A stretch of DNA of 32,000 bases from Candidatus Methylomirabilis limnetica. Its GTDB lineage: Bacteria; Methylomirabilota; Methylomirabilia; Methylomirabilales; Methylomirabilaceae. The stretch is taken from positions 64,168 to 96,167 of the forward strand of contig NZ_NVQC01000028.1 in assembly GCF_003044035.1 (NCBI RefSeq), in the 5' to 3' direction. Each line of letters opens with the position of its first letter. Positions within the stretch are counted from its first letter, which is position 1. Below, piece by piece: positions 1 through 32,000 of the stretch. Under the pieces are notes generated by a model, which worked only from the letters and a program-made list of their open reading frames with translations, was not told where the DNA came from and did no database searches. The translations under genes were made by a program, and so were the position numbers.

Positions 1-2740
1 GCGGTGGGAAGTCTTGGATCTCTATGGTCGGCTCCGAGAGGTCCGAGCTGATCGGCAGGCTTGGATCCTCCACGATGGCCCCCCCTACGCAAATGGCCAC
101 ATTCATATCGGCCATGCACTCAATAAGATATTGAAGGACATCGTCGTCAAGTCGAAGTCGATGTTCGGCTACGACACTGCCTTCGTCCCAGGATGGGATT
201 GCCACGGGCTCCCGATCGAACACCAGGTCGATAAAGACCTGGGTAGTAGGAAAGCGGAGGTGTCGCTGGTCGAGAAGCGGCAGCTCTGTCGGGAGTACGC
301 CGCCAGGTTCATCGATATTCAGCGGGAAGAGTTCAGGCGTCTCGGAGTGCTCGGCAACTGGTCAGACCCCTATCTCACCATGGATTACAAGTATGAGGCG
401 ACGATTGTCCGCGAGTTGGGGAGGTTGTTCGGCGCGGGGGTCGTCTACAAGGGGAAAAAGCCGGTTCACTGGTGCGCCTCTTGCCGGACCGCCTTGGCTG
501 AGGCCGAGGTCGAATACGGCGATCATGCCTCTCCGTCCATCTACGTCAAGTTTCCCCTCGACCCGGGCGCCGCGGAGCGTCTGCCGGTACTGCAGGGCGC
601 ACGATCGTTCGTCGTGATCTGGACCACGACACCATGGACGCTGCCGGCGAATCTGGCTATCGCCGTGCATCCGGATGCATCCTACGCGATCGTCGAAACG
701 TCCGGTGAGTTCTTCATCATCGCCAAAGATCGGCTACAAGAGACGCTTGCAGCCGCAGGAGTAACAGAGAGCCGGGTCGTCGAGGAGATGCCTGGCCGTG
801 CGCTGGAAGGGCTTATGGCCAGACACCCCTGGATTGACCGGGGCTCGAAGGTCGTGCTGGCCGATTACGTCACCATGGATCAGGGCACCGGGTGCGTACA
901 CACGGCTCCGGGGCACGGGGTAGAGGATTACGAGACCGGCATGAAGAACGGCCTCGACATCTATAACCCCGTAGACGCTGCCGGGAGATTCGTCGCGGAC
1001 CTGCCGCTTGTCGGAGGCCTGAGCGTATGGGCGGCCAACAGCACGATCGTTGCAGAGCTTCAGCGCCGAGGTCTCCTGCTATCGGAGGCGAAACTCTCGC
1101 ACTCCTATCCTCATTGCTGGCGGTGCAAGAAACCAACGATCTTCCGGGCGACGGAGCAGTGGTTCGTCTCCATGGACGCCGCGGTCCTGCCTGACGAGGG
1201 GGGCGGGCAGACCGGCCTCCGCGCCAAGGCCCTGGCGGAGATCAAGCAGGTCCAATGGATCCCCTCCTGGGGCGAGGAGAGAATCAGCAATATGGTCGCT
1301 TACCGCTCCGACTGGTGCATCTCGCGACAACGAGTCTGGGGGGTCCCGATCGTCGCCTTCTACTGCACCCATTGCGGCCACATCCTGGCGGACCAGCGAC
1401 TCGCAGAGCACGTCGCGACCATGATCGAACGCGGGGGAGCTGACATCTGGTACACGGCTGCGGCAGCGGACCTGCTTCCGCCCGGGACCGCCTGTCCCAA
1501 CTGTGAGAGGGCCGACTTCGAAAAGGAACGCGACATCCTGGATGTCTGGTTCGATTCCGGTGTGAGCCACGCGGCCGTCCTTGAGGTCCGGCCCGACCAA
1601 CGATGGCCCGCCGACATGTACCTCGAAGGGAGCGATCAGCATCGGGGGTGGTTCCATAGCTCGCTGCTCACCGCGGTCGGAACCCGGGGACGCGCACCAT
1701 ATCGTGCGGTTTTGACCCACGGCTTCGTGGTGGATGGTGCGGGGAAGAAGATGTCCAAGTCCCTCGGCAACGTCGTGGCCCCACAAGAGGTGATTGAACG
1801 GTATGGCGCCGAGATTCTTCGCCTCTGGGTGGCGGCCGAGGACTACCGCGACGATATCCGGATCTCTGAGGAGATCTTAAAGCGGCTGGCTGAAGGATAC
1901 CGACGAATCCGGAATACCTGTCGCTATCTGCTCGGCAACCTGTCCGACTTCCAGCCTGCTCACGATGCGCTGCCGCTCAACGAACTCGATGAGATCGATC
2001 GGTTCATCCTGCACCGGCTAGGGCGGCTCACCGAACGAATACGCCGGGCCTACGAGACCTGCGAGTTTCACCTCCTCTACCATAGCCTGCATAACTTCTG
2101 CGCAGTGGACCTGTCGGCTTTTTACCTGGATGTCCTGAAGGATCGGGTCTATACCTCCGCCCCCCGCTCCCGCGCCCGGCGCGCGGCCCAAACCTCGATG
2201 TATCAGATCCTTGACGCGCTCGTCAGACTCATGGCCCCGGTCCTCTCCTTCACCGCCGATGAGGTCTGGCAGGCGATGCCTAAGCAGGGCGGCGAGATGG
2301 AGAGCGTGCACCTTGCCGAATTCCCGCCCATCCGATCCAGTCTTCTGGACGAAGCCCTTGAAGCCCACTGGGAAGACTTGCTGTCAGTTCGGGATGATGT
2401 GCTGAAAGCCCTCGAAGCCGCTCGCAAAGCCAAGCTCATCGGGACATCACTGGAGGCACGCGTTGACCTCCTGGTAGAGCCCACCTTACTGCCAGTCCTC
2501 ACTCAGTACGAAGCCGATCTGCCGACGCTGTTCATCGTCTCGGCCGTGAGCGTAGGGAGCCTGGCAGAAACAGAGGCGGCCGGAAAAAGGGTTGAGGTGC
2601 GAGTAGGGCGAGCAGAGGGACAGAAGTGCGCCCGCTGCTGGACCTACAGCGAAAGCGTGGGCCGATCCATCCCTTATCCGGATGTCTGCGGCCGCTGCGC
2701 CGGCGTCCTGGAAGAAATAGGGTATGGGGACAGGGTATAG
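1..2740 (+). CDS. ileS: Isoleucyl-tRNA synthetase, 5' end outside window
   Basis: Frame is open to the window start. Class-I HIGH motif (PYANGHIHIGH), KMSKS (KKMSKS) and WCISRQRVWG are present, with C-terminal CARC...CGRC zinc knuckles. About 30 N-terminal codons appear to lie upstream. Confidence 0.95.
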   Translation, partial: RWEVLDLYGRLREVRADRQAWILHDGPPYANGHIHIGHALNKILKDIVVKSKSMFGYDTAFVPGWDCHGLPIEHQVDKDLGSRKAEVSLVEKRQLCREYAARFIDIQREEFRRLGVLGNWSDPYLTMDYKYEATIVRELGRLFGAGVVYKGKKPVHWCASCRTALAEAEVEYGDHASPSIYVKFPLDPGAAERLPVLQGARSFVVIWTTTPWTLPANLAIAVHPDASYAIVETSGEFFIIAKDRLQETLAAAGVTESRVVEEMPGRALEGLMARHPWIDRGSKVVLADYVTMDQGTGCVHTAPGHGVEDYETGMKNGLDIYNPVDAAGRFVADLPLVGGLSVWAANSTIVAELQRRGLLLSEAKLSHSYPHCWRCKKPTIFRATEQWFVSMDAAVLPDEGGGQTGLRAKALAEIKQVQWIPSWGEERISNMVAYRSDWCISRQRVWGVPIVAFYCTHCGHILADQRLAEHVATMIERGGADIWYTAAAADLLPPGTACPNCERADFEKERDILDVWFDSGVSHAAVLEVRPDQRWPADMYLEGSDQHRGWFHSSLLTAVGTRGRAPYRAVLTHGFVVDGAGKKMSKSLGNVVAPQEVIERYGAEILRLWVAAEDYRDDIRISEEILKRLAEGYRRIRNTCRYLLGNLSDFQPAHDALPLNELDEIDRFILHRLGRLTERIRRAYETCEFHLLYHSLHNFCAVDLSAFYLDVLKDRVYTSAPRSRARRAAQTSMYQILDALVRLMAPVLSFTADEVWQAMPKQGGEMESVHLAEFPPIRSSLLDEALEAHWEDLLSVRDDVLKALEAARKAKLIGTSLEARVDLLVEPTLLPVLTQYEADLPTLFIVSAVSVGSLAETEAAGKRVEVRVGRAEGQKCARCWTYSESVGRSIPYPDVCGRCAGVLEEIGYGDRV

Positions 2741-2800
2741 GGTAAATGACCAAGGATTTATGCACCTCGCACCCCCCACTCCGCATCCTAAATCCTCCCA

Positions 2801-2836
2801 CCCCCCCTTTGCAAAAGGGGGGCACGGGGGGATTTC
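2801..2836 (+). repeat. G/C hairpin repeat unit (CCCCCCTTT-GCA-AAAGGGGGG followed by CAC-GGGGGGATTTC)
   Basis: Perfect 9-bp stem read directly. The same architecture recurs at 27145-27175 (+) and 27216-27249 (-). Its translation gives the artefactual PPFAKGGHGG peptide of ORF 2724..3107. Confidence 0.65.
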
Positions 2837-2853
2837 GCACCACGCGCTAATCC

Positions 2854-3342
2854 ATGCGGTTCTATGCTGTCGCTCTGACGGTCATCCTGCTCGATCAGGC
2901 TTCAAAGCTGTTGATCCAGGCCACGATGCCACTCGGCCACAGCATCCCCATCATCTCCGATCTCTTCGCGATCGTCCATGTCATGAACCCAGGCGCGGCA
3001 TTCGGCCTCCTGGCCGATCAAGCTGCATGGGTTCGCAAACCTCTCTTCATTGGCGTCTCTCTCCTGGCCATCGGGTTCATCCTGTACCATCGCCATTGCA
3101 GGGTTGACGATCATCCGCTTACTATGCTCGGGTTGAGCCTGATCCTTGGGGGCGCTGTTGGCAACTTGGTGGATCGATTGAGAATCGGCATGGTCATCGA
3201 CTTCATCGATGTTCATTACTATCAGTACCACTGGCCTGCATTCAATGTCGCGGACTCCGCCATCACCGTCGGCGTGTCGCTCATGATGCTCACGTTGATC
3301 CTTGGAGAACGTCGGGAGCGAGATCGGGGGCGGGCCTCATGA
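2854..3342 (+). CDS. lspA: Lipoprotein signal peptidase (signal peptidase II)
   Basis: 162 aa multi-TM protein with NPGAAFG and FNVADSAITVG motifs. The ileS-lspA order is the classical one. Confidence 0.9.
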   Translation: MRFYAVALTVILLDQASKLLIQATMPLGHSIPIISDLFAIVHVMNPGAAFGLLADQAAWVRKPLFIGVSLLAIGFILYHRHCRVDDHPLTMLGLSLILGGAVGNLVDRLRIGMVIDFIDVHYYQYHWPAFNVADSAITVGVSLMMLTLILGERRERDRGRAS

Positions 3343-4415
3343 GCGGCGATGAGATTCGCGAACTCATAGCTGACGGCTCGGCCACCGACCTGCGCCTGGA
3401 CCGCTACCTCTCTACCGCGACAGGGCTCCCACGATCACAGATCCAGCGCCTCATCAAAGCCGACCGGGTGCTGGTCGATGGTCGCCACCCAAAGGCGAGC
3501 GCCACGGCTCACCCGGGCCAGCACATCAGCCTCTCTATCCCTCCGCCACAGCCGTCCACCCTCACACCCGAACCGATTCCCCTCGACATCCTGTACGAAG
3601 ATACTGACATTCTGGTCCTGAATAAGTCGGCTGGGCTTGTCGTGCACCCCGCCCCCGGGCATCAGACCGGGACGCTGGTCCACGCCATCCTGCATCACTG
3701 TCCGGATTTACCCGGGATCGGCGAGGAACGACGGCCAGGGATCGTTCACCGGCTCGACAAAGAGACCTCTGGGGTGATGGTCGTGGCTAAAACCGATACG
3801 GCCATGGCCTCGCTCGCCACACAATTTAAAGGACGTCGAGTGAAGAAGACCTACATCGCGCTGGTGCATGGCGAGGTCAAGCAGCCGGAGGGGAAAATCG
3901 AGGCCGACATCGGCCGTCACGAACGGGATCGAAAGCGGATGGCGGTGTGCACACGCAAAGGTCGGGAGGCGGTGACCATCTACCGGGTGATGAAGCGCCT
4001 CAATGGCTCCACACTGCTACAGCTCCAGCCACACACCGGCAGAACCCACCAGATCCGGGTCCACCTGTCCGCGATCGGACACCCGGTGGTGGGCGATAAG
4101 CTATATGGGGGACGAAGGGAAAGGAAATGGCGAATGGAGAGTGGAGAGTGGAGAGTGGAGGCGGAGCGACACCTCCTGCATGCCTGGAAACTCGGTCTGT
4201 TCCACCCGAGGACTGATGAGTGGATGGAGTTTGAAGCCCCGCTGCCGCTGGACTTCACAAGCTGGCTTCACGCAGAACCATCGACGGGAACCACCCCGCT
4301 CGGATCCCCTCCCGCCAGCGGTTCTTCCGGGCACCTCGCACCCCGCACTTCGCACCGTTCACGGTTTCTCCACCGTCACGATTCTGGTGGAGCCACACCG
4401 CAGGATCTTTCCTAG
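3339..4415 (+). CDS. rluD: RluA-family 23S rRNA pseudouridine synthase (RluD-like)
   Basis: S4-like N-terminus and catalytic HRLDKETSGVMVVAK motif. ATGA start/stop overlap with lspA. The last ~50 codons are a low-complexity P/S/G/R tail, and a heptamer array is embedded at 4124-4165. Confidence 0.85.
   Translation: MSGDEIRELIADGSATDLRLDRYLSTATGLPRSQIQRLIKADRVLVDGRHPKASATAHPGQHISLSIPPPQPSTLTPEPIPLDILYEDTDILVLNKSAGLVVHPAPGHQTGTLVHAILHHCPDLPGIGEERRPGIVHRLDKETSGVMVVAKTDTAMASLATQFKGRRVKKTYIALVHGEVKQPEGKIEADIGRHERDRKRMAVCTRKGREAVTIYRVMKRLNGSTLLQLQPHTGRTHQIRVHLSAIGHPVVGDKLYGGRRERKWRMESGEWRVEAERHLLHAWKLGLFHPRTDEWMEFEAPLPLDFTSWLHAEPSTGTTPLGSPPASGSSGHLAPRTSHRSRFLHRHDSGGATPQDLS
4124..4165 (+). repeat. 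Six phased heptamers (GAAATGG CGAATGG AGAGTGG x3 AGGCGGA) inside rluD
   Basis: Read directly. Three units are perfect and three degenerate. The array encodes KWRMESGEWRVEAE. Confidence 0.8.
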
Positions 4416-4928
4416 TGACAGGTCGAGTGCCATCACGCGAAGGTCCGCACTCCAATAGCACTCGGGGTCCTTGCAAGGACAAGGCCTGACAACTAAGCCA
4501 TTGATCGTCGGTTCTATAGGGGCGGAATGTTCAGTAAAAGCCCCAACCGCTGCCGCGTAGTCGGCGCGATTGGCGGCGCACCATAACTGCTAGTCCCCGT
4601 TCGAATCGATACAGGCTCAGCTAAAGAGACACCGCGATTCGAGCCAACGGCCAGTGACGTTCTCGGCCTTCCGACTGACTACAACATCCTTAGTCCATCG
4701 AGAGGCGAGACAATTTGCTCGCGGTTTGAAGGTTCACTACGAGCGGCGGGTTGTCACTTACTCACCTGCCAACCGCTGCAACATGGCGACTTTCCCCTAT
4801 CAGGCAGAGAAGAACTCCGGCGGTGTAGCAGTTTTATTGGAGAGGTACCCCAACCTTCAGCTTGCTGAGGCGTTTCTACGACGATTTTATGAGATTGCGT
4901 GATCCTGAAGCTGCATCTACTGGAACAA

Positions 4929-5021
4929 CTAGGCCATGAACGAAAGTACCATAGCAACCGTCACGAAGAGCAACAAACCACCAGCCGCAATCCACAGCAA
5001 TATTGTATCGCCACCATCCAT
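4929..5021 (-). CDS. Small hydrophobic protein, 30 aa (MDGGDTILLWIAAGGLLLFVTVAMVLSFMA)
   Basis: ATG start with AAGGGGGA 5 nt upstream. Tandem paralog of 5038..5127, with mostly synonymous or conservative differences. One predicted TM helix. Below the ORF-track size cutoff. Confidence 0.5.
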   Translation of the reverse strand: MDGGDTILLWIAAGGLLLFVTVAMVLSFMA

Positions 5022-5037
5022 TGAAGTCCCCCTTAGT

Positions 5038-5127
5038 TTAGATAAACGAAATCACCATAGCAACCGTCACGAAGGTCAACAAGCCACCAGCCGCAAGCCA
5101 CAACAGTATCGTATCACCTCGATCCAC
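5038..5127 (-). CDS. Small hydrophobic protein, 29 aa (VDRGDTILLWLAAGGLLTFVTVAMVISFI, GTG start)
   Basis: GTG start with AAAGGGGG 6 nt upstream. Stops 16 nt before the SD/ATG of the downstream paralog. Confidence 0.45.
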   Translation of the reverse strand: MDRGDTILLWLAAGGLLTFVTVAMVISFI

Positions 5128-5201
5128 TGAAGCCCCCTTTATTTTACTGGTTAGTGATTACCCCGGTCATTCCACAACATCCACCGCCAGATGTGTTTCG
5201 G

Positions 5202-5230
5202 ATTGTATCCTACAGAGGTCAACCTTGCAA
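5202..5230 (-). promoter_or_regulatory. Sigma70-like promoter TTGCAA-N17-TACAAT for the mini-ORF pair
   Basis: The hexamers and the 17-nt spacer were counted on the minus strand, about 70 nt upstream of the GTG at 5127. Confidence 0.35.
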
Positions 5231-5907
5231 CTATCTATGAAGAACCGGTCTCGTAACGAGTATAGCAACGACGGAGCCACCCTACCAGCGTAGTATAACA
5301 TCCCGCAGTTCAGAAACCTAACGAAAGCTTTGCCGCATCGGCCCACACCATTCTTCCCGGAACCCGTAAGGACGGCAGCTCGCAACCCCGCTTTTTTTGC
5401 TGCCATGAGCCTTTGTTCCATGCAGATCAATCTTAGGTAGATCTTCTCTGTGTGCCTGATTGGAGCCGACGGCCAACGCCAACGTAGAAGTCGATATGTC
5501 CTTCGATTAAGAGCAGTCCGGAACTCTACTCTCTGACATGCAAACTTCGTGAAGAAAGTTAACTGAGGTAGAACCTATTGTCAAGACAAAAATGCAGTAT
5601 CTGGACAGGGCGATGTGACGTCCCATCCACGCTCTCTCGTTCGCCTAACAAGGGCTCTCTGGCGTGGTTGACGAACGCCTCAAAGACCGCGCCAGGGAAG
5701 GGGGGTTCCTCGCACCTTTTGGGGTGGTTTACTGGCCCGAGCAGGCGCACCGGGAGCAATGGAAAGAAGGAATCCCCTGAGCACCGCTGACTAGAACTCC
5801 TCGGAATGGGCATCAGTGAGCCGGCGAGTATGCCAATGTCAATATAGGGATCGCTCGTACCACTCGCCGCAGAAAACGGGTACTATTTTAGAGTGGTTAC
5901 TCACCCA

Positions 5908-5936
5908 TTGACACGATACCCGGAGAGAGTTATATC
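5908..5936 (+). promoter_or_regulatory. Sigma70-like promoter TTGACA-N17-TATATC upstream of the usp gene
   Basis: Consensus -35 and near-consensus -10 with 17-nt spacing. It would give a ~115-nt leader. Confidence 0.35.
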
Positions 5937-6056
5937 TTGAACATGCCCCAAGATGCTCAGCGTAAGAGGCGCACCAGGGGTCGTCTGGACGGTCTCCACA
6001 ATGTCAGCGTAGCGGATAGCAACATAACCCTGCTTGACGCGAGGAGGTATCGTGCC

Positions 6057-6527
6057 ATGTTGCCAAAATATCAGAAACTGCTGGTGACTACAGATCTCTC
6101 ACCCCTCGGAAACACCGCAGTCCTCCATGCCTATGCTATCCTGGCAGAGCGTGGCGGCACTGTCATCCTTTGGTGTGCGGTTGACGTGTCAGGGATTCCG
6201 GACCCGCTCTACGCTCAGCCCACGCCTGGGGAGACGCTCGCTGAGGAGCGGACGGAGATCCGGGAAAAGCTGTTCTCCTCACTGGAAGCACTTGTGCCTG
6301 AGGAGGTTCGTGCAGAGGGAAAGGTGACCACGAAGATACGGGTAGTGGAGGTCTCCGGACCGATCCATGATACGATATGCCAAGAGGCTGCAGCTCAGGA
6401 GGTGGACCTCATCGTGATGGCATCCCATGGCTATTCCGGGATGAAGCACCTGCTCCTGGGCTCAGTGGCAGAGCATGTGGTGCGGTCAGCCGATCGCCCC
6501 GTTCTCATTATCCGCGGCCGAGAGTGA
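6057..6527 (+). CDS. Universal stress protein (UspA family)
   Basis: KLLVTTDLSPLG ... DLIVMASHGYSGMKHLLLGSVAEHVVRSADRPVLIIR. ATG at 6057 is preceded by GAGGAGG. The ORF-track start at 5937 is a TTG and gives an implausible extension. Confidence 0.85.
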   Translation: MLPKYQKLLVTTDLSPLGNTAVLHAYAILAERGGTVILWCAVDVSGIPDPLYAQPTPGETLAEERTEIREKLFSSLEALVPEEVRAEGKVTTKIRVVEVSGPIHDTICQEAAAQEVDLIVMASHGYSGMKHLLLGSVAEHVVRSADRPVLIIRGRE

Positions 6528-6554
6528 GGACTCTCACCGCTCACTTCGCTCGTC

Positions 6555-6929
6555 ATGGCGCGACGGTGGATGATGGACTGCGAATTGCTGACGCCGAAGA
6601 TTGAGTCGCTGGACAAATCAGATATGGATACTCGTGGGGCGCAAGAGCCATTCGAGGAACCGGTGATCCTACCCACCGAGGATATCCTCGATCTGCACGC
6701 CTTCGCGCCCAAGGAGATCCCGTCGGTAGTCGAGGAGTACATCGAACAGTGCAGGGAGGCGAAGATGTCAGAAGTTCGGCTGATCTATGGGAAAGGGACG
6801 GGGACGCAGCGGGCGATTGTCCAGCGCCTGATGGCGAGCCACCCAGGCGTCATCTCCTTCACCGACGCCCCACCCGAGGCGGGGGGATGGGGAGCAACGA
6901 TCGTCCGGTTGAGACCATCGGAAATCTAG
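6555..6929 (+). CDS. Stand-alone Smr (small MutS-related) domain protein
   Basis: LDLHAF...VRLIYGKGTGTQRAIV...PPEAGGWGATIVRL matches the Smr pattern DLHG...IHGKG.G.L...GG.GAT.V.L. The start is uncertain (6555, 6570 or 6624). Confidence 0.8.
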   Translation: MARRWMMDCELLTPKIESLDKSDMDTRGAQEPFEEPVILPTEDILDLHAFAPKEIPSVVEEYIEQCREAKMSEVRLIYGKGTGTQRAIVQRLMASHPGVISFTDAPPEAGGWGATIVRLRPSEI

Positions 6930-7633
6930 CGGAGGCCCTGGCAGAAGCGCACAAAGAAGGTCTGGGCCAGTCGGTTGAGCGTATCAATCCGGACCGGAAG
7001 CTGATCAAGGATCGCATCAGGCCGGATATAGTCCTTGACCCAGTCAAGCTCCTGCGTGAAAGTCCTGACCCAGTCAGAGACCATCGATGCCGTCACCTCG
7101 AGGTGAAACAGTAGGCCATAGACATTCCGGCCAATCGAGAAGGCCTGACACTCATAGAGTGCCGAACCGGCCAGGTTGACTGCCCTGGACGGCGCATCGA
7201 AATACTCGCCGTGCCACTCGAACACCTCAATCGACTCGGGGAACCCGCCGAACAGCCGATCGTGCTGCGCCGCCGTGGTGAGCCGGACCGGGTACCAGCC
7301 GATCTCCTTGCGCGGCCCCTGCCGGATCGCCCCGCCGGCCGCCTTTGCGATAAGCTGCGAGCCGAGACAGATGCCCAATGTGGGAACATCGAGCGCCAGC
7401 GCCTCTTTCAGGAGTCGATCCTCCGTCCTCAACCAGGGGTAATCAGCTTCGTCGTTGACACTCATCGGCCCGCCCATGACCAGGAGCCCGGAATACGGTG
7501 ACAAGCCTTCCGGTACCCGATCGCCCTCATACAGCCTTACCGTCTCCACTGGGCGATTCTGCTTCTCAAGCAGGTCAAGGAAGATGCCCGGGGTCTCGCA
7601 TCCGACGTGCTGGAGGACCAAGAGTGGTTTCAT
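6926..7633 (-). CDS. Class-I glutamine amidotransferase (GMP synthase N-domain-like)
   Basis: LLVMGGPMSVND and the nucleophile elbow LGICLGSQL. The stop codon overlaps the smr stop in a shared CTAG. Confidence 0.85.
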   Translation of the reverse strand: MKPLLVLQHVGCETPGIFLDLLEKQNRPVETVRLYEGDRVPEGLSPYSGLLVMGGPMSVNDEADYPWLRTEDRLLKEALALDVPTLGICLGSQLIAKAAGGAIRQGPRKEIGWYPVRLTTAAQHDRLFGGFPESIEVFEWHGEYFDAPSRAVNLAGSALYECQAFSIGRNVYGLLFHLEVTASMVSDWVRTFTQELDWVKDYIRPDAILDQLPVRIDTLNRLAQTFFVRFCQGLR

Positions 7634-7722
7634 CGCAACGGCAGGTAGGGCTTAACGCTTCGGCTTCAAGCTCTTTAACGGTGGTGGGCATGCACCGCTC
7701 TCCATGCCTTTGTTGGGCGCAC

Positions 7723-8157
7723 CTAGGTCCGCCATGGGTGCTCCGGAAGATCGGAAAGCCCAACGATCTCAACCCCCGCCTTTGCAACAAGATGATCGTT
7801 CTCAACCGAACTGCCGCTCACTCCAATCGCTCCGATAAGAATGCCTTCTGTATTCACAATGGGAAGCCCTCCAGGAAATGTAATTAATCCTTCATTGGAG
7901 TGCTCAATCCCAAACAGCGGACCAGCGGGCTGAGAGAGCTTGCCGATCTGGCCCGTGGGCATCCCGAAGAAACAGGCAGTCTTAGCCTTCTTGATAGCAA
8001 TGTCGATACTTCCCACCCAAGCATCATTCATCCGAGCAAAAGCTTTTAAATTAGCCCCGGAGTCCACCACTGCGATACACATCTGGGTGCCGACTTCCTC
8101 AGCTTTTTTTATGGCAGCCTCAACGGCTTGCTGCGCTTCTTCAAATGTCACATGCAT
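7723..8157 (-). CDS. glcG: GlcG/HbpS-like heme-binding protein (DUF336)
   Basis: 144 aa with [17 protein letters not shown]-type and [20 protein letters not shown] motifs. AAGGAGAAG SD. Confidence 0.8.
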
Positions 8158-8257
8158 TGTCTTCTCCTTCTGTTAGGGCCTCATAAAAGGCGAGGCGTCC
8201 ATGGTCTTGCTCAAAACTACAACTCCCCCCGTCTATTGCATGCAGCTTGGGTCATCC

Positions 8258-9178
8258 TCAGAACCAGCCTCGGTACTTGAAATATACTCCCATCGCCACT
8301 CCAACGGTAATCATCGCCAGTAACGCATACATCCAGCCAAGTGAGCTTTCGAGCCATGGCAGGTTGGGAAAATTCATTCCAAAAAAGCCGGTAATGAGCA
8401 GGAAAGGAATGGCCACGGTGGCCCAGAAGGTCAGGCTCTTCATGATTTCATTGGTGCGATTGGCGGTGGCGGAAAGGTGGACGTCAAGCACGCCGGTGAG
8501 GATGTCGCGATAGGTTTCAGCAAAATCGAGAGCGCGGACGATGTGGTCGTAGATGTTACGGAAATATGGCTGTTGCGAACGGAACCATGGTTCGGCGCGG
8601 TAGAGAAGATGATTGATCGCCTCGCGCCCAGCCAGGGCCACGCGGCGAAAATCAATCAACGCGCGGCGGAGCGCAAAGATATCTGCCAGCAGCCGGGGCG
8701 TGGGATTATCGAGGATCTGCTCCTCGATTTGCTCGATGCGGTCCTCCACGGTGTCGAGCACGGGCAGATACTGGTCGGCCATGAAGTCGAGCATGTGCTG
8801 AAGCAGGCGGCCCGGATGGGCCATCGTGGGGTCGGAGCGAAATGTCGGAAGCACGGCCGCCACGGTGCGGCTGGGCGTGGGGCCTTCGCGGACGCTCACC
8901 AAAAAATCTTTGCCGACAAAGAAATTGATCTCGCCAAACCAGCACTCCTGTTTCTCCGGGTTAAAGTGGATGGAGTTGAAAATAAGGAACAGGTGGCCAT
9001 CATACTCTTCGAGCTTGGCGCGCTGGCGATAATTACGGCAGTCCTCGATGGCCAACTCGTGCAGGCCAAGCTGAGCGGCCAGCTCGTCGAGCGCAGGGCC
9101 CTTGGGATCGTCCACGTGATACCAGCAAAAGCCATTGCGCTCCCCGATCAGGCATGCGGCAGCAGCAGGGCCGATCAT
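8258..9178 (-). CDS. corA: CorA-family magnesium/cobalt transporter
   Basis: Two C-terminal TM helices with the GMNF signature (FFGMNFPNLPW). Confidence 0.9.
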   Translation of the reverse strand: MIGPAAAACLIGERNGFCWYHVDDPKGPALDELAAQLGLHELAIEDCRNYRQRAKLEEYDGHLFLIFNSIHFNPEKQECWFGEINFFVGKDFLVSVREGPTPSRTVAAVLPTFRSDPTMAHPGRLLQHMLDFMADQYLPVLDTVEDRIEQIEEQILDNPTPRLLADIFALRRALIDFRRVALAGREAINHLLYRAEPWFRSQQPYFRNIYDHIVRALDFAETYRDILTGVLDVHLSATANRTNEIMKSLTFWATVAIPFLLITGFFGMNFPNLPWLESSLGWMYALLAMITVGVAMGVYFKYRGWF

Positions 9179-9323
9179 CTTTGTACCGTAAGTCCCTTGT
9201 TATTCATATCAAGAGATTGTTGGCCTGTTCGCCGGCTTCTTGAAGCATGGGTGTGAGGCTTGGCGGGGGACTTGCGCCAAGTAAGATCGGAGGAAGAGAG
9301 GGAATGAGTTAGGCCGAACGACC

Positions 9324-10823
9324 CTAGGCCTCACAACGACCTGACAACAGATAGGCGACGACGTCTGCGGCAGTGTAGCTCGTCCGGCCGCCCAGGAAGC
9401 CACCGATAGTCGCGAGGTCGTCGCCGCTGGTAACGATCGGCGGCTCCTCGGTGCCGTTGGGATTGATCTGCGGGTGGCCGATGACGGAGAGCAGCGCGTT
9501 GCACAGGCACTGGCGGTCGATCGTGTCCTCCAGCTTGCCACCCTTTTTCACGTAGGCGGCCTCAGGCTCACTGGGACACCGATAGTCCACTTTTCCATCC
9601 GCCGTCATGAAGGCGACGCGCAGGTACCCCATATCGCAGATCCGCTCGCGCGTTGCGCCCACGGCGGGATTCTCGGCCCATTCCACGACCTTGATTGGAA
9701 AGCCGGTGGGCGATACGCGGGGCTTCGTGCGAACGTCTACCTCGCCGCGGGCCGCATGGGCTAGCACCGAACGCTTGATCGGCTCTGCTAGTCCCGATTC
9801 GTCGCAGAAGGCGAAGAGCGTCCCGACCTGGACTCCGGCGGCTCCATCCTTACGCGCCTCAATCAGGCGCTCGGGGTGTCCGGTCCCGCCCGCCACCCAA
9901 AACGGCAGCCCCAGCTCCTTGATCTTCGCGAGGTCCACCTTGTCGTTTTCGCTGTAGATCGGCTCGCCGCGCTCGTTGAATCGTGGCTCACCGCGGGGCG
10001 GGGCGTTGTGGCCACCGGCGGTGGGGCCCTCGATCACGAATCCATCCACCTGGCCGGTCGCCTTACGGGCGAGCATCTTCGCCAGGGAGTTGCTCGCCAC
10101 GATCGGGAGGAACTTCGGCCGCGCAAGCGGTGCCGGCGGCGTCTCCCAATGGATGCCGGGGTCAAACTCGAGGTATTCGACGGCGCCGGAGGGTAGTCCC
10201 TCCACGTCGAATCGGAGCCGGGCCGGCTGGTGCCCAGCGAGCAAGTCGAGCACCCCTCCGATCTCTCGCGGGATCCCGGCGCCCATCAGAACGTAGTCGA
10301 CCCCGGCGAGCATTGCGCCGTAGAGCGTCGGCAGTGCGAGCATCTGAACTTTGGTGAGCAGGTTGATGCCGACCGGCGCATCGTGTCCCTCCTTGGCGAG
10401 GAACACTTCGACGAATGTGGCCAACATGGTGAGCTCCTGCCGAGCGGGAGAGACCACCTGGCGGTACATGGGGAGCATCGTGTACGGCTCGCCCGGCGCC
10501 CGACCCTCGGGCCGATAGTAGCGGCGTATGGCCTCGTCCGCGGCGCGACGGATCGGGAACTGCTCGATCCCGCGGCGCATGTGGCCGCCGCGATCGCCAT
10601 CCTGCAGGCGACGTACGAACACCGTATCGATGCCGGTGCCGGAGACGACACCCATCTGGCCAGTTCGTGCCACGGCGTTGGCCAGCCGCCAGTTGGAGAC
10701 AGCGGCACCCATACCGCCTTGAATGATCAGGGGAAGCGTTGAGCGCTCTTTGATGGAAGAAGCATGGCACCGATGATCCGCTCCCGCGCCTTCCCCGGGT
10801 GCGCTCGATAAGGGCTTCTTCAT
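9324..10823 (-). CDS. Nitronate monooxygenase (NMO/2-nitropropane dioxygenase) family FMN oxidoreductase, long form
   Basis: IIQGGMGAAVSNWRLANAVARTGQMGVVSGTG and GFVIEGPTAGGH motifs. ATG at 10823 (MKKPLSS) is preferred over the TTG at 10985. The start is uncertain. Confidence 0.75.
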   Translation of the reverse strand: MKKPLSSAPGEGAGADHRCHASSIKERSTLPLIIQGGMGAAVSNWRLANAVARTGQMGVVSGTGIDTVFVRRLQDGDRGGHMRRGIEQFPIRRAADEAIRRYYRPEGRAPGEPYTMLPMYRQVVSPARQELTMLATFVEVFLAKEGHDAPVGINLLTKVQMLALPTLYGAMLAGVDYVLMGAGIPREIGGVLDLLAGHQPARLRFDVEGLPSGAVEYLEFDPGIHWETPPAPLARPKFLPIVASNSLAKMLARKATGQVDGFVIEGPTAGGHNAPPRGEPRFNERGEPIYSENDKVDLAKIKELGLPFWVAGGTGHPERLIEARKDGAAGVQVGTLFAFCDESGLAEPIKRSVLAHAARGEVDVRTKPRVSPTGFPIKVVEWAENPAVGATRERICDMGYLRVAFMTADGKVDYRCPSEPEAAYVKKGGKLEDTIDRQCLCNALLSVIGHPQINPNGTEEPPIVTSGDDLATIGGFLGGRTSYTAADVVAYLLSGRCEA

Positions 10824-11202
10824 GCTGCCACGCGACCGGTTGCACAACCACGCGAGAGCGAGTGGTGGGGCTCGGCTCGATCCGCATCGCAGGCCCGGCA
10901 TGCTGTAGTGAGTCGTGCGCGATTTGAGCCGGCCACCAGCCCGCTCCGCGCACCACCGCCTGCTATTGCCGAGCACCCTTCCCAAATATGAGATCGTTGA
11001 TTGTGGCGCATTCTAGGGGGTCACTGTTTTATACATCTTGCGCAAAAATCTGCTTAGGGACGTTTTCTACAGCCTCAATCGTGATAGGGAAGAGCCTCGC
11101 GGCCCCGCTCCTCCCACACCACCTTACATACGGATCACGTATGTGTGTCACTGGTCACAAGGAAATGTACCACAAATGGTCATGAAAAGTGTATCAGAGT
11201 TG

Positions 11203-11953
11203 AAATAGGTACGGGCACTATTTCGTAAGACCCTTTCTTGGTCTTCCTCTATGCGAAACGCTTATAACTCGCCCCAGTTTCCTGCTCAATTCCCCGATGA
11301 ACCCATCCCTCCCCAGTGGTCGCCCTGTCATAGTGTGCCTTCGAATCGTTTCCACGTCTGGGGCATTATCGTCCAAATCGATGTGTTCTCTCCATGACTC
11401 CATGGAAACGCCCACTGATTCCTTTATCTCAATGACATCGACCATCTCACTCGTTCCACCGATGTGAGCGGCCGCACTGGACCATTTCCATTGCCAAGGC
11501 CTGTTGACCATCCTGGCCCGCACCGGATTCCTCTCAACATATCGCATTGCCGCCATAAGATACGGCTCATCAAGCAGACAGGAATAAAAGCGTCCCTGCC
11601 ACAAGTGCCCGGAGGCCTTTCTCTCTTTGTTGAAATACTGAGCATACCGCATATGGGCCACGCTGAACACTTTAGCCAACGATGCCTCTTCCTGCGGTTG
11701 GACAATGAAATGAACGTGATTGTCCATTAAGCAATAGGCCCATATCGACAGGTGAAATTTGCGGCTGTATTCATTAACCCAGGATAAGTATCGAGAACGA
11801 TCTTCGTCGTTACGAAAGACCGCCTGGCGATAATTCCCTCTTTGCGTAATATGGTAAGGGTGGCCGGGTGCAACGATTCGAGCAATCCGTGGCATGCAAG
11901 ATCATTAGAGCAAACACCCTAAATTGTCAAATAAATAGTGTCTGTCCCTATTT
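11203..11953 (-). mobile_element. Compact Y1-transposase unit bounded by inverted 21-bp hairpin motifs
   Basis: AAATAGGTACGGGCACTATTT (11203-11223) and the reverse complement of 11933-11953 (AAATAGGGACAGACACTATTT) match 18/21. Each is itself AAATAG-N9-CTATTT. Confidence 0.55.
11218..11895 (-). CDS. IS200-like / REP-associated tyrosine (Y1, HUH) transposase family protein
   Basis: MPRIARIVAPGHPYHITQRGNYRQAVF and the HUH motif CLMDNHVHFIV. The 225-aa length is typical of RAYT-like proteins. Confidence 0.8.
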   Translation of the reverse strand: MPRIARIVAPGHPYHITQRGNYRQAVFRNDEDRSRYLSWVNEYSRKFHLSIWAYCLMDNHVHFIVQPQEEASLAKVFSVAHMRYAQYFNKERKASGHLWQGRFYSCLLDEPYLMAAMRYVERNPVRARMVNRPWQWKWSSAAAHIGGTSEMVDVIEIKESVGVSMESWREHIDLDDNAPDVETIRRHTMTGRPLGRDGFIGELSRKLGRVISVSHRGRPRKGLTK

Positions 11954-11993
11954 AATCTGCTAGGATGAGCGAAACAGGAAGCGAGGAGGCTTT

Positions 11994-13193
11994 ATGAAGA
12001 GAACAGGCGGCGCGAGCGCGCGACCACCGGCGAGGGGCGCTCTCATCCATTATCACGAGATCGCCCTCAAGGGGAAAAATCGGAGCTTCTTCCTGAAGCA
12101 GCTTGAGGCCAATATCCTGCTGGCCACGCGTGATCTCGACTGCGGTCCACTCAAGCGACTAGCCGGTCGGCTGTTCCTGGAGATGCGCGAGGAGACCTCG
12201 TGGGAGGTCCTGCGACAGCGGCTGAGCCGTGTCTTCGGGATTGCGAATTTCGCCCCTGCCGTCATGATGGCGCCTGATCTGGAGTTACTCGCGCAGCGGA
12301 TCGAAGAGGAGGTCTCCAGCCGTTCATTTCACAGCTTTCGCGTGGCGGCCCGTCGCGCCTTCAAGACCTTTCCGCAGACCTCCCAGGAGATCAACGAGAT
12401 AATCGGGGCCAGGGTGCAGCGCATCTGTGGCGCCCGCGTCGATCTCACCAATCCGGAGCTGACGATATACATCGAGATACTCCCTGCAGAGGCCTTTGTC
12501 TACTTCGATAAACTGTTGGGCCCGGGGGGCCTCCCGGTGGGGACCAGCGGGACGGTCGCGTGTCTGCTGTCAGGCGGGATCGATTCTCCGGTTGCGGCCT
12601 ACCGGATGATGAAGCGTGGGTGCCGTGTCGTCTTCGTCCACTTCCATAGCCAGCCGTTCGCTGACCGAACCTCACAAGAAAAAGCGATCGAACTGGCGCG
12701 ACTCCTCACCCGGTACCAGTTTGCTTCTCGCCTCTACCTGGCGCCCTTCGGCGAGCTCCAGCAGGAGGTCGTCTCCCACGTCACCGGACGCATGAGGATC
12801 GTTGTGTATCGACGGCTGATGCTGCGAATCGCCGAACAGATCGCCCGCAAGGAAGGCGCCCAGGCTCTGGTGACCGGCGAGAGTCTCGGTCAGGTGGCGT
12901 CACAAACCATTGAAAACATCGCCACCATCGAGCAGGCATCCACCTTACCGATTCTACGGCCCTTGATCGGTATGGACAAGGACGAGATCACGCAGCAGGC
13001 ACAGCAGATTGGCAGCTACGAGGTCTCCATCATTCCCGACCAGGACTGCTGTTCGATGTTTCTGCCAAGGCAGGTGGCGACGCACACGACTCACCGCGAG
13101 GCCGAACTCGCCGAGCGCCCCCTTGACCTTGAGCGACTCGTGGCGCAGGCTCACTCTGCCGCGTACTCCCTTGAGCTGTCGTTTCCTGGTTGA
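11994..13193 (+). CDS. thiI: tRNA 4-thiouridine(8) synthase
   Basis: THUMP-type N-terminal half and PP-loop SGGIDSPVAAY. GAGGAGG SD. Confidence 0.9.
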   Translation: MKRTGGASARPPARGALIHYHEIALKGKNRSFFLKQLEANILLATRDLDCGPLKRLAGRLFLEMREETSWEVLRQRLSRVFGIANFAPAVMMAPDLELLAQRIEEEVSSRSFHSFRVAARRAFKTFPQTSQEINEIIGARVQRICGARVDLTNPELTIYIEILPAEAFVYFDKLLGPGGLPVGTSGTVACLLSGGIDSPVAAYRMMKRGCRVVFVHFHSQPFADRTSQEKAIELARLLTRYQFASRLYLAPFGELQQEVVSHVTGRMRIVVYRRLMLRIAEQIARKEGAQALVTGESLGQVASQTIENIATIEQASTLPILRPLIGMDKDEITQQAQQIGSYEVSIIPDQDCCSMFLPRQVATHTTHREAELAERPLDLERLVAQAHSAAYSLELSFPG

Positions 13194-13206
13194 GCAGCGA
13201 TTCGGC

Positions 13207-13295
13207 TTTCAGCAATCAGCGGTCAGCGCCTTCGCTTCCAGAATTGTGGATCGCCTTTCACGGCCCATCATTTTGCTGAAAGCTGATGGTTGATC
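13207..13295. repeat. Heptamer-armed inverted repeat (TTTCAGC AATCAGC GGTCAGC ... GCTGAAA GCTGATG GTTGATC)
   Basis: Read directly. It lies between the convergent stops of thiI (13193) and the cytochrome c gene (13312), so it could act as a bidirectional terminator. Confidence 0.6.
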
Positions 13296-13311
13296 GCGCA
13301 AGGGCTGTACT

Positions 13312-13701
13312 TCACTTCTCCGACTGGTACTTCGGGACGGCCAGTAAGCGGATATAGGCGACGATGTCCTTGATCTCCATGTCGTTGAGCACCCCCCCAA
13401 AGCCACTCATCAGCGGGCTGAACTTCTCTGACGCGCTGCCATTTTTGATGACATTGATCAATTGCGCATCGGTTCTGACATTCATGTACTTGCCGTCCGT
13501 AAGGTTCCGCGGCTTGGGATTTAGAAAAGCCGCTGCCGGCCCATTCCCATCACCCGCTGAACCGTGACACGGAACACAGAAGGTCGTAAACTTCTCCGGA
13601 GCCTTGGGCTCGGCGGTAGCCGGCACGGCTGTCCAGGCCCCTGCGCAGCCCACGACCAAAGCAGTTAGCAGAACCACTTGAACGGTCGCTTTTCTCACCA
13701 T
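13312..13701 (-). CDS. Mono-heme c-type cytochrome, probable lipoprotein
   Basis: CVPCHG heme-binding site and a distal Met region. Signal peptide ends in the lipobox-like LVVGC. ATG at 13701 is preceded by AGGAGGA. Confidence 0.8.
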   Translation of the reverse strand: MVRKATVQVVLLTALVVGCAGAWTAVPATAEPKAPEKFTTFCVPCHGSAGDGNGPAAAFLNPKPRNLTDGKYMNVRTDAQLINVIKNGSASEKFSPLMSGFGGVLNDMEIKDIVAYIRLLAVPKYQSEK

Positions 13702-13905
13702 CGATTCCTCCTGTAAAGTGGTTCCCACTCATCGCATACAATGAGCAACTAGCAACTTGCTAAAGTCTGCGCTCCAGATTTTCCTATGTCAAGAGGAAGT
13801 TGACCTATCCTTTAGAAGCCCAAAACCTGTTGACTTTTCATGTGATTCCGGCTAGGTTGAGCCCGATATTTGGGTATTGTTTGGTGATGCGAAGAGAGGG
13901 GTACA

Positions 13906-14817
13906 ATGGCGCACGCGTATTTCAAGGGGCAGTTCGTTCCGCTTGATCAAGCCAAGGTTAGCATCCAGAACAATACCTTCCAGTACGGGACCGGCATCTT
14001 CGAGGGAATTAGAGCCTACTGGAACCCGGATGAGAGGCAGCTCTACCTGTTCCGCATGGTGGAACACTACGTCCGGCTGCTCAGAAACTGCCGAGTCCTG
14101 AAGCTCAACATCGTCAAGGACGAGAAAGAGTTGTCGGAAATCACCCTGGAATTGCTCAGGAGAAACCACCCCGAAACCGACACCTATATCCGGCCGATTG
14201 CGTATGTCGATTCTGATGGGATCGGCCCGAAGTTCATCGGCTATTCCGCCGGTTTCGCCATGTACACACTCCCGCTTGGCGACTACATCGACGTCTCAAA
14301 GGGGATCAAGGTGGGCTTTTCTTCCTGGCGCCGCATCAACGATAACGCCATCCCGGCCCGCTGCAAGGTCACTGGCGGCTATGTCAACTCCGCATTGGCC
14401 AAGACCGAGGCTCTCGAACATGGTTACGATGAGGCGATCTTCCTCACCGAGGGGGGCTTTATCTCTGAAGGATCGGCAGAGAATATCTTTCTCGTCAGGG
14501 GGGGAAAGTTGATCACGCCCGCCCTGTCCGAGGATATCCTGGAAGGGATCACGCGCGAGACAGTGATCGAGCTGGCTCGGGAGGAGCTGGGCATCGAGAC
14601 GATCGAGCGGCCCATCGGCAGGACGGAACTGTACGTCGCCGATGAGGCGTTTCTCTGCGGTACGGGCGCCCAGATATCGCCGATGATCGAGGTGGATAAA
14701 CGGCCGCTGGGCACCGGTAGGATAGGGCCTATCAGCGCGAAGATTCAAGCGCTCTATTTCGACGTGGTCAAGGGAAAGCAGAAGAAGTACGCGCACTGGC
14801 TGACGCCAGTCTATTAA
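13906..14817 (+). CDS. ilvE: Branched-chain amino acid aminotransferase (class IV)
   Basis: 303 aa. Fold-type IV pattern (FEGIRAY, VNSALAKTEA, EGSAENIF) is conserved throughout. Confidence 0.9.
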   Translation: MAHAYFKGQFVPLDQAKVSIQNNTFQYGTGIFEGIRAYWNPDERQLYLFRMVEHYVRLLRNCRVLKLNIVKDEKELSEITLELLRRNHPETDTYIRPIAYVDSDGIGPKFIGYSAGFAMYTLPLGDYIDVSKGIKVGFSSWRRINDNAIPARCKVTGGYVNSALAKTEALEHGYDEAIFLTEGGFISEGSAENIFLVRGGKLITPALSEDILEGITRETVIELAREELGIETIERPIGRTELYVADEAFLCGTGAQISPMIEVDKRPLGTGRIGPISAKIQALYFDVVKGKQKKYAHWLTPVY

Positions 14818-14833
14818 GAACAGGGTGGAGGGT

Positions 14834-15802
14834 TTAGGAAGACCCCTCCAACTGCTTGCGGAAGTATTCGATGGTGAGCACAAGCCCTTCAGCGATCTGC
14901 ACCTTCGGCTCCCAGCCGAGTTTAGCCCTTGCCAAGCCAATATCCGGTTGACGGACACGAGGATCATCCAGCGGCAACGGGCAGATCTCAATGCCTGTGG
15001 TGAGGGCTGTCGAACCAGCAGACTGACCGCCGATTGACTTCAAGACCATGTGGGCAAGCTCAATCACCGTGAATTCATTGGGGTTCCCAACGTTGACTGG
15101 GTTGACCTCGTCCGACATCAACAGGCGGTACAGCCCTTCGACTAAATCAGAGACGTAACAGAAGCTTCGGGTCTGTAACCCGTCACCATACACCGTCAGG
15201 GGCTCGTCGCGCAGCGCCTGGTTGATGAAATTGGACACGACGCGTCCGTCGTTGGGTCGCATCCGGGGTCCATACGTATTAAAGATCCTGGCGATTCGGG
15301 TATCAAGCCCATGATACCGGTGATACGCCATAGTCATCGCTTCAGCGAACCGCTTCGCCTCGTCATACATCCCACGTGGTCCGATCGGATTCACGTTGCC
15401 CCAGTACTCCTCCCGCTGGGGGTGGATCAAGGGGTCGCCGTAGACCTCTGATGTCGATGCGAGCAGGAAGCGGGCGCCTTTGGCCTTGGCCAGGCCCAGG
15501 GCCTTGTGAGTTCCGAGAGAGCCAACCTTGAGGGTCTGGATCGGAAGGCGCTGATAATCGACGGGACTGGCCGGAGAGGCGAAATGGAGCACATAGTCCA
15601 GCGGGCCGTCGATGTACAGATACTCGGTGACGTCCTGCTTGATGAAACGGAACGCATCGTGCCCGCCCAAGTGGGCGACGTTGTCTATCCGGCCGGTGCT
15701 CAGGTTATCGAGACAGACGACCTCATGTCCTTCCTCGATCAAACGGTCGCACAGGTGGGAACCCAGAAATCCGACCCCACCCGTAATCAGTGCACGAGAC
15801 AT
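14834..15802 (-). CDS. UDP-glucuronate decarboxylase (UDP-xylose synthase), SDR family
   Basis: [16 protein letters not shown] Rossmann motif, YDEAKR catalytic motif and UXS-like length. GAGAGGAG SD. Confidence 0.85.
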
Positions 15803-15911
15803 GGAACTCCTCTCATCGCCCGATCCCCATGTATTCGAACCCCATGGCCTTCATCTTGATCCAGAGCTGATCCTTCGGCTTCTTAAGCGCCTGCGCAATC
15901 GTAACTCTCAG

Positions 15912-16083
15912 GTGTTCAGGCTGTAGGCTGAAGGCTGTTAGTCTCTGCGCATGGACTGAACCAAGGGCCCAGATACCTTTTCGGTCTCCATCATTTTCGC
16001 GTCACATTCAGAAAACGCCTGGCTCATCTGTGCGCGTTCCAACAGTCTAAAAGACTACAGCCTATCTACCTGAGTAGTTACGC
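15912..16083 (+). repeat. ~170-bp repeat, copy 1 (twin at 20676-20838)
   Basis: Hand alignment gives about 89% identity over ~158 nt with two 1-nt indels. The 5' end carries AGGCTGN heptamers and the 3' end carries CAGTCT/CAGCCT words in inverse orientation. Confidence 0.85.
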
Positions 16084-16186
16084 AGGATCTTCAATAACAT
16101 ACTCCTGCCAATCGAGCCCTACCCTCGCGAACGCGATCTGGACGAGCTACCGAACTGAATAGGTCTCGCCTGTGGCGATGACGTAA

Positions 16187-17260
16187 TCATCGAGGCCCAC
16201 CCGCAAGCTTCCTGACCTCCTGTGCCCGCTCCTTGGGACAGACCAGTACACCGTCCTTGGACGCTACCACAATCATCTCCGACAGCCCGACGGTTGCCAC
16301 CCGCGGCCCGGTCGAGACAATGACCGACTGCGTCGTATCCAGGAGATGCACCTCACCCACGATCACGTTGCCGTCATCGTCTACGGGCAGCACTCGAGCC
16401 AACGCATCCCAGGTTCCCAGATCATCCCAGGCGAAATCGGCCCTGACCATCGCAACCCCCTCCCCCATCCGCTCCAACACGCCGTAATCTACCGACTGCT
16501 TCTTGAACGCGCTGTACTCCCGTTCCAGCGCCTCCTGTACCCCCCACGCCTCGCGGATGCGACAGAGGCCCGCCCACACCTCCGGCATATGCCTGGCAAG
16601 CAGACTTTGAATGGCGACATTTCGCCAGAGGAAGATGCCGCTGTTCCAGTAGTGATACCCGTCTGTTGCCAAACGCTCGGCCGTCTGCCGATCCGGTTTC
16701 TCCAGAAATCGACGGACGCGAAAAGCGCCGGGAGGCGAGGCCAGCGGCTCGCCGACCTCCAGATATCCGTACCCGGTCTCTGGCCGGGCAGGGGGGATTC
16801 CGAACATCACGACCCAGTCCGAGTATGAGGCGAGCAGCTCGGTCGCCCGGCGCACTCCTGCCGCAAACGCCTCGCCATCAGGAACGTAGTGATCAGCCGG
16901 CAAAGCAATCATGACCGCTTCAGGGTCAAGTCGCTCGAGGTGCAGCGAAGCGATCCCAATGGCTGCTGCGGTATCCATACCCTGCGGCTCGAGCAGGAGA
17001 TTAGCTACGGGGAGCTCCGGGAGCTGCTCTCGGACGAGGTCGCCATGCTTTTGCTCAACGACCACGACAATCTGGACCCAGGGCAGCAGGAGCCGCACCC
17101 GCCGGACCGTCGCCTGCAGGAGCGATTCGCTCCCGATCAAGCGAAGGAAGGCCTTGGGTTGTGCTTCCGTGCTGAGCGGCCAGAAGCGCTCGCCCTTCCC
17201 GCCGGCAAGCACCACCGCGAAGACATGGGGGTTACTGCTCGTCGCTCCGCCCGTAGTCAT
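16187..17260 (-). CDS. manC: Mannose-1-phosphate guanylyltransferase (nucleotidyltransferase domain only)
   Basis: VVLAGGKGERFWPLS and LPADH motifs. The start is uncertain (ATG 17260 or 17281; the ORF-track start 17314 is TTG). It overlaps the upstream cupin gene. Confidence 0.8.
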   Translation of the reverse strand: MTTGGATSSNPHVFAVVLAGGKGERFWPLSTEAQPKAFLRLIGSESLLQATVRRVRLLLPWVQIVVVVEQKHGDLVREQLPELPVANLLLEPQGMDTAAAIGIASLHLERLDPEAVMIALPADHYVPDGEAFAAGVRRATELLASYSDWVVMFGIPPARPETGYGYLEVGEPLASPPGAFRVRRFLEKPDRQTAERLATDGYHYWNSGIFLWRNVAIQSLLARHMPEVWAGLCRIREAWGVQEALEREYSAFKKQSVDYGVLERMGEGVAMVRADFAWDDLGTWDALARVLPVDDDGNVIVGEVHLLDTTQSVIVSTGPRVATVGLSEMIVVASKDGVLVCPKERAQEVRKLAGGPR

Positions 17261-17591
17261 CCTGGAGTCGAACAATGTCATCCTCCCCGAGGTAGGCGCC
17301 GTTTTGAATTTCAATAATGGTGAGTAGATGTGGCCCGGGATTCTCGATCCGGTGATCTGTCCCTGCCGGCACGAACGTCGATTCCTGGGCGGAAATGACT
17401 AAGGCCTGGTTCCCGATTATCACCTTGGCCGTGCCGGCCACAACAACCCAGTGCTCGCTCCTGGAAGCGTGTCGCTGCAGACTCAGACGATGCCCGGGAT
17501 TGACCTCAATCCGCTTGACCTTGTATCCCTCTCCCTCCCCAAGGACTGTCCAGCGTCCCCAGGGCCGCGTTGAGGTCAGTACTGTTTGCAT
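17232..17591 (-). CDS. Cupin-type mannose-6-phosphate isomerase domain protein (ManC C-terminal-domain homolog)
   Basis: RPWGRW...YKVKRIEVNPGHRLSLQRHASRSEHWVVV.G.A...FVPAGTDHRIEN is the type II PMI cupin signature. Confidence 0.8.
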   Translation of the reverse strand: MQTVLTSTRPWGRWTVLGEGEGYKVKRIEVNPGHRLSLQRHASRSEHWVVVAGTAKVIIGNQALVISAQESTFVPAGTDHRIENPGPHLLTIIEIQNGAYLGEDDIVRLQDDYGRSDEQ

Positions 17592-17622
17592 GTGATCCCT
17601 CGTCTGCTCCTTAGAAATAAGC

Positions 17623-17711
17623 GTTCAGCCATCAGCACTCAGCCGTTAGCTTCAGATAAAGCAGAGGGGTACATCAAAAGAACCGATAGCTGATCGCTGA
17701 AAGCTGATAGC
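17623..17711. repeat. Heptamer-armed inverted repeat (GTTCAGC CATCAGC ACTCAGC CGTTAGC ... GCTGATC GCTGAAA GCTGATA)
   Basis: Read directly in the rfbB/cupin intercistronic spacer. Confidence 0.65.
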
Positions 17712-17766
17712 TTCCCCAGAGTTACATTTCCGTGGGCCGCAGTGCGGTAGTGCCTCTCATGGGGTG

Positions 17767-18789
17767 TTACTGAGATACGTGCGAGAGGTCCCCGTACGTC
17801 TTTTGGTAATACTCCCGATACTCCCCCGCTTTGATGCGCGTCCACCAGGTCACGTGATCCTCATACCAGCCGACCGTTTCCTTGAGCCCCGTCTCAAAGG
17901 GAATGCGAGGTCTCCAGCCCAGCTTTCGCTCCAACTTCGACATATCGAGGGCGTACCTTCGATCATGTCCGAGCCGGTCTTCGACGTGTACGATCAGAGA
18001 ATCGGGCTTACCCAGGGTCCTCAGGATATGGCGAGCTACGTCAATGTTGGCCCGCTCGCATTTGCCGCCGATATTATAAATCTCACCATTATGCCCATTC
18101 CTCAAAATCAGCGCCAACGCCTCGCAGTGGTCCTGCACGTGCAGCCACTCGCGGACCTGGAGGCCGTCGCCGTAAAGCGGAAGCGCTTCACCGGCAATGG
18201 CATTGGTGATAAAGAGCGGAACCGCCTTCTCTGGAAACTGGTAGGGACCATAGTTGTTGGAGCTCCGGGTGATGATCGCCGGTAACCCGTAGGTACGAAC
18301 GTAGGCCGCAACCAGAAGGTCTCCCGCCGCCTTGCTGGCGGCATAGGGGCTGTTTGGAGAGAGAGGGCTGTCTTCCCTAAAGTACCCTGAAGGCCCGAGC
18401 GAGCCATATACTTCATCAGTCGATACCTGCACCATCCTTGGAACCCGATGCCGACGGCACGCATCCAGAATGACCTGCGTCCCAAGCGTATTGGTCTCCA
18501 CGAATGCCCTCGCATCCTGGATACTTCGATCCACGTGCGATTCGGCCGCGAAGTTCATCAGCGCATCGAACCGCTCCTTCAAGATGGCGTCTACCAACTC
18601 AACGTCGCAGATACTCCCCTTGATAAATCGGTATCGAGGATCGCGCTCAACGTCGGCCAGATTCTCGAGGTTGCCGGCGTAGGTCAGCTTGTCGAGATTC
18701 ACGACGCCGCAATCCGGCTCTGTCGCGAGCATGTGGCGAATGAAGTTCGACCCGATAAATCCGGCTCCACCGGTCACCACGATTCTCAT
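17767..18789 (-). CDS. rfbB: dTDP-glucose 4,6-dehydratase
   Basis: VTGGAGFIGSNF, STDEVYG and YAASKAA motifs. 340 aa. Confidence 0.92.
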   Translation of the reverse strand: MRIVVTGGAGFIGSNFIRHMLATEPDCGVVNLDKLTYAGNLENLADVERDPRYRFIKGSICDVELVDAILKERFDALMNFAAESHVDRSIQDARAFVETNTLGTQVILDACRRHRVPRMVQVSTDEVYGSLGPSGYFREDSPLSPNSPYAASKAAGDLLVAAYVRTYGLPAIITRSSNNYGPYQFPEKAVPLFITNAIAGEALPLYGDGLQVREWLHVQDHCEALALILRNGHNGEIYNIGGKCERANIDVARHILRTLGKPDSLIVHVEDRLGHDRRYALDMSKLERKLGWRPRIPFETGLKETVGWYEDHVTWWTRIKAGEYREYYQKTYGDLSHVSQ

Positions 18790-18800
18790 TGTTCAAACAC

Positions 18801-18897
18801 GTTTCGAGTTTCGGGTTTCGGGTTCCAAGACGGACACGCATCTTCAGCCGTGGAACCCCGGCCTGGACTCGAAACTCGCAACTCGAAACTCGAAACT
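18801..18897. repeat. Heptamer-armed inverted repeat (GTTTCGA GTTTCGG GTTTCGG GTTCCAA ... ACTCGAA ACTCGCA ACTCGAA ACTCGAA)
   Basis: Read directly in the rfbC/rfbB spacer. The arms are reverse complements (TTCGAGT / ACTCGAA). Confidence 0.7.
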
Positions 18898-18901
18898 GGC
18901 T

Positions 18902-19363
18902 TCATCCCAGCTTCACTGCCCAATCGTATGGGATATCCGGACTGTCAGGGGGGATTCGAAACTCATCCGGCTCCTGGTAATTGTAGAGCTCGGTCGGGAA
19001 ATTCATAATCGCCGACATCCGGTCGCCTACCGCCTTGTACCCATGGATCACCAGGGGCGGGATCTTGACCAACATCGGATTCTGCTCACCGATGAAAAAC
19101 TCATTGAGCAAGCCTTTTGTGGGAGAGTTGTCGCGGGAATCGAACAGAACAACCTTGGACATTCCGAGGACCCCGACAAAGTGGTCGGTCTGTTTCTTAT
19201 GATAGTGCCACCCCTTCACCACCCCGGGATAGGCGGCAGTGATGTAGGCCTGCCCAAATCGCTCGAACTCCTCCCAGTCGCTGCGCAGCATCTCTGTAAG
19301 GAAACCTCTCTCATCAGGAACCCGCCGTAGCTGTCTAGTTTTCACACCATCAATAAGCATCAT
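18902..19363 (-). CDS. rfbC: dTDP-4-dehydrorhamnose 3,5-epimerase-like cupin (short form)
   Basis: DERGFLTE, KGWHYHKKQTD and PPLVIHGY motifs. ATG at 19363 or 19360 (19366 is GTG). Confidence 0.8.
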   Translation of the reverse strand: MMLIDGVKTRQLRRVPDERGFLTEMLRSDWEEFERFGQAYITAAYPGVVKGWHYHKKQTDHFVGVLGMSKVVLFDSRDNSPTKGLLNEFFIGEQNPMLVKIPPLVIHGYKAVGDRMSAIMNFPTELYNYQEPDEFRIPPDSPDIPYDWAVKLG

Positions 19364-19370
19364 CACCCCT

Positions 19371-19412
19371 CAACCTTGAACCTTGCACGTTGAACCTTGA
19401 ACGTTGAACTTT
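19371..19412. repeat. Six phased heptamers CAACCTT GAACCTT GCACGTT GAACCTT GAACGTT GAACTTT
   Basis: Read directly. The array fills the rfbA/rfbC spacer almost completely. Confidence 0.7.
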
Positions 19413-19413
19413 T

Positions 19414-20478
19414 TTACACCAACCCCACCTGGCTGCTATCCCCGAGCATCAGTCGATAGGCCTTCGGTTTCCCGTCAGACCGGAACACCTCGACGTTCTT
19501 TCCGATGAGACTATCCTCCAACCTCCCGCCGATATCGGTAATGCGGCACTGGTCGAGGATGATGCTATGCTCGATCTCACTATTCTGCACCAGTGTGTCA
19601 TGATATATGGAGGTGAACGGCCCAATGTAGGAGTTGATGATGCGGCAGCGCCTGCCGATGATTGCCGGCCCTCGAATGGTGCTGGCCGTAACGCTCGCCC
19701 CCTGCTCCACGATCACCTTTCCGATAAGGTGTGAGGCCTCGTCCACTTCTCCCTCTACCCTGGGGGTGATCGCCTCCAACATGATCCTATTTGCCTCGAG
19801 CATGTCTTCAAGCTTCCCCGTATCTTTCCACCAGCGGCTGATGATATGGGGATGGACCTGATATCCTTTGTCGATCAGATACTGGATGGCGTCGGTGATC
19901 TCCAACTCGCCCCGCGCCGAAGGCTGTATGGCATGAACCGCCTCAAAGATCGTCTGGTCGAACATATAGACACCCACGAGCGCCAGATCGCTTTTAGGGT
20001 GCGCCGGCTTCTCCTCCAGAGAGATTACCTGACCATCTCGAAGCTCCGCCACCCCGAACCGCTGTGGATCGCGAACCCTTGCCAGAAGGATCTGAGAGTT
20101 GGCGCCCGACCGCTCGAACTCTTCTACCAGGGAGCAAATCCCGTCCTTGATCAGGTTATCTCCCAGATACATCACGAAGGGATGATTCCCCAGAAACGGC
20201 TCAGCGATCTTGACTGCATGGGCGAGTCCAAGGGGCGCTTCTTGCTCGATATATGAGACCTCGATGCCCCATTGCGCCCCGTCCCCCACCGCCCCCTGAA
20301 TCTCACGCTTCGTGTCGCCAACCACGATCCCAACCTCCCGGATCTTGGCCGCCGCCATTGCTTCCAGCGCATAGAAGAGGATCGGTTTGTTGGCGATAGG
20401 CACGAGCTGCTTGGCGCTGGTGTGGGTGATCGGACGCAGGCGGGTCCCCTTGCCTCCGCTCAAGATCAATGCCTTCAT
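19414..20478 (-). CDS. rfbA: Glucose-1-phosphate thymidylyltransferase, long form with C-terminal left-handed beta-helix
   Basis: MKALILSGGKGTRLRPITHTSAKQLVPIANKP, with hexapeptide-repeat-like C-terminal third. Confidence 0.9.
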   Translation of the reverse strand: MKALILSGGKGTRLRPITHTSAKQLVPIANKPILFYALEAMAAAKIREVGIVVGDTKREIQGAVGDGAQWGIEVSYIEQEAPLGLAHAVKIAEPFLGNHPFVMYLGDNLIKDGICSLVEEFERSGANSQILLARVRDPQRFGVAELRDGQVISLEEKPAHPKSDLALVGVYMFDQTIFEAVHAIQPSARGELEITDAIQYLIDKGYQVHPHIISRWWKDTGKLEDMLEANRIMLEAITPRVEGEVDEASHLIGKVIVEQGASVTASTIRGPAIIGRRCRIINSYIGPFTSIYHDTLVQNSEIEHSIILDQCRITDIGGRLEDSLIGKNVEVFRSDGKPKAYRLMLGDSSQVGLV

Positions 20479-20597
20479 GGGATTTCCTTGGTCACACTCA
20501 ACTCCACTCCATCACACAGGACGATACGTAATGAGTGTTACCGATATTGAAGTCTGATCTGGCGAGAAGATTCAACGCTTTTTGTAAGACGGAGGGA

Positions 20598-20626
20598 ATT
20601 GTACGGAAGGAGACTCGGCTTGTCAA
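20598..20626 (-). promoter_or_regulatory. Consensus sigma70 promoter TTGACA-N17-TACAAT for the rfbA operon
   Basis: Both hexamers and the 17-nt spacer were counted on the minus strand, about 115 nt upstream of the rfbA ATG. Confidence 0.45.
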
Positions 20627-20675
20627 TTTTGAAATATTCGGCTACTGCGAGTGGAGAAAAAACGTAACTACCCAA

Positions 20676-20838
20676 GTGTTTAGGCTGAAGGCTGTTAGTC
20701 TTTGCGCATGGACCGAATCAAGGAGTCCAGAACCTTTTCGATCTCCATTATTTTCGCGTCGCATTCGGAGACGCCTGGCTCATCCGTGCGCGTTCCTACA
20801 GTCTAAAAGACTACAGTCTATCTACCTCAGTAGTTACG
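20676..20838 (+). repeat. ~165-bp repeat, copy 2 (twin at 15912-16083)
   Basis: See copy 1. Same orientation. It lies just upstream (in operon sense) of the rfbA promoter. Confidence 0.85.
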
Positions 20839-20886
20839 ATGAGTCAACAGAGTGGCAGAGCAGACGCGTTGTAAGTAGTCAGTCGC

Positions 20887-22506
20887 TTACTTCCCTTCAG
20901 ACGAGGTCTCGCACCCACCTACATAGCCTCGCTCAGCCAGGTGCCTTTCGATATCCTCTTTCGCAAAGCCGATTCGTCGAGCGACTTTATCGGCATGGCT
21001 CACTCGTGAGATCCCCTCGATCAACCGATGGGTTGGGGAGCCATGGATAAATTCTGCCTGGCGATACGATCCAACATCTCTTTGTTGAAACTGCTCCGCC
21101 AACTCGTGATTGTGGGTAACCAGGATCGTATTATTGCCGACTTGGTAAAATCCACCGAGGATGGTGCGGGAGATTTCCAGCTTCTCTTGATAGGTGGTTC
21201 CTTCCGCCAGTTCATCCAGAACGACCAGGCTTCTGGGCGACGATGCGAAAAAGATGGCTTTCGTGCGTTGTAACTCCGTCCCGAATCTCCCCTCCCGATC
21301 AGCCAGCGAGTTGCTTTCCGGAACCTGATAGAAGATCCGATCAGCCACCGAGACCTGCGCCTGTTCGGCAGGCACATAGCAACCGATCTGCGCCAACAGT
21401 TGCACCTGGGCAATGGTTTTACAGCAAGCGGTCTTCCCGCCTCCGTTTGGGCCGGTAATAAACGTCAATCGAGCCCCGTTCAGGTTGATATCGTTGGGTA
21501 CGTAATCGACATTCCCTTTTCCCAGGATAGGGTTTCTGACCGTTTTCAAGACCATCGCGTGCTGATCTGATTCGATGAGCGTCGGTAAAACGGTAGAACT
21601 CCCGAAGGCCTTGGCATAGCGGTGAAAGGACAGCAGCTCATCGATCTGCCCCAAAGCCTCTAATGCCTGCTGCACATCGCGTGAGTCTCTATACCCATCC
21701 CGCAAGGGATAGATGATACTGTCCCGGTCAAAACCTCCGATGAGAGGTCCATACAGCAGGAGTGAGGGGAGTAAGACAACCATCAAGACGGGCATCGCGT
21801 GTCGGGAGACCCCAAGAGCTGGGGCGTAATGTAGCAGGAGACCCATGGCAATCAAGAGCGTGATAATCAATCGTGGCTTGAAGAGGGTTGGTCTGAATTT
21901 GATGGCAGGGGCCAGTAACCACTTTTCAGCCTTCGTCCTGATTGCCCTTTCCGTCAGGTAGACAGGCCCTTTCATCAAGGCATGCGATCGCGTGGAACCA
22001 AACGCCTTGAGAGCTTCGAGACGCGCTCGAAGATAGGGGCTTTCGGGTGTGGGCAGGCCTTGGGCGCCCTTGACGAGATCGAGCATGAGCTTCGTCCCTT
22101 GCCGGTACGTTGCATGCCCAAAGCTCCCTGTCTCCATTTTGCCCAGGGGATTCCCGAAGGTGCCGACAAAGGTCCCAAACAGCAGTCGGTAAAATTCCTC
22201 CTCATATTTTGCGGCATGCTGCACCAACCCCTCGACTTGTATCCTCAGATCAGCCTTCGAGTCCAGCTCTTTGAGCGCGTCCTGCTTGGCCGTGATGGCC
22301 TCGACCGAATTCAACGGGTGGGCTAATGAGCGGTAAAGCGTTGCTTGCCCGACAACGGTACTGGCGCAATTGACAGCATCAAAGAGTCGATCGACTTCTA
22401 TAGTGTTGAACGTGCTCTCATCGAGCACGCCTTCTCCAGTTTTCGCCGCCCTGGCCGAACGAACCGATAGATCCTTGCCGATGGCTGTCAGAAGAGGTTC
22501 ATGCAT
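20887..22506 (-). CDS. MutS-family ATPase paralog (domain V only) with internal transmembrane segments
   Basis: Walker A FITGPNGGGKT, LVVLDELAEGT and the signature THNHEL. Hydrophobic stretch LIITLLIAMGLLLHY...VLMVVLLPSLLLYGPLIGGF. ATG 22506 with GGGAG SD is preferred over the TTG at 22539. Confidence 0.8.
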   Translation of the reverse strand: MHEPLLTAIGKDLSVRSARAAKTGEGVLDESTFNTIEVDRLFDAVNCASTVVGQATLYRSLAHPLNSVEAITAKQDALKELDSKADLRIQVEGLVQHAAKYEEEFYRLLFGTFVGTFGNPLGKMETGSFGHATYRQGTKLMLDLVKGAQGLPTPESPYLRARLEALKAFGSTRSHALMKGPVYLTERAIRTKAEKWLLAPAIKFRPTLFKPRLIITLLIAMGLLLHYAPALGVSRHAMPVLMVVLLPSLLLYGPLIGGFDRDSIIYPLRDGYRDSRDVQQALEALGQIDELLSFHRYAKAFGSSTVLPTLIESDQHAMVLKTVRNPILGKGNVDYVPNDINLNGARLTFITGPNGGGKTACCKTIAQVQLLAQIGCYVPAEQAQVSVADRIFYQVPESNSLADREGRFGTELQRTKAIFFASSPRSLVVLDELAEGTTYQEKLEISRTILGGFYQVGNNTILVTHNHELAEQFQQRDVGSYRQAEFIHGSPTHRLIEGISRVSHADKVARRIGFAKEDIERHLAERGYVGGCETSSEGK

Positions 22507-22531
22507 CCACACACTCCCATCGCGCCAGTGA

Positions 22532-23392
22532 CTAGGCAAACACCACGGTTTTGTTGCCGTACACCAGCACCTTGTCCTCCAAGTGCCAGGTGACGGCCCG
22601 CGCCAGCACCATCCGCTCCACGTGGCGGCCGATCCGCTTCAGGTCCTCCACGTTGTTGCGGTGATCTACCCGCTCCACATCCTGCTCGATGATCGGCCCG
22701 GCATCCAGCGTTTCGGTAGCGTAATGCGCCGTGGCGCCAATCAATTTGACCCCACGAGAGTACGCCTGTGCATAGGGATCCGCCCCGACAAAGGCCGGCA
22801 AAAAGCTGTGGTGGATGTTGATAATCCGGTTGGGAAAGCGTCGGATAAAAGATGGCGAGAGGATTCGCATATACCGGGCCATGACAATCAAGTCAACCTT
22901 GCCTTCGACCAGTTGAAGCTGTGCGGCCTCGGCTTGATCTTGTCTCTCCCGCGTAACCGCGATGTGGTGAAAGGGAATGCCGTAGGCCTCTACAAGTCCG
23001 CGCAGGTCGGTGTGATTGCTCACCACCATGGCGATGTCAGCGACCATTTCTTTAGCCCTCCACCGCCAGAGCAACTCCAGCAGGCAGTGGTCCTCCTTCG
23101 ACGCAAAGATGGCCATGGGCTTGAGGCGGGCAGCGTACGCCAACTTCCAATCCATCTGGAACCGGCTGGCGATCGGCTCGAGGGCTCTCGTGAGTGAAGC
23201 GCCACGGCTGTCCAACTCCGGGAGGTCGAACTCGATCCGCATGAAGAAGACGCCCCCTGCCGGGTCGGTGGTATGCTGGTCCGAGTGCACAATATTGGCG
23301 CCCTGTTCACACAAGCACTGCGAGACGGCCGCAACGATGCCTGGACGGTCAGGACACGAGATAAGCAGGCGGGCACGAGCGCTCGACGTCAT
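22532..23392 (-). CDS. purU: Formyltetrahydrofolate deformylase
   Basis: N-terminal ACT domain ([16 protein letters not shown]) and formyltransferase core ([10 protein letters not shown]). ATG 23392 is preceded by GGAGGAG. The longer track ORF is an extension. Confidence 0.9.
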
Positions 23393-23749
23393 AAGCTCTC
23401 CTCCATTCAGAACCGCAACAGAAGAAGCGTCGTCCAATGCGAGAATAGAAGGTTCTTCCGGCATTAGCGTGGGTACGAGGGGGATCAATATCCCTTCCGG
23501 GGAAGAGGGTAGCTGTGTCCCTCCCCCTCAGTGGGGGGAGGGGATGCTGGAAGGCCCGGGTACCCACGGAACACCCGGAAGAACCGAATAGAATAGGGAG
23601 TCCGGGGATGGCCTATACGCGTGAATTGAAACGAGAAGCGGTCGAACGCGTCGGGGGCGAGTAATGGCAGGCGCTCATTGCGCACCACGTAGACACCTAT
23701 CCCGCGAGTCGGTCCACGCCGGGGGATGTCTGTCGATTAGAAGCGGAGT

Positions 23750-25252
23750 CTATCGCTTCCCCTTGGCAAAGCGCCCTTCCCACTGCACGCCAGGGGCGTT
23801 GGGATCAGTAGAAATGTTGAGCTCGTAGTTGAACTGACCCATAAGGTATTCATGGACGTACCCGGCAGCCTGCTTTGCCTGCCCCATGGCCAGGATGACC
23901 GTGGAGCCGCCGGTAACGACGTCGCCACCCGCGAAGACCCCCTTTTTGCTCGTGTGGTAGGTCGTGTGGTCCACCATGACGACACCCCACTTGTTGACCC
24001 GAAGCCCTGGCGTCATGCTGGGGATGACCGGGTTCACCTCGCACCCTAATGAGAAGACTACCGTATCCACCTCATCGATGAAGTACTCGCCGGTTGGGAG
24101 GGGCTTTCTTCTGCCGGACTCATCCGGTTCGGACAGCCTCATCACCTCGCACTTGATGGCTTTGACGAAGTAGCGCTCGTCGCCGATGAACTCCACAGGG
24201 CTGGAGAGCCACTTGAAGTCGATGAACTCCTGCTCGGCATGCTCCAACTCCTCCGTCCTGGCCGGGGCCTCCTCATGGGAGCGGCGGTAGTAGCAGGTAA
24301 CATCCGCCCCAAGTCTCTTCCCGGTGCGGAGCACATCCATGGCGGTGTTGCCCGCACCGATGACCGCCATCTTCTTACCCTGGTAGAGGGGCGTGGAAGC
24401 GCGTGGAAACTCGTTGGCGTTCATCAGGTAGATTCGGGTGAGGTACTCGTTGGCGGAATAGACACCATTCAGGTTTTCGCCGGGGATGCCCAGCATCTTT
24501 GGCAAGCCTGCGCCGGTGCCGATGAACACCGCATCGAACCCTTCCTTTTCCAGAAGGTCCTCGATGGTGAGGATCTTACCGATCACCATGTTATAGACGA
24601 ACTCCACTCCCATATCTTCAAGCAGCTTGAGATCTTCGTCGATGACCTCCAGTGGCAGGCGGAACCGGGGGATACCGTATACCATCACACCCCCGCCCCG
24701 ATGGAATGCCTCGAACACCGTGATCTCGTGACCGCGGGTGCGAAGCTCGTAGGCGCAGGTAAGCCCCGCTGGACCGGCGCCGATGATAGCCACTCGCTTG
24801 CCGGTGGGAGGTGGGATGACCGGAGTACGGTCCAGCTTGTGCTCCCGCTCGTAGTCCGCCACATACCGCTCCAGGTTGCCGATACCCACCGGGTCATTCT
24901 TCTTGCCTACGATACACACCGCTTCGCACTGCTTGTCCTGGGGACACACCCGCCCACATGCGGCGGGGAGGAAGTTGGTCTCCCGAATCTTTCCAGCCGC
25001 GCCAGCGATATCCCCCGCTTCAACCAGTTTGATGAAGGCAGGGATGTCAATGCCCACTGGGCACGCGGGTACGCATTCCGGCTTCTTGCACTGAATGCAT
25101 CGTATAGCCTCGTCCATGGCCTGCTCTCGTGAGTAGCCGATGGGCACCTCCGTCCAACTGAGAATGCGCAACTCTGCCGGATGCAAGGGCATAAGATTGC
25201 GAGGCTTCTTTATCCGCTCCTTTGAACTTAATCCCTTAGTTGCTTCTGCCAT
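23750..25252 (-). CDS. GltD-family NAD(P)H oxidoreductase (glutamate synthase small-subunit-like; NfnB/SudA-type)
   Basis: Two Cys clusters (CIQCKKPECVPACP; CGRVCPQDKQCEAVC), GAGPAGL and GAGNTAMD dinucleotide folds. Confidence 0.9.
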   Translation of the reverse strand: MAEATKGLSSKERIKKPRNLMPLHPAELRILSWTEVPIGYSREQAMDEAIRCIQCKKPECVPACPVGIDIPAFIKLVEAGDIAGAAGKIRETNFLPAACGRVCPQDKQCEAVCIVGKKNDPVGIGNLERYVADYEREHKLDRTPVIPPPTGKRVAIIGAGPAGLTCAYELRTRGHEITVFEAFHRGGGVMVYGIPRFRLPLEVIDEDLKLLEDMGVEFVYNMVIGKILTIEDLLEKEGFDAVFIGTGAGLPKMLGIPGENLNGVYSANEYLTRIYLMNANEFPRASTPLYQGKKMAVIGAGNTAMDVLRTGKRLGADVTCYYRRSHEEAPARTEELEHAEQEFIDFKWLSSPVEFIGDERYFVKAIKCEVMRLSEPDESGRRKPLPTGEYFIDEVDTVVFSLGCEVNPVIPSMTPGLRVNKWGVVMVDHTTYHTSKKGVFAGGDVVTGGSTVILAMGQAKQAAGYVHEYLMGQFNYELNISTDPNAPGVQWEGRFAKGKR

Positions 25253-25267
25253 ATTCGCGCCTCTCCC

Positions 25268-26914
25268 TTATCGCTGCATCGCCTCGAAGGCGATCTTTTC
25301 TTGTGCCACGAACATCTGCTGACGCTTCACCAGCTCGCCAAAGTCCACCTGGTACGCGTTAAAATCCGGCCCGTGATAGCAGGCGAACCTGGTTTTGCCG
25401 CCCACCGTCACCCGGCAGGCACCGCACATGCCGGTGCCGTCCACCATGATGGCGTTCAGCGAGACCCATGCTTCTATTCCCTTCCCCTCCGTCACCTTGG
25501 CGACGGCCATCATCATCGGCACGGGGCCGACCGCCAAAACCATGGACACCTTCTCCCTCTCCATGATCTTCTCCAGCGCATGGGTGACGAAGCCTTGAAT
25601 ACCAACCGACCCGTCATTGGTGGTGACGAATACCTCGTCGCACACCGCCTTAAGTTCGTCCACCAGTATCAGCAGGTCCTTCGTGCGGGCGCCCACTATG
25701 CCGTAGACCTTATTGCCGAGCTGCCTCAAATCCCGTGCCGTGGGAATGACGGCGCCCGTACCGTAGCCGCCGCCGAGCACCACGCAGGCCCCCTCATATT
25801 TGGCAACATGGGAGCGCTGGCCCAGCGGCCCGACGACGTCCTGGATACTGTCGCCTACGTTTTTCATCGTGGCCTCGGTGGATGTCCTGCCGGCAGCCAT
25901 AATGACGAGTTCGAGATACCCCTTTTCCCTGTCCCATCCGGCGATGGAGAGGGGGATGCGCTCACTGTCAAGGTTGGGACGGATGATGATGAACTGCCCG
26001 GCCTGTATCTTTTTCGCGAGAAGCGGCGCGTTCACCTTAAAGTAGTAGGTGTTGGCGCACAGTTCTCGCTTTTCAAGTATCGTAAAATCCTGGTGGTACC
26101 TGCCCCTGGATGGGTTCTCGCTCTCTTTAGAGCTGCCATGGCAGTAGTGCAGTTGATGTTCAGCCTCACTGCGAACGATAAAGGCATCGTCCCAGTCGAA
26201 GTGATCCATTCCGAGGATGGCACGAAGAGCATTGTGGCTTTTCTCCACCTGCCCCGACGTGAAATAGGAGTGGCGAACGCCTTTCCCTATGGCGCGCACG
26301 GCATGCCTGCGAACAAGGGCCGACGGATCTGAAAGGCCGACGAACAGCTTATCGAACAGCGTCGACCGGTCCGCGTCACTGATCGTTTCGGGGGCAATGC
26401 GGTTGAAAATCCGCCCCATACAGTAAAAGGCGGCGGACTTCACCTGCTTATTGGCAGACCCTGCGCACCTCAAGGCCTCAGGCAGGACCCTGGCAATGGC
26501 CGGATCGGTGAAATGTCCCGCCGCCAACAGGAGGTTGATCTGAGAATAGTCGTCGCCCTTGCTCGTGTCGAACCGGGAAAGAAGCAGATCTACGGCAGGT
26601 GCGCCGATGCGCCCTAAGGCGCCGGCGAAATGCTCCGCCGATTCCGCATCAGCCTCAACAAGTTGCTCAATAGTCCATCCAGCCACCTCTACGCCAAGGG
26701 AGGCCAGGATCAACTCGCTCTGATCAATGAGTTGAGAAAGTTCCTCATCGCCGGAGGGGTCCCGGTAAAAGGTAGTGGAGATCGCTGCTGCCAACTCCTG
26801 CTTTTCCTCGTAAGAGAGGTCGGAAAGCGTAGAGACCTCCGCCAGGGCGGCCTTCAACTGGTCAGTGTTCTGGGACGAGATGTTCGCTGTAATGCTGTTG
26901 ATTCTATTTGTCAT
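25268..26914 (-). CDS. NfnA/SudB/PyrK-like FAD/[2Fe-2S] electron-transfer subunit with ~265-aa HEAT-like N-terminal extension
   Basis: The C-terminal ~285 aa have RIPLSIAG, GPLG and GTGMCGACRV motifs. The N-terminal part contains LSDPSALVRRHAVRAIGK-type repeats. ATG 26914 or GTG 26944. 15-nt gap and GGGAGAGG SD before the downstream gltD-like gene. Confidence 0.8.
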   Translation of the reverse strand: MTNRINSITANISSQNTDQLKAALAEVSTLSDLSYEEKQELAAAISTTFYRDPSGDEELSQLIDQSELILASLGVEVAGWTIEQLVEADAESAEHFAGALGRIGAPAVDLLLSRFDTSKGDDYSQINLLLAAGHFTDPAIARVLPEALRCAGSANKQVKSAAFYCMGRIFNRIAPETISDADRSTLFDKLFVGLSDPSALVRRHAVRAIGKGVRHSYFTSGQVEKSHNALRAILGMDHFDWDDAFIVRSEAEHQLHYCHGSSKESENPSRGRYHQDFTILEKRELCANTYYFKVNAPLLAKKIQAGQFIIIRPNLDSERIPLSIAGWDREKGYLELVIMAAGRTSTEATMKNVGDSIQDVVGPLGQRSHVAKYEGACVVLGGGYGTGAVIPTARDLRQLGNKVYGIVGARTKDLLILVDELKAVCDEVFVTTNDGSVGIQGFVTHALEKIMEREKVSMVLAVGPVPMMMAVAKVTEGKGIEAWVSLNAIMVDGTGMCGACRVTVGGKTRFACYHGPDFNAYQVDFGELVKRQQMFVAQEKIAFEAMQR

Positions 26915-27112
26915 CGCGACAAGCTTCCTCCAAAGATCCTTCACCTCTTACACTTTTACTATGCTTTGGGCAAGAATTCCCCACTGATGATACACGAAAG
27001 TTTACCTGTTCACAACCAAATCTGCAATCCCAAGGTAACCATTCAGTTACGGGTGGAAAATCTCCCCCCGGCTTAACACATGCCGGGGCAGGCCCGCATG
27101 GGCAGGCTCTAA

Positions 27113-27249
27113 CCCTCTTTTCCAAAGAGGGGGACTAACCGTTTCCCCCTTTGAAAAAGGGGGCGGGGGTTTATCTTGAATGGAGGACACCATGATGCGC
27201 CGGAGGGCGGAGGGAGAAACCCCCTTCGATCCCCCTTTGCCAAAGGGGG
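27113..27249. repeat. Cluster of three G/C hairpin repeat units (27113-27133, 27145-27175, 27216-27249)
   Basis: CCCTCTTT-TCC-AAAGAGGG; CCCCCTTT-GAA-AAAGGGGG+CGGGGGTTTATC; inverted copy GAAACCCCCTTCGAT+CCCCCTTTG-C-CAAAGGGGG. Same family as 2801-2836. Confidence 0.65.
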
Positions 27250-27283
27250 AGATCGGAAGAACCAATTTTCTCTTGTGACTTAC

Positions 27284-27510
27284 TCGATAATTTGGCCAAT
27301 TTTTAATCGTAATGTGGCCACGACGGAATCGTAATCTGTTGATTTTAAATCGCACGCATTTCTCCACCTCGGCGCTGTTTACAGCATATGTTGGCCGAAA
27401 GTGCATTTTATAACCATAACGTTGCCAAAAGTGCAGTGTTGCGTATTCCGATCAAAGTTGCCACCCATTCCGATTGAACTCGGCCAGGCGTTTCGATACT
27501 CGTGTAGGTT
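27284..27510 (+). repeat. Degenerate direct-repeat array with ~22-bp period (TCGAT/TCGTA-N5-6-TTGGCCA-like units) plus two GTTG(G)CC(G/A)AAAGTGCA copies
   Basis: Unit anchors at 27284, 27307, 27329, 27350 and at 27447, 27469, 27492. 15-mers at 27390-27405 and 27421-27435. Confidence 0.5.
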
Positions 27511-27951
27511 AGCGTGGACATAATGTCCTGAAGGTTCAGGAAACTCCAAGACGAGTTGGGCAAAGGGTAGCGAACCGCAAACTCTTCGGGCCGTATTGTC
27601 GCAAACGTCCTTCGGAAATGCCGCGCTTGCGCACCTAGCTCACCACTACTAATCCACCCTCCGGGGAGTCCACATTACGGGGGTGGAATCTTTTAAAGAG
27701 TTTAGCGGCAGGGAGAAATGCGGGAAGGTCTTGGTGTGCGAGTCGTTTATGGTAGCCTGCGAACGACTCCGGCGATAGCGGCTGGGGTGACGGATCGTGT
27801 GGGGAGTTTAGAGGATTTTGTGGATGGGAAGTCGAATGGGTAGAACTGCTCAAAGACCGCCCTGTTTTTCGAAGGGATTTAGGTGCAGTAAGGAAACCAG
27901 GGGCCATCACTTTCCTACTTTGCTGGCCAGAGATCAGAGATCGACTCTTGG

Positions 27952-28149
27952 CTAGACCGTGAGGGCCTTGTATAGAAAGCGACGGATGTAGTTCCTGCTG
28001 TCCTTCGGCAGCGTTTGCCAGTAGGGTTTGATCTCAAGGACCAACAGGTCAGTTTCCTCATCCTCAAAACGCCGGGACTCTTGCGACATTGAATCCTGGG
28101 ATTCTTGTCTCTCCGCTGCGACTTTCTCCTCTCTAGCCTTTGCTTCCAT
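27952..28149 (-). CDS. Small protein, 65 aa, acidic N-terminal half and basic C-terminal helix
   Basis: ATG preceded by AGGAGGGG (4-nt spacer) embedded in the end of the upstream gene. 17-nt overlap suggests translational coupling. Confidence 0.5.
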   Translation of the reverse strand: MEAKAREEKVAAERQESQDSMSQESRRFEDEETDLLVLEIKPYWQTLPKDSRNYIRRFLYKALTV

Positions 28150-29113
28150 GCACCCCTCCTGTTTCTAATGAAACTTCCTTTGCGTTCTGGGTCGCAGGTA
28201 GAGCCTTACTTAATAGCAGATGAAGTCTATAAGTAAACCTTATAAGGGCAAAAAAAGGTTCTAATGTAGTTCTTACCGCTTCCTTAAATCGAGCCTCATC
28301 TCTGAAGTAATCAGCCACATCGCAGTCCAATGATAGCACACCTACGAATTCTTGAGACTTGTCGAGTTTATCGGTAAACATCACAGGAAAACAAGCTATC
28401 GATTTTATGCGGTGGTGTCGCTGGCTCTTTGATGTAAGGCCATGTAGGTCATCCTTGCGAACATCTGGCACAACAACGATTGCCTTTTCTGCCCAACATG
28501 TTCCCGCGCAACCCTCATTCAATATAAAGCCTTCTCTGTTCGAGGAGGGGGAGTTGTCTGAATTTACATATGCGACCACCTGAAGCTTCTGCCCAATCGG
28601 CATGAGGAAACCGACAGTAAGATGAATATTCAGATCCCGGTTGCCCTTAGCAACCACCCAGAAAACTTCCTTCAGGATCACCTCTACAATTTCTGCGTAA
28701 TTGAACCTTGCGTGTTCAACTATTTCCATCAGAGTTGGCTGGCCGGCAAAAAAACGTTCCAGACCGTACATGGTGTTGTTTGTCAGCCGCCTCACTGATA
28801 CAAGGACAGCCCTTAGATCCATCAGGACATCGTTAACAAGCTTGAGGTGCGTATTGATCTGGTCCAGAGTGCTCTGATTGGCTGTTGCCTGCATCTTGCG
28901 CCGCTTGAAGTGGCTGAACGGAAATATGACAAAAAAGTACAAAATAATGCAAGTCCAGAATGCTACTGCCTCATTCGGGCTCCTTGCTGAATCAATCTGC
29001 GAGCGCCATATTCCTAGACCGAGGGGTATGGCAACAAGAACGAACTGGAAAAAGAAACCATACAGTTGATTTTCTGGGAATTTCTGCTCTGGTGTCCTTA
29101 TTTCAATATGCAT
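28133..29113 (-). CDS. Membrane-anchored (2 TM) GAF-domain protein without an output domain
   Basis: TM helices LYGFFFQFVLVAIPLGLGIW and AVAFWTCIILYFFVIFPF. GAF-like pattern GCAGTCWAEKAIVVVPDVRKDD ... SIACFPVM ... FVGVLSLD. Low-GC codon usage. Confidence 0.7.
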   Translation of the reverse strand: MHIEIRTPEQKFPENQLYGFFFQFVLVAIPLGLGIWRSQIDSARSPNEAVAFWTCIILYFFVIFPFSHFKRRKMQATANQSTLDQINTHLKLVNDVLMDLRAVLVSVRRLTNNTMYGLERFFAGQPTLMEIVEHARFNYAEIVEVILKEVFWVVAKGNRDLNIHLTVGFLMPIGQKLQVVAYVNSDNSPSSNREGFILNEGCAGTCWAEKAIVVVPDVRKDDLHGLTSKSQRHHRIKSIACFPVMFTDKLDKSQEFVGVLSLDCDVADYFRDEARFKEAVRTTLEPFFALIRFTYRLHLLLSKALPATQNAKEVSLETGGVHGSKG

Positions 29114-29668
29114 TAGCTGTCAGCCAAGCGCCGTACTGATTGAGTCGGATGGTTAGGAGTCTTCCTGGGCTGTGATTGGCGACTGCGCCGCGCCACGGGA
29201 CGCACAGGGGGATCTAAGCTGTAGCTGTTCCACGATCCTCCACAAATGGAAGAGTCTTGATATCCGATGACATTGCGCTCTCCTCGCCGACCGCGATCGT
29301 TAGGACTTTTTGGTATCATTTTCTCCGGCAATATTTCGATCAGTCTGGTGGCAACTCTTTCAGTCGCTTCGCAACTTCATTGGTTTTTGTGCTTCGTAGA
29401 GCTTTTGACGCTAGCATAACATCACTGGGACTAGAAGCAAAATACATACCAATCAAACCTGTATGCCCTTCAAATTTGGACAGCACCCCCTCACAATAGA
29501 CTGCATTAACTAGTTGTCACGTTAGCTTTCCGAATGCGGCGGGTAGTTTCATGCTTTAAGCATCGGCACTAGGGCTTGATCAGTCAAGTGCTGTTCCGCC
29601 GCGGTATTGGGTCAGTTTGAAAATGGACAGGGCTTGCCAGCAGATGTCGGCAGCCCTGCATTTAGGGT

Positions 29669-29916
29669 ATGCCTAAGCGCACAAGCAAGAAGCCACCCTC
29701 GGATATTAACCTGCTCGCCGTCTCAGTCGTCCAAGTGGCGACTGGAGAAAAACCCGCCAGTGAGAGCATCTCGCAAAAGAATCCTGCCGCTGTTCTACTT
29801 GGTAGGCTCGGTGGTCTCAAAGGCGGAAAAGCTAGGGCAGAAAAACTGACACCTTAGAAAGAAGCAAGATTGCTAGAAAGGCTGCTCACGTCAGATGGGG
29901 AAAGGGAGAAAGGTAA
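29669..29916 (+). pseudogene. Small basic protein gene (LGRLGGLKGGKARAEKLTP / ...RSKIARKAAHVRWG) interrupted by a frameshift near 29850
   Basis: Frame 1 stops at 29855-29857. The motif continues in the -1 frame (29851-29916: TLERSKIARKAAHVRWGKGER*). Confidence 0.5.
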
Positions 29917-29921
29917 GTATT

Positions 29922-30506
29922 CTATCTGTGCCTAGCTTTTTTCCTCTTCTTGTCTCGATTCCTTTGTTTCCGCTTTTCATCTTGACTCAGAGGCACCGCA
30001 TGGATTCCATGCTTTCTGTTGTGTTCATTAATTTCCTCAACAAAATCGATCGGTTCATTTGATGGCGTCCTGAACGTCCAATGCGTGTGCCCGTTATGAT
30101 TTGTAATCGCAAAGTCACCAAACGCAATAATGTCCATGCCTAAGAGGACGTCCGCCCCAGCGATCCCTCCATCGGAAACACGAACACCAACAATCCAGAC
30201 GTTGTTGGGCAAGTAAATGTTGACCAGGTATGTATTGGCTTCATATTCATGACTCTGATCACCAGCGCCAACACTGTGAACATTTTCTTTACCACTTGGT
30301 TGAAGATTTAGTTCTTGGGCAATCTTTGGGCTAATGACAGTAGCTGTGGCTCCACAATCCCAAACGGCAATGTATGGCCGTTTAATTGGCTCAGGTTGGC
30401 CCGTTGCTGGGTCATACGCTTCACTGATATGAACCTGATTCAGTAGTTCCCTGACAATTCCGTTGGATTTGGTGGTAAAGGCTCTGAGGCCAGGTAGGAA
30501 TTTCAC
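29922..30506 (-). CDS. Retropepsin-like (clan AA) aspartic protease with poly-basic C-terminal tail
   Basis: VWDCGATATVIS (D-x-G-A active-site loop with Cys in place of Thr/Ser), VLLGMDII motif, tail KRKQRNRDKKRKKARHR. GTG start with no in-frame ATG upstream of the catalytic motif. Confidence 0.7.
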   Translation of the reverse strand: MKFLPGLRAFTTKSNGIVRELLNQVHISEAYDPATGQPEPIKRPYIAVWDCGATATVISPKIAQELNLQPSGKENVHSVGAGDQSHEYEANTYLVNIYLPNNVWIVGVRVSDGGIAGADVLLGMDIIAFGDFAITNHNGHTHWTFRTPSNEPIDFVEEINEHNRKHGIHAVPLSQDEKRKQRNRDKKRKKARHR

Positions 30507-30541
30507 TGCGGAACTCAGTAACTGCGGATGAAATTAGACGG

Positions 30542-30778
30542 TTAGCCGAACGCCACACGCGAATGGTAGCGTTGGATGACGCGGTCTTTGCTAGGCACGC
30601 AATGCTGAAGAAGGAACTTCCCCAAGCCGTATTTTTTCTTCATCTCCTGGTAGGCTGTTAGTTCTGAATCAAAAACCCCTACAACCTCTTCATCTACAAT
30701 GGCAATAAATTTGCCATTGTAGCGCTCTATAAGGTCGCTTTCGTGGGTCTTAAAATAGTGATATTCCCGGTCAAGCAT
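30542..30778 (-). CDS. Small 78-aa protein co-transcribed with the protease (YNGKFIAIVDEEVVGV motif)
   Basis: ATG with GAGGGGA SD. 35-nt gap to the protease gene. Fold-like motif Y.GK.IAI....V. Confidence 0.65.
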   Translation of the reverse strand: MLDREYHYFKTHESDLIERYNGKFIAIVDEEVVGVFDSELTAYQEMKKKYGLGKFLLQHCVPSKDRVIQRYHSRVAFG

Positions 30779-30802
30779 GTTCCCCTCGCATTCATTTCCC
30801 GT

Positions 30803-30861
30803 TGAGGTTTTTCTATAAACCTCATATCGGTATATTAGTCACAGCTTCTTTCTTCGGTCAA
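30803..30861 (-). promoter_or_regulatory. Promoter TTGACC-N18-TAATAT (30832-30861) followed by 8-bp inverted repeat TGAGGTTT-N6-AAACCTCA (30803-30824)
   Basis: Hexamers and palindrome read directly. The palindrome sits at the predicted transcription start of the 78-aa/protease operon. Confidence 0.35.
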
Positions 30862-31071
30862 GTGATTATTCTCTTGACATGCTTGACCGCTCAAGTCGGT
30901 CCACTGTCCGTATGACCGGAGTAGCCAAGGGCGCGGTCCTAAAGCTACTGGCTAACCTTGGGGCGGTATGTAGTGAATATCAGCGACCAACCCTCCTTCT
31001 ATCACTCTCTCCATGCCGAAGTCAAGCCTGGCAGACGGTTTGGGTGTAAGACAAATTTATGGGTAAGCTTC

Positions 31072-31860
31072 TCACCCCGTTGCCCGATTTCCCCAAAACT
31101 CCTCCCACCGGCCACTGATCTGACAGCAACGTAGGGCGATAATTGCGTTGGCCCCTCTGACAGTCCATCTCATTCCCGACTGTTTGAGCCGTTGTCCCAC
31201 GATCGTTTTACAGCCGGCTTCAATAACTCCGGATCCTACAAACAAGCCCTGCTTTATCCATTCAGCATAGAGCATGCGATCTTGATTCGTCTCAAAATAC
31301 CCCACTGTTTTTTGAACTTCCCCCCAAACCGACGGGTTCTGCGGCTGCAGTCGTTTGATGGCAGCAATGACTTTTTTTACATCGCCTTCTTTCAGTTCAT
31401 CCTTTTGCTTTTTAAACCATCGTGTCACTTCTTCTCCCGTCGATCCATACACTAGCTTTCCAATAGTCCACAGGTGTTCCAAGGCATGAAACAGATCCAC
31501 GACGTGAATCGCGTTCGGAAAATGCTCGTCGCCGATCCCGCGAATCCATACAGCGCCATCCCCCAAAAGAATAACCTTCTGAGCCCGAGTCACACCTCGA
31601 CGCACAGCCTCGGCATAAATCCTTTTGCCAAATTCCTCTGCCGTCTCAATGGCTCCTACGTAAGTGGTGGAATCCTCGTCACGGATGGGGAACCCTTTCT
31701 GATCGAGTTGGGTCTGGGTAAAGACGCATCCCAATTTGGCTTCCCGAGTCTTTGCTATGGGTGTTTGCTTGCCCTTGCGCCCTTCGGTCTCGGATGGAAC
31801 AACCGGAACGCCAGTCCCGTCGATGGCGATGTAGAGCTTGGGAACAGGTGAAAAAAGAGG
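31072..31860 (-). mobile_element. 5'-truncated DDE transposase (ISKra4-like by recollection), C-terminal ~265 aa only
   Basis: IAIDGTGVPVV, AKLGCVFTQ, VILLGDGAVWI and VVDLFHALEHL contain the D, D, E positions. The N-terminal half of such transposases is missing. The boundary is approximate. Confidence 0.6.
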
Positions 31861-32000
31861 GATCACCTTGCCATCTGTGGCGATGCTTCCCTCCTCCACG
31901 GTCACCAGTTCGCAGCCCTTCGCACCCTGCTCTCTAATATGCCGGCCCTGAGGGTTGCCGGGATACACCACCCACGGATCCTTAGACACGATTTCCCTTG
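31861..32000 (-). pseudogene. Fragment of an SbcD/YhaO-like metallophosphoesterase (DNA repair exonuclease), fused in frame to the transposase fragment
   Basis: VVYPGNPQGRHIREQGAKGCELVTVEEG resembles the conserved segment of SbcD-like exonucleases. The frame is open to the window end. Assignment is by recollection only. Confidence 0.35.

Follow-up and report, generated by a model that had tools for sequence, protein, structure and literature searches.

Small membrane proteins of the class that includes YohP, MgtS, AcrZ, KdpF and CydX are 27-49 residues long, possess one transmembrane helix each and frequently escape notice. Enterobacterial members of this kind bind larger membrane proteins, and many of them are stress-responsive. 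In E. coli a universal stress protein gene, uspA, is furthermore found next to the divergent gene of a small membrane protein, UspB, which has 111 residues and two transmembrane segments. Short peptides are likewise encoded by long RNAs of dual function, such as RNAIII with delta-haemolysin, SgrS with SgrT and SR1 with SR1P, where the peptides range from 26 to 43 residues, and the toxin mRNAs of hok/sok and aapA/isoA are known for fold-back interactions between their 5' and 3' regions. For type I toxins, spacing to the flanking genes and the occurrence of tandem copies have been used as search criteria by Fozo et al. 2010 (PMC2887945).

The locus considered here lies in a stretch of 32,000 nucleotides from Candidatus Methylomirabilis limnetica (GCF_003044035.1, NZ_NVQC01000028.1:64168-96167), which we refer to as the window and from whose first letter all positions are counted. 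Methylomirabilis belongs to NC10, carries out nitrite-dependent methane oxidation and is known only from enrichment cultures. To our knowledge essentially no small proteins or regulatory RNAs have been described from NC10 bacteria, and a search of the literature on small proteins or sRNAs of Methylomirabilis found nothing. The two peptides encoded at the locus are similar to the YohP, MgtS, AcrZ, KdpF and CydX class in size and in having a single transmembrane helix, with no homology to it, and whereas KdpF and CydX are encoded within the operon of their partner, the peptide gene here forms a separate unit with very long untranslated regions. As in uspA-uspB, a membrane protein gene is adjacent and divergent to a gene of the UspA family in the window, but UspB is unrelated in sequence, and in most Methylomirabilis genomes the unit is instead convergent with the universal stress protein (USP) gene. 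The ORFs are genuine membrane-peptide genes, and on balance we lean slightly towards the notion that they belong to a conserved, leader-controlled RNA unit and that the peptide would act as a stress-linked modulator, not as part of a classic pair of toxin and antisense RNA.

Two mini-ORFs and their homologs

Both ORFs are found on the minus strand. ORF B (5127->5038) starts with GTG and encodes the 29-residue peptide MDRGDTILLWLAAGGLLTFVTVAMVISFI, and its Shine-Dalgarno site, AAGGGGG at 5139-5133, is located 5 nt before the GTG. ORF A (5021->4929) starts with ATG and encodes the 30-residue peptide MDGGDTILLWIAAGGLLLFVTVAMVLSFMA, and here the AAGGGGG is found at 5034-5028, 6 nt before the ATG. 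The two mini-ORFs with their AAGGGGG sites at 5-6 nt are thus present just as the original prediction had described them. It had also described tandem units of ~106 bp, which are borne out by Tandem Repeats Finder in the form of a duplication at 4939-5146 (period 106, 2.0 copies, 84% matches, score 304). The 106-nt unit consists of the Shine-Dalgarno site and the ORF, that is, the last ~20 nt upstream of the start codon and the coding sequence and nothing else. The stop codon of ORF B arose at the duplication junction and is separated from the Shine-Dalgarno site of ORF A by 4 nt, and this spacing, together with the fact that the repeat holds Shine-Dalgarno site and ORF only, argues that ORF A and ORF B share one mRNA. 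ORF A is a paralog of ORF B (dS 0.51), and a codon-by-codon comparison of the two reproduced the predicted tally: 12 of the sense codons differ, with synonymous changes in 7 and replacements in 5 (R/G, L/I, T/L, I/L and I/M). Exact copies of ORF A are present in 4 other contigs, and ORF B has already been called as a hypothetical protein by metagenome pipelines.

The peptides begin with an acidic N-terminus (MDRGD), which is followed by a hydrophobic helix of ~23 residues with an AAGG patch and by no C-terminal tail. Positions 7-29 are hydrophobic, no charged residue occurs beyond position 5, and the C-termini (SFI, SFM, SFMA, SFMS, SFMG and SFLSTG) are uncharged and contain one Phe only. Profile searches with the peptides gave no match at E<=10 in Pfam, PADLOC, PHROGs or PDB, and nothing significant in NCBIfam, where the lone match, TIGR01751, is spurious (11 bits, E 0.11). 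In particular, there was no significant match to the Hok, Ldr/Fst, Ibs, TisB, ShoB, Zor, KdpF or CydX profiles of Pfam and NCBIfam, and the initial caution that homology to any named family could not be asserted is therefore upheld by all five collections. The C-terminal [IL]SF does resemble the C-termini of Ibs toxins, but this was not taken as homology, since no match to Ibs was obtained in Pfam at E<=10. A full HMMER search of 1.84 billion representatives matched ORF B itself alone, and a word-index search found one homolog of 32 residues.

When the peptides and the neighbouring USP protein were used as queries, the mini-ORF turned up in 11 lineages, of which 10 are Candidatus Methylomirabilis or close relatives. 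The lineage of the window is represented by the window and four near-identical contigs (L008-L011), and a related population by L006 and L007, which stem from one metagenome. The others are MAGs of Candidatus Methylomirabilota (L002/L003, L004 and L005), M. lanthanidiphila with three further Methylomirabilis/NC10 assemblies and a metagenome contig (L012-L017, L021 and L022), and one distant contig, L001. The peptide represents a previously unclassified family that is almost confined to Candidatus Methylomirabilis (NC10) and its close kin. In L012-L017, L021 and L022 the gene exists but had not been called, and all four NCBI genome assemblies examined, that of M. lanthanidiphila included, leave it out of their gene calls. 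The M. lanthanidiphila locus is found at about 40.9-42.4 kb of NSJN01000003.1 (4595-5483 in L012).

All 13 complete copies from the 11 lineages, 12 of which are distinct at the nucleotide level, preserve an ATG or GTG start, the reading frame and the stop codon, are 29-32 codons long and are preceded by a Shine-Dalgarno site of the GGGAGG or AGGGGG type 5-8 nt upstream of the start. Such preservation goes far beyond chance. The variable columns are distributed over codon positions 1, 2 and 3 as 14, 2 and 19, with just 2 of 28 second positions varying. Read in the frame of the peptide, the alignment has a summed pN/pS of 0.15; the two remaining sense frames give 0.84 and 4.6, and the antisense frames give 0.63, 0.41 and 10. 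Since frame, Shine-Dalgarno site and length are kept, and since a pN/pS as low as 0.15 is seen in this one sense frame only, we conclude that these are real genes encoding a single-pass membrane peptide. Purifying selection on coding sequence, which had been proposed from the codon differences in the window, is thereby confirmed by the pN/pS, by the pattern over codon positions and by the 13 intact copies, and the proposed check of frame conservation and dN/dS in relatives, when run, found the frame intact in every complete copy. Within the limits of what comparing sequences can show, we therefore take it as established that ORF A and ORF B are coding genes under purifying selection. Moreover, ORF B differs from its L007 ortholog by synonymous changes only (dN 0, dS 0.34) and ORF A has a dN/dS of 0.24 relative to its own, and these values, seen together with the dS of 0.51 between ORF A and ORF B, indicate that both paralogs have been maintained since a duplication that predates the split of the window from L007.

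A plus-strand ORF of 64 aa is also present across this region (4936-5130). It had been regarded as a mere antisense shadow of the peptide genes, and this is what the comparison supports, because the ORF shrinks to 33 aa in single-copy relatives; the pN/pS in its frame is 0.41 as against 0.15 in the peptide frame.

Promoters, leader and 3' region of the unit

The conserved unit spans ~0.85-1.1 kb, of which ~10-20% is coding. The peptide genes are located in its middle and do not form a small operon of their own behind a close promoter. A nearby promoter was nonetheless what the original prediction had in mind, namely TTGCAA-N17-TACAAT ~70 nt upstream. The site does exist on the minus strand (5230-5202), but it is variable among lineages and we have rejected it as a conserved promoter: it passes the hexamer scan in 4 of 9 lineages only (the window, L007, L004 and L022; L003, which was outside the scan, shares the site of L022), its form in L005, L012 and L014 is degenerate, and L016 and L021 have lost the entire segment by deletion. 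The site is situated inside leader helices 15-17, within a predicted hairpin that shows compensatory changes.

What is conserved, in 9/9 lineages scanned, is instead a distal promoter at 5594-5556 on the minus strand with the motif CATTTTTnnCTTGACAAT, which is the sole promoter-like match common to all nine and has a scanner score of 9-10 of 12 (10 of 12 in L012 and L007). It is composed of an A/T-rich CATTTTT (5594-5588), a -35 element TTGACA (5584-5579), a 17-nt spacer and a -10 element TAACTT (5561-5556), and across the loci the recurring features are the perfect -35 element after an A/T-rich stretch, the spacer of 17 nt and TAnnTT. The motif CATTTTTNNCTTGACAAT has 1 occurrence in the window where 0 are expected by chance, and the distal motif is found once, in exact form, in each peptide-bearing locus with upstream sequence, L001 excepted. 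Eight lineages have 450-468 nt between the start of the motif and the first start codon, L021 has 311 nt and L016 has 151 nt. By its sequence the distal promoter would be of the sigma-70 type, transcription is predicted to start near 5549, and we infer that the unit is transcribed as one RNA. On the opposite strand the scan of the 9 lineages found no conserved antisense promoter or terminator; a weak antisense TTGACT-17-GATCAT/GATCGT occurs near position -45 in 3/9.

The distal promoter implies a 5' leader of ~420 nt (5128..5549, minus strand), which is homologous in both genomic arrangements of the unit described below. Identity between the two arrangement types is highest in the ORF (82-88%), amounts to 76% over the 38 columns that precede the start codon and to 77.5% over the first ~59 columns after the stop codon, and is 46-62% in the remaining leader and 36-47% in the distal 3' UTR. 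Two conserved blocks on the minus strand hence flank the coding part, one being TAATCACTAACCAGTAAAAT (5140..5160), directly upstream of the Shine-Dalgarno site, of which the CTAACCA is kept even in L001, the most distant locus, and the other being a ~55-nt block, CCTAGTTGTTCCAGTAGATGCAGCTTCAGGATCACGCAATCTCATAAAATC (4883..4933), at and after the stop codon.

For seven leaders RNAalifold predicts 97 pairs, with 91% of cells paired, and changes on both sides are seen in 21 pairs as compared to 12.4±2.3 in shuffles and 3-10 in slid controls, although these were counted on the very alignment that yielded the structure and the structure shifts partly when another set of sequences is used. The support from covariation is modest, and the leader is probably both structured and modular. 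A sub-domain of predicted helices 13-17 (5160..5291, minus strand) is dispensable in some lineages: L021 is devoid of exactly the interior of predicted helices 14-17 but retains helix 13, which closes the sub-domain, and a GGAU-capped stem of 6 bp that also appears in the minimum-energy fold of L021 itself, L016 is devoid of the entire sub-domain, and most or all of the leader is absent in L016 and L001. Neither the leader nor the whole mRNA has a better folding energy than shuffled sequence (z +1.48, +1.17 and -0.59), and consensus folds of the 5' UTR alone and of the 3' block alone gave weak structures only. The Shine-Dalgarno site is strong and without clear sequestration, and the stability of the mRNA is not unusual.

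In the full-length consensus fold, a 10-bp long-range helix is predicted to join the pre-Shine-Dalgarno block with the stop-codon region, which would enclose the ORFs (minus strand; 5' strand AAUCACUAAC at 5159-5150, 3' strand CCUAGUUGUU at 4933-4924). Over ten lineages 90.6% of the cells pair, as compared to 8-38% in slid controls, and there is one double change, from C-G to U-A, in L016, where it also changes the stop codon from UAG to UAA. Since 49 of 500 shuffles do as well, however, the statistical support for the helix is weak.

A 3' UTR of ~300-400 nt is homologous in all locus types, and in the window a long 3' UTR homologous to those of the relatives would extend over 4483..4928 (minus strand). 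In L012, L014, L004 and L005 it is closed by a strong intrinsic terminator; that of L012 (4626-4602) consists of a T-run and a stem of 11 bp, 9 of them G-C. L007 has a weaker form of this hairpin, and in the window a deletion near 4620-4640 has eliminated it, so that only a weak terminator-like site is seen there, at 4499-4483. The terminator aside, the consensus fold of the 3' UTR has nil net covariation.

The gap of ~1.6 kb between the RluD and USP genes is therefore largely taken up by one mostly non-coding unit. No further conserved small ORF was found within it. A convergent ORF of 82 aa (4654-4902, plus strand) and leader ORFs of 77, 79 and 87 aa were considered as genes and rejected, as they are unconserved, are shifted in frame in their middle part between the window and L007 and are absent from loci of the L012 type. 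The region was likewise checked for a match to a known structured ncRNA, and Rfam gave none: with Rfam 15 there were 0 matches at gathering score in the whole window, and at E<=1 the interval 4350-6100 gave two chance snoRNA matches only. No tRNA or tmRNA genes were found in the window.

Copy number and genomic neighbourhood

The peptide gene is present as a single copy in 8 of the 11 lineages. Exactly two copies are found in the lineage of the window alone, and the tandem repeat is otherwise seen only in L006/L007, which have two copies and a decayed middle unit. In this middle unit a 26-nt deletion took the start codon and the first nine codons, and what is retained is the Shine-Dalgarno site followed by an out-of-frame ORF of 22 codons. 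The contigs L002 and L006 both start at the sequence that forms the junction of the 26-nt deletion, and L003 and L002 overlap by exactly 120 nt; these contig ends and this overlap suggest that copy number is heterogeneous within populations.

The sole neighbour conserved with the unit is the USP gene, which in the window is found at 6057..6527 on the plus strand and encodes a UspA-family protein of 156 aa (Pfam Usp, E 2e-29), and which is within ~1 kb of the unit in 10 of the 11 lineages. In the window 930 nt separate the ORFs from the start of the USP gene and 514 nt separate them from the stop of the RluD gene, and relatives have similar distances. Two arrangements occur, since the unit is upstream of and divergent from the USP gene in the window, L007 and L010, and downstream of and convergent with it in L002, L004, L005, L012-L017, L021 and L022. 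The gene on the other side of the unit is variable and may be DUF948/YtxH/inositol monophosphatase/CstA, an alpha/beta-hydrolase, an ABM protein or RluD, and in L021 a gene of the ABC-transporter type is located ~1 kb from the unit. The USP of Candidatus Methylomirabilis lanthanidiphila is 82% identical to that of the window. Three genomes with USP orthologs 66-72% identical to the window's are devoid of the unit, namely L018/L019 (of M. limnetica type), L020 and L023. In L001 the peptide gene follows a gene for a luciferase-like monooxygenase, the distal motif is missing, and no USP gene is found in the ~500 nt of contig present downstream. It should also be mentioned that, because all of these genomes are related, the linkage to USP could be inherited synteny. 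A viral-contig scan found nothing.

Proposed function and alternative explanations

In the mechanism we propose for a stress-linked membrane peptide, the putative sigma-70-type promoter at 5594-5556 would drive a single long RNA comprising the leader, the peptide gene or genes, the 3' block and the 3' UTR. Synthesis of the peptide would be controlled post-transcriptionally by the leader and by the predicted helix that joins the pre-Shine-Dalgarno block to the stop-codon region. The peptide would then insert into the cytoplasmic membrane, where it may bind and modulate a larger partner in the manner of a stress-associated small membrane protein.

The original prediction had noted a likeness to type I toxins and to small membrane regulators, and of this the resemblance to small membrane proteins stands, while no conserved antisense promoter or terminator was found to go with the toxin part, which leaves a type I toxin reading without its defining partner. 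Such a reading would have the locus as a type I toxin-antitoxin module, or as a membrane toxin regulated by fold-back in the manner of hok or AapA, with an antisense or trans-acting sRNA as repressor, and it is not without attractions. The peptides are small and hydrophobic with one transmembrane helix, their 29-32 residues being well below the 70 aa that serve as an upper bound for type I toxins, and like Ibs/Sib, Ldr/Rdl and ZorO/OrzO, with their ~19-35 aa and one hydrophobic helix, they are missed by annotation, reside in long intergenic regions at a distance from the flanking genes, are sometimes in tandem and have long 5' UTRs (PMC2887945). Both the intergenic spacing and the tandem copies match the search criteria of Fozo et al. 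2010 (PMC2887945). Copy number is furthermore variable and a decayed third unit exists, the unit is patchily present among close relatives and differs in its position relative to USP, the conserved ~55-nt 3' block could be the target or the promoter of an antisense RNA, and the weak antisense site near -45 in 3/9 lineages could be counted in favour as well. However, in contrast to the Ibs/Sib, Ldr/Rdl and ZorO/OrzO systems, the peptide has neither a detectable antisense sRNA gene, nor homology, nor a polar or charged C-terminus; the C-terminal cluster of polar, charged or aromatic residues that figures as a heuristic in Fozo et al. 2010 (PMC2887945) is missing from peptides ending in SF[IM] or SFM[AGS], and homology to Hok, Ldr/Fst, Ibs, TisB, ShoB and Zor is equally missing in Pfam and NCBIfam. 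The frequent tandem duplication of type I toxin loci, which had been put forward as an argument for a toxin, is in fact a weak one here: in ibs/sib, ldr/rdl and zor/orz whole toxin-sRNA modules are duplicated, whereas the duplication in question is restricted to the lineage of the window and its close relative L006/L007 and involves only a Shine-Dalgarno site and an ORF, both copies being on one transcript with a shared promoter, and most sampled genomes have one copy tied to one USP gene. The predicted helix between the pre-Shine-Dalgarno block and the stop region would enclose the ORF much as in hok/sok and aapA/isoA, and speaks for fold-back control, but unlike in these systems it is weakly supported by covariation, the mRNA runs 300-450 nt beyond it, there is no homology, and no antisense RNA like Sok or IsoA was found; moreover, neither a clear sequestration of the strong Shine-Dalgarno site nor an unusual stability of the mRNA was seen. 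With no conserved antisense promoter, no toxin homology and no charged C-terminal cluster, the toxin reading is unsupported, and we regard it as unlikely, if not strongly so.

The small coding share of ~10-20% also invites the thought that the RNA itself, a large structured or dual-function molecule of ~0.85-1.1 kb, is the main product and the mini-ORF an accessory. The leader covariation and the modular loss of its sub-domain would fit this, as would the perfectly conserved promoter and the strong terminator of relatives, and the non-coding blocks that flank the ORF may, at 76-78% identity versus 82-88% for the ORF, be counted as equally conserved. As with RNAIII, SgrS and SR1, one would then have a long RNA with conserved and probably structured non-coding parts and an encoded peptide, but the non-coding parts are here less conserved than the ORF, and some lineages are without most of the leader. 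Divergence is indeed fast in the distal 3' UTR and in the greater part of the leader (36-62% identity), there is no Rfam match and the folding z-scores are insignificant, and because the ORF is the best conserved part, with protein-like divergence, and L016 and L001 are two lineages without most or all of the leader, we find a mainly RNA-based function improbable. Tandem small peptide genes that share one transcript and each have their own Shine-Dalgarno site are also known from psm-alpha and aureocin-type operons, and by analogy the peptides might be exported, as leaderless bacteriocins, as peptides like phenol-soluble modulins or as precursors of modified peptides, kinds of peptide for which small genes in tandem are common. 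Yet since the peptide is uncharged after position 5 it resembles a membrane anchor and not the amphipathic, usually cationic helix of such modulins and bacteriocins, none of the contexts has an identified gene for export, immunity or modification adjoining the unit, the ABC-transporter-type gene of L021 being ~1 kb away, and most lineages have a single copy, which makes export very improbable. The same low standing must be given to the suggestion that the ORFs are non-functional and that their conservation is due to an RNA or DNA element or to a gene on the opposite strand. It is true that the ORFs are very short and that nucleotide conservation is high across the region, but the substitutions are periodic, with 2 of 28 second positions varying as opposed to 19 variable third positions, pN/pS is by far the lowest in the sense frame, the opposite-strand ORF is not constant in length, and start, Shine-Dalgarno site and stop are present in 13/13 copies.

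Besides the stress-linked membrane peptide that we prefer, a bolder notion would be that of an RNA-peptide module specific to NC10, being either a toxin of a new family controlled by fold-back or a dual-function RNA whose peptide cooperates with USP, with the blocks flanking the ORF serving as a translational switch; this we consider unlikely. A hydrophobic mini-protein in an intergenic region is in itself a well-known phenomenon. The present family adds a conserved small protein to NC10, a phylum without such described elements, and an apparently empty intergenic region of ~1.6 kb can now be assigned a defined unit that runs from a promoter through a leader and the ORFs to a 3' UTR. Loci with a single copy, with a pair and with a pair plus a remnant all occur naturally and furthermore provide a small system in which the duplication and decay of a mini-protein gene can be followed.

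Terminator of the peptide unit and possible read-through from the USP gene

In four relatives the peptide unit ends in a strong terminator hairpin, AGCCGGGCGC...GCGCCCGGCT followed by a T-run, which in Methylomirabilis lanthanidiphila (L012) is found at 4602-4626. This hairpin is weaker in L007, from a related population, and is deleted in the window, where the equivalent position is about 4620-4640 on the minus strand. The RluD gene of the window is furthermore convergent on the predicted transcript of the peptide unit, its stop codon being located at 4415.

Where the universal stress protein (USP) gene is convergent with the unit, the region relevant to possible read-through is 4471-4602 in L012, with equivalents in the relatives L004, L005 and L014. 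In L012 the plus strand yielded no terminator-like site over the stretch from the USP stop codon to the terminator of the unit (4471-4602), and on the USP strand the hairpin of the unit lacks a T-run; read-through from the USP gene could therefore be antisense to the 3' UTR of the peptide mRNA.

Decay and assembly of the repeat array

The middle, third repeat unit (L007 3418-3500; L006 67-149) has lost the beginning of the peptide frame, start codon and first 9 codons, through a 26-nt deletion, and what is retained is the Shine-Dalgarno site followed by a GTG, from which an out-of-frame and hydrophilic 22-codon ORF is read (MARGGRLVDLRDGRYGDFVYLN). The decayed unit is present in both strain variants, L006 and L007, of one metagenome.

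In two independent assemblies contigs are broken within the peptide gene, and in both the break falls at TGTGGCT... (the end of L003 and start of L002 in one, the start of L006 in the other). This common break sequence, together with the overlap of exactly 120 nt between L003 and L002, suggests that the assembly graph branched here because the repeat array is heterogeneous in copy number or between strains.

Spacer and neighbourhood of the USP gene

The spacer of about 370 nt between the distal promoter of the peptide unit and the USP promoter (window 5595-5960) is common only to the window and its closest relatives, L007-L011; no homolog was found in the remaining lineages, and the window spacer contains no conserved ORF or real Rfam match. 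A conserved plus-strand promoter-like site of its own, TTGACA-17-TATATC (5908-5936), lies upstream of the USP gene and is followed by a well conserved 5' UTR of about 120 nt, which is also found in the USP orthologs of L018 and L020, relatives without the peptide unit.

One compared contig, L004 (DATMXF010000169.1), is labelled 'Patescibacteria group bacterium' in its record. Its USP gene has 85% DNA identity to that of the window, and the genes of the contig are arranged as in Methylomirabilis genomes (CstA, inositol monophosphatase, YtxH, DUF948, peptide unit, USP); the contig is probably mis-binned.

In related genomes the USP locus is flanked by variable toxin-antitoxin or defence-type genes (L012-L015 1100-2800; L018 600-830 and 7700-8100), namely DUF433/DUF5615-PIN, AbiJ_NTD4, BrnT/BrnA and Unstab_antitox, and the surroundings of the USP gene seem to be variable as a whole.

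Follow-up and report, generated by a model that had tools for sequence, protein, structure and literature searches.

Tandem heptamers of the STRR (heptameric simple-repeat) class fill the intercistronic spacers of an rmlA-to-epimerase gene string in Candidatus Methylomirabilis, which extends this class to a new lineage, phylum NC10 (Methylomirabilota), the phylum containing the nitrite-dependent methane oxidizers. One of these spacers, a 112-nt hairpin module between rmlC and rmlB, is constrained like the non-synonymous positions of its neighboring genes. The closest genomes to the analyzed DNA likewise belong to Candidatus Methylomirabilis.

Period-7 arrays in and around the gene string

A lag-p self-match scan of the window (the whole analyzed stretch of 32,000 nt) detected eight period-7 arrays, compared with 0.47 expected (maximum of 2) from 30 dinucleotide-preserving shuffles of the same sequence. 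Periods 4-13 (other than 7) and 15 remained at background, and period 14, twice the unit length, rose above it. The original prediction, made from the letters of this DNA, had described phased heptamer arrays with a unit length that stays at 7 nt while the unit sequence changes from spacer to spacer, and both properties were borne out. All of the units it listed were present where it had placed them; the one shift, of 1-2 nt, concerns the right arm in the rmlB-cupin spacer, which begins at 17689 instead of 17690. Tandem Repeats Finder reported period-7 repeats at 17685-17712, 18801-18824, 18867-18897, and 19372-19409. Among the intergenic regions of the window, a lag-7 score of at least 9 was reached only in four consecutive spacers of the rmlA-to-epimerase string and in 0 of the remaining 15. 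The proposed systematic placement of arrays between cistrons applies to this operon and to the rodA-ileS-lspA genes; most of the remaining co-directional spacers in the window do not follow it.

Array density amounted to ∼18-19 per 100 kb of Methylomirabilis sequence (∼18 per 100 kb when counted on a non-redundant 39 kb) versus 1.8 per 100 kb in other bacteria, the latter sampled as 1.57 Mb from the same kind of locus. The 39-kb sample contained ∼10 arrays, all of them intergenic except for two in rluD and one that crosses the ileS stop codon, and at least 6-7 unrelated unit families were represented. Among the units are GTTTCGA, GTTCAAG, GCTGANN, AGGGTNN, and GTGCGAG. Some families repeat between loci: GCACCTC and AGGGT units occur at several places in the window, and the rodA-ileS spacer, located just upstream of the window, carries a hairpin made of four AGGGTNN and four NNACCCT units (L165, 6976-7050). 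No report of heptamer repeats in Methylomirabilis or of heptamer hairpins in phages was found in the literature searched.

Table 1. Genes, spacers, and repeat-related features of the window
Feature	Position	Strand	Remarks
ATAGGGT array	2717-2744	+	four units, at ileS stop codon
GCACCTC-type array	2762-2785	+	ileS-lspA spacer
TGGAGAG-type array	4126-4160	+	inside rluD ORF, in frame
GCACCTC-type array	4331-4355	+	inside rluD ORF
REP-associated-type tyrosine transposase-like gene	11218-11895		NF047646, 75 bits vs cut-off 80
Gene string, rmlA to NAD-dependent epimerase/dehydratase	14834-20478	-	
NAD-dependent epimerase/dehydratase	14834-15802	-	
Miniature transposable element	15905-16095	.	∼185 nt, in manC-epimerase spacer (15803-16186)
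ManC nucleotidyltransferase	16187-17314	-	
ManC C-terminal cupin	17232-17591	-	
rmlB-cupin spacer	17592-17766	-	175 nt, imperfect hairpin
rmlB	17767-18789	-	
rmlC-rmlB spacer	18790-18901	-	112-nt hairpin module
RmlC-like cupin (rmlC)	18902-19366	-	154 aa; TIGR01221, just 38 bits vs cut-off 156
rmlA-rmlC spacer	19367-19413	-	47 nt; six-heptamer direct array at 19371-19412
rmlA, long form	19414-20478	-	TIGR01208, 480 bits, above cut-off
Promoter-like site	20598-20626	-	TTGACA-17-TACAAT, 11/12 matches, consensus match only
Second copy of miniature element	20681-20838	.	90% identical, upstream of rmlA

The TIGR01221 score of the RmlC-like cupin lies far under the cut-off, so "rfbC" is a loose name for this gene. 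A promoter-like site located ∼120 nt upstream of rmlA is, by its match to the consensus, a candidate operon promoter. No promoter-like or terminator-like sites were detected within the rmlA-rmlC, rmlC-rmlB, and rmlB-cupin spacers; internal promoters and intrinsic terminators (GC-rich stem plus U-tract) were rejected for these spacers on that basis. All three were identical across four independent assemblies and therefore are not assembly artifacts.

Folding, variation, and constraint of the three spacers

The sense strand of the rmlA-rmlC spacer reads as the successive units AAGTTCA, ACGTTCA, AGGTTCA, ACGTGCA, AGGTTCA, and AGGTTG, continuing into the ribosome-binding site GAGGGGTG (Tandem Repeats Finder: 5.4 copies at period 7, also detected at period 14). 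RNA folding indicated that this spacer is unstructured (z -0.1), and its array most likely represents half of a module, or else a simple repeat, that doubles as the source of the ribosome-binding site. The rmlC-rmlB module possesses arms at 18801-18828 (GTTTCGA/GTTTCGG) and 18867-18897 (ACTCGAA) of the + strand that are 83-87% complementary across 23-29 nt. Its stem begins 5 nt past the rmlC TGA stop codon and ends 11 nt ahead of the rmlB ATG, with a predicted free energy of -43.5 kcal/mol (z -2.9). The arms of the rmlB-cupin spacer, read on the + strand, comprise GTTCAGC, CATCAGC, ACTCAGC, and CGTTAGC on the left (17623-17650) and GATAGCT, GATCGCT, GAAAGCT, and GATAGCT on the right (17685-17712); the CAGC/GCTG core is kept, and the GCTGANN unit has two freely variable positions. 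Folding of this spacer gave -42.5 kcal/mol for the sense strand (z -2.7) and -33.9 kcal/mol for the antisense strand, and z-scores for the hairpin modules that were folded ranged from -2.7 to -3.8. These results agree with the original prediction in that two of the three spacers have arms reverse-complementary to each other, that those two fold into long hairpins, and that pairing can take place in several registers, as the base-pair probabilities of the rmlC-rmlB module were split ∼70:25 between partners 7 nt apart.

Other identities for the spacers were considered. A hidden small gene in the 112-nt spacer was judged unlikely by inspection: the frame that follows the rmlC stop codon is open but differs from the rmlB frame, and variation is scant. 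A search of the window with Rfam covariance models gave no match at the gathering score, and the sole sub-threshold match, to a microRNA, was due to chance. Integron attC sites have single core sites (GTTRRRY / RYYYAAC) at the two ends of an imperfect palindrome and are accompanied by an integrase gene. In the spacers, GTTTCGA and GTTCAAG break the RRR at positions 4-6, the arms are tandem arrays, and no integrase is among the Pfam matches in the window; attC was rejected.

The number of units in the rmlA-rmlC array ranged from ∼1 to 6 among relatives. Within near-identical strains no array variation was observed, so the arrays are not fast contingency loci. The 112-nt rmlC-rmlB module was 93-97% identical in five relatives (L004, L011, L085, L088, and L089) and absent in four others (L001, L086, L087, and L095), which have the 2-nt junction TAGCCATG instead. 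Relatives lacking the hairpin show 93% protein identity and have rmlC and rmlB only 2 nt apart, so the hairpin is dispensable for the pathway. When the window was compared with L004 and L011, the module was 93% identical, whereas codon position 3 of the flanking genes was only 57% identical (p 4e-17 and 1e-17). Its rate of change matches that of codon positions 1+2 and not 3, and its length and unit numbers are exactly kept across lineages. The comparison indicates that the rmlC-rmlB module is under sequence constraint, as strong as that on the non-synonymous positions of the adjacent genes, and hence is not neutral filler. A recombination tract was ruled out as the source of this conservation since identity falls at the borders of the spacer. 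Constraint of this kind could also come from a DNA-level function or from arm-to-arm copy correction. Covariation was seen in 0 of 33 pairs of the hairpin across five orthologues, where variation breaks pairs and is too scarce to be decisive, and the 12 Methylomirabilis modules exhibited no sense-strand folding advantage.

Unit families also recur between loci in relatives. L004 and L011 have GTTTCGA arms at both the rmlA-rmlC and the rmlC-rmlB positions; both modules are 112 nt long and their loops are unrelated, so that the arms of these paralogous modules are conserved and the loops have diverged. In the rmlB-cupin spacer, the cupin-proximal arm is shared with L001, and the other arm there is swapped for a different palindrome.

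Possible roles and origins of the modules

Our best guess, a tentative one that we rate slightly below an even chance, is that these are STRR-like heptanucleotide repeats whose inverted modules act as intercistronic RNA stem-loops that punctuate the operon mRNA. Units of fixed 7-nt length and locus-specific sequence would build up in short spacers of the Methylomirabilis lineage as either single direct arrays or paired inverted arrays, the latter giving imperfect hairpins of 110-130 nt. The units presumably arise and change in number by slipped-strand mispairing in 7-nt steps, and whole modules may be gained, lost, or swapped between lineages. If the operon is read as one transcript, then each of the two inverted modules would form an mRNA stem-loop of ∼35-40 bp that separates a stop codon from the next start codon. 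Such stem-loops could be endonucleolytic processing sites and/or protect RNA ends and thereby set the stability of individual mRNA segments, and they may also draw the upstream stop and downstream start codons together. REP elements and phage T7 RNase III sites have been shown to play a role of this type, which has also been proposed for hupS-hupL STRR hairpins.

Several observations favor RNA punctuation: the period-7 excess and array density, the folding z-scores and register slippage, the strong promoter-like site upstream of rmlA combined with the lack of internal promoters or terminators, the changes in copy number and module presence, the recurring unit families, the conservation of the rmlC-rmlB module, and the hairpins of phage contigs described below. 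Weighing against it are the absence of covariation and of a sense-strand advantage, an antisense trend in the phage modules, the dispensability of the rmlC-rmlB hairpin, and the invariance of arrays in near-identical strains.

We consider it rather unlikely that the arrays are a neutral by-product of lineage-specific 7-nt replication slippage (the polymerase-footprint idea of Mrazek) combined with template-switch inverted duplication, with no role in expression. The fixed unit length with locus-specific sequence, the variable rmlA-rmlC copy number, and the swapped or missing spacers in relatives with an intact operon would all be expected, as would arrays that intrude into rluD and over the ileS stop codon, the single arm of the rmlB-cupin module in L001, and the failure to detect either covariation or a sense-strand advantage. 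A trait common to host genomes and phage contigs also is what a property of the replication machinery should produce. A neutral, slippage-prone array, however, should do the opposite of the rmlC-rmlB module, which has kept its length and unit numbers while changing at the position 1+2 rate; moreover, slippage that depends on length alone does not predict identical unit sequences in unrelated contigs, and compact phage genomes bear arrays in most of their gaps.

The unit families of the window recur in many uncultured phage contigs as hairpins between co-directional genes, and the GCTGANN-type family of the rmlB-cupin spacer is abundant in viral contigs. One lies between the terminase and portal genes of L176, another in the gap following the portal gene of L177, and nearly every gene gap of L221 and L222 holds a heptamer hairpin. 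Among 33 phage modules between co-directional ORFs, the antisense strand folded slightly better (22 vs 11, p 0.07). No cultured relative of these contigs exceeded 33% protein identity for use in host assignment. The presence of the unit families in phage gene gaps suggests that the phenomenon is wider than the literature found indicates. A further, unlikely reading is that heptamer-armed hairpins are intercistronic elements under selection that form a common but as yet undescribed class in certain bacteria (here NC10) and their phages, read by a shared factor (a ribonuclease or a 7-nt-measuring protein) that punctuates polycistronic transcripts or DNA, with the 112-nt rmlC-rmlB module as a conserved member. 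If so, the natural alleles of this operon with and without the rmlC-rmlB module, which form pairs suited to a clean expression comparison, would allow the function of STRR-type repeats, a question open since 1990, to be tested directly.

The operon adjoins a bona fide mobile element of related design, for which two copies are present in the window (Table 1). This 185-nt element has 14-bp terminal inverted repeats, GTAACT(A/C)(C/T)TCAGGT, and, close to each end, subterminal arrays of AGGCTGT heptamers (15918-15937). The surrounding sequence is the degraded remnant of a GDP-mannose dehydratase gene (E 6.6e-5). A new insertion with an 8-bp target duplication, GAGATACC, was identified in L167, a 99.7%-identical strain. 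The terminal inverted repeats, target duplication, and insertion polymorphism of the element make it a miniature inverted-repeat transposable element. Contigs break at its copies, and in practice the element and the heptamer repeats together disrupt short-read Methylomirabilis assemblies. The original prediction had allowed for a mobile or expanding repeat class, and a dynamic, partly mobile class is supported by the gain and loss of spacer modules along with this neighboring heptamer-ended element.

Whether the spacer modules themselves are non-autonomous miniature inverted-repeat or REPIN-like elements, with arms serving as heptamer transposase-binding arrays and inserting between genes, is a separate matter, and we view this origin as quite improbable. 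The rmlC-rmlB module is cleanly present or absent, a paralog with the same arms and length occupies the rmlA-rmlC position in L004 and L011, and a gene of the REP-associated tyrosine transposase type lies within the window. The hairpin modules resemble miniature inverted-repeat transposable elements in their arm-loop-arm design and presence/absence polymorphism, but neither a target-site duplication nor, apart from the arrays, any terminal motif was detectable in the three spacers. No further full-length copies of the three modules were found in the sequence examined. The rmlB-cupin module shares the GTAACTCT start and GCTG-type units with the 185-nt element, yet BLAST gave no significant match between them, and homology was rejected. 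The transposase-like gene is flanked by its own AAATAG-N9-CTATTT 21-mers and not by heptamer arrays, leading us to reject a REP/REPIN link. Furthermore, divergent lineages carry the rmlC-rmlB module at one and the same position, and its loop is both specific to this locus and conserved, which points to vertical inheritance instead of repeated insertion.

Very improbable is the idea that the heptamers are multivalent RNA or DNA sites for a repeat-reading protein (a translational, phage, or host regulator) with the hairpins being secondary: sequence is conserved rather than pairing, identical units occur in distant contigs, arms persist while loops diverge between paralogous modules, and the single-stranded rmlA-rmlC array abuts a start codon like the TAACTGA arrays (PMC4679880), but at least 6-7 unrelated units in 39 kb would demand many binders or one very tolerant binder, no candidate protein was found, and the two variable GCTGANN positions fit poorly.

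Comparison with known repeat systems

The STRR sequences of cyanobacteria, ascribed to Mazel and colleagues in 1990, are reportedly short tandemly repeated repetitive heptamers. Knowledge of heptanucleotide repeats in cyanobacteria dates from 1990; in 2007 such repeats were singled out as the most over-represented long simple repeats of bacteria, and their function is still unexplained. Cyanobacterial STRR sequences, which the original prediction named, are the right precedent. The view that heptamer-armed hairpins between cistrons lack a precedent was not supported: an STRR hairpin is located between hupS and hupL in cyanobacteria, where stability or translational-coupling roles were proposed (PMC2670836), and successive intergenic regions of the Nostoc hyp operon carry differing repeats, some of which are heptamer arrays (PMC2408588, Table 3). 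Like STRR, the Methylomirabilis repeats are 7-nt tandem units of several families per genome, lie at dispersed and mainly intergenic loci (as judged on the 39-kb sample), often inside operons, include inverted arrays able to form hairpins, and vary between related strains (PMC2670836, PMC2408588). Unlike STRR, they belong to NC10 instead of heterocystous cyanobacteria, their units recur between loci with none matching STRR1-3 (CCCCAGT, TTGGTCA, and CAACAGT), one module is strongly sequence-constrained across species, and the units also occur in uncultured phage contigs.

REP elements and phage T7 RNase III sites are intercistronic stem-loops that set the stability of mRNA segments. The spacers resemble REP/BIME elements and T7 RNase III sites in lying between cistrons of a polycistronic transcript and in having stable imperfect stems with no U-tract, a likeness that is a functional analogy only. 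They differ from REPs in being tandem heptamers, as each REP is a lone palindrome of 20-40 nt that includes a conserved tetranucleotide.

As relayed by PMC4679880 and PMC4692102, Mrazek (2007) found that, in many bacteria, no long simple repeats are more over-represented than heptameric ones and advanced a polymerase-slippage hypothesis. The Methylomirabilis arrays share with that class an over-representation confined to period 7 (above chance, and with a unit within 5-11 nt), a mainly non-coding location, occasional inverted pairs, differences in length and sequence between related genomes, and arrays placed directly upstream of start codons. The last feature is also found for the TAACTGA repeats of Beggiatoaceae, for which a translational regulator was proposed (PMC4679880). 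In those bacteria, as for the GGGAATC-type heptameric repeats of Xanthomonas and Nostoc (PMC4692102), one unit dominates each genome, whereas nearly every Methylomirabilis locus has its own; the units described here are not G-rich and therefore have no quadruplex potential.

Heptamer arrays in the operon and its surroundings

The original prediction placed a different phased heptamer array in each spacer of the rmlA-rmlC-rmlB-cupin operon, and every listed unit was located at its position in the three spacers, only the right arm in the rmlB-cupin spacer being shifted by 1-2 nt. Tandem Repeats Finder independently called period-7 arrays in all three. A lag-p self-match scan of the window detected 8 period-7 arrays compared to 0.47 expected from dinucleotide shuffles, with period 14 as the sole other enriched period between 4 and 15; lag-7 scores of at least 9 were confined to the four successive spacers of the string (0 of 15 other intergenic regions). 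The spacers were identical in four independent assemblies, and their period-7 arrays are confirmed as a real feature. The name rfbC is a loose one because the encoded cupin resembles RmlC only weakly. The ManC-type enzyme (16187-17591, minus strand) is split and permuted, its cupin ORF lying upstream of the nucleotidyltransferase ORF with an 83-nt overlap.

Features of the gene string and of the repeat families (window coordinates unless a locus is named)
Feature	Position	Strand	Remarks
rmlA, long form	19414-20478	-	TIGR01208, 480 bits
RmlC-like cupin, 154 aa	18902-19366	-	weak RmlC similarity only
rmlB	17767-18789	-	
ManC-type cupin, separate 119-aa ORF	17232-17591	-	C-terminal, mannose-6-phosphate isomerase domain
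ManC nucleotidyltransferase ORF	16187-17314	-	
Epimerase/dehydratase	14834-15802	-	
Miniature transposable element, ~185 nt	15905-16095		second copy 20681-20838, 90% identical
New insertion of the ~185-nt element	L167 2383-2574		versus L165 about 2575 (near-identical strains)
G/C-rich palindromes	2790-2845, 27113-27131, 27145-27163, 27231-27249; L001 2365-2410		
Y1 transposase, 225 aa	11218-11895	-	best model REP-associated tyrosine transposase NF047646, 75 bits (cut-off 80)

Arrays also run across the ileS stop codon (AGGGT-type, 2717) and occur in the ileS-lspA spacer (GCACCTC-type, 2762) and as an AGGGTNN/NNACCCT hairpin in rodA-ileS, just upstream of the window. Two lie within an rluD-type pseudouridine synthase ORF (3339-4415): a TGGAGAG-type array (4126-4160), in frame and coding roughly RMESGEWRVEAE in the segment that separates the catalytic domain from the conserved LHA..L.F.HP motif, and a GCACCTC-type array (4331-4355) that forms part of the C-terminal tail. 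One SNP aside, both were identical across six assemblies. Downstream of rluD, an unusually long non-coding region, 1.5 kb and gene-free (4416-5936), contains a 106-bp tandem duplication (4936-5146; copies 84% identical), for which no Rfam match was found.

The nearest genomes are Candidatus Methylomirabilis metagenome-assembled genomes (closest rmlB, 93% identical); the remaining close loci are Methylomirabilota-type (79-82%), one with a Patescibacteria label. That locus (L003, DATMXF010000088.1, "Patescibacteria group bacterium") has a Methylomirabilis-type operon with 80-90% protein identity and the same spacer arrays, and is therefore probably mis-binned. Methylomirabilis-type loci (in part orthologs of one another, hence not independent samples) carried 19 period-7 arrays per 100 kb. 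For other bacteria, 1.57 Mb of rml loci gave a rate of 1.8 per 100 kb, and periods other than 7 were flat in this comparison. A non-redundant 39 kb (window plus 7 kb upstream) gave about the same density as the Methylomirabilis-type loci.

Exchange and conservation of spacer modules

Among the compared relatives, the rmlA-rmlC spacer carries a GTTCAAN array of about 1 to 6 units directly 3' of the stop codon, passing gradually into GNGCGAG units that provide the ribosome-binding site; the exceptions are a GTTTCGA hairpin in L004/L011 and one of GTGCGAG type in L091. A hairpin module (two inverted heptamer arrays and a loop) occupies the rmlC-rmlB spacer of the window, L085, L088/L089, L011, and L004 and measures 112 nt in each. 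Elsewhere its place is taken by a 2-nt junction (TAGCCATG or TAGCTATG; L001, L086, L087, and L095), an 11-nt array-free spacer (L003), an ACCCTCT-type array (L002), or GTGCGAG-type hairpins (L091). The GTTTCGA/GAAAC(C/T)C arms recur, around an unrelated loop, in a second 112-nt module at rmlA-rmlC of L004 and L011. Among the relatives, the cupin-proximal GCTGANN array of the rmlB-cupin spacer recurs in L001 alone, where a G/C-rich palindrome replaces the other arm; the same palindrome is found in the window at about 2790-2845. It belongs to a second small-repeat family of the form AAATCC..CCCCCTTTGCAAAGGGGG..GGATTT. These patterns of presence, absence, and replacement show that the operon spacers are modular and exchangeable. 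In L088 and L089 the RmlC-like gene is reduced to its last ~47 codons, yet the hairpin that follows is complete, with 97% identity to that of the window.

The 112-nt module of the window shares 93% identity with its counterparts in L004/L011, compared to 57% at codon position 3 and about 89-90% at positions 1 and 2 of the flanking rmlC and rmlB (module versus position 3, binomial p 4e-17 and 1e-17 for the two comparisons). Identity declines at the spacer borders, which rules out a recombination tract. Purifying selection explains this conservation best, with arm-to-arm copy correction as an alternative. An unlikely reading of the arrays overall is that they are a neutral by-product; the unpaired, non-repetitive center of the module differs at ~4-5 of 24 nt (roughly 80% identity by manual count), and its conservation argues against neutral, slippage-prone filler.

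Folding was predicted to be strong for the rmlC-rmlB module (sense -43.5 kcal/mol, z -2.9; antisense -43.3, z -3.8) and the rmlB-cupin module (sense -42.5, z -2.7; antisense -33.9, z -1.8), and the rmlA-rmlC array was unstructured (sense -7.8, z -0.1; antisense -4.3, z -0.75). The proposal that the arms pair in several registers proved correct, since base-pair probabilities in the rmlC-rmlB hairpin split ~70:25 between two registers 7 nt apart. This stem begins 5 nt past the rmlC stop codon and finishes 11 nt short of the rmlB start codon. Covariation was seen in 0 of its 33 pairs, and the observed variation breaks pairs. No promoter-like or terminator-like sites were found inside the spacers and a promoter-like site (11/12 match) lies upstream of rmlA, consistent with the whole operon being read as one transcript. 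Under selection at the RNA level the sense strand should be the better folder of the two, since a G-U pair turns into an A-C mismatch in the complementary strand; no consistent asymmetry was found in 12 Methylomirabilis modules, and among 33 phage modules between co-directional reading frames (orientation being a rough call based on ORF length and on GC content at third positions) the antisense strand folded better in 22 versus 11, a weak opposite trend (p 0.07). This comparison lowers our confidence in an RNA role and neither supports nor excludes it.

Transposition and phage contigs

The original prediction also raised a mobile repeat class, which held for a ~185-nt element. The element ends in 14-bp terminal inverted repeats (GTAACTACTCAGGT) with subterminal AGGCTGT heptamer arrays, and has newly inserted into the mreB-mreC spacer of a 99.7%-identical strain with an 8-bp target duplication (GAGATACC); at least some arrays therefore belong to an active transposable element. 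The three operon spacers lack a target duplication and BLAST similarity to this element, and it is improbable that the hairpin modules are themselves a mobile element. Short-read contigs (L082) end at copies of the ~185-nt element. One copy was inserted beside a degraded GDP-mannose 4,6-dehydratase fragment in the manC-epimerase spacer (16090-16186, minus strand; also in L095), whose remnant peptide reads DYVIATGETYSVR, a stop, then LVQIAFARVGLDW (Pfam GDP_Man_Dehyd, E 6.6e-5, stop read as Q). On either side of the Y1 transposase lies a copy of the 21-nt palindrome AAATAG-N9-CTATTT (11203-11223 and 11933-11953), the two being inverted relative to each other. Such inverted motifs on both sides are the classic layout of REP-associated tyrosine transposases; these flanks are unrelated to the heptamers.

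Exact-pattern scans of IMG/VR returned 13 viral contigs with GTTTCGA arrays and at least 120 with arrays of GCTGANN x4. Eighty listed GCTGANN contigs (689 kb) contained 307 period-7 arrays and at most 54 of any other period, densities that are biased upward because each contig was chosen for having one array. The joint occurrence of many different units in one contig is informative despite this bias. In L176, an uncultured phage contig that codes for terminase, portal, and tail proteins, many spacers carry heptamer arrays or heptamer-armed hairpins whose unit differs each time; L177 has a GTTTCGA hairpin 3' of the portal gene (4700-4800), and nearly all gaps of L221 and L222 hold NNTCAGC...GCTGANN hairpins of the rmlB-cupin type. 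The units include the window families GTTTCGA and GCTGANN, and further ones are similar to TAACTGA units and to those of cyanobacterial STRR. In the viral sets ~20% of arrays had an inverted partner no more than 200 nt away, versus ~1% in a control (4 of 7 in the window region). The literature searched yielded no paper on heptamer hairpins in phage genomes.

Relation to known heptameric repeats

Our preferred reading, held tentatively, is that slippage would generate the modules, lineages would exchange them, and the hairpins would act as intercistronic stem-loops punctuating polycistronic mRNA, with the rmlC-rmlB module under selection. That the arrays instead bind proteins is quite improbable. 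What a specialist would not expect is the strong conservation of this one module together with the phage distribution.

The STRR precedent named initially was apt, and the spacer arrays belong to the known STRR/heptameric simple-repeat class. In many bacteria no other long simple repeats are as over-represented as heptameric ones, and polymerase slippage was proposed to explain them (Mrazek 2007, as cited in PMC4679880 and PMC4692102). Our search found no paper on such repeats in Methylomirabilis, which is, as far as we found, a new lineage example. In Beggiatoaceae, TAACTGA arrays lie just upstream of start codons (PMC4679880), and in the Nostoc hyp operon the repeats change from one intergenic region to the next, several being heptamer arrays (PMC2408588, Table 3).

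Follow-up and report, generated by a model that had tools for sequence, protein, structure and literature searches.

A membrane-anchored GAF protein has previously been described as an experimentally validated toxin, namely toxFtsL(D9) of Gelidibacter mesophilus, in which a transmembrane (TM) segment is followed by an FtsL-like helix and a GAF domain and which is neutralized by a separately encoded antitoxin, PanA (NetFlax; Ernits et al. 2023, PMC10440598). The toxin is ~280 aa long, its long helix dimerizes, and PanA is a Panacea-domain antitoxin. Small polypeptides that act on GAF domains are known from PDE6, where the inhibitory P-gamma, which is charged and largely disordered, docks on the GAF domains of a eukaryotic enzyme complex. 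In the TM effectors of Pycsar and CBASS, a sensor domain of the cNMP-binding, SAVED or STING type sits on a minimal TM module, the setting being mobile or a defense island. The phage-borne T4 class III holin T combines a membrane anchor with an alpha/beta globular domain and is controlled by small antiholins (PMC11413866), its binders RI and RIII being 80-100 aa in size.

The gene pair compared with these systems lies in the window, i.e., the whole stretch of DNA that was analyzed (32,000 nucleotides). It encodes a 326-aa membrane-anchored GAF protein and a 65-aa partner, and the following features were delineated:

28133..29113, minus strand: gene for the 326-aa membrane-anchored GAF protein (ORF, hydropathy, Pfam, AF2, dN/dS)
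28907..29065, minus strand: TM hairpin, with TM1 at 29006-29065 and TM2 at 28907-28978 (hydropathy; AF2 helices 16-40 and 46-124)
28211..28708, minus strand: GAF domain, aa ~136-301 (Pfam, family profile, AF2, Foldseek)
28153..28160, minus strand: Shine-Dalgarno AGGAGGGG of the 65-aa ORF, within the last codons of the GAF gene and invariant in the window and in two close relatives (L001 and L002)
27952..28149, minus strand: gene for the 65-aa partner (ORF kept in L001 and L002, dN/dS, reciprocal HMM)
27868..27951, minus strand: conserved 3' untranslated stretch of ~85 nt (alignment of the three close loci)

A sequence-only reading of this DNA had left three options for the pair: an orphan effector, a novel sensor/antagonist pair or a toxin-antitoxin-like unit. 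The last of these fits best. As the most likely reading, though at somewhat less than an even chance, we tentatively suggest that the pair is a self-contained, horizontally mobile two-gene toxin-antitoxin or abortive-infection module.

Kyte-Doolittle windows place TM1 of the 326-aa protein at aa 17-36 and TM2 at aa 46-69, in agreement with the two N-terminal TM helices proposed earlier, and a loop of ~9 residues separates them. Next come a helical stalk (aa 70-135) and the GAF domain (aa ~136-301), and the protein ends in a disordered tail. The linker had first been put at ~35 aa; it is longer, as in the AF2 model the helix of TM2 runs on unbroken as far as residue 124. An in-in TM hairpin is suggested by the short loop and by the KRRK that follows TM2, and the HFKRRK at this site, taken with the positive-inside rule, would make both the N-terminus and the GAF domain cytoplasmic. 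The AF2 model was obtained from an 18-sequence alignment (pLDDT 74; most of the GAF core 80-90), and a 3-sequence alignment gave no usable model (pLDDT 34).

The complete GAF domain that had been proposed survived Pfam, family-profile and fold searches. PF01590 matched residues 188-273 with 25.2 bits against a cut-off of 22.4 bits (E 2.5e-5), the family profile matched the Aquifex Nlh1 GAF structure 4g3w (E 3.3e-7), and all of the model's top 50 Foldseek matches in the PDB were GAF-domain structures (E down to 1e-7), in line with the GAF fold of an antiparallel beta-sheet with N- and C-terminal helices packed on it. GAF and GAF_2 were the only families found in a Pfam scan of the protein at E up to 10, and NCBIfam gave no match. 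Nine GAF residues are invariant in the family (L177, P189, G201, A203, W207, S238, P243, D263 and P286). The nearest structural neighbors of the model are fRMsr-type and Nlh1-type GAFs, and several cNMP-binding GAFs and PDE6 entries were also among its PDB neighbors. The label “ligand-gated” for this putative sensor domain is a conjecture.

Going by its published description, toxFtsL(D9):PanA would be the closest validated analogue of the pair. Like the 326-aa protein, toxFtsL(D9) has a membrane anchor, a long helix and then a GAF domain, without an enzymatic output; like the window pair, it forms a two-gene unit with a dedicated partner (whose neutralizing role is putative in the window) in a mobile toxin-antitoxin or defense setting. 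Unlike toxFtsL(D9), the 326-aa protein has two TM helices, and the Pfam scan at E up to 10 gave no FtsL or DivIC match for it. The partner also differs, being a 65-aa orphan protein in the window and a Panacea-domain protein in Gelidibacter; no Panacea domain was found in the 65-aa protein or in any neighbor examined. The family clusters were looked up for 20 of 26 and for the distant relative P0017, and all 21 were metagenome-only, without a RefSeq protein, which argues against close homology to the D9 toxin (WP_027127282.1). The resemblance to PDE6 and P-gamma is an analogy only, as the small subunits share no homology.

TM-only effectors are common in CBASS/Pycsar-type systems, and it had been suggested that the locus might follow their logic. 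The 326-aa protein would then be an orphan nucleotide-gated membrane effector, whose GAF domain binds a nucleotide made elsewhere and whose TM hairpins permeabilize the membrane, with the small protein as a brake. Such a nucleotide could be cyclic or modified, and it could come from the host, from a phage or from a distant gene. GAF domains bind cNMPs, as do several of the PDB neighbors above, and GAF is listed among the nucleotide-binding domains of conflict systems (PMC7159879). The P0017 gene, moreover, shows translational coupling to that of a CARF-less Cad1-like adenosine deaminase (PADLOC CARF_ADA, E 2e-44), which ties the architecture to nucleotide-based conflict at least once. The Pycsar and CBASS TM effectors are similar to the 326-aa protein in module and in setting, and differ from it in the sensor, which is a GAF domain here. 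However, about 12 contexts of family members, several of them contigs of ~1-1.5 kb that reveal little of their surroundings, gave no cyclase, CD-NTase, TIR signal generator or mCpol next to the gene. No cyclase family was detected among the scanned ORFs of the window, just as none had been visible in the sequence-only reading, and neither a CD-NTase nor a pyrimidine cyclase was detected in L001-L017. PADLOC had no family for the two window proteins, P0005, P0007, P0009 or P0017. The nearest structural neighbors are not cNMP binders, and the conserved partner is a small ORF and not an enzyme. The CBASS/Pycsar logic thus found no support, neither in the window nor in the roughly 12 related loci, and we regard the orphan effector as unlikely.

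The organization of the pair on the minus strand indicates translational coupling. The ORF coordinates agree with the 17-nt overlap and the buried Shine-Dalgarno noted earlier; a gap of 3 nt separates AGGAGGGG from the ATG of the 65-aa ORF. When the frames of the small ORF were compared in the three close loci, the annotated frame alone was open throughout. Purifying selection acts on both genes: dN/dS was 0.18 for the 326-aa gene (0.09 for the GAF-domain part) and 0.33-0.35 for the full 65-aa gene (0.17-0.21 for its C half). The conserved 3' untranslated stretch contains two weakly supported hairpins (RNAalifold, 25 pairs and 1 compensatory change), and its single-sequence fold was no better than that of shuffles (z = 0.70). 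It is possibly a terminator or stabilizer; promoter and terminator scans gave background level only.

The 65-aa protein shows the split in charge that had been described for it, with a net charge of -5 in the N half (11 D/E, 6 K/R) and +3 in the C half, and its helical hydrophobic moment peaks at residues 43-58. The charged N half is quick to diverge, and the C half is conserved (LLVLEIKPYWQTLP...NYIRRFLYKALTV), its terminal segment being the best-conserved region of the pair at the nucleotide level. No significant Pfam or NCBIfam match was obtained for the protein, no HTH, RHH or other domain was detected, and no hydrophobic stretch is long enough to span a membrane. Most type II antitoxins have a recognizable DNA-binding fold. 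In this respect the pair departs from a generic type II system, whose antitoxin carries a DNA-binding domain for autoregulation, none being recognizable in the 65-aa partner; it shares with such systems the compact two-gene operon, coupled translation, patchy distribution and mobile context.

The pairing recurs across deep divergence. L001 and L002 keep the pair with the same overlap of 17 nt; identity to the large protein is 81% and 71%, and their small ORFs are of the same length as that in the window, with 88% and 72% identity. In six further loci, a 54-82-aa ORF is found directly 3' of the gene for a relative with ~20-30% identity, at distances from a 4-nt overlap to a gap of 35 nt (L011, L012/L013, L014, L015, L016 and L017, corresponding to P0007, P0009, P0011, P0012, P0013 and P0010). 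GGAG-type motifs precede the small ORFs in L011, L012, L015, L016 and L017. Two of the six distant small ORFs (L011 and L015) are detectably homologous to the 65-aa protein via the C-terminal motif shared by the small proteins, E[IF]xPx[WY]xx[IL]P...NxIR[RK]x[FL][YH][KR]x[LF][TS]. This was seen in a reciprocal HMM test with 1314 decoy ORFs: an HMM of the distant small ORFs ranked the three window-clade proteins 1-3 among 1317 sequences (E 3.5e-4 to 0.11), and the reverse HMM ranked the L015 and L011 small ORFs 1-2 (E 0.0045 and 0.04). The small frame is thus conserved beside homologs, as the sequence-only reading would have it. For L012, L016, L017, L010 and L008, position and a loose C-terminal resemblance may point to homology; in L010 and L008 (P0005 and its relative P0006), a 63-aa ORF with a similar terminal helix lies just upstream instead. 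P0004, which is 49% identical, has an overlapping 52-aa ORF without similarity to the 65-aa protein, and no small partner accompanies the distant relative P0017. A word-indexed homolog search gave no relatives of the 65-aa protein beyond its own clade.

Over the family, divergence is faster in the small partner than in the large protein, as is usual for antitoxins. This bears on a possible but unlikely reversal of roles, in which the GAF protein would be a membrane sensor and keeper that holds a small effector inactive and releases it on a membrane or ligand cue. The effector could be a membrane-active peptide or a regulator, following the logic of anti-sigma/sigma factor pairs. Since there is no output domain after the GAF domain, partner binding may be the sole output of the large protein, and coupling fixes the stoichiometry. 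The strongly amphipathic, basic C-terminal segment of the small protein and its conservation at the nucleotide level are also in line with an effector. Against this, the much faster evolution of the small protein would be unusual for an effector, the protein has no membrane-spanning stretch, and P0017 does without it.

The cassette is very rare and unannotated. Exhaustive HMMER searches of 1.84 billion representatives returned a family of 26 clusters. Two pattern sets run over 185,579 reference genomes gave no relative; the same was true of phages and plasmids (tblastn) and of viral contigs (three sub-family alignments). JGI metagenome contigs yielded one short locus, and the word-indexed homolog search two relatives, to which a family-profile query added one.

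The cassette sits on a mobile low-GC island (47-49% GC vs 58% in the flanking chromosome), and its contexts are mobile and defense-rich. No tRNA or Rfam family was found to mark the island border. Neighbors across the loci include an ISKra4 transposase, three tandem tyrosine recombinases, HTH_17 excisionase-like genes, a type IIG restriction-modification enzyme with its specificity subunit, and a 1TM-TIR-like protein. It is highly improbable that the large protein is just a housekeeping membrane sensor and the ORF downstream of it incidental. Such a role would agree with the L012/L013 pair, which is located among dnaA, dnaN, recF-like, fpg and uvrA genes without a mobile-element gene nearby. 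What surrounds the window pair, however, is a variable low-GC mobile island and not the conserved context by which the sequence-only reading would have recognized a housekeeping gene. The family is extremely sparse and patchy, the three close copies (window, L001 and L002) occur in three unrelated neighborhoods, and the small ORF, on which purifying selection acts, is found repeatedly in the family. The housekeeping reading is accordingly disfavored.

In L002, the pair is preceded by two genes of which the window retains decayed remnants:

29157..29486, minus strand: remains of these two genes (blastn segments, ORF fragments)

These represent a ClpP-like SDH serine protease gene (SDH_protease PF01972, E 1.5e-12), of which the 3' end is left, and a 95-aa gene. 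They carry a frameshift and internal deletions, and show up in the window as the ORF fragments ...EVAKRLKELPPD and MPEKMIPKSPNDRG. In L001, at least the 95-aa gene has been deleted. The pair is intact in both L001 and the window, and its persistence while the flanking protease and 95-aa genes decayed or were lost suggests that it is autonomous. An ancestral link to the ClpP-like protease also enters into a further, quite unlikely reading of the pair, as a cellular ligand-gated analogue of holin and antiholin. Here, the cytoplasmic GAF domain would sense either a small molecule derived from a phage or from stress or the loss of a brake, and would in both cases make the TM hairpins of a coiled-coil oligomer open a lethal membrane lesion; the 65-aa protein would be the brake, which the protease may remove. 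If true, this would be an undescribed abortive-infection family with a new class of small inhibitors.

That the pair is of phage ancestry and serves lysis or exclusion in the manner of holin and antiholin, with T-like lesions and an RI/RIII-like small antiholin, is very unlikely. In favor of this are Foldseek searches against predicted viral structures (BFVD), which gave TM-plus-globular proteins, including a 'Class III holin' of Proteus phage Stubb (E 6e-5), the 'Holin' of phiP4-3, a 'T holin lysis mediator' of Serratia phage PS2 (E 5e-3) and a Gordonia phage membrane protein (E 9e-8). The T4 system also resembles the window pair in having a membrane anchor with a globular domain and small binders. 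These BFVD holin matches, however, had TM-scores of 0.27-0.53 (mostly below 0.5) and rmsd values mostly above 20 A, Pfam Phage_holin_T did not match, and solved T structures were absent from the top 50 PDB matches. T has a single TM and its domain is periplasmic, whereas the 326-aa protein has two TMs and its domain is predicted to be cytoplasmic. There is no endolysin gene next to the pair, and the module, unlike T, is not phage-borne, with no relative found in the phage or viral collections. T4 holin T itself was rejected as a homolog after direct comparison (hhalign of the family profile, probability 0.2%).

For the toxin-antitoxin or abortive-infection module, we hypothesize the following mechanism. 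The 326-aa protein would enter the inner membrane as an in-in TM hairpin, probably dimerize via the long helix running on from TM2, and display the GAF domain on the cytoplasmic side. It would be the growth-arresting component, and its target may be the membrane or the divisome, compare the TM-helix-GAF toxin toxFtsL(D9). Translational coupling would set a fixed proportion of the 65-aa protein, which may dock on the GAF domain or the stalk via its conserved C-terminal amphipathic segment and so hold the large protein inactive. The N half of the small protein, charged and poorly conserved, would confer lability. Once synthesis stops, e.g., upon phage takeover or loss of the island, the membrane protein would be freed. 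We infer the toxicity, the neutralizing partner, the binding interface and the trigger in this scheme.

The ecological weight of the family is limited by its extreme rarity, and no cultured host is known. If true, the proposed module would be a second independent case of a membrane-anchored GAF protein acting as a toxic effector, and would define a new family of small cognate neutralizers with a recognizable C-terminal motif. As a two-gene unit of ~1.2 kb it is easily synthesized, and would allow the control of cell fate by a GAF domain without enzymatic output to be tested. It would also widen the range of sensor domains in bacterial conflict systems.

The two genes of the module overlap on the minus strand, in the following arrangement:

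27952-28149, minus strand: 65-aa small partner ORF, starting 17 nt before the end of the large ORF
28133-29113, minus strand: large ORF, encoding the 326-aa GAF protein
28153-28160, minus strand: Shine-Dalgarno AGGAGGGG, 3 nt 5' of the ATG of the small ORF and embedded in the final codons of the large ORF

A word-indexed search returned just two relatives of the GAF protein, P0002 (81% identical) and P0003 (71%). In both contigs the GAF gene was followed by a 65-aa ORF with the identical 17-nt overlap, and these ORFs were 88% and 72% identical to that of the window. The annotated frame of the small ORF was the only frame open in all three close loci, i.e. the window and the contigs L001 and L002. 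Purifying selection acts on both genes, with dN/dS (Nei-Gojobori, window against L002) being 0.18 for the GAF gene overall (0.09 in the GAF domain, 0.19 in the TM region and 0.44 in the stalk) and 0.35 for the small ORF overall (0.39 in its N half and 0.21 in its C half). The dS of the C half was 0.33-0.47, compared with 1.0-1.4 in the GAF gene. A near-invariant block (27868-27993) spans the small ORF's final 42 nt and ~85 nt past its stop in the three close loci, which diverge by ~24% elsewhere; this is additional constraint at the nucleotide level. Hairpins predicted in this block were statistically undistinctive, and no convincing RNA structure was found there.

The sequence-only reading had described a protein with two TM helices and a GAF domain, and a small ORF whose 17-nt overlap and ribosome-binding site are buried in the larger gene; this description was accurate. 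Hydropathy placed the TM segments at residues 17-36 and 46-69, separated by ~9 residues. HFKRRK follows TM2, and the positive-inside rule predicts a cytoplasmic location for both the N-terminus and the part of the protein past TM2. The Pfam GAF model PF01590 matched above its curated cut-off (25.2 vs 22.4 bits), and the family profile found the Nlh1 GAF domain by sequence (E 3e-7). AlphaFold2 gave no usable model with the three close sequences (pLDDT 34), and reached pLDDT 74 with an 18-sequence family alignment, with 80-90 across most of the GAF core. The linker, previously taken to be ~35 residues, is longer: the model has one helix at 16-40 and then an unbroken helix at 46-124 comprising TM2 and the stalk, with an alpha/beta domain at residues ~139-301. 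The top 50 PDB Foldseek matches were exclusively GAF-domain structures, and the matches included fRMsr, Nlh1/2, YKL069W, PDE2/5/6, Lcd1 and cyanobacteriochromes. The GAF assignment is solid. An output domain is absent from the protein, in line with the earlier reading.

The key result is the recurrence of the small partner across this protein family. The 65-aa protein has the acidic N half (net charge -5) and basic, amphipathic C half (+3) originally described, with the strongest helical amphipathicity at residues 43-58. Contigs of more distant relatives carried the following small ORFs directly 3' of the GAF gene, most of them preceded by GGAG-type ribosome-binding sites:

L011, relative P0007: 74 aa, 4-nt overlap with the GAF stop
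L012/L013, P0009: 66 aa, +15 nt from the GAF stop
L014, P0011: at least 60 aa, 4-nt overlap with the GAF stop
L015, P0012: 82 aa, +4 nt from the GAF stop
L016, P0013: 70 aa, +35 nt from the GAF stop
L017, P0010: 54 aa, +17 nt from the GAF stop

A 63-aa ORF lies immediately 5' of the GAF gene, not 3', in L010 (P0005) and L008 (P0006, a relative of P0005). The C-termini of the small proteins show a resemblance (window, EIKPYWQTLPKDSRNYIRRFLYKALTV; L011, EFTPKYRKIPSTGLLNRIRKHFYRTFTVP; L015, EFKPEWENIPKKGIYNKIRRHFHRVFSEP; L010, ...DLLARLRKVLYLLFAP). An HMM built from seven distant small ORFs ranked the window-clade proteins 1-3 (E 3.5e-4, 3.2e-3 and 0.11) among 1317 sequences, the other 1314 being decoy ORFs of 40-120 aa from all sequence gathered. 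The reverse HMM, from the window clade, placed L015 first (E 0.0045) and L011 second (E 0.04); for the other small ORFs, homology to the 65-aa protein was without statistical support against the decoys. Two exceptions to the pairing were observed: the 52-aa ORF that overlaps the gene of P0004 (49% identity) is dissimilar to the 65-aa protein, and P0017, a distant relative, lacks a small partner, its gene instead overlapping an adenosine deaminase gene at the 3' end of the latter. The small partner represents a new orphan family.

Exhaustive HMMER searching of 1.84 billion cluster representatives gave 26 proteins at E <= 1e-3, 11 of them also at E <= 1e-10. They are typically of 300-325 aa, with hydrophobic segments at the N-terminus followed by a helical linker and a GAF core. 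Of the 26 clusters, the 21 checked had 1-10 members each, all derived from metagenomes or metagenome-assembled genomes, and no functional names except an automatic IMG label on P0013. No relatives were found among 185,579 reference genomes (pattern scans), in viral contigs, or in phage and plasmid records, and no PADLOC or NCBIfam model matched either protein. The GAF-protein family is unannotated, and the module is extremely rare and limited to uncultured organisms. The contig of P0004 (L009, 1314 nt) holds only the 2TM-GAF gene and the overlapping unrelated ORF; its ends share an exact 55-nt direct overlap, the mark that an assembler leaves on either a 1259-nt circle or a tandem repeat.

The window's pair opens a stretch of 47-49% GC (from ~27000 to at least 32000) that adjoins 58% GC housekeeping genes (IleRS, RluD-like, CorA, ThiI, dTDP-sugar genes, MutS2-like, PurU and an NfnAB-like pair). 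Its surroundings, with the counterpart in L002, are:

29157-29486: decayed pieces of a ClpP-like SDH serine protease gene (3' end) and a 95-aa gene, directly 5' of the GAF gene
L002 6496-7720: intact SDH serine protease and 95-aa genes
29922-30778, minus strand: DUF5678 gene (78 aa) and retropepsin-like aspartyl protease gene (194 aa), 36 nt apart, separating the GAF module from the transposase
31072-31989, minus strand: ISKra4-family transposase ORF, covering only profile positions 180-422 of 422, either truncated N-terminally or running past the window end

Four genes may have made up the ancestral cassette. Because the upstream genes are decayed in the window and L001 lost at minimum the 95-aa gene, the pair persists without them. 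Elsewhere in the window, three REP-like palindromes (CCCCCTTTG..CAAAGGGGG and a variant; 27100-27260) lie in the ~1 kb of non-coding sequence that separates the NfnA-like housekeeping gene from the island. The NfnA/DHODB-type Fe-S flavoprotein (25268-26944, minus strand) has an unusual ~280-aa N-terminal HEAT-repeat extension and is paired with a GltD/NfnB-like subunit (23750-25252). An IS200-type Y1 transposase (11218-11895, minus strand) lies amid housekeeping genes in a local GC dip (0.49).

Relatives were found in varied company. In L002 the cassette is preceded by three tyrosine-recombinase-like genes in tandem (441, 623 and 712 aa; L002 518-5848), a trio resembling a recombinase-in-trio element. 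L001 has a type IIG restriction-methyltransferase and specificity subunit nearby, L016 and L017 have HTH_17 excisionase-like genes just 5' of the module, and L011 has a transposase HTH. The P0012 module is followed 3' by a pair of 94-aa and 197-aa genes (L015 1811-2685), the latter product matching the PADLOC '1TM-TIR' model (E 3e-8). In L012/L013 the pair is flanked on both sides by housekeeping genes in the vicinity of dnaA, and mobile-element genes are absent. That the protein is a housekeeping sensor is highly improbable. P0017 (L006 5227-7432, L007 827-3032) lies in an integrative element that also encodes a serine recombinase, ImmA/HTH, Replic_Relax, RadC and a Dam-type methylase. Its neighbouring adenosine deaminase is CARF-less and aligns with the deaminase half of PADLOC's CARF-ADA (Cad1-like) model (E 2e-44). 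This link and GAF chemistry keep alive the earlier suggestion of an orphan nucleotide-gated effector following CBASS/Pycsar logic. However, the neighbourhoods covered showed no nucleotide cyclase next to any family member, in agreement with its noted absence near the window pair. This weakens that reading, which is distinctly unlikely.

The findings are consistent with a module of two genes that is mobile and autonomous. Among systems characterised by experiment, its closest analogue is toxFtsL(D9) from Gelidibacter mesophilus. This 281-aa toxin combines a TM segment, a dimerising helix of FtsL-like type and a GAF domain, and is neutralised by a PanA antitoxin; cells exposed to it form filaments, delocalise FtsZ and lyse late, without depolarisation (PMC10440598). 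It sets a precedent for this kind of system, in which a membrane-helix-GAF toxin forms part of a two-gene module. A holin/antiholin-like pair is also conceivable, as small antiholins control T4 holin T (PMC11413866) and Foldseek against viral predicted structures gave TM-plus-globular proteins, including a Gordonia phage membrane protein (E 9e-8) and several annotated T4-type class III holins (E 6e-5 to 5e-3). Yet the holin alignments had TM-scores < 0.5 and rmsd > 20 A, the topology differs from T4 T, solved T structures were missing from the top PDB matches, and hhalign of the family profile against T4 T gave a probability of 0.2%. Such a pair is very unlikely; these results count against T4 holin homology, and the likeness is taken as architectural analogy, not membership.

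Based on the mobile module and the toxFtsL(D9) analogue, we tentatively favour a toxin-antitoxin or abortive-infection function. Activity would reside in the larger membrane protein, which evolves slowly. The small, faster-evolving, translationally coupled protein would be its cognate regulator, which may dock its conserved C-terminal amphipathic segment onto the cytoplasmic GAF domain or stalk; its charged N half may confer lability. The roles could be reversed, with a membrane-tethered keeper setting free a small effector, which we consider unlikely. The module makes a clean and testable candidate.

Follow-up and report, generated by a model that had tools for sequence, protein, structure and literature searches.

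The window analyzed here, a 32,000-nucleotide stretch of DNA from Candidatus Methylomirabilis limnetica, carries on its minus strand a two-gene cassette in which a small gene of the DUF5678 family precedes a gene for a retropepsin-like aspartic protease (Table 1). The coordinates and sizes of the genes, the spacer between them, and the Shine-Dalgarno sequence of the small gene are as described in an earlier, sequence-only reading of this DNA, and the operon architecture that it proposed, with two co-oriented genes and the small one first, is borne out. The GAGG core lies 5 nt from the ATG of the small gene, and the Shine-Dalgarno region is kept in an alignment of related loci. The spacer contains a direct repeat (two copies of TCCGCAGT). 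When scanned for Rfam families and tRNAs, the window gave no matches.

Table 1. Features of the gene pair and its flanks (positions are those of the window)
Feature	Position	Strand	Description
Small gene	30542..30778	-	78 aa, ATG start; Pfam DUF5678; ORF read from sequence
Protease gene	29922..30506	-	194 aa, GTG start; retropepsin-like aspartic protease
Spacer between small and protease genes	30507..30541	-	35 nt
Shine-Dalgarno-like GAGGGGA, 5' of small gene	30781..30787	-	Read from sequence
Active-site loop D50-C51-G52-A53	30348..30359	-	Read from sequence; D-T-G-A in relatives
Lys/Arg-rich tail, residues 178-194, KRKQRNRDKKRKKARHR	29925..29975	-	Predicted helical
Promoter-like TTGACC-N18-TAATAT	30832..30861	-	Sequence scan and related-locus alignment
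Perfect inverted repeat TGAGGTTT-N6-AAACCTCA	30803..30824		Just downstream of -10
Conserved upstream block	30831..30900	-	Kept among close relatives; DNA further upstream unalignable
Right arm of perfect 13-bp inverted repeat, CGGTCAAGCATGT	30768..30780		Covers start codon of small gene
Left arm of this 13-bp inverted repeat, ACATGCTTGACCG	30877..30889		Covers start codon of divergent IS1-like remnant
IS1-like transposase remnant	30879..31049	+	Divergent from gene pair; BLASTP E 1e-17
Convergent small basic gene	29669..29918	+	~80 aa in relatives; here frameshifted after '...AEKLT'

IS elements or their remnants flank the low-GC stretch in which the pair lies; the GC content there is 47 to 49%, versus ~58% for most of the remaining window (range, 0.49 to 0.66). 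At the position of the IS1-like remnant, the related locus L089 carries a full-length 286-aa IS1-like copy, for which a faint DDE_Tnp_IS1 match is on record. The convergent ~80-aa gene accompanies the pair only in its closest relatives (L001, L085, and L087 to L090). Other neighbors in the window are housekeeping genes and IS remnants, and homologs elsewhere mostly sit beside unrelated ordinary genes; the defense-island location that had been suggested for this locus was not borne out.

Sequence and predicted structure of the two proteins

The protease (WP_161954155.1, recorded at NCBI as a "retroviral-like aspartic protease family protein") exceeds the cutoffs of both PF13975 (32.9 bits; cutoff, 28.2) and PF13650 (27.2 bits; cutoff, 24.3), confirming the retropepsin-like domain that had been called by eye. 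From the N terminus onward, it has a beta extension, one retropepsin lobe (approximately residues 43 to 147), two helices, and a basic tail. Foldseek searches with the AF2 model (pLDDT, 90.6) placed Rickettsia APRc (5c9f), feline immunodeficiency virus (FIV) protease (3fiv), and DDI1 (3s8i) among the top matches (E values of 6e-6 to 3e-4), with a probability of 1.0 for APRc, FIV protease, DDI1, RSV protease, and HTLV-1 protease; model and matches agree on the single lobe. By sequence, a PDB search returned marginal DDI1 matches alone (E = 0.05). With one lobe per chain, the enzyme would be expected to work as a homodimer, and one relative (P0264) has two protease domains in tandem, imitating a dimer.

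The fold and the hydrophobic-Gly-x-Asp helix motif are those of the retropepsin-like clan AA, which includes retroviral proteases, the DDI1 RVP domain, and APRc; of the Asp-Thr/Ser-Gly-Ala loop of this clan, the window protease has Asp50, Gly52, and Ala53. The window protease is nonetheless only 9 to 18% identical to solved retropepsin structures, and it differs from retropepsins in its extra N-terminal beta extension with a conserved FTT motif, in its added C-terminal helices and basic or SEC-C tail, in having Cys for Thr/Ser in the loop, and in the partner gene, DUF5678, which is obligatory in its family. It is cytoplasmic and lacks an APRc-type membrane anchor, and unlike DDI1 it has no UBL or UBA domains.

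The DCGA active site noted in the sequence-only reading is present as read (W49-D50-C51-G52-A53, with the Cys51 codon TGT at 30356-30354), but it is not a trait of the family: 185 of 187 unique relatives have WDTGA, and C51 is unique against these 187 and ~90 aligned metagenome homologs, making it a private Thr-to-Cys change in the window lineage. It is not a sequencing error, because 7 independent contigs yield the identical protein and because C51, within an intact ORF, recurs in all three further allelic variants that were read from the 90% cluster. Across relatives, D50, G52, G130, and D131 are invariant, and T51, A53, G123, M124, and D125 are invariant or nearly so. The LLGMD motif is found at residues 121 to 125, as claimed, and apart from position 51 the window protease keeps all other conserved residues.

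One explanation of this substitution is that the window copy is an attenuated or decaying relic, in which the exchange of Thr51 for Cys has lowered or abolished activity and the cassette is drifting in an IS-ridden patch. Its uniqueness fits such a history, as do the frameshifted adjacent 80-aa gene, the remnant state of the upstream IS1-like gene, and a dN/dS of 0.44 for the protease versus 0.17 for the small gene in the comparison with L087, the shortest branch; together, Cys51, this elevated ratio, and the frameshifted neighbor could signify decay in the window. The substitution counts behind the ratio are small, however (19 nonsynonymous and 12 synonymous in the protease), the reading frame is unbroken and persists in several alleles, the remaining conserved residues are retained, and the corresponding T26C variant of HIV-1 protease is reportedly nearly as active as the wild type. 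Comparisons of the window with L089 and L084 gave dN/dS values of 0.08 to 0.22 for both genes. A relic is rather unlikely in our judgment; with its altered active site and its IS-littered, low-GC surroundings, the window copy may still be attenuated.

The extremely basic C terminus of the window protease is also present as first described, and AF2 predicts a helix there (residues 175 to 193), but it is only one of two interchangeable endings. Among the 187 unique relatives, 87 end in a SEC-C motif, 59 have a basic tail, and 41 have other tails. The SEC-C ending, found in ~47% of relatives instead of the basic tail, is a CxC...C[CH] zinc motif resembling the SecA metal-binding domain (consensus, CxCGSGKKYKxC[CH]; PF02810 is on record for several homologs). 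The motif also occurs in YecA and YchJ. The metal-binding domain at the C terminus of SecA binds SecB and ribosomes (bioRxiv 10.1101/613315; PMC6620043). The window protease itself lacks the motif and has the Lys/Arg-rich helix in its place.

The 78-aa protein matches DUF5678 (Pfam PF18929) above the curated cutoff (E = 2.2e-7; 31 bits; cutoff, 23.2), bearing out the assignment of the sequence-only reading, and all 37 of its aligned homologs match DUF5678 as well. The motif on which that assignment rested, Y20-x-G-K-x-I-A-I-x4-V32, can be read in the translation. AF2 (pLDDT, 81) predicts a folded alpha-alpha-beta-beta-alpha-beta core followed by a C-terminal tail, with pLDDT values below 50 for residues 68 to 78; the Y71-H-S-R-V-x-F segment of this tail is predicted to be disordered, yet it is highly conserved in the homolog alignment. 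A Foldseek search of the PDB gave no match (best E = 1), and a fold search of viral proteins gave only other DUF5678 proteins. Neither the PDB fold search nor the Pfam scan revealed a helix-turn-helix (HTH) or other DNA-binding fold or family. We also considered and dropped a Phd/YefM-like antitoxin identity, given the lack of a PDB fold match and of a PhdYeFM match in a permissive Pfam scan. NCBIfam and PHROGs searches returned no match for either protein.

Within the small gene, a perfect palindrome of 12 bp (30694-30722) was considered as an RNA or DNA element and rejected: relatives have at least 2 mismatches in it, without compensation. Its symmetry comes from the coding sequence, the codons for YNGK being reverse complementary to those for (I)AIV.

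Linkage and distribution of the gene pair

The counts that follow cover the 80 best-scoring loci of each scan, of genomes and of viral contigs, and so describe the closer relatives. The small gene is directly upstream of the protease gene on the same strand in 79 of 80 genome loci from many phyla (in the 80th, it is 1.5 kb upstream) and in 80 of 80 viral loci. The linkage of the two genes in other genomes, whose failure the sequence-only reading had named as a refutation of its proposal, was thus found in both sets. For loci fetched through the small gene, a protease gene lies downstream in 72 of the 77 that could be assessed. The intergenic gap has a family median of 3.5 nt; -1 and -4 overlaps are common, an arrangement of the kind that translational coupling would require.

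Unpaired genes are distributed unevenly: five small genes were found unaccompanied by a protease, but no unaccompanied protease was (Fisher p = 0.003). This asymmetry fits a toxin-antidote pair and, just as well, a protease that simply has no use in the absence of its substrate. An indirect hint that the two proteins interact comes from one relative (P0082), in which DUF5678, protease, and SEC-C are naturally fused into one chain. Another is a mirror-tree correlation between the pairwise distances of the two proteins (r = 0.54), a value reached in 0 of 500 permutations; mutual information between the proteins, computed over 187 pairs, gave no interpretable contact signal. As judged from these comparisons, the pair is inherited together across bacterial phyla and phage genomes.

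The protease subfamily comprises 1,387 clusters at 50% identity (E <= 1e-30) and is found in at least 566 species-representative genomes; hosts include Proteobacteria, Chloroflexota, Bacteroidota, Nitrospirota, CPR bacteria, Planctomycetota, and Bacilli, among others. Relatives occur on 220 IMG/VR contigs and in Leptospira LE1-like phages. On viral contigs, the neighbors include integrases, lysis genes, Ant, and repressors, which are typical of prophage accessory spots. No copy of the module was found in 72,556 plasmids searched.

No particular gene travels with the pair. The 750 flanking ORFs fall into 687 clusters, none of which is present in more than 4 of 80 loci, and no single Pfam family is shared by more than 3 of the 146 first neighbors or 3 of the 115 second neighbors; a third conserved gene was therefore rejected, the convergent ~80-aa gene being confined to the closest relatives. 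Second neighbors of homologs are mostly housekeeping genes, and defense matches among the 146 first neighbors are scattered singles (an informal count). On this distribution, the window locus is best described as a copy of a two-gene operon that is widespread, autonomous, and horizontally mobile. The resemblance to toxin-antitoxin or defense modules that had been proposed holds for its mobility, prophage carriage, variable contexts, and spread over many phyla, but not for its neighbors, among which, on this informal count, defense genes are not enriched.

A gene pair could also spread in this manner through plain usefulness, as a protease of the Ddi1-like or quality-control kind whose small partner serves as its adaptor or chaperone. 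The closest solved folds do include the retroviral-protease-like domains of DDI1, many chromosomal neighbors are housekeeping genes, and the SEC-C motif is familiar from secretion and chaperone machinery (10.1101/613315). Such an ordinary, nonselfish function sits poorly, however, with a patchy distribution that lacks conserved synteny, with the frequency of the pair on phage contigs, with the low-GC, IS-flanked position of the window copy, and with the existence of pseudogenized copies (L023 and L072) and orphan small genes. We regard it as improbable.

Promoter region and repeats upstream of the small gene

The predicted promoter is present upstream of the small gene, and its -35 and -10 hexamers are invariant in 7 related loci, although promoter-like sites are not significant in a scan alone (3 in 1.6 kb versus 1.5 ± 1.2 in shuffled sequences).

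The sequence-only reading placed an operator-like palindrome at the start site, and one rival explanation makes the 78-aa protein a DNA-binding autorepressor acting on it. The palindrome is indeed perfect and just past the -10 hexamer, and an 8-bp perfect arm appeared in 0 of 30 shuffles of the 120-nt upstream region of the window (~4% of shuffles when pooled over all loci). It is specific to the window, however. In the close relatives L084 to L090, whose proteins are ~74 to 91% identical, the palindrome is not kept while the -35 and -10 hexamers and the upstream repeat block are invariant, and across the family the best upstream palindrome arm barely exceeds that in shuffles (mean, 5.81 versus 5.34 nt) and has no fixed position. 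Since the small protein has no recognizable DNA-binding fold, its autoregulation is still conjecture, and repression through this palindrome in particular strikes us as very improbable.

A better operator candidate is the repeat block within the conserved upstream region, in which nested repeats (CGGTCAAG ... GTCAAG ... CTTGACCG) overlap the -35 hexamer. The CTTGACCG octamer occurs 3 times in the 32-kb window, always within 30768-30889. This block could instead belong to the neighboring IS. The arms of the 13-bp inverted repeat cover the start codons of both the small gene and the divergent IS1-like remnant, so that both ORFs begin ATGCTTGACCG (M-L-D-R).

Possible functions of the pair

In its organization, the cassette resembles type II toxin-antitoxin modules: the small gene comes first, the genes abut or overlap, linkage is strict, genomic contexts vary, mobile elements carry the pair, and there are orphan "antitoxin-like" genes and no orphan "toxin-like" ones. 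It differs from them in that the small protein has no RHH, HTH, AbrB, or Phd fold and in the absence of the pair from the plasmids searched. We know of no toxin family that is an aspartic protease.

The interpretation that we favor, with a probability of about 0.5, is that the module is a mobile operon in which a protease effector is held by its DUF5678 partner, and that it acts in the manner of a toxin-antitoxin system, for addiction or abortive infection. The effector would be the homodimeric protease, and the DUF5678 protein would bind it directly and restrain it. The likeliest contact would be the disordered, conserved tail (..Y-H-S-R-V-x-F), which would occupy the substrate cleft or its vicinity as a pseudosubstrate or cleavable plug. 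If the small protein were lost or displaced, as might happen when the element is lost, under stress, or upon phage infection, the protease would cleave cellular or phage proteins. Its Lys/Arg tail or SEC-C zinc motif probably directs it to an acidic binding partner, for example, SecB or the ribosome. The full version of this scheme, a toxin-antidote or abortive-infection class in which the zinc motif or polybasic helix brings a retropepsin effector to ribosomes, nascent chains, or SecB while the DUF5678 tail plugs the cleft, is more speculative, and we think it unlikely to hold in every part. If true, it would provide the first aspartic-protease toxin, with a "retroviral" protease serving as a conditional weapon of bacteria and phages.

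The same two proteins could instead form a protease-substrate switch. Here the small protein would be a regulator or proprotein whose tail is clipped on a signal, controlling the carrier element or the prophage life cycle. Regulatory pairs of a protease and a small partner are an established theme (PMC2701414), and the comparison with ImmA/ImmR, COG2856-Xre, and CapP/CapH is apt in that these too are protease and small-partner genes on mobile elements or prophages, with a partner that is plausibly cleaved. Their proteases are, however, Zn metallopeptidases (HEXXH for ImmA) and their partners HTH repressors, whereas the window pair has an aspartic protease and a partner with no HTH or other DNA-binding fold. 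Viral copies do adjoin integrases, antirepressors, and repressors, as in lysogeny-control regions; most chromosomal copies lie beside ordinary unrelated genes with no conserved target operon. In the P0082 fusion, the conserved tail of the small protein directly precedes the protease, in the manner of a polyprotein cleavage site, and the orphan asymmetry would be expected of a switch as well, but the basic and SEC-C tails of the protease would have no obvious role in it. On balance, we consider a switch an unlikely account of the pair.

Bacterial retropepsin-like proteases are, to our knowledge, numerous and almost entirely uncharacterized, and we know of no cytoplasmic one with an assigned role. 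The near-constant pairing of DUF5678 with such a protease in a self-contained mobile cassette allows two annotations of "unknown function" to be studied as a single, testable system. If, as in the interpretation that we favor, the protease is a conditionally released toxin, it would add a new enzymatic class to toxin-antitoxin and abortive-infection biology, place the origin of retroviral and DDI1-type proteases in a prokaryotic context, and lend a function outside SecA to the widespread SEC-C motif.

Literature searches on DUF5678 and on retropepsins in toxin-antitoxin or defense contexts gave nothing relevant, and no publication on the gene pair was found, in keeping with the earlier remark that modules of this retropepsin type are uncharacterized. 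For the candidate defense system PDC-M08, likewise, no literature was found. The small protein matched no model in PADLOC-DB 2.0. The sole match there was that of PDC-M08B to the protease, which is not significant (E = 0.0077; 14 bits); this component B aligns with the retropepsin core (protease residues 48 to 134 versus positions 29 to 117 of the 128-position profile), so a retropepsin-like protein appears to be part of a candidate defense system already.

Linkage of the two genes

At the window locus in Candidatus Methylomirabilis limnetica, the two-gene arrangement described in the sequence-only reading is present on the minus strand together with its promoter-like hexamers and palindrome, and every listed motif of both proteins can be read from the translation (see the table). 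A GAGGGGA sequence lies 5' of the small-gene ATG, with 5 nt between its GAGG core and the start codon, and a 35-nt spacer separates the small gene from the protease gene. Both proteins are already annotated in databases and are not undiscovered sequences; NCBI names them "retroviral-like aspartic protease family protein" (WP_161954155.1) and "DUF5678 domain-containing protein" (WP_107563577.1). RefSeq starts the protease at GTG; GenBank PTL35253.1 begins 12 nt earlier, at a CTG, for a product of 198 aa. Two direct copies of TCCGCAGT, with starts 16 nt apart, run across the spacer and protease start (30505-30528).

Features of the module, its surroundings, and a phage-borne relative
Feature	Position	Strand	Remarks
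Small gene, DUF5678	30542..30778	minus	ORF, 78 aa, ATG start
Protease gene	29922..30506	minus	ORF, 194 aa, GTG start
Promoter-like TTGACC-N18-TAATAT	30861..30832	minus	
Perfect palindrome TGAGGTTT-N6-AAACCTCA	30803-30824		Start site
GAF-domain protein	28133-29113	minus	N-terminal hydrophobic segments; immediate neighbor in low-GC stretch
Small basic gene	29669-29918	plus	Frameshifted, convergent; ~80 aa in relatives
IS1-like transposase remnant	30879-31049	plus	Divergent from small gene
UPF0236 (PF06782) ORF	31072-31989	minus	Transposase-like; runs to window end
Gene pair in Leptospira phage vB_LbrZ_5399-LE1	L091 3001-3504 (KF114879.1 72894-73397)		Protease ORF ~180 aa

The sequence-only reading staked its proposal on linkage of the two genes in other genomes, and they are linked. 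Scanning a single genome for each species, we found at least 566 protease relatives; in the best 80 of these loci, a DUF5678 gene lies on the same strand in every case and directly upstream in 79. The small gene is likewise directly upstream in all of the best 80 viral loci from 220 IMG/VR contigs with a relative. When loci were fetched via the small gene, the protease was directly downstream in 72 of 77 assessable metagenome loci; the remaining five (L116, L127, L146, L152, and L163) carry orphan small genes, with a visible protease stub in one. No protease without a small gene occurred among the loci scanned, versus these five orphans (Fisher P = 0.003). Among the best-scoring loci scanned, the DUF5678 partner gene is obligatory. 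The median intergenic gap is 3.5 nt, with frequent -1 and -4 overlaps, and pairwise distances among the small proteins correlate with those among their proteases (r = 0.54, reached by 0/500 permutations). One metagenome protein (P0082, 266 aa) is a natural fusion of DUF5678, protease, and SEC-C in a single chain. This fusion, together with gene coupling and the distance correlation, leads us to infer that the two proteins bind each other. A second metagenome protein (P0264, 336 aa) carries two tandem protease domains and a single SEC-C motif, imitating the presumed protease dimer.

Decay is also seen at two loci from other genomes: in L023 the protease is split over three frames (5941-6545), and in L072 (857-1186) two distinct parts of the small-gene ORF hit the profile, a possible internal duplication or insertion.

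The protease and its small partner

The protease matches Pfam PF13975 and PF13650 above their cutoffs and belongs to a subfamily of 1,387 clusters at 50% identity (E ≤ 1e-30). Neither module protein matches NCBIfam or PHROGs, and the sole PADLOC match, between the protease core and component B of the candidate defense system PDC-M08 (PDC-M08B), is nonsignificant (E = 0.0077). The AlphaFold2 model, built from an 89-sequence alignment, is confident (pLDDT 90.6) and shows a single retropepsin lobe preceded by an N-terminal beta extension and followed by two C-terminal helices and a basic tail; Foldseek groups it with Rickettsia APRc, the FIV, EIAV, RSV, and HTLV-1 proteases, and DDI1 domains (E down to 6e-6).

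W49, D50, G52, G130, D131, and P148 are invariant in the alignments, and T51, A53, and G123-M124-D125 (within LLGMD, residues 121 to 125) are invariant or nearly so. The variant DCGA site is indeed present in the window copy (W-D-C-G-A, residues 49 to 53; Cys codon TGT at 30356-30354) but is confined to its lineage: WDTGA stands in 185 of 187 unique relatives, YDTGA in one, and Thr in all aligned metagenome homologs outside the window protein's 90% cluster. The Cys is genuine: 7 contigs have calls for the identical protein, and the residue recurs in the three further alleles read. The T26C variant of HIV-1 protease is reportedly nearly fully active (Strisovsky and colleagues, 2000). Across the family, the protease looks catalytically competent. 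Both genes appear to be under purifying selection on longer branches in close-relative comparisons (dN/dS 0.08 to 0.22). On the shortest branch (window versus L087, a close relative), dN/dS is 0.44 for the protease and 0.17 for the small gene, which, with small counts, hints at relaxed constraint on the window protease; that this copy is attenuated or decaying is possible, if rather doubtful.

The basic tail (KRKQRNRDKKRKKARHR) is present as described, but it is one of two interchangeable endings. Among 187 relatives, the C terminus is a SEC-C zinc motif (CxCGSGKKYKxC[CH], Pfam PF02810) in 87, a Lys/Arg-rich tail in 59, and of another type in 41. SecB and ribosomes are binding partners of the metal-binding domain of SecA (bioRxiv 10.1101/613315; PMC6620043), and either ending may steer the protease to an acidic partner, e.g., the ribosome or SecB.

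The small protein carries the Y-x-GK-x-IAI-x4-V motif and exceeds the curated cutoff of Pfam DUF5678. Its predicted fold is alpha-alpha-beta-beta-alpha-beta (pLDDT 81); a PDB search returned no structural neighbor, and in a viral structure library it resembles other DUF5678 proteins only. Residues 68 to 78 are predicted to be disordered, although the Y-H-S-R-V-x-F tail is among the best-conserved parts of the protein. The small protein would restrain the protease, most plausibly with this tail as a pseudosubstrate, and the module would be of the addiction or abortive-infection type, with the protease as its effector. We give this toxin-antidote-like reading a probability of about one-half; a regulatory switch made of a protease and its substrate, as in ImmA/ImmR or CapP/CapH, seems unlikely. 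The toxin-antidote-like pair would share its two-gene build with known toxin-antitoxin- and defense-like modules, whereas its effector class would be new. In the literature searched, we found no published account of the pair or of PDC-M08, and nothing relevant on DUF5678 or on retropepsins in toxin-antitoxin, defense, abortive-infection, or prophage settings. A 2009 comparative survey of type II toxin-antitoxin systems mentions Zn proteases as the only proteases (PMC2701414), and a 2009 survey of clan AA describes its prokaryotic single-domain members as little known. Obligate pairing, mobility, phage carriage, and alternative SEC-C or basic tails appear not to have been described before.

Mobility and genomic surroundings

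The two genes form an autonomous, mobile operon. We analyzed neighbors by mechanical ORF calls and top-25 family lists: 750 flanking ORFs fall into 687 clusters, the largest found in only 4 loci, and no Pfam family exceeds 3/146 first or 3/115 second neighbors. Many neighbors are housekeeping genes, and PADLOC matches are scattered singletons. An ordinary cellular function of the pair is improbable. Neighbors on viral contigs include integrases, endolysins or amidases, Ant antirepressors, and repressors, positions typical for accessory genes of temperate phages. Leptospira LE1-like phages carry the pair with the protease ORF unannotated; in the vB_LbrZ_5399-LE1 record, annotation there is limited to the 80-aa gene upstream and a 49-aa glimmer call. 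No copy occurred among 72,556 plasmids searched.

The window pair borders a block of housekeeping genes (RmlA, RmlB, a MutS-family protein with MutS domains III and V, PurU, and a GltD-like oxidoreductase). GC content is 47 to 49% in 28001-31000 and 54 to 66% in most of the remaining window. As a description of this location, "island" is fair, given low GC and IS remnants, but "defense island" is not, because the immediate neighbors are the GAF protein, a frameshifted gene, the transposase remnant, and UPF0236. The frameshifted gene reads "MPKRTSKKPPSDINLLA...LGRLGGLKGGKARAEKLTPxERSKIARKAA..RW", broken in the window after AEKLT; L085, L087-L090, and L001 hold intact copies at the equivalent position. 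The gene has no Pfam family and a weak match to PHROG 2384 (function unknown). A G/C-clamped hairpin repeat (TCCCCCTTTGnnAAAGGGGG and variants) occurs in three copies (27112-27250) within a ~1.2-kb stretch without long ORFs (26950-28130) that separates the housekeeping block from the low-GC patch.

Upstream DNA

The operator-like start-site palindrome is perfect in the window but is not conserved in L084-L090, the closest relatives. Invariant there are both hexamers (-35 and -10) and an upstream block, 30831-30900, beyond which the DNA cannot be aligned. Nested repeats (CGGTCAAG ... GTCAAG ... CTTGACCG) in this block overlap the -35. The CTTGACCG octamer occurs three times in the 32-kb window, each time within 30768-30889. 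The small gene and the divergent IS1-like remnant both begin with ATGCTTGACCG (MLDR), and their start codons are covered by the two arms (30768-30780 and 30877-30889) of a perfect 13-bp inverted repeat. As an operator candidate, the block is preferable to the start-site palindrome, though it could instead be part of the IS. L089 has a full-length 286-aa transposase at the position of the remnant, and the module may travel with the IS1-like element. Family-wide, upstream palindromes are barely above shuffles (best arm averaging 5.81 versus 5.34 nt).

Inside the small gene, a perfect 12-bp palindrome (CTACAATGGCAA-N5-TTGCCATTGTAG; 30694-30722) crosses the YNGKFIAIV codons; because relatives mismatch without compensation, it seems to be incidental to the conserved peptide motif.
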